22,381 bases of DNA from Verrucomicrobiota bacterium (lineage in GTDB: Bacteria > Verrucomicrobiota > Verrucomicrobiia > Chthoniobacterales > UBA10450), in the NCBI GenBank assembly GCA_003219465.1, contig QHOX01000052.1:1-22381 (forward strand), written 5' to 3'. Positions 1 through 22,381 of this stretch are shown here, piece by piece. Every line of letters begins with the position of its first letter. Within the stretch, counting starts at the first letter, position 1. The position numbers were made by a program, and so were the translations under genes. Under the pieces are notes generated by a model. It did not search any database. It was given only the letters and a program-made list of their open reading frames with translations, and was not told the DNA's origin.

Positions 1-432
1 TTGGCCAAAGAATGTCGCAACATCGTGTCCATCAAGGAAGCAAGCGGTAGCGTGGAGCGCGTTGGTGAGTTGCGCCGGCGTTTGCCCGATACGTTTACGA
101 TTTTGAGCGGCGACGATTCGCTCACCCTTCCATTTATGGCCGTGGGTGCTGCCGGTGTCGTGAGCGTGGCCTCGAATTTGTTTCCATCTGAAGTATGCGC
201 GCTCGTGCGCGCCTGCGAATCAGGCGATTTGAAATCGGCGGAGAAATTGCACAGGCAACTGCTGCCGTTGTTTAAAGATTTGTTCATCGAGCCTAACCCG
301 GTTCCCGTGAAGACAGCGCTCGGCTGGCGCGGCGCGATCTCGCCTGAAGTTCGTTTGCCGCTGTGCGAAATGAGCGAAGCGAACCAGGCGTTCCTGCGCA
401 AGACGCTGGAAGACTTTGAATCGAAGCGATAG
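1..432 (+). CDS. dapA: 4-hydroxy-tetrahydrodipicolinate synthase (DapA), C-terminal part; the 5' end lies outside the window
   Basis: The ORF is open from position 1 to TAG 430-432. The translation carries the DapA/NAL-family Schiff-base lysine context (VSIKEASGS) plus the ILSGDDSLTLPFMAVGAAGVVSVASNL and PNPVPVKTAL blocks. dapB lies directly downstream. Confidence 0.9.
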   Translation: MAKECRNIVSIKEASGSVERVGELRRRLPDTFTILSGDDSLTLPFMAVGAAGVVSVASNLFPSEVCALVRACESGDLKSAEKLHRQLLPLFKDLFIEPNPVPVKTALGWRGAISPEVRLPLCEMSEANQAFLRKTLEDFESKR

Positions 433-433
433 C

Positions 434-524
434 TCGCATCGGTTGTAGCGTGCGCTGTCCTCAGCGCAGAATGCGACGTGCAACATCGAGCGCAGCGAAC
501 TCCGGTGAGGACAGCGGACACTAC
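434..524. repeat. REP-like doublet (two inverted 'GTAG + hairpin' units, heads outward) in the dapA-dapB spacer
   Basis: Copy A (+): GTAG 445-448, stem TGCGCTG 451-457 / CAGCGCA 462-468, loop TCCT, outer stem TCGCAT 434-439 / ATGCGA 471-476. Copy B (-): GTAG is the complement of 521-524, followed by the complement of 501-520. A and B share GTAG-N5-GCTGTCCTCA, with 21 of the first 25 nt identical by eye. Confidence 0.6.
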
Positions 525-544
525 AGCGTATACACTGCGCAGCT

Positions 545-1249
545 ATGAAGAATTCTCCCGTGCGTGTACTCCTCATCGGCGCGGCCGGTCGCATGGGAAA
601 GACTGTGCTCGATCTGGCGCAGAGAGATCGGGAAATCGAGATCGCCGCGCGATGCGATCTGGGTGATTCAATCGAACTAGCGATGAAAAATTGTGACGTG
701 GCGATCGATTTCAGTCGCGCCGATAGCGTCGATGAAATCTGCCGCGGCGCGTTGCAGCATGGCAAATCGCTCGTTATTGGAACGACTGGCCACTCTCAGC
801 AGCAACGCAAAACAATTGAACAGACAGCGCACTCGGTACCGATCGTTTTGGCATCGAATTTCAGTGTGGGGGTCAACGTGCTCTTTTGGCTGACCCAAAA
901 GGCTGCCGAATTGCTCGGCTCGGATTTCGATCCTGAGATTGTCGAAACGCATCACAAAATGAAAAAAGATGCGCCGAGCGGGACAGCCAAAACGCTGGCT
1001 GAGATCTTGCAACCGCTCCGAAACACCAGAATACCGATTGAATCAATTCGCGAAGGTGATGTTGTCGGCGAGCATACTGCAATTTTCAGAGGACCAGGCG
1101 AACGCTTGGAGTTAACGCATCGCGCAGGGAGTCGCGAAATTTTTGCACTCGGCGCATTACGCGCGGCGAAGTGGATTACCAAAAAATCACCGGGACTGTA
1201 CTCGATGCAGGACGTGCTGGGGCTGCGAACCTGTAGCCGGGATCCGTGA
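545..1249 (+). CDS. dapB: 4-hydroxy-tetrahydrodipicolinate reductase (DapB)
   Basis: ATG 545, TGA 1247-1249. It has the Rossmann motif VLLIGAAGRMG and the DapB signature ETHHKMKKDAPSGTAKTLAE. The last ~6 codons and the stop lie inside a REP-like hairpin (1233-1257). Confidence 0.95.
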   Translation: MKNSPVRVLLIGAAGRMGKTVLDLAQRDREIEIAARCDLGDSIELAMKNCDVAIDFSRADSVDEICRGALQHGKSLVIGTTGHSQQQRKTIEQTAHSVPIVLASNFSVGVNVLFWLTQKAAELLGSDFDPEIVETHHKMKKDAPSGTAKTLAEILQPLRNTRIPIESIREGDVVGEHTAIFRGPGERLELTHRAGSREIFALGALRAAKWITKKSPGLYSMQDVLGLRTCSRDP

Positions 1250-1257
1250 TCCCGGCT
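1233..1257 (+). repeat. REP-like element (GTAG + perfect 10-bp stem) overlapping the dapB 3' end
   Basis: GTAG 1233-1236. Stem AGCCGGGATC 1235-1244 / GATCCCGGCT 1248-1257, loop CGT 1245-1247. The dapB stop TGA (1247-1249) spans the last loop base (1247) and the first two bases of the 3' stem arm (1248-1249). Confidence 0.7.
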
Positions 1258-1267
1258 GCCGCGGTCA

Positions 1268-1786
1268 ATGATCGCGGCCATAACGATGAGAACCGCAGTG
1301 GCACTTGGATCCAATCTCGGTGATCGGCTCGACCATTTGCTGGGTGCGCGAAAGGCAATTCTCGGTCTCGCAAATGTAAAGCCGCCGATTCTTTCCTCGG
1401 CGGTTTACGAGACTGAACCGGTCGGTTGCGAACCGGGAGCCGGAAAATTTTTGAATGCTGTCGTTGAGTTTGAGTATGAAGGCGATCCCGTGCGGTTGCT
1501 TGAGCAACTGATTCAAATCGAGGAAGCGTTGGGCCGCAAACGGGATCATCCACGGAACGCCTCGCGAACCATTGATATCGATCTGCTCTACTGCGAAGAC
1601 CAACGGATCAACGATGAACGATTGCAACTGCCACATCCGCGACTGCACTTAAGAATCTTTGTGCTTCGGCCGCTGGCCGATATCCGGCGGCATTTGGTTT
1701 TGCCGGGCGAGAAGAAAACTGTCAGCGACTTGCTCGCGACGTTTAAGGATTCTGGCGCAGTCGTTCGTCTTGCGGAGAGCTGGTAG
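1268..1786 (+). CDS. folK: 2-amino-4-hydroxy-6-hydroxymethyldihydropteridine pyrophosphokinase (HPPK, FolK)
   Basis: HPPK hallmarks are present: AVALGSNLGDR near the N-terminus, YETEPVG, RTIDIDLL and LPHPRLHLRIFVLRPLADI. The start is ambiguous: ATG 1268 or ATG 1286 (MRTAVALGSN...). Confidence 0.9.
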   Translation: MIAAITMRTAVALGSNLGDRLDHLLGARKAILGLANVKPPILSSAVYETEPVGCEPGAGKFLNAVVEFEYEGDPVRLLEQLIQIEEALGRKRDHPRNASRTIDIDLLYCEDQRINDERLQLPHPRLHLRIFVLRPLADIRRHLVLPGEKKTVSDLLATFKDSGAVVRLAESW

Positions 1787-1872
1787 ATGGAAGATGCGAA
1801 AGCGGCGGAGCATCGCTGCTTCTGCCGCGGCTTGCGTTCTGAAATGGGCAGCTGATCTTGCGAACAAGCGCA

Positions 1873-2628
1873 ATGAAAGATTTTCGCCAAATGAAACAGC
1901 GCGGTGAGAAAATAACCGCGCTCACCGCGTACGACTACCCGACGGCGCGTTTGCTCGATGAGAGCGGCATCGACATCATCCTCGTAGGCGATTCGGTGGG
2001 AATGGTAGTTCTCGGTTATCCGGATACGACGGATGTGACACTCGAGGAAATGTTGCATCACACTCGCGCGGCTGCGCGCGGGGTAAAGCAGGCGCTGCTC
2101 GTCGCCGATATGCCGATTCACACGTACGATACGCCGGAACAAGCCGTGGAGACCGCCAGAAAATTTGTCGGTGCCGGCGCGCAGGCGGTGAAGCTCGAAG
2201 GTGGTGTGAGTCGTGTTGCGCAGATCGAGGCGATCACGCGAGCGGGAATACCGTTCATGGCGCACATCGGGATGCTGCCCCAAAGTGTGCGCGAGCAAGG
2301 CGGCTATAGGATCAAGGGCCGCACGCAATCTGAGGTCGAAGCGTTGCTGGCTGACGCCCGTGCGGTGGAAAAAGCGGGAGCATTTTCCGTGGTGCTGGAG
2401 ATTGTGGTTGCGGAGGTCGCGAGGCAGATCACCAATGCGATCGGTATCCCGACGATCGGGATCGGCTCGGGTGACCATTGCGACGGACAGATTCTGGTTA
2501 CCCACGATTTGATTGGGTTGTTTCCCTGGTTTACACCGAAATTCGTCTCGCCCGAAGCGCGGGTGGCGGAGGAAATACGCCGCGCTGCGCGTGCTTTTGT
2601 TGAGCGAACACGGGCCGGCGGAGCATAG
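1873..2628 (+). CDS. panB: 3-methyl-2-oxobutanoate hydroxymethyltransferase (ketopantoate hydroxymethyltransferase, PanB)
   Basis: It is collinear with PanB: ITALTAYDYPTARLLDESGIDIILVGDSVGMVVLGY, KLEGG, HIGMLPQS, IGIGSG..CDGQILV. The track ORF starts at TTG 1858. The first ATG, at 1873 (MKDFRQMKQRGEKITALTAYD), fits family N-termini better. Confidence 0.93.
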   Translation: MKDFRQMKQRGEKITALTAYDYPTARLLDESGIDIILVGDSVGMVVLGYPDTTDVTLEEMLHHTRAAARGVKQALLVADMPIHTYDTPEQAVETARKFVGAGAQAVKLEGGVSRVAQIEAITRAGIPFMAHIGMLPQSVREQGGYRIKGRTQSEVEALLADARAVEKAGAFSVVLEIVVAEVARQITNAIGIPTIGIGSGDHCDGQILVTHDLIGLFPWFTPKFVSPEARVAEEIRRAARAFVERTRAGGA

Positions 2629-2693
2629 GCCTGTGGCTGCTGTTTGACCGATGAGTCGCCCCGGCGTTCGAATGTGATATTGTTGCAATCGCC

Positions 2694-3743
2694 ATGAGAG
2701 TTTCCGAGCTCGACGATCTCGACCGCTTCGAGACTGAAGGTCTGCTGACAGGTAGCAAGGAGCGCAACTGGCTCTGGCTCGGAATAATTGTGTCGCTGGC
2801 GATACATTTCGCGCTGTGCACTTATTTTTATCGTACGCGTTTTGCATCTGCTGACGCGGTGTTCGCCCCAAACGAGCAGACACCCACGTTCAAGGTGAAG
2901 CGTGTTCTCGATTCGAACCTGGAGAAGAGCAGTGCCGATCAAATCAATCCGGCGGCGAAACCGAACCCCGATAACACCGACGTGCAATTGCCGGATGAGA
3001 AGAAGTCATTCGACAAATTGCTGGAGGAAGTTCAAGCGAGCACAGCGCTGCCGGATGACATGCACGACGTGTTGCCTGACCAACCAAAGGTGGAACAGCC
3101 GGACGTTAATTCTGTTCTGAACGAGATTGAACGTTCCACGGCGCAAACTCTTTCCAGCGACCCAAACGCGGTGCATGAGCAATCTTTGCTGAACAGCAGT
3201 TCGGTTTCCGGCCGTCCGCAACCTGCTCTCAGCGGAACCGAGCTGGCCACGAGCACGGCCATCAAACGGCCAAACACTTTCACAAGCAAGCTGCCCGGCG
3301 ACAGCGCCGGTCCGAACAAAGGACATGCGCCAGGCTTCAGCGATTTGGACCAGTTGCTGGCGCAAAAAGGTCCGCTCGGGTCAGGCACAAAATTGCGTCT
3401 GCCCGATGATCAGCTTTTTGAGTATGACAGCGACGTGCTGCAATCGAGCGCCATCTTTCAACTGCAAAAGCTGGGCACGCTCATTCAGCGCAATCCGAAT
3501 GCAACATTTTCTGTGGAAGGCTACACGGATTCATTCGGCACGTTTGAATACAATCTCGATCTGAGTCAGCGCCGGGCCGACAGCGTAAAGCGTTATCTGG
3601 TCGAGGCGATGGGAATCAATCCGGCGCAAATCCAAACCCGCGGCTTCGGCGCGACGAAATTCCGTGCGTCCCCGAACGGCTCAATCGAAGAGCAAAGTCC
3701 CAATCGCCGCGTCGAGGTTGTGGTGCGTACGACTGAAGGGTAG
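2694..3743 (+). CDS. Membrane-anchored OmpA/MotB-domain (peptidoglycan-binding) protein
   Basis: One hydrophobic helix (WLWLGIIVSLAIHFALCTYFY) follows a short cytoplasmic N-terminus. A long Pro/Gln/Ser/Asp-rich low-complexity linker comes next. The C-terminus is an OmpA_C-like domain (FSVEGYTDSFGTFEYNLDLSQRRADSVKRYL ... NRRVEVVV). Confidence 0.8.
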   Translation: MRVSELDDLDRFETEGLLTGSKERNWLWLGIIVSLAIHFALCTYFYRTRFASADAVFAPNEQTPTFKVKRVLDSNLEKSSADQINPAAKPNPDNTDVQLPDEKKSFDKLLEEVQASTALPDDMHDVLPDQPKVEQPDVNSVLNEIERSTAQTLSSDPNAVHEQSLLNSSSVSGRPQPALSGTELATSTAIKRPNTFTSKLPGDSAGPNKGHAPGFSDLDQLLAQKGPLGSGTKLRLPDDQLFEYDSDVLQSSAIFQLQKLGTLIQRNPNATFSVEGYTDSFGTFEYNLDLSQRRADSVKRYLVEAMGINPAQIQTRGFGATKFRASPNGSIEEQSPNRRVEVVVRTTEG

Positions 3744-3769
3744 TTCGCAACCTCGGCTTCGGCGAAATT

Positions 3770-3792
3770 GTAGGGCGTCTGTGTCAGACGCC
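3770..3792 (+). repeat. REP-like element (GTAG + 8-bp stem) between the convergent ompA-like and gspG genes
   Basis: ATTGTAGGG context. GTAG 3770-3773, stem GGCGTCTG 3774-3781 / CAGACGCC 3785-3792, loop TGT. No U-tract follows on either strand. Confidence 0.7.
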
Positions 3793-3804
3793 GTCGGCAC
3801 AAGT

Positions 3805-4452
3805 CTACCAGTTTTTAATCCACTGTGGGGTAATCGGGTCAGGGGGAATAACCGGAGGGCTGTTTGTTAGGCCGGCCGTACTCCAAAGGTCGAAGGTGGG
3901 ATTGTAACCCTTTGTAGTGTCTCCGGTCGCTGCCTGAATGGTTGAATAACCGTAGCTGTTGCCGAACGGATCTCGAATGAACAGGACGTTCTGCGTCTGA
4001 TCGGCGGGGCTGAGCATATTGGGCTTGAAAACGAAATACGATCGCGCTCCGGCGTTTGGGGTGCGACTTCCATTTGTGGTGCCAAACAACGAATTGTACA
4101 GGGCGAGGCTGGTCAGGTTATAGCTAGGGCTGCTGGAATTTCCACTGGTTCTGGCGTCGAGGTTATTGGTGTCGCTGTTGCTCGGGTAAACGCCATTATC
4201 TGCTTTGTAATTTTCACACGCTGCCGACATGGCGGCGATTTCACTCTCAGCGCGGGCGCGGGCGGCTTTCTTGCGTGCATAGCCAACCGTGCTCAAGACT
4301 AAGCCTGCGAGAACAGTGATGATGCCAATGACGAGGACTAGTTCGATGAGAGTGAAGGCGTTGTAGCGACGCTTGTGACAACCGTCGAATTCATCGGCGA
4401 GGCATTTAGCACAAACGCCTCTACAACTTCTGGGGAGAACTTGATTTGTCAT
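3805..4452 (-). CDS. gspG: GspG-like major pseudopilin (prepilin-type N-terminal cleavage/methylation domain) with a long leader
   Basis: Prepilin motif ...KRRYNA|FTLIELVLVIGIITVLAG with Glu at +5. GspG-type blocks follow: AESEIAAMSAACENYKADNGVYPS, DPFGNSYGY, FDLWSTAG and a terminal IKNW. From memory, enterobacterial GspG has DPWGNPYQY ... IGNW. The only in-frame starts upstream of the motif are ATG 4452 and GTG 4485; the GTG overlaps the gspF stop as GTGA. Confidence 0.8.
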   Translation of the reverse strand: MTNQVLPRSCRGVCAKCLADEFDGCHKRRYNAFTLIELVLVIGIITVLAGLVLSTVGYARKKAARARAESEIAAMSAACENYKADNGVYPSNSDTNNLDARTSGNSSSPSYNLTSLALYNSLFGTTNGSRTPNAGARSYFVFKPNMLSPADQTQNVLFIRDPFGNSYGYSTIQAATGDTTKGYNPTFDLWSTAGLTNSPPVIPPDPITPQWIKNW

Positions 4453-4481
4453 TCGGATGTCGTCATTGCCGCCGCGGCCGA

Positions 4482-5771
4482 TCACGTTTGTTGTTGCAAG
4501 CCGGTGATGATGCTGATGAGCGGGGTGAAGAGCGCGAGCACGATGGTGCCAACGATCACCGCCAGGAACACGATCATGATCGGTTCCAGCATGGAGGTGA
4601 GGGCCGCCACTGCGTTGTCGACCTCGTCGTCGTAGACGTCGGCGATCTTTAGAAGCATTTCGGGAAGTTTACCGGTCTCTTCGCCCACATCGACCATGCT
4701 GACGACCATTGGAGGAAACGCTTTGCTGGCTTCCAGCGGTTGCACGATCGATTCGCCTTCTTTCACGCTGTCGTGCACCCGCGCGATTGCTCCAGCGATG
4801 GCCGAATTGCCCGCTGTTTCACGCGTGATATTTAACGCCTGCAATATTGGAACACCGCTCGTGACCAGTGTTCCCAGTGTGCGCGCGAAACGGGAGATCG
4901 CCGTTTTGCGATTTAAGTTGCCGAAGAGCGGCATGCGCAGTTTGAAAATATCAATCGCAAGTCGCCCTTTACGCGTACGGCCGATAAAGTTGTAGATGAC
5001 CACGATGGCAACGATAGCTGCCAGCAAAACCAAGCCGTGGTTTTTCATGAAACCGCTGACGCCGAGGACGAACTGCGTGACCGGTGGCAACGGTTTGTCA
5101 CCGAGCAAGTCGTGAAAAATTACTTCGAAGCGCGGAACGATGAACACAAGAAGGAAACACAAGATGCCCACCGCCATCGTCATCACGATGACCGGATACA
5201 CCATCGCCGAGAGCACCTTGTTTTTAATCTTCGCGGCTTTCTCCTGAAATTCGGAAAGCCGGGTAAGCACCAACTCAAGCACGCCGCCGACTTCGCCCGC
5301 TTTGACCATGTTGACGTACAGATCGTTAAAGATCTTCGGATGCAACGCCAGCGCGTCGGAAAACGTGCTGCCGCTCTGCACAGAATCGGCGAGTTTGTTG
5401 GTGGTCTTTTTCATCACCTTGTCGCGTTCCTGGTTTGCCAGGACGTTTAAGCTTCTCAGCAACGGCAAGCCGGAATCAATCAGCGTCGCCAGCTGGCGAG
5501 TAAAGATCATCAGGATTTTTGATTTAACTTTTTTGCGCTGGAAAAGAACGATGCCTTTTTTCGCACGCGATTTCGTCACGCGCGCGGCCTTTGCTGCCCG
5601 TCCACGAGCTTCCTTTCCGTCGCCGCTGATTATGGCCTCTTCGATGACGCTGGTGGGGAAAAAGCCGGCGTGACGCAGTTGACTGATTGCCGCGCTGCTT
5701 GAAACCGCTTCGAGTAATCCGGACGCTTCCTGTCCCCTAGCGTCAAGAGCTACGTAGTTGAACCGTGGCAT
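4482..5771 (-). CDS. gspF: Type II secretion / type IV pilus platform protein (GspF/PilC family)
   Basis: 429 aa with N-terminus MPRFNYVALDARGQE.... It has duplicated T2SSF domains (FTRQLATLIDSGLPLLRSL and ISRFARTLGTLVTSGVPILQAL) and three long hydrophobic helices. Confidence 0.9.
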   Translation of the reverse strand: MPRFNYVALDARGQEASGLLEAVSSSAAISQLRHAGFFPTSVIEEAIISGDGKEARGRAAKAARVTKSRAKKGIVLFQRKKVKSKILMIFTRQLATLIDSGLPLLRSLNVLANQERDKVMKKTTNKLADSVQSGSTFSDALALHPKIFNDLYVNMVKAGEVGGVLELVLTRLSEFQEKAAKIKNKVLSAMVYPVIVMTMAVGILCFLLVFIVPRFEVIFHDLLGDKPLPPVTQFVLGVSGFMKNHGLVLLAAIVAIVVIYNFIGRTRKGRLAIDIFKLRMPLFGNLNRKTAISRFARTLGTLVTSGVPILQALNITRETAGNSAIAGAIARVHDSVKEGESIVQPLEASKAFPPMVVSMVDVGEETGKLPEMLLKIADVYDDEVDNAVAALTSMLEPIMIVFLAVIVGTIVLALFTPLISIITGLQQQT

Positions 5772-5830
5772 GGAGGCCTATTCTAATTACGTCGGCGGTT
5801 TGTGTCGAGCATCACTCTCTTCCTGATTCT

Positions 5831-7516
5831 TCAGGTGTATCTCAGCACTTCCTCAATCGTCGTGTCGCCCGCGAAGATGCTGCGCAAACCGTCCTGGCGC
5901 AGCGTGATCATTCCAAGCTCGATCGCCTTTTGCTTTACCATAACCGTTGGCGCACGCTCGTTGATCAATTCACGGATTGGGTCCGTGATTCTTAGCAGCT
6001 CGTAAATTCCTTTTCGTCCTTTGTAGCCGGTGTTGTTACAAGCGTCACAACCTTTGCCGTAGAAGAATTGTTTCTCGCCGATATCGCGGCGCGAGATGCC
6101 GAGTTCAGCCAGTAGAGAGTCGTTCGGCCGGTACGGTGCGCGGCAATGACCACAGATGCTACGCAAGAGCCGCTGACCAAGGATCGCTTCCAACGTTGAC
6201 GAAATAAGGAACGGCTCCACGCCCATATCGATTAAACGCGTAATCGCACCCGGCGCATCATTCGTATGCAGCGTGCTAAAGACCAGATGGCCCGTGAGCG
6301 ATGCCTGAATCGCAATCTGGGCCGTCTCGAGATCGCGCGTCTCACCAATCATGATGCGATCCGGATCCTGACGCAGGAAGTGCCGCAACACGCGCGCAAA
6401 GGTCAGGCCGATCGCTTCGTTGACCGGCACCTGCACGATGCCTTCCAAATCGTATTCGACCGGTTCCTCCGCAGTGATCAGCTTTGAATCAATCGTGTTG
6501 ACCTTGCGCAAACAGGAATAAAGGGTTGTTGTCTTTCCTGAGCCTGTCGGCCCGGTCGCGATGAAAATGCCATTCGGTCGCTCGATCATTTCGAGCAGAA
6601 AATTGTAGATGTAATCCGGCATCCCAAGCGCTTCGAGGTCCAGATTGACGATGCTGCGATCGAGCACGCGCAGCACGAGGCTTTCGCCGAATTGCGTCGG
6701 CAAGGTTGAAACTCGCAAATCGACATTGCGCCCCGCGATGCGCTTTTGAATGCGGCCATCCTGCGGCAGCCGTCTCTCGGCAATGTTCATGTTCGCCATG
6801 ACTTTCACGCGCGAAATCACCGGCAGCGCCAGATGCCGCGGGGGCGGCGACATTTCGTAAAGCGCGCCATCGACGCGGTAGCGGATTTTGAATTCGTTTT
6901 CGAACGGCTCGAAATGAATGTCGCTCGCGCGGTCCTGGATTGCCTGATAAAGAATCAGATCCACAAATCGAATGATCGGCGTTGCGTTCGCCTCCGCTTC
7001 AACCGCAGCTTCGCCGTCCATCTCGCGCAATTGCAGCGCTTCGCCTGCTTCGCCGAGCTGCTTGAGGACTTCCTCCATGCTCGTCGTGTCGGTGCCGTAA
7101 AATTGTTTAATTAGCTCCTCGATTTGCTCAGGCGGCGATACGACTATCTGAATGTCTTTGCCGAGCGCGAAACGGAGGTCCTCAGCGATATGCAGATCGA
7201 ACGGATCGACCAGCGCCACTCGCAGCGCGGTTTCGCTCATATCAACCGGCAGCGCGCCGTGCAACCGCGCCAGACCGCTGGGAACGAGACGTAAAATCTC
7301 TGGCGCAATTTCGTGCTGGCTCAGATCGATGAATTCAGTGCCAAGGCCATTGGCAATCGTTTCATAAAAGCTCGGCTCATCAATGAAGCCGCCATCGATC
7401 ATCGCCTGCGCGACGGTTTTTCCGTTCAACTCCACTTCGCTCAACACATCGTCTGCCTGCGCAGGCTCCAGTACGCGCTGCTCGACAAAAAATTCGGCGA
7501 GTTGCTTTTCAGTCAT
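5831..7516 (-). CDS. gspE: GspE/PilB-type secretion ATPase, copy 2 (operon-distal)
   Basis: N-terminal T2SE_N-like domain, Walker A GPTGSGKTTT, Asp box ITAEEPVEY, Walker B RIMIGETRD, His box TGHLVFSTLHTNDA, tetracysteine CGHC...CDAC. The track start is TTG 7531; the first ATG is 7516 (MTEKQLAEFF). Confidence 0.9.
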   Translation of the reverse strand: MTEKQLAEFFVEQRVLEPAQADDVLSEVELNGKTVAQAMIDGGFIDEPSFYETIANGLGTEFIDLSQHEIAPEILRLVPSGLARLHGALPVDMSETALRVALVDPFDLHIAEDLRFALGKDIQIVVSPPEQIEELIKQFYGTDTTSMEEVLKQLGEAGEALQLREMDGEAAVEAEANATPIIRFVDLILYQAIQDRASDIHFEPFENEFKIRYRVDGALYEMSPPPRHLALPVISRVKVMANMNIAERRLPQDGRIQKRIAGRNVDLRVSTLPTQFGESLVLRVLDRSIVNLDLEALGMPDYIYNFLLEMIERPNGIFIATGPTGSGKTTTLYSCLRKVNTIDSKLITAEEPVEYDLEGIVQVPVNEAIGLTFARVLRHFLRQDPDRIMIGETRDLETAQIAIQASLTGHLVFSTLHTNDAPGAITRLIDMGVEPFLISSTLEAILGQRLLRSICGHCRAPYRPNDSLLAELGISRRDIGEKQFFYGKGCDACNNTGYKGRKGIYELLRITDPIRELINERAPTVMVKQKAIELGMITLRQDGLRSIFAGDTTIEEVLRYT

Positions 7517-7555
7517 TTGAACGATGTACAATTCACGATTTACGATGCAACAGCC

Positions 7556-9259
7556 TCAGCTCACGTCTCCGACGGTGATCGAGATGATTTCATCGGCAGA
7601 TGTGAGACCGGCGAGTACCTTGCGCACTCCATCTTCGCGCAGGGTTCGCATGCCGAGTTCGCGTGCTTTTTGTCGCAGGATAAAAGTCGAAGTGCGTTTG
7701 TTGATCATGTGGCGCACTTCATCGTCGATCACAAAAATTTCAAATATGCCCATACGGCCTTTGTAGCCGATTTGCCGGCACAACTCGCAGCCGACCGGCC
7801 TCATCACCTGTGCGTCTGAGAGCTGGCCAGGCTCAATCTGGAGCGCGCGCAACTCGGTATCCGTGAGTTCGCTCGGTTGTTTGCAGTTGCTGCACAAACG
7901 ACGGACCAGCCTTTGCGCCATCACCGCGCGCACCGAAGACGCGACGAGAAACGGCTGCACGCCGAGATCAATCAAACGGGCGACAGCCGAAGGAGCGTCA
8001 TTCGTGTGCAGCGTACTGAAAACGAGATGGCCGGTGAGACTCGAGTTGGTGGAGATGCTTGCAGTTTCGAGATCGCGAATCTCGCCGATCATAATGATAT
8101 TCGGCGCCTGGCGCAGGATGGAACGCAACGCGGCCGGAAACGTCATACCAATCTCCGTATTCACCTGCACCTGATTGATCCCCGTCATCTGATACTCGAT
8201 CGGCTCCTCGACGGTGATGATTTTACGGTCGGGTTTATTGATGCAATTGAGACAAGCGTAAAGCGTGGTCGTTTTGCCGGAGCCGGTGGGCCCGGTCACC
8301 AGCAGAATGCCATCCGGCAATCTGAGCAGGCGCTCGAAGGTTTCCTGGTCGTCCGAAAAAAATCCAAGCTCTGGCAATCCAAGCTTCAAGCTTGATTTAT
8401 CGAGAATACGCAAAACCATGCTTTCGCCGTGATTGGTGGGCATGGTCGAGACACGAAGATCGACCGGCTTCTTTTTAATCCTTACCTGTATTCGGCCATC
8501 CTGCGGCAGACGTTTTTCCGCGATACTCATCGAGCCAGTCATGATCTTGAGCCGGCTGATAATGGCTGATTGCAGACGCTTTGGCGGCGACTGCATTTCC
8601 TGCAGCACGCCATCGATGCGGAATCGGACGCGAAATTTTTTGTCCATCGGTTCGAGGTGAATGTCGCTGGCGCCGGCACGGTGCGCTTCGATCAGTAACA
8701 TCGACACAAGCCGGACAATCGGCGCGTCCGCTTCATCAATTGGGGTCGCTTCTGTGCCATCGCCAATTTCCAATCCAAGATCGATTTCCTCGCCAAGTTG
8801 CTTTTGCAGGACGTCCGCGGCTTCATCGGCCGTGCCGTAGTATTTGATCAACGCTTCGCGAATTTTTTTCGGACTCGTGCAAACCAGTTCCAGCTCGCGT
8901 TGCAGGAGAAAGCCAAGGCTGTCGATCGTGTCGATGTCGAGCGGGTTGCCCACTGCGACCACTAGCCCGCTCTCGCCAAATGCGACCGGGATCACTTTGA
9001 ACCGCCGCGCGTCTTCTCCTCGAATTTCATTGATGACCTGTGGCGGAATGATCATGGTGGAGATGTCGATCCAATCCATGTGCGCCTGCGCAGCGAGCGT
9101 GCGCGAGACGTCGACCTCGGACAAACTTCCGTCGTTGATCAGAACGTCGAGCACGCCAGGCTCGCCGTTCAGACGTGAGCGTGCGCCGTCGATTTGTTTG
9201 CGGGTGAGGAGTCCTCCGTCTTGGAGAACTCCGAGCACGTAGTCTTCGTTATATTGCAC
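7556..9259 (-). CDS. gspE: GspE/PilB-type secretion ATPase, copy 1 (operon-proximal)
   Basis: N-terminal T2SE_N-like domain, Walker A GPTGSGKTTT, Asp box ITVEEPIEY, Walker B IIMIGEIRD, His box TGHLVFSTLHTNDA, tetracysteine CSNC...CELC. The start is GTG at 9259; there is no in-frame ATG near the 5' end. Confidence 0.9.
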   Translation of the reverse strand: MQYNEDYVLGVLQDGGLLTRKQIDGARSRLNGEPGVLDVLINDGSLSEVDVSRTLAAQAHMDWIDISTMIIPPQVINEIRGEDARRFKVIPVAFGESGLVVAVGNPLDIDTIDSLGFLLQRELELVCTSPKKIREALIKYYGTADEAADVLQKQLGEEIDLGLEIGDGTEATPIDEADAPIVRLVSMLLIEAHRAGASDIHLEPMDKKFRVRFRIDGVLQEMQSPPKRLQSAIISRLKIMTGSMSIAEKRLPQDGRIQVRIKKKPVDLRVSTMPTNHGESMVLRILDKSSLKLGLPELGFFSDDQETFERLLRLPDGILLVTGPTGSGKTTTLYACLNCINKPDRKIITVEEPIEYQMTGINQVQVNTEIGMTFPAALRSILRQAPNIIMIGEIRDLETASISTNSSLTGHLVFSTLHTNDAPSAVARLIDLGVQPFLVASSVRAVMAQRLVRRLCSNCKQPSELTDTELRALQIEPGQLSDAQVMRPVGCELCRQIGYKGRMGIFEIFVIDDEVRHMINKRTSTFILRQKARELGMRTLREDGVRKVLAGLTSADEIISITVGDVS

Positions 9260-9630
9260 CTGGGGAAAAACGCTGCGCCCAGTGTAGCGTAAACTGGCTT
9301 TATTTCCAGCAGTCGCGATTTCGGCACTATGAACGTACGTTCAAACCTGCCTGAACTGGAGATCCTCCGCCAAACTGCCATCCAAATTTATCTCGCGGTT
9401 GTGGTGATCACTTTGCATGACTCCGGAGCTTAATCTGGTGCGCGAACCGTCGCGACTGAACTGGTAAACTGCGAGGCAAAATTCCGATTCACGGCACATG
9501 AGAATCTTTTCGCGTTCTGGGACAGGATCCTTGGAACCACCCTAATTGCGCGGAGGTTTAGGTTAGCCCTAATCGGGCTTGAGTTGCTAAACCCATGTCC
9601 TTACAATCGGCCGAAGAAAAGGAGCAAGAG

Positions 9631-10083
9631 ATGAAAAGCTACATTCGACGAATCGCGGCGGCTCTTTCGGTTGGCATCCTTGTGCTACCGGCACTTACGC
9701 CGTCCGCGCAACCCCAAAAACCTCCGTGGTGGTATTATGCCTGCTTTCAAGACTTCATTCCGCAAGCCCCCGGCAATATACCCGACCCAGGCACTAAAGG
9801 ATGGGCCCAATATCAAAGCTGTTTAGAACAACAGTTAAGCGTGTCGCCTCAACAGAGTGCCAAGATCGTGCCCATTCTCGCCAATGAAGGACGAAAGGTA
9901 ATAGCGATCAGAAACAACAATTTGCTTTCGAACGCTCAAAAAATTCAAGAGGTTAAGACAGTGCAGCAACAGTCCGATCCGAAGTTGAAGGCGATTCTCT
10001 CATCTGCTCAATACGACAAGCTACAAGTCGGCCGCAAACAGGCCGTCCGATGGGCCACTCAGCCAAGACTCGGTTGGCAGTAA
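9631..10083 (+). CDS. Hypothetical secreted protein (weak Spy/CpxP LTXXQ-like flavour)
   Basis: ATG 9631 is preceded by AAGGAG (9618-9623). The N-terminus looks like a signal peptide ([28 protein letters not shown]). Two L-S-x-x-Q-type segments are present ([21 protein letters not shown]). I recognise no firm homology. Confidence 0.5.
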
Positions 10084-10215
10084 AGGAGGAGTGTTTCTGG
10101 AACTCGAATCGGCGAGTCGCGCGAGCAGCGCGAATTGAGTTGCACGGGCAAGACGCAACGATTAATAGCCGCTAAGAGCGGCAGTGAAAGTTCGCGCGGC
10201 TCTCTGATGGGGGAC

Positions 10216-10289
10216 CGGAGCCTACGGGGCTCGAACCCGCAACCTCCGCCGTGACAGGGCGGCGCTCTAACCAATTGAGCTAAGGCTCC
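10216..10289 (-). tRNA. tRNA-Asp (anticodon GTC)
   Basis: The complement folds by hand into a 74-nt cloverleaf. Acceptor GGAGCCT/AGGCTCC; D arm GCTC-AATTGGTTA-GAGC; anticodon arm CCGCC-CTGTCAC-GGCGG; variable loop AGGTT; T arm GCGGG-TTCGAGC-CCCGT; discriminator G. CCA is not encoded. Confidence 0.95.
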
Positions 10290-10387
10290 CGAGCAAAACC
10301 GAACGTAGCGGCGTCGCCGTCTACTGCAACTCACGCGAGCAGTCCAGCGGTGCGGAACGAATCACTGCTCGGGAAAATCCAAGCTCC

Positions 10388-10494
10388 AACTTCCAAATCT
10401 CAAACAATCTTAATCTCAAATGCAACGGGGAGTTTGCAGGCTGGGAACGTGAGCATGTGCCTGAAGTTTTTTTGGCGATTGGGATTTGGAAGTT
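10388..10494. repeat. Long imperfect hairpin / microrepeat element between tRNA-Asp and mpa
   Basis: A perfect 12-bp inverted repeat, AACTTCCAAATC (10388-10399) / GATTTGGAAGTT (10483-10494), encloses AATCT-rich microrepeats (CAAATCT CAAACAATCT TAATCT CAAATG). It also encloses an inner hairpin, TGCAA 10421-10425 / TTGCA 10434-10438. Confidence 0.5.
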
Positions 10495-10581
10495 AGAATT
10501 TCCGCGAGCTTGATGGTCGCGGTCGGTTGAACATTTTGGGGATGCGTAGCGTCGAATTCCGAAAGGTTTCGCGAGTCAACA

Positions 10582-10609
10582 TTGCGAACACGCCTGATGA
10601 CGGTATAAT
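10582..10609 (+). promoter_or_regulatory. Candidate sigma70-type promoter for mpa
   Basis: TTGCGA (10582-10587), a 16-nt spacer, then TATAAT (10604-10609), about 33 nt upstream of the mpa ATG 10642. This is a sequence match only. Confidence 0.35.
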
Positions 10610-10641
10610 TAACTCGGTTCGGCGGATTGACCCAAACCATA

Positions 10642-12324
10642 ATGAGCGACGAGCGCAGTGAGGGATTGCAGGGTGCGGAAGGAGAGTCGGGTCCGGAAAA
10701 TCTCCTCGATTCATTCGATCAAGTAATCGGGTCGTTACCGCCGGGCGATCCGGTTCGGCGTGAATTGTTGCAGCTGCGTCCGCAGATTCTCGATCAGCAG
10801 GAAACGATGGTCGAGGCGCGCCGGCTGATTGAGAAGCTGGAGGAAGTCGTCAAAAAAGTGACTTCACCTGCGAACCGCATCGGCACCTTTCTCGGCGCCA
10901 CTTCGAAGGAGACCGCGCACATCGTGGTTGGCGGCGCCGATTATTATTGCAACGTCGATCCGCGCATACCGCTGTCGAGATTGAAAAAAGGCACGCGCGT
11001 TTTGGTCAACGAAGCGTTCGTTATTGTCGGTGATCTGGGATTCGAGACGGCGGGTCCGGTCACGAAAATCACCGAGGTCATAGGCAAGGACCGATTGCGC
11101 GTGGGTTCGGAACACGGGTTGCATTCGATGGTGCTGCAGCGCTCCTCAGAACTTGCTCACTCCAACTTGAAATCGGGCGACGAAGTCCGCGTTGATTCTA
11201 ATTACCGCATGGCGTTGGAGATGCTCTCGAGCACTAAATCGGACGAATACTACCTCGACACTGTGCCGGAGTTGCCGTGGGAGAAAGTCGGAGGACAGGA
11301 AGCCGCACTACAAGCAATCAAAGACGCAATCGAACTGCCGCTCTTGCATCCTGATCTTTTCAAGAAATTTCAGCACGCTACGCCCAAAGGCTTTCTGCTT
11401 TACGGACCGCCCGGTTGCGGCAAGACGCTGATTGGTAAGGCGACTGCATTCAATTTGACCAAGCAACTCGGCGCAAAAACTGGTAGTGAAATGCGCGAAT
11501 ATTTCATGCACGTGAAAGGTCCCGAGATCCTCAACATGTGGGTAGGCGAATCGGAACGCATGGTGCGCGAGATTTTTGCAACCGCACGTGAGAAACGGAA
11601 GGAAGGTTTCATGCCATTCCTTTTCATCGATGAAGCCGAATCGATCCTCGGCACCCGACGCGCATCGCGTTACTCCAATATTCTTTCAACACTGGTGCCG
11701 ATGTTCTGTTCGGAGATGGACGGCATCGATTCGCTCAACGACGTCGTCATTATTCTCGCCTCGAACCGGGCGGATCTGATCGATCCCGCAATTTTGCGTC
11801 CGGGTCGCATCGACCGAAAGATCAAAGTCAATCGCCCGGATAAGGACGGCACGCGTGAAATTTATCGGATCTATCTCACCGACAATCTGCCATACGACGG
11901 CGTGCTTGCCAAGGAGGCTGATGGAATCGGCGCGTCCATCGAACGCTTGATCGAGCGTTTTGTTGACTGGCAATTTGCCCGCCGCGATGAAAATAAATTT
12001 TTGGAAGTGACCCTTCGCAGCGGTCGCAAAGAAACGCTTTACCGCAGCGATCTTATCAGCGGCGCAATTATCGCCTCGATCGTGGAGCGCGCGAAGGCGA
12101 TCGCGATTAAACGGGCCATCGGAACTCAACAGGAGGAAGGAGTTCGGGAAACGGACCTTCAACTCGCCTTTAACGCAGAGTACGCGGAGAACGACATTTT
12201 CCCGGCCACGGACATTACCGAGGATTGGCTCAAGCTGATCGATTACGATCCGGAAAACGTCGTGAAAATTTCACCGGTTAGGCCAGTGTCGGATGCGCGC
12301 GTGCGTACAACGTCGGTGATCTAA
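10642..12324 (+). CDS. mpa: Proteasome-associated AAA+ ATPase of the Mpa/ARC family
   Basis: Acidic N-terminal tail, predicted coiled coil (RRELLQLRPQILDQQETMVEARRLIEKLEEVVKKV), OB-like middle region. The AAA+ module has Walker A GPPGCGKT (11404-11427), Walker B FLFIDEAES and SNRADLIDPAILRPGRIDRKIKV. By eye it is collinear with M. tuberculosis Mpa, including the family blocks VKGPEILN.WVGESER, NKFLEVT and AEND.FP...EDW near the C-terminus. I prefer ATG 10642 over the track's TTG 10627. Confidence 0.9.
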   Translation: MSDERSEGLQGAEGESGPENLLDSFDQVIGSLPPGDPVRRELLQLRPQILDQQETMVEARRLIEKLEEVVKKVTSPANRIGTFLGATSKETAHIVVGGADYYCNVDPRIPLSRLKKGTRVLVNEAFVIVGDLGFETAGPVTKITEVIGKDRLRVGSEHGLHSMVLQRSSELAHSNLKSGDEVRVDSNYRMALEMLSSTKSDEYYLDTVPELPWEKVGGQEAALQAIKDAIELPLLHPDLFKKFQHATPKGFLLYGPPGCGKTLIGKATAFNLTKQLGAKTGSEMREYFMHVKGPEILNMWVGESERMVREIFATAREKRKEGFMPFLFIDEAESILGTRRASRYSNILSTLVPMFCSEMDGIDSLNDVVIILASNRADLIDPAILRPGRIDRKIKVNRPDKDGTREIYRIYLTDNLPYDGVLAKEADGIGASIERLIERFVDWQFARRDENKFLEVTLRSGRKETLYRSDLISGAIIASIVERAKAIAIKRAIGTQQEEGVRETDLQLAFNAEYAENDIFPATDITEDWLKLIDYDPENVVKISPVRPVSDARVRTTSVI

Positions 12325-12353
12325 TGCGGCTACAATGACGGTGATTCCAGATT

Positions 12354-12376
12354 GTAGGGGAAGCTGACAGCTTCCC
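12354..12376 (+). repeat. REP-like element (GTAG + 8-bp stem) in the mpa-dop spacer
   Basis: ATTGTAGGG context, as at 3766. GTAG 12354-12357, stem GGGAAGCT 12358-12365 / AGCTTCCC 12369-12376, loop GAC. Confidence 0.7.
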
Positions 12377-12498
12377 ACGAATATGGCCGAACCCCCCGCG
12401 GTTGCCAGCGGGAGAACTCGATTATGTACTTTGTGACCATCTGTGTGAAAGATCGACGGTGAAGGGTATTGGAGCACGATGAGGAGAGCAGGGATCAA

Positions 12499-14022
12499 AT
12501 GAGACGCGTCTTTGGGCTGGAGACGGAGTACGGCATCACGCTGTCTGGTGCGGAGACGGTGGATGTTGTCGCTGAATCGATCGAGTTGGTGCGCCGTTAT
12601 ACCGATCACGGCGCGCTGATGAAATGGGACTATGATCTTGAAGATCCGCACCTCGACGCTCGGGGATTTCGCGCCCGGGAATTACTTCAAGACACCGACG
12701 AATCGGCTTACTATGAGATCGACAAACGTCGCCCGCTTAGCTTCGAGGAAATAAAAAGCGACCTTGTACTTTCAAACGGCGCGCGGTTCTACAACGATCA
12801 CGCGCACCCGGAATATTCGACGCCAGAATGCACGACTCTCCAGCAAATTGTCGCGCAGGATAAAGCCGGCGAACGCATCCTTGCAGAATGCGCACGCCGC
12901 CGGAACCAAAAATTACCATCCGGTTACGAGGTCCGTCTTTACAAGAACAACACCGATTTTGCCGGCCACAGCTATGGTTGCCACGACAATTTCCTGATGA
13001 TCCGCGACATTCCGTGGGATCGGATCGTTTCCGGCATCCTGCCGTTTCTTGTCACGCGCCAGATTTTTTCCGGAGCAGGCAAAATGGGGATTGAAGCCGA
13101 AAGCACCCAAGGAGATCCGGGAATTTACCAGATTTCGCAACGCGCCGATTTTTTCAGCGTGGTGGTCAGCATTGACACTATGAATCGACGTCCGCTGATC
13201 AACACACGCGATGAGCCGCATGTGGACGCGAGCCGGTACCGGCGGTTTCACGTGATCCTCGGCGATTCCAACATGAGCGAATGGGCCACCGCGATGAAGA
13301 TTGGGACCACCGCGCTGGTCCTGGATCTGATCGAGCGTGGCGAAGCGCCACAGTTGGAAATTGCGCAACCGGTAGACGCCAACAAATCAATCAGTCGCGA
13401 TCAAACTTACGATTGGATTATCGAACTGAAGGATGGCCGCAAAATTTCTGCAATTGATGTGCAACGCATTTATTTGCAGGCTGCAAGCAAGTTGTGGCGC
13501 GATCCGCCAGACGAGGAGCACGCATGGGTTTTGTCGGAGTGGGAAAATGTTCTGAACGATCTTGAACGCGACCCGATGTCAACACGGGATCGCGTCGATT
13601 GGTCGGCCAAAAAATTCCTGCTGGATGCCTTGCAACAAGACGAGAAACTTTCATGGAGTGATCCCTGGCTGCAATCGATCGACCTCGAGTATCACAATCT
13701 CGATCTCGACCGCGGATTGTACTACGAATTGTTGCGCAACGGTATTATGCGCCGCATCACCAGCGAGGACGAAATCAAGCTCGCGATCTTTAATCCGCCG
13801 GAAACCACTCGCGCGTTTTTCCGCGGCCGCGCGGTGGCGCGTTTCAACGACCAGATCTCGTCCATTCAGTGGGACGAAATCGTTTTTTCAAACGGCGCCT
13901 ACTCTCACCGCGTCGCTCTACCTGAAGCCGCGATGGATGCGCGGCTCGACGCACTCAATCGCGCCGCGCGCAACGGCAAGGATTTTCCGGAGTTCATGAG
14001 CGCCATCGCGCATATCGGTTGA
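12499..14022 (+). CDS. Pup-ligase superfamily enzyme (Dop/PafA family), Dop-like by motif (deamidase/depupylase-like)
   Basis: N-terminus MRRVFGLETEYGI, then NGARFYNDHAHPEYSTPEC, YKNNTDFAGHSYGCHDNFLM, LPFLVTRQIFSGAGK, INTRDEPHVDASRYRRFHVILGDSNMSEWATAMKIGTTALVLDLIE and PPETTRAFFRG. It is collinear with actinobacterial Dop/PafA from memory. I prefer ATG 12499, which has AGGGA 5 nt upstream; the track ORF begins at TTG 12469. Confidence 0.9.
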   Translation: MRRVFGLETEYGITLSGAETVDVVAESIELVRRYTDHGALMKWDYDLEDPHLDARGFRARELLQDTDESAYYEIDKRRPLSFEEIKSDLVLSNGARFYNDHAHPEYSTPECTTLQQIVAQDKAGERILAECARRRNQKLPSGYEVRLYKNNTDFAGHSYGCHDNFLMIRDIPWDRIVSGILPFLVTRQIFSGAGKMGIEAESTQGDPGIYQISQRADFFSVVVSIDTMNRRPLINTRDEPHVDASRYRRFHVILGDSNMSEWATAMKIGTTALVLDLIERGEAPQLEIAQPVDANKSISRDQTYDWIIELKDGRKISAIDVQRIYLQAASKLWRDPPDEEHAWVLSEWENVLNDLERDPMSTRDRVDWSAKKFLLDALQQDEKLSWSDPWLQSIDLEYHNLDLDRGLYYELLRNGIMRRITSEDEIKLAIFNPPETTRAFFRGRAVARFNDQISSIQWDEIVFSNGAYSHRVALPEAAMDARLDALNRAARNGKDFPEFMSAIAHIG

Positions 14023-14034
14023 GGCAGCCTCTCT

Positions 14035-14061
14035 CAATCGCAAATCGGAAATCGAAAATCG
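14035..14061. repeat. Tandem (N)AAATCG heptamer microrepeat filling the dop/guaA convergent spacer
   Basis: CAATCG CAAATCG GAAATCG AAAATCG (14035-14061) lies within the 41-nt spacer 14023-14063. Confidence 0.6.
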
Positions 14062-14063
14062 CC

Positions 14064-15656
<1,593 letters not shown>

Positions 15657-15659
15657 ACT

Positions 15660-15857
15660 CTACGGATGCGTTTGCGGCACGCTATGCTCCGCCGCTGGGT
15701 CGTCGGGCGCTCGCTCCAATGGTCCGATCGTTCCCTGACCGGTGACGCCGCGCTCGAACTGTTGTTGCACTTCGCCTGTGGTCCGTTGTTCCAGAGGGTC
15801 CGCGCAGCCGCTCAAGGCCAGCAATACCATTGCGAGCGGAATTGAAACGGGCCTCAT
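15660..15857 (-). CDS. Small putative lipoprotein (65 aa), hypothetical
   Basis: ATG 15857. The stop at 15660-15662 is 3 nt upstream of the guaA GTG. The N-terminus MRPVSIPLAMVLLALSGC carries a lipobox (L-S-G-C). I recognise no homology and see no obvious SD. Confidence 0.4.
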   Translation of the reverse strand: MRPVSIPLAMVLLALSGCADPLEQRTTGEVQQQFERGVTGQGTIGPLERAPDDPAAEHSVPQTHP

Positions 15858-15928
15858 CTACTTATTTTATGAAGCGCCGTTTTCATTGCAAGAAGGTTGA
15901 AGAGTTGAACCCATTGGAACGGGAAGTG

Positions 15929-16020
15929 GTCATCCTGAGCGGAGCGCAGCGGAGTCGAAGGATCCCGCGACGCTACCGAAAAGTAATCCAACGGGATTCC
16001 TCGACTTCGCTCGGAATGAC
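15929..16020. repeat. 92-bp imperfect palindromic element in the guaA-operon / aat divergent spacer
   Basis: Left arm GTCATCCTGAGCG[GAGCGCAGCG]GAGTCGAAGGATCCCG (15929-15967); right arm CGGGATTCCTCGACTTCGCTCGGAATGAC (15992-16020). 24 of 29 positions are complementary, with a 10-nt bulge and a 24-nt loop. Both track ORFs here (15830-16027 +, 15854-16057 -) are just translations of this element. Confidence 0.7.
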
Positions 16021-16055
16021 GGTTTAGCGTTTGACGCTTTAACGCTTCAGCCTTC

Positions 16056-16625
16056 ATGATCGATCCCGATCTTTTACTTCAAGGATACCGGCTTGGTGTT
16101 TTCCCGATGGCGATGAACGACGACTCGATCGAGTGGTTTTCGCCGGACCCCCGCGCCGTCCTGCCGCTGGAGGATTTTCATGTGCCACATGCATTACGCC
16201 GTCTTGTGCGCAGGAAACCCTTTGAAGTTACCATCGACAAGGCGTTTTCGGCAGTGATCCAAGCGTGCGCTGCACGCGAAAATACATGGATCAATCGCGA
16301 CATCATCGACAGCTACACGCGATTACATGAACTCGGTCACGCTCATTCAGTCGAGGCTTGGAAAGAGAACGGTCTCGTCGGGGGCCTTTACGGTGTCGCA
16401 GTCGGCGGCGCGTTCTTTGGCGAATCAATGTTTCATCGCGTGACCGATGCGTCCAAGATTGCGCTCGTAACGCTCGTGGAACATTTGCGGGCCCGCAAGT
16501 TCGTCCTGCTCGATACGCAATGGCTCACGCCCCATCTGGAACAGTTTGGCGGGATCCAAATTTCGCGGAGCCATTATCTGCGCCTGTTGCGGACAGCAGT
16601 CGATTTGCCGCGGAGATTTCTGTAG
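16056..16625 (+). CDS. aat: Leucyl/phenylalanyl-tRNA--protein transferase (L/F-transferase)
   Basis: By eye it is collinear with E. coli Aat: GVFPM, WFSPDPRAVLP, YTRLHELGHAHSVEAW, LVGGLYGVAVGGAFFGESMF, ASKIAL. Confidence 0.9.
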   Translation: MIDPDLLLQGYRLGVFPMAMNDDSIEWFSPDPRAVLPLEDFHVPHALRRLVRRKPFEVTIDKAFSAVIQACAARENTWINRDIIDSYTRLHELGHAHSVEAWKENGLVGGLYGVAVGGAFFGESMFHRVTDASKIALVTLVEHLRARKFVLLDTQWLTPHLEQFGGIQISRSHYLRLLRTAVDLPRRFL

Positions 16626-16670
16626 CGGGTTTTCGTGTTTGTACCCACCAGCGCGCGGTCGGTCGCGTTG

Positions 16671-16735
16671 GTAGGGCGGGCAGTCCTCTGCCCGCCGGTT
16701 ACGCTAGACGGCGCGCACGGAGTGACGCGCTCTAC
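16671..16735. repeat. REP-like doublet (two inverted 'GTAG + hairpin' units, heads outward) upstream of secA
   Basis: (+) GTAG 16671-16674, stem GGCGGGCAG 16675-16683 / CTGCCCGCC 16688-16696, loop TCCT. (-) GTAG is the complement of 16732-16735, with stem 16711-16718 / 16722-16730 (8 bp, one bulged A) and loop GGA. Confidence 0.65.
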
Positions 16736-16807
16736 CAGCAAAGACGGCCCACAGAACCGTGGCTGCCAATTGATAGTGCAGGAATCTGACCGATATTACG
16801 GGTTCAA

Positions 16808-19807
16808 ATGGTTGCTTGGATTTTAAAGAAAATTTTAGGGTCGAAAAATCAGCGCGAGCTCCGGCGTCTCATGCCCACGGTTCGCCGGATCAACGAGTTC
16901 GACGAGCAGTTCAAGACCTTGTCGGACGACGAGTTGCGGGCAAAAACTGCGAGCTGGGCAGAAGAGATCGCGAAGATTCCGGACCTGCAAGAGCAGTGGA
17001 AAAAGCTGGATGAAATTTTGCCGGAAGCATTTGGAGTGGTGAAAAACGCCGCGCGTCGGCTCAAGGATCGGGGACACAGCTTTACGGTCTGCGATCAGCC
17101 GATGGTGTGGGACATGGTGCACTTCGACGTGCAATTGCTCGGCGGTATCGTTTTGCACAGGGGCCGAATCGCGGAGATGGCGACCGGCGAAGGCAAAACC
17201 TTGGTCGCGACGTTGCCGCTTTACCTGAACGCGCTCACCGGCCGCGGCGCGCACCTGGTGACGGTAAACGATTACCTAGCCCGGCGCGACGCCGAATGGA
17301 TGGGGCAACTTTACGGTTTCCTCGGGCTGACGGTTGGCTGCATTCAACACGATCAGGAACCCGATGTCCGCCGCGAGCAGTACGCGATGGACATTACCTA
17401 CGGGACGAACAGTGAGTTCGGTTTCGATTATTTGCGCGACAACGGCATGGCCACCACACGCGAGCAACAGGTGCAGCGCGGCTATTGCTATGCCATTGTC
17501 GATGAAGTCGATTCGATTCTCATCGACGAAGCGAGGACGCCGCTCATCATCAGTGGCCCGGCAACGATTTCCACACATCAATACGACAAATGGAAACCGC
17601 TCATCGAGCAGTTGGTGCGAAAGCAAAACATGTTGTGCAACCGCCTCGCGAGTGAGGCCATCGAGAAATTCGAGCAGGACGATGTGGAGATCGGCGGTCG
17701 GCTGATGTTCAAAGTGAAGCTCGGTCAGCCGCGCAATAAACAGCTGTTGCGCCTGATGGAAGACCCGGACAAACGTCGCGCCATCGATAAAGCCGAGCTT
17801 TCGTTCTACCAAGACACGCGCAAGGAGGAACTGTTTCAACTCAAGGAAGAATTGTTCTTCACCATTGACGAAAAATCGAACGAAGCCGATCTCTCCGAGC
17901 AGGGCCGCATTTTCCTCAATCCGGATGACCCGAACGCGTTTGTTTTGCCGGATCTAATTAACGAATTCACCGAGATCGATTTGGACGAAGCGCTTTCGCC
18001 CGAGGAGAAGGACAAGAAAAAGGCGGAACGCCAGCAACATTGCGACACGCAGGCGGAGCGCATTCATAACATCTCGCAATTGCTACGGGCCTATTGCTTG
18101 TTCGAGAAAGACGTTCAGTACGTGATCGAGGACAACAAGGTCGTCATAGTTGATGAATTCACCGGACGCAAAATGCCGGGCCGCCGTTGGAGCGACGGTT
18201 TGCATCAGGCGGTGGAAGCCAAGGAAGGCGTGCAGATCGACCGTGAAACGCAAACACTCGCGACGATCACCATCCAAAATTACTTCCGGCTTTATCAGAA
18301 GCTTGCGGGCATGACCGGCACGGCCGAGACCGAAGCCGCAGAGTTTCACGACATTTACAAGCTCGACGTCAATATGATCCCGACGAATCGGCCGGTGCGG
18401 CGGACGGATTCCAACGATCGCATCTACAAAACGCGTCGCGAAAAATACAACGCCGTCATCAAGGAAATCAGAGAAGCTCACGCGAAGAGTCAGCCGGTGC
18501 TGGTCGGTTCAGTAAGCGTCGAAGCTTCGGAGTTGCTCAGTCGAATGCTGAAGCGCGAGAAGATTCCACACAACGTGTTGAACGCGAAGTTCCATATGCA
18601 GGAAGCCGAGATCGTGGCGCGCGCCGGACAACCAGGCACTGTCACGATTTCGACTAACATGGCTGGACGCGGCACCGACATTAAGCTGGGTCCTGGCGTC
18701 ACAGAACTGGGCGGACTCATGGTGGTCGGTACCGAGCGCCACGAGGCGCGCCGGATCGATCGGCAATTACGCGGACGCTGCGCCCGCCAGGGCGACCCCG
18801 GCGCATCGCGCTTTTACGTCAGTTTTGAAGACGATCTGATGCGGAATTTTGGCGCCGCCGATCGCATGACAAAAATCATGGAACGCTTCGGACTTGAGGA
18901 GGGTCAGGAGCTTGAGCATCGCTGGCTGAACAAATCCGTTGAGACAGCGCAAAAACGGGTCGAGCAACGCAACTATCTCATTCGAAAACGCACCCTCGAT
19001 TTCGACGACGTGATGAATATGCAGCGCGAGGTCGTTTACACCTGGCGCAATGAAGTGATCGACTCCGAGGAACCGCGCACGCACATCTACGAAGTGATCG
19101 ATGAAGCCGTGCCGGCAAGAGTGAAAGAATATTTCAATGGCGAGGAACCGAATTACACGGGTCTCATCCATTGGGTAAACACGACGTTTCCGCTAGGGCT
19201 GACCAAGGAGAAAGCGCAATTTGAAACCCGGACTGGCGATGAGAACACGAAGTTCCTGATTGAAAAAATCAAGAGTGCTTACGAGCGCAAATCGAGTCAC
19301 GAAGAGCCGACTGCCGTCAAAAGCCTGGAACGCTACATCATTTTGAATGCGATCGATCGCCTGTGGCAGGAGCACCTCTACGCCATGGACGCATTGCGCG
19401 AGGGCGTTTATCTGCGCGGCTACGCGCAAAAGGATCCGCTCATCGAGTATAAGACCGAAGCATACGACATGTTCGTCGAATTGATGGCGAACATTAAGAA
19501 CGAAGTCCTTAACAATCTTTTCCGCAGCACTTCCAATCTGCAGGCGTTCGAGAATTTCCTCGCAACGTTGCCGCAGTTTCTCCTGCGCGAAGAAGGACCA
19601 ATCGCGCCAACAGCAACCGCTGGCGCGCGCATCCGCCAGCCGGTTGGCGCGATGGCCGCAGTGGGTGCAGACGGCGATGGCGATGGAGCAGAGGAACTAT
19701 CGATCGATCTGCCGATTCGCCGTTCATTGCCGAAGGTCGGTCGTAACGAACCCTGCCCCTGCGGGAGCGGCAAAAAATACAAGAACTGCTGCGGTCGCGT
19801 GGCCTGA
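16808..19807 (+). CDS. secA: Preprotein translocase ATPase SecA
   Basis: 999 aa. N-terminus [66 protein letters not shown], and the C-terminal zinc-binding tail [14 protein letters not shown]. Confidence 0.98.
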
Positions 19808-19951
19808 ATCCTGGCGCGCCGCGTCGTCTCAGCCTAGTATGCTCAAGCGAAGGAATCTCAGACTGCTTGAAGAGCATTGCGCGGCCATTTAACAGGCGGA
19901 GCGCTCTAGAAGATCGAAGGCGAACGTCCGGTATCCAGCAATCAACCGGGG

Positions 19952-20422
19952 TTACTGTCTCTTCTTCCGCTTCCAGACTTGCAGGAGGTTTCCGCTCCCT
20001 AGCTTGGATGCAAATTCACTGGGGCGTGGCTTGCCGGTCGGGGCGAAGCAGACCTTGTAACGGTCTCCGTCCAGTTCGTAGATGCCGAGCATGACTTCTT
20101 TCTCGGTCGAGGTCGCATCCATCTGCTTTGGCTTTGCCGTCGCGTCGAGCTTGATCGTCCCCTCCTTGCTGGTCGCGTACTCCGCCGAATCGGGGAAGAG
20201 GAAAGTGTCATCCTTGATGACGATAGTGGTCTTCTTCACCTTGTCCTTGGGCAACGCCTGACCATCTCGCATCGCGGAGACCAGCTTCCAGCTGCCCTGC
20301 AGCCCGTCCAAGTCCTTCTTGGATGCGAGATCCTGAGTGTTATTAGCTGCCAGCGACACACCGATGGCCGCGATGATCAGAAATTGCGCCTTCGTAGTGA
20401 CTCTTAGAACAAATGAACTCAT
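19952..20422 (-). CDS. TIGR03067-type (PVC lipocalin-like) domain protein with N-terminal signal/anchor
   Basis: GGAGGT SD upstream of ATG 20422, and a hydrophobic N-terminus. LQGSWKLVSAMRDGQALP ... GIYELDGDRYKVCF ... RPSEFASKLGSGNLLQVWKR matches my memory of the TIGR03067 consensus. Confidence 0.65.
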   Translation of the reverse strand: MSSFVLRVTTKAQFLIIAAIGVSLAANNTQDLASKKDLDGLQGSWKLVSAMRDGQALPKDKVKKTTIVIKDDTFLFPDSAEYATSKEGTIKLDATAKPKQMDATSTEKEVMLGIYELDGDRYKVCFAPTGKPRPSEFASKLGSGNLLQVWKRKKRQ

Positions 20423-20563
20423 CGTTGCTGTACCTCCAAGTGCACCATCCTCGTTACATGGGCTTCATCCTGTCAAGGAACAAAGCGACAGCAGCAGATG
20501 GCGCGCGCAAGCGCACTGCTTTTTGTCCTGTGGCGGAGTTTGTAAACTTTGAGAATTTGCGAG

Positions 20564-21115
20564 TTAATTCGGTGAGGAACGGCCTTCGAGTGGATTACCG
20601 CTTTCAACTTTGAGGCGGCTTGCATTAAGAAAGCGAGCGACACAACAATAAAAGCTGATGAGTATCACAAGTTCGATAAACTGACGATTATCAAAAAGCG
20701 ATCGGGCCTCCGTGAAGGTCGCTTCATCCAACGTGGCATTCCGCTCCAACTGCTCACTCATCTGGCAAACGAGGTTTTCGGCGGCGGATAGGGTTGTTAC
20801 TGGCTGTGAACTTATGATGAGAGCTATTTCTTCTTTGGAAAGTCCGTTGGAGAGCGCAAGTATGCCGTGCTGATGAAGCTCGTATTGGGATTTCGCAGAC
20901 GCAGCTTGGCGAAGAATGGCGATCTCACGCAGCCGTGCTGGGACGGTGCTTTGATACAGGGCGCTGACGAGATCGGTCCACGGAATCAACAACTGCGGTG
21001 CGGTTGCAATAAGACGGTAAATGGAAATAGGCGGACGGTCCCGAAGACGCCGGAGAACGTCTTTAGGAAGGTCTTGGTCGGTTGGAAGTGGCAGCGGCGA
21101 TGTGGAGATGGGCAT
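20564..21115 (-). CDS. Carboxymuconolactone decarboxylase (AhpD-like) family protein
   Basis: The RLREIAILRQAASAKSQYELHQHGILALSNGLSKEEIALI and FIELVILISFYCCVARFLNA blocks are typical of CMD-family helices. There is no CxxC. Confidence 0.65.
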   Translation of the reverse strand: MPISTSPLPLPTDQDLPKDVLRRLRDRPPISIYRLIATAPQLLIPWTDLVSALYQSTVPARLREIAILRQAASAKSQYELHQHGILALSNGLSKEEIALIISSQPVTTLSAAENLVCQMSEQLERNATLDEATFTEARSLFDNRQFIELVILISFYCCVARFLNASRLKVESGNPLEGRSSPN

Positions 21116-21162
21116 TTAAGTTACTGGTGTAAACATGATTCCTTGCCTAATGAGAATTAGGC

Positions 21163-21543
21163 TCACTTTTCGAGTTCATAAGTTGTGATCTCGAGCTGGT
21201 GACCGTCGGGATCACGGAAATAGATCGAGTGCGAGATCTCGTGGTCCTGGAATTCGAATTCGATTCCGCGTTTGTCTAGCTCGCGCTGCGCGGCCAGAAA
21301 ATTTTCCCGGTCCGCGCGGAACGCCAGATGAAGCATTCGAATCTCGCGGTGTGCGGACGTTTTCGGCTCTTGGTTCGCGGGGAACAAGGCAATCCCGGTA
21401 TTTCCTTTACCGATAAAAGTTGGCACACCGTTCCACATACCTTCGTGGAGCCGCTCGAATCCGAGAACGTCGATGTACCATTTGGCCGAGCGTTCGATGT
21501 CGCGCACGCCCATCGCTACGTGATCAATTCCTTCAAGTTTCAT
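21163..21543 (-). CDS. VOC (glyoxalase/bleomycin-resistance/dioxygenase) family protein
   Basis: MKLEGIDHVAMGVRDIERSAKWYIDVLGF ... HLAF ... SIYFRDPDGHQLEI. The start is ATG 21543; GTG 21546 is also in frame. The gene begins 2-5 nt after the SDR stop. Confidence 0.8.
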   Translation of the reverse strand: MKLEGIDHVAMGVRDIERSAKWYIDVLGFERLHEGMWNGVPTFIGKGNTGIALFPANQEPKTSAHREIRMLHLAFRADRENFLAAQRELDKRGIEFEFQDHEISHSIYFRDPDGHQLEITTYELEK

Positions 21544-21547
21544 CACA

Positions 21548-22351
21548 TTATCCGATTTGGATTTCTGGAGGGACTTCTGGATTCATCAACGACGCGCCGC
21601 CATCTGCATAAATTATCTGTCCGGTGATCCAGCGCGCTTTCTCCGAACAGAGAAGGACGACAACGTCTCCAATATCCGCTGGCGTTCCCAAACGTCCCAT
21701 TGGTGTCCAACCGCGGGTGTGCCAGTTCCGAATCATTTTCTGTGCTTCTTCGGGCAGTGTGTTTAAGACGCTGTCCTCCGTCCATCCTGGGCTGATCGCG
21801 TTCACCGTGATTCCGCGTTTCGCGACTGCTACAGCGAAGTACCTGACCAGTGATTCGAGGGCGGCTTTCGCTGCTCCCATGGCGACCCACGGTTGATGGC
21901 CACCCGTGCGACTTCCTTCAGCGTAGGTTATGGCGAAGATTCTTCCTCCATCACGCATCAGCGGCAGCGCTTCGCGAACGCCGACGAGAAATGCTTTCCC
22001 CTGCGAGTCGAACGCTGCGTCCCATTGTTCCAGGGTAATGTCCAGAGGCGGCTGGAAAAATTTCGATGCCTCAGGCCTGGCGTTGCTAACGAAGATGTCC
22101 AGCGTTTCGAACTCCGCTTTCACCGTGTGAAAGATCTTACTGATTTCGTCCGAGCGTGTGACGTCTCCCCGAACGATGAAACCGTCGGATCCGCGTTTGC
22201 GAATTTGCTCGAGCGTCTCTTTTGCGGCGCCGTCGTTTTCGAAGTAGTGAACTGCGACCTTCACGCCGTTCTCTGCCAGCGCTATAGCAATCCCTCTCCC
22301 GATCCCACGCGAACTTCCAGTGATCAGCGCGTGTTTTCCTTCGAGTGCCAT
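21548..22351 (-). CDS. SDR-family oxidoreductase, FabL/FabI-like (enoyl-ACP-reductase-like)
   Basis: Rossmann motif TGSSRGIGRGIA and an FVSNA block. By eye it is collinear with B. subtilis FabL. The ORF stays open to the window edge, and ATG 22351 (MALEGKHALITG) is the plausible start. Confidence 0.8.
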   Translation of the reverse strand: MALEGKHALITGSSRGIGRGIAIALAENGVKVAVHYFENDGAAKETLEQIRKRGSDGFIVRGDVTRSDEISKIFHTVKAEFETLDIFVSNARPEASKFFQPPLDITLEQWDAAFDSQGKAFLVGVREALPLMRDGGRIFAITYAEGSRTGGHQPWVAMGAAKAALESLVRYFAVAVAKRGITVNAISPGWTEDSVLNTLPEEAQKMIRNWHTRGWTPMGRLGTPADIGDVVVLLCSEKARWITGQIIYADGGASLMNPEVPPEIQIG

Positions 22352-22381
22352 GGAAGTCTCTTTAGGTTGAACAAGCACCAT

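Follow-up and report, generated by a model that had tools for sequence, protein, structure and literature searches.

The 22,381-nt stretch of DNA analysed here (the window) very probably holds one half, mpa-dop, of a dispersed Pup/UBact-proteasome system in a Udaeobacter-like member of the Chthoniobacterales (Verrucomicrobiota). Because relatives keep their UBact and 20S genes at a second locus, the mpa-dop pair is most likely an ordinary split locus, linked to that second locus at the level of clade and organism label. The split arrangement is clade-wide, and UBact and 20S genes exist in the clade; we infer that the window's own genome carries the second locus as well, and that the clade has a ligase. 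The module and its boundaries are as follows.

10216-10289, minus strand: tRNA-Asp(GTC), from ARAGORN; upstream boundary, outside the module.
10582..10609, plus strand: candidate sigma-70-like promoter, TTGCGA-16-TATAAT, with the mpa ATG 33 nt further on.
10642..12324, plus strand: mpa/arc, 560 aa, UBact-type proteasomal AAA+ ATPase.
12325..12498, plus strand: mpa-dop spacer of 174 nt, without coding potential and without a terminator-like site.
12499..14022, plus strand: dop, 507 aa, UBact-type deamidase/depupylase by family (activity predicted).
14064-15656, minus strand: guaA (GMP synthase), convergent, NF000848 at 798 bits; downstream boundary, outside the module.

The tightly bounded setting described in the initial annotation was borne out, with tRNA-Asp upstream, a convergent guaA beginning 41 nt beyond dop, and a 174-nt spacer that holds only short ORFs. 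An 8-bp hairpin lies in this spacer at 12358-12376; a structured RNA was considered there and rejected, the fold being no more stable than that of shuffled sequences (z = 0.17). The promoter candidate agrees with the consensus at 10 of 12 positions, as a pattern match only, there being 3 such sites in the region versus 1.9 by chance. The two genes are probably co-transcribed. Spacer length differs among relatives, and the convergent dop/guaA arrangement is also seen in four other loci (L001, L002, L008 and L170). The modifier, 20S and PafA genes, which had been said to be absent in cis, are indeed so: no ORF in the 22-kb window ends in a Pup/UBact-like tail, and searches of the window with UBact, PrcB, PrcA and PafA queries (jackhmmer/HMM) matched only Mpa and Dop.

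Both family assignments proposed for the pair were likewise confirmed. The product of 10642-12324 is an Mpa/ARC-type AAA+ protein with Pfam matches to Prot_ATP_ID_OB_N (PF17758, 77 bits), Prot_ATP_ID_OB_C (PF16450, 44 bits) and AAA (PF00004, 105 bits), arranged as an N-terminal coiled coil, a double OB, a single AAA module and a C-terminal domain ending ...SVI. Its top solved structure is the Mpa of M. tuberculosis (345 bits, over residues 52-544). The top NCBIfam model, the TIGR03689 proteasome ATPase, is spanned from position 22 to 509 of 512 at 461.7 bits, a score below the cut-off of 504.75 that we read as divergence of the UBact-type lineage and not as a sign of another family. In the translation the Walker A (GPPGCGKT), Walker B (FIDEAES), aromatic pore loop (MWVGESE) and Arg finger (PGRIDRK) are all intact, and these motifs align to the M. 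tuberculosis protein. The tail lacks GQYL, but its terminal 'VI' stays constant across 10 clade sequences while the residues before it vary, and matches the tails (...VI, ...II, ...IV) of UBact-type Mpas encoded beside prcBA; on sequence evidence, this C-terminal docking-type dipeptide is under constraint. The missing GQYL was weighed as a hint against 20S docking and dropped, since the Mpas encoded beside prcBA in Nitrospira, Poribacteria and Nitrospinae also lack it.

The product of 12499-14022 belongs to the Pup-ligase superfamily (Pfam Pup_ligase, PF03136, 550 bits) and is Dop-like rather than PafA-like, scoring 486.3 bits on TIGR03688 (Dop), marginally below the cut-off of 492.3, versus 393.5 on TIGR03686 (PafA), and 412 bits against solved Dop structures versus 267 against PafA. 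For both Mpa and Dop, the sequence matches to solved structures leave no ambiguity. Canonical UBact-type Dop representatives score 418-484 bits on TIGR03688. Its alignment to Acidothermus Dop spans residues 1-464, and it possesses the Dop loop (about residues 40-88), the GhExE motif (G6-E8-E10) and the catalytic Asp100 within YNDHAHPEYSTPE; alignment A1 shows no variation at G6, E8, E10 or D100. At the Dop/PafA-discriminating positions given in Table 1 of Hecht et al., the clade Dop carries S27, V31, V84, H95, A96, S101, T102, P103 and F208 (Acidothermus numbering), states that are the majority among 36 Gram-negative Dops and that differ from PafA. The clade enzyme has no insertion after the catalytic Asp and shows His-Ala, Ser-Thr-Pro and a Dop-type alpha-loop. 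The window Dop is 100% identical to one database representative (P0001); it shares 88-95% identity with over 100 clusters from soil metagenomes, with the active site intact.

The neighbourhoods of orthologous pairs, whose comparison in related genomes had been suggested in the initial annotation, tell the same story as the window. Thirteen loci of the Chthoniobacterales/Udaeobacter clade were comparable (L001, L003-L011, L013, L018 and the window; Dop identity to the window 62-89%), and at none of the 13 was UBact, PrcB, PrcA or PafA found within 10 kb of dop, among the matches listed. The genes are further scattered within the clade, with dop lacking mpa in L005 and L010 and mpa lying 4 kb from dop in L013. 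In other phyla, dop is followed directly by UBact or Pup, prcB and prcA, usually together with pafA, in nearly every locus with enough downstream sequence (among the matches listed; the lineages compared were Poribacteria, Nitrospirota, Verrucomicrobiales, Bipolaricaulia, Nitrospinaceae, Armatimonadota and Actinomycetota).

The modifier and the core particle were found at a second type of locus. An initial UBact search retrieved only the Gly-run-type UBacts of other Verrucomicrobia, which lie in canonical clusters. In a metagenome sample of up to 600 stretches, at least 21 UBact loci had no dop upstream although the sequence on that side extended for at least 2 kb, and 16 of these 21, among the matches listed, encode a distinct N-terminal UBact subtype, with PxPW replacing the Gly run, followed only by PrcB-PrcA. 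Among the matches listed, the PxPW UBacts bear the labels 'Candidatus Udaeobacter sp.', 'Chthoniobacterales bacterium', 'Chthoniobacteraceae bacterium' or Verrucomicrobiota, and no other organism label. In two loci from MAGs so labelled (L166 and L167) the gene order is LysM-UBact-PrcB-PrcA-Amidase_3-PG_binding, with PrcB and PrcA coming directly after UBact, and the LysM-UBact-PrcB-PrcA-amidase order recurs in about 30 contigs. The GC content of PxPW UBact loci (0.535-0.66) is in line with that of the clade mpa-dop loci (0.545-0.633). PrcB in L166 and L167 scores 175 and 168 bits on TIGR03690 and keeps the Thr1 motif; the clade PrcA and PrcB fall below the NCBIfam equivalog cut-offs, as do the scanned UBact-type proteins of other lineages. 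Looking for a link within one assembly, we found that the assembly of one clade Dop (P0023, from an NCBI MAG labelled Chthoniobacterales) differs from those that carry L166 and L167. The canonical cluster that the initial annotation had envisaged elsewhere in the genome was encountered in part: UBact-prcB-prcA does lie elsewhere in relatives, but a full pup-prcBA-pafA cluster was not found among them.

The clade UBact bears directly on the proposal of an unrecognised modifier or substrate for the pair. The window encodes no modifier, as that proposal would expect, but a bona fide clade UBact passes the curated model NF033388 (84.6 bits, above the cut-off of 35), and the canonical features of Dop and Mpa call for no other partner; we regard the proposal as barely credible. 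Nor do the same loci favour the idea of a reduced, stand-alone module, in which UBact and the 20S would have been lost and Mpa and Dop would serve another task independently of the proteasome. In its favour, the 22-kb window contains no other gene of the system, and pupylation without a 20S exists in Corynebacteria, which had been put forward as the precedent. The analogy fails, however, since prcAB is truly absent from Corynebacterium and Bifidobacterium while pup and pafA are kept, whereas the clade keeps prcAB and UBact at the second locus (L166, L167). UBact-prcBA loci are abundant under the same lineage labels, down to the genus Udaeobacter, and the constrained Mpa dipeptide and the conserved Dop with its intact active site also argue against a stand-alone pair, which we judge very improbable. 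Ca. Udaeobacter copiosus is moreover reported to possess all bacterial proteasome components (Brewer et al.), and this report, together with the separate syntenic UBact-prcB-prcA locus of the Udaeobacter/Chthoniobacterales MAGs, supports the split locus at the level of the clade.

The remaining component of a split system would be the ligase. PafA candidates were taken as the loop-less hits from a search of a representative set of 1.84 billion proteins. Among the Pup-ligase representatives checked, most of which carry no organism label, none was assignable to a Chthoniobacterales PafA, and within 10 kb neither the 13 mpa-dop loci nor the PxPW UBact loci (4 of which had about 10 kb of downstream sequence) showed a PafA, among the matches listed. 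Several candidates for a clade PafA were rejected: P0149 comes from Gemmatimonadota, P0259 from an Aenigmarchaeota archaeon and P0270 from Chthonomonas, while P0167 is part of an unrelated composite locus. Four apparent paralogues nearest to the clade Dop (P0181, P0143, P0171 and P0128) appear to be frameshifted versions of this same gene.

These absences are what would be expected of a dispersed system without PafA, where Dop is the sole Pup-ligase-family protein and ligation falls to Dop, in addition to deamidation, or to an unrelated enzyme, or where UBact works unconjugated and might act as a non-covalent degradation adaptor. Such a system gains some plausibility from the report by Hecht et al. 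that sporadic non-actinobacterial genomes, those of Verrucomicrobia included, contain 'one or both' of Dop and PafA, and from their demonstration that 20 substitutions turn Dop into a ligase. Even so, at all discriminating positions the clade Dop equals the canonical UBact-type Dops that co-occur with PafA, and 103 of 120 PxPW UBacts (about 86%) end in Gln, so that deamidation by Dop is needed, a step that makes sense only ahead of ligation. An unlinked pafA would also be unsurprising, because the genes of the system are generally scattered in the clade (L005, L010, L013). We therefore consider a system lacking PafA unlikely, and prefer a split system with a ligase encoded elsewhere.

UBact loci are reportedly known from Nitrospirota, Verrucomicrobiota, Armatimonadota, Nitrospinota and other Gram-negative phyla, as described by Lehmann and colleagues in 2017. 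The window Mpa and Dop belong to this type, showing about 50-57% identity to their counterparts in Poribacteria, Nitrospira and Verrucomicrobiales and sharing with them the Dop loop, the 'YNDHAHPEY' catalytic motif and the hydrophobic-dipeptide tail of Mpa. As in those loci, the clade also has PrcB/PrcA and a UBact ending RYRQRTG[QE]. Where the Gram-negative loci form a single mpa-dop-UBact-prcB-prcA-pafA cluster, however, the clade distributes its genes over at least two loci, with pafA unlinked or absent. The actinobacterial Pup-proteasome (mpa, dop-pup-prcB-prcA and pafA in M. tuberculosis) has the same folds and catalytic residues, and the logic of a Gln-terminal modifier needing deamidation is common to both systems, but the modifier ends in RTG[QE] in the clade versus GG[QE] in Pup, Mpa ends in ...VI versus GQYL, and dop lies apart from the modifier gene in the clade. 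Mycobacteria, too, have mpa and pafA apart from dop-pup-prcBA.

The usual mpa-dop-UBact-prcB-prcA-pafA cluster has probably been broken up in this lineage, with mpa-dop placed between tRNA-Asp and guaA and UBact-prcB-prcA placed elsewhere, between the gene of a LysM protein and that of a cell-wall amidase. By analogy with the actinobacterial system, Dop would turn the C-terminal Gln of UBact into Glu and would later strip UBact from tagged lysines, the intervening joining of UBact-Glu to substrate lysines being the task of a ligase, for which PafA is expected. A hexamer of Mpa would then grip UBact by its N-terminal coiled coil, unfold the tagged protein and pass it on into the PrcAB 20S core, with the conserved C-terminal tail of Mpa as the docking element.

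Our findings carry the caution that a Pup/UBact pair seemingly without partners can be half of a dispersed system, and they show that one of the most abundant lineages of soil bacteria distributes its UBact-proteasome genes over at least two conserved loci. The rule of Iyer et al. (2008, PMC2588565) that Pup invariably adjoins a gene of the PafA family has an exception in this clade as a whole. The one question of broader interest is whether a PafA exists in this lineage; if not, the lineage would offer a natural test case for the Dop-to-ligase transition engineered by Hecht et al.

The two genes belong to the known Pup/UBact-proteasome system of Gram-negative phyla, of which they represent a gene-order variant. 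They are co-oriented and flanked as follows:

upstream of mpa, - strand: tRNA-Asp, the mpa-side neighbour
10642-12324, + strand: mpa/ARC-type gene, 560 aa, with the Pfam domain order OB_N, OB_C, AAA
12358-12376, + strand: perfect 8-bp hairpin GGGAAGCU-GAC-AGCUUCCC in the mpa-dop spacer, with no T run after it
12499-14022, + strand: dop-type gene, 507 aa, Pfam Pup_ligase at 550 bits
41 nt downstream of dop, convergent: guaA, the dop-side neighbour

What the initial annotation had observed here (both genes, their two neighbours and the 174-nt spacer) was correct in every detail, and its assignments to the Mpa/ARC family and the Dop/PafA superfamily are borne out by the domain content. The top NCBIfam model for the Mpa was TIGR03689 'proteasome ATPase' (461.7 bits over the full model span, below the cut-off of 504.75), and its closest solved structures were those of M. 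tuberculosis Mpa (345 bits, residues 52-544 aligned). The second protein lies nearer to Dop than to PafA, both by NCBIfam models (486 versus 393 bits) and by solved structures (412 bits for Dop, 267 bits for PafA). The catalytic motifs of both proteins are intact. The modifier, the 20S subunits and PafA are indeed missing in cis, as had been proposed: none of the window ORFs carries a Pup/UBact-type C-terminus, and an iterative search of the window with Nitrospira UBact, PrcB, PrcA and PafA returned only Mpa and Dop. A 162-aa ORF at 9595-10083 (+) that ends in GWQ was ruled out as a modifier because it appears secreted; its N-terminus resembles a signal peptide, it matches nothing in Pfam or NCBIfam, and a 143-aa ORF without domain matches occupies the same position on a 1.37-Mb comparison contig (L001). 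In the spacer, whose length differs among relatives, we found no meaningful ORF, no terminator-like site and no fold better than shuffles. A promoter-like site lies 33 nt 5' of mpa, and there is no terminator before dop.

The window Dop is 100% identical to a protein on a 4.3-kb ENA soil contig and shares 88-95% identity with soil-metagenome clusters (built at 90% identity) numbering well over a hundred, among which only two organism labels occur, Chthoniobacterales and 'Tectomicrobia', the latter probably mis-binned. Among the matches listed from the GTDB species set, the nearest locus was that of a 'Candidatus Udaeobacter sp.' (84% for Dop, 89% for Mpa); next came MAGs labelled Chthoniobacterales, Chthoniobacteraceae, Chthoniobacter and Verrucomicrobiota, with Dop identities down to 62%. 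The order GspE-like ATPases, mpa-dop, convergent guaA, aat and secA is repeated on L001 and, among the loci compared, is confined to a Udaeobacter-like subclade. Dop and Mpa identity and this shared flanking order thus place the window in a Udaeobacter-like member of the Chthoniobacterales. The GspE/PilB-type secretion/pilus ATPases of the window are tandem paralogues of 566 and 567 aa (5831-7531 and 7556-9259, both -) with MshEN domains, each scoring slightly short of the equivalog cut-offs for GspE and PilB; L001 keeps the pair, beside a T2SSF gene. The aat gene (16056-16625, +), encoding the N-degron enzyme leucyl/phenylalanyl-tRNA-protein transferase, lies 2 kb downstream of dop, past guaA, and keeps this position in three related loci (L001, L002, L008). 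The proximity of two degradation-tagging functions is probably a coincidence of synteny.

To place the pair among its homologs we assigned every ORF in 82 loci by searches that took a canonical Nitrospiraceae cluster (L023: mpa, dop, UBact, prcB, prcA, pafA) as seed. All 13 comparable loci listed from the Chthoniobacterales clade, window included, possess dop, usually preceded by mpa, and none has UBact, prcB, prcA or pafA within 10 kb of dop. In nearly every sufficiently long locus listed from other lineages (Poribacteria, Nitrospirota, Verrucomicrobiales, Bipolaricaulia, Nitrospinaceae, Armatimonadota and Actinomycetota), dop is directly followed by UBact/Pup, prcB and prcA, and mostly pafA is present too. 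Even the mpa-dop pairing is not fixed in the clade, dop lacking an upstream mpa in L005 and L010 and mpa lying 4 kb off in L013. With mpa-dop loci devoid of the rest of the system, and mpa and dop themselves sometimes apart, UBact-proteasome genes are generally dispersed in this order.

Departures from the canonical arrangement were also seen elsewhere. One canonical verrucomicrobial cluster (L085:11677-14996, GCA_044230345.1) carries three extra genes between prcA and pafA, one a 220-aa ORF with no domain, the others coding for an AAA+/TPR and a TPR protein. Four metagenome loci (L092, L094 and L114, UBact near 10000; L148, UBact near 1000) encode a Gly-run-type UBact followed by prcB-prcA-pafA; no dop or mpa was found in the roughly 10 kb upstream in the first three, another mode of cluster splitting, presumably in another verrucomicrobial lineage, and L148 has less than 1 kb of upstream sequence. 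In Chthonomonas sp. (L171:10001-12286, GCA_016788425.1) and a second such locus (L172), a 465-aa Dop-like Pup_ligase gene directly 3' of the ribosomal-protein/rpoA operon stands next to UBact and a single Proteasome-family gene; within 10 kb neither mpa nor pafA nor another 20S subunit gene was found, and this is a further reduced or dispersed variant in the Armatimonadota.

Since the UBact C-terminus is extremely conserved (…LLKRMRKVDPxQAxRYRQRTG[EQ]), its last 36 residues were used to scan JGI metagenome contigs. Among the matches listed, together with three canonical loci fetched separately (n=83), dop immediately preceded UBact in 31 loci, another 31 did not extend far enough to be judged, and 21 lacked dop despite 2 kb or more of upstream sequence. 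One distinct subtype, MPERTQKP..PAPW.PKQGDG.GP.SPDVSKPDTKDLLKRMRKVDPNQSKRYRQRTG[QE], in which PxPW replaces the Gly run, accounted for 16 of these 21 dop-less loci and for the majority of the short contigs listed. It is followed by prcB and prcA only, and no pafA was found after it among the matches listed, including contigs with ~10 kb downstream. The GC content of the PxPW loci (0.535-0.66) covers the same range as that of the clade mpa-dop loci (0.545-0.633). A protein search with the subtype gave 1585 matches, of which those with organism labels read 'UBact [Candidatus Udaeobacter sp.]' and 'UBact [Chthoniobacterales bacterium]'; ten large clusters were labelled solely Verrucomicrobiota, Chthoniobacterales or Chthoniobacteraceae. 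Two MAG loci (L166, L167) share the order LysM protein, UBact, PrcB, PrcA, Amidase_3 and PG_binding, and this synteny recurs in ~30 metagenome contigs. The PxPW UBact scores 84.6 bits against a curated-model cut-off of 35, PrcB keeps its Thr1 motif, and the best models for PrcB and PrcA are those of the bacterial 20S. For Ca. Udaeobacter copiosus, Brewer et al. report every component of the bacterial proteasome.

At the level of the clade, across separate assemblies, mpa, dop, UBact, prcB and prcA make up a complete though dispersed set. The split locus, one of the three earlier readings, is therefore supported at clade level by the labelled MAGs, while a self-contained two-gene module, as the initial annotation was headed, finds no support, and the Corynebacterium precedent falls away, the clade not being comparable to that 20S-less case. 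What distinguishes the clade from other Gram-negative UBact systems is its gene order, spread over at least two loci, and a lineage-specific N-terminus on UBact. Contrary to the generalization of Iyer et al. 2008 (PMC2588565) that the modifier gene is adjacent to a PafA-family gene, the clade modifier adjoins none.

The Mpa tail might have been read differently. Actinobacterial Mpas end in GQYL, which the clade proteins lack; their final VI is invariant and the residues before it are variable. We dropped the missing GQYL as a hint against proteasome docking because the VI end agrees with UBact-type Mpas encoded directly beside 20S genes. All UBact-type Mpas examined (L001-L063) end in VI, II, IV or VV, most often after a small or polar residue; this hydrophobic dipeptide may serve UBact-type systems as a 20S-docking motif of their own.

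Hecht et al. (PMC7947786) tabulated the positions separating Dop from PafA, and turned Dop into a ligase by deleting the Dop loop and making 20 substitutions. We aligned these positions in 13 clade Dops, 36 other Gram-negative Dops, 34 actinobacterial Dops and 42 PafAs. At every one the clade Dop has either the Dop state or the one usual in canonical UBact-type Dops: it retains the Dop loop, the catalytic Asp is followed by His-Ala without an insertion, Ser-Thr-Pro follows PEY, and the alpha-loop is Dop-type. Its residues thus give no sign of drift toward ligase function. Furthermore, 103 of 120 clade UBacts end in Gln, which leaves a job for Dop, as in the actinobacterial system Gln needs deamidation by Dop prior to ligation. 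Among the loci listed, no clade pafA lies near either the mpa-dop or the UBact-prcB-prcA locus, and none of the loop-less Pup-ligase-family members examined was assignable to Chthoniobacterales, as a pathway dispensing with PafA would have it. The scattering of the genes, the canonical residues of Dop and the Gln end of UBact make an unlinked pafA elsewhere in the clade genomes likeliest, and we consider the PafA-less pathway improbable.

A loop-less member of this family (P0167) was met in a composite locus (L168:8052-20909 and L169; ENA ERZ27247709 k141_1097351, JGI Ga0315282_10000337), between a Mpa-like ATPase and a 77-aa acidic protein with a Pup-like G-E tail (EQPIGE). Next in order are another Pup_ligase, here fused to HEAT repeats, then Prok-RING, an E1-like ThiF, an E2-like UQ_con, a ubiquitin-like protein of YukD type, a protein resembling JAB deubiquitinases and a CHAT protease, such that Pup-type and ubiquitin-type conjugation sets appear to lie side by side.

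By the actinobacterial paradigm, the clade Dop would deamidate UBact-Gln and free UBact from conjugates for reuse, a ligase would join UBact-Glu to lysines, and the coiled coil of Mpa would bind UBact, the substrate then being unfolded and handed to PrcAB.
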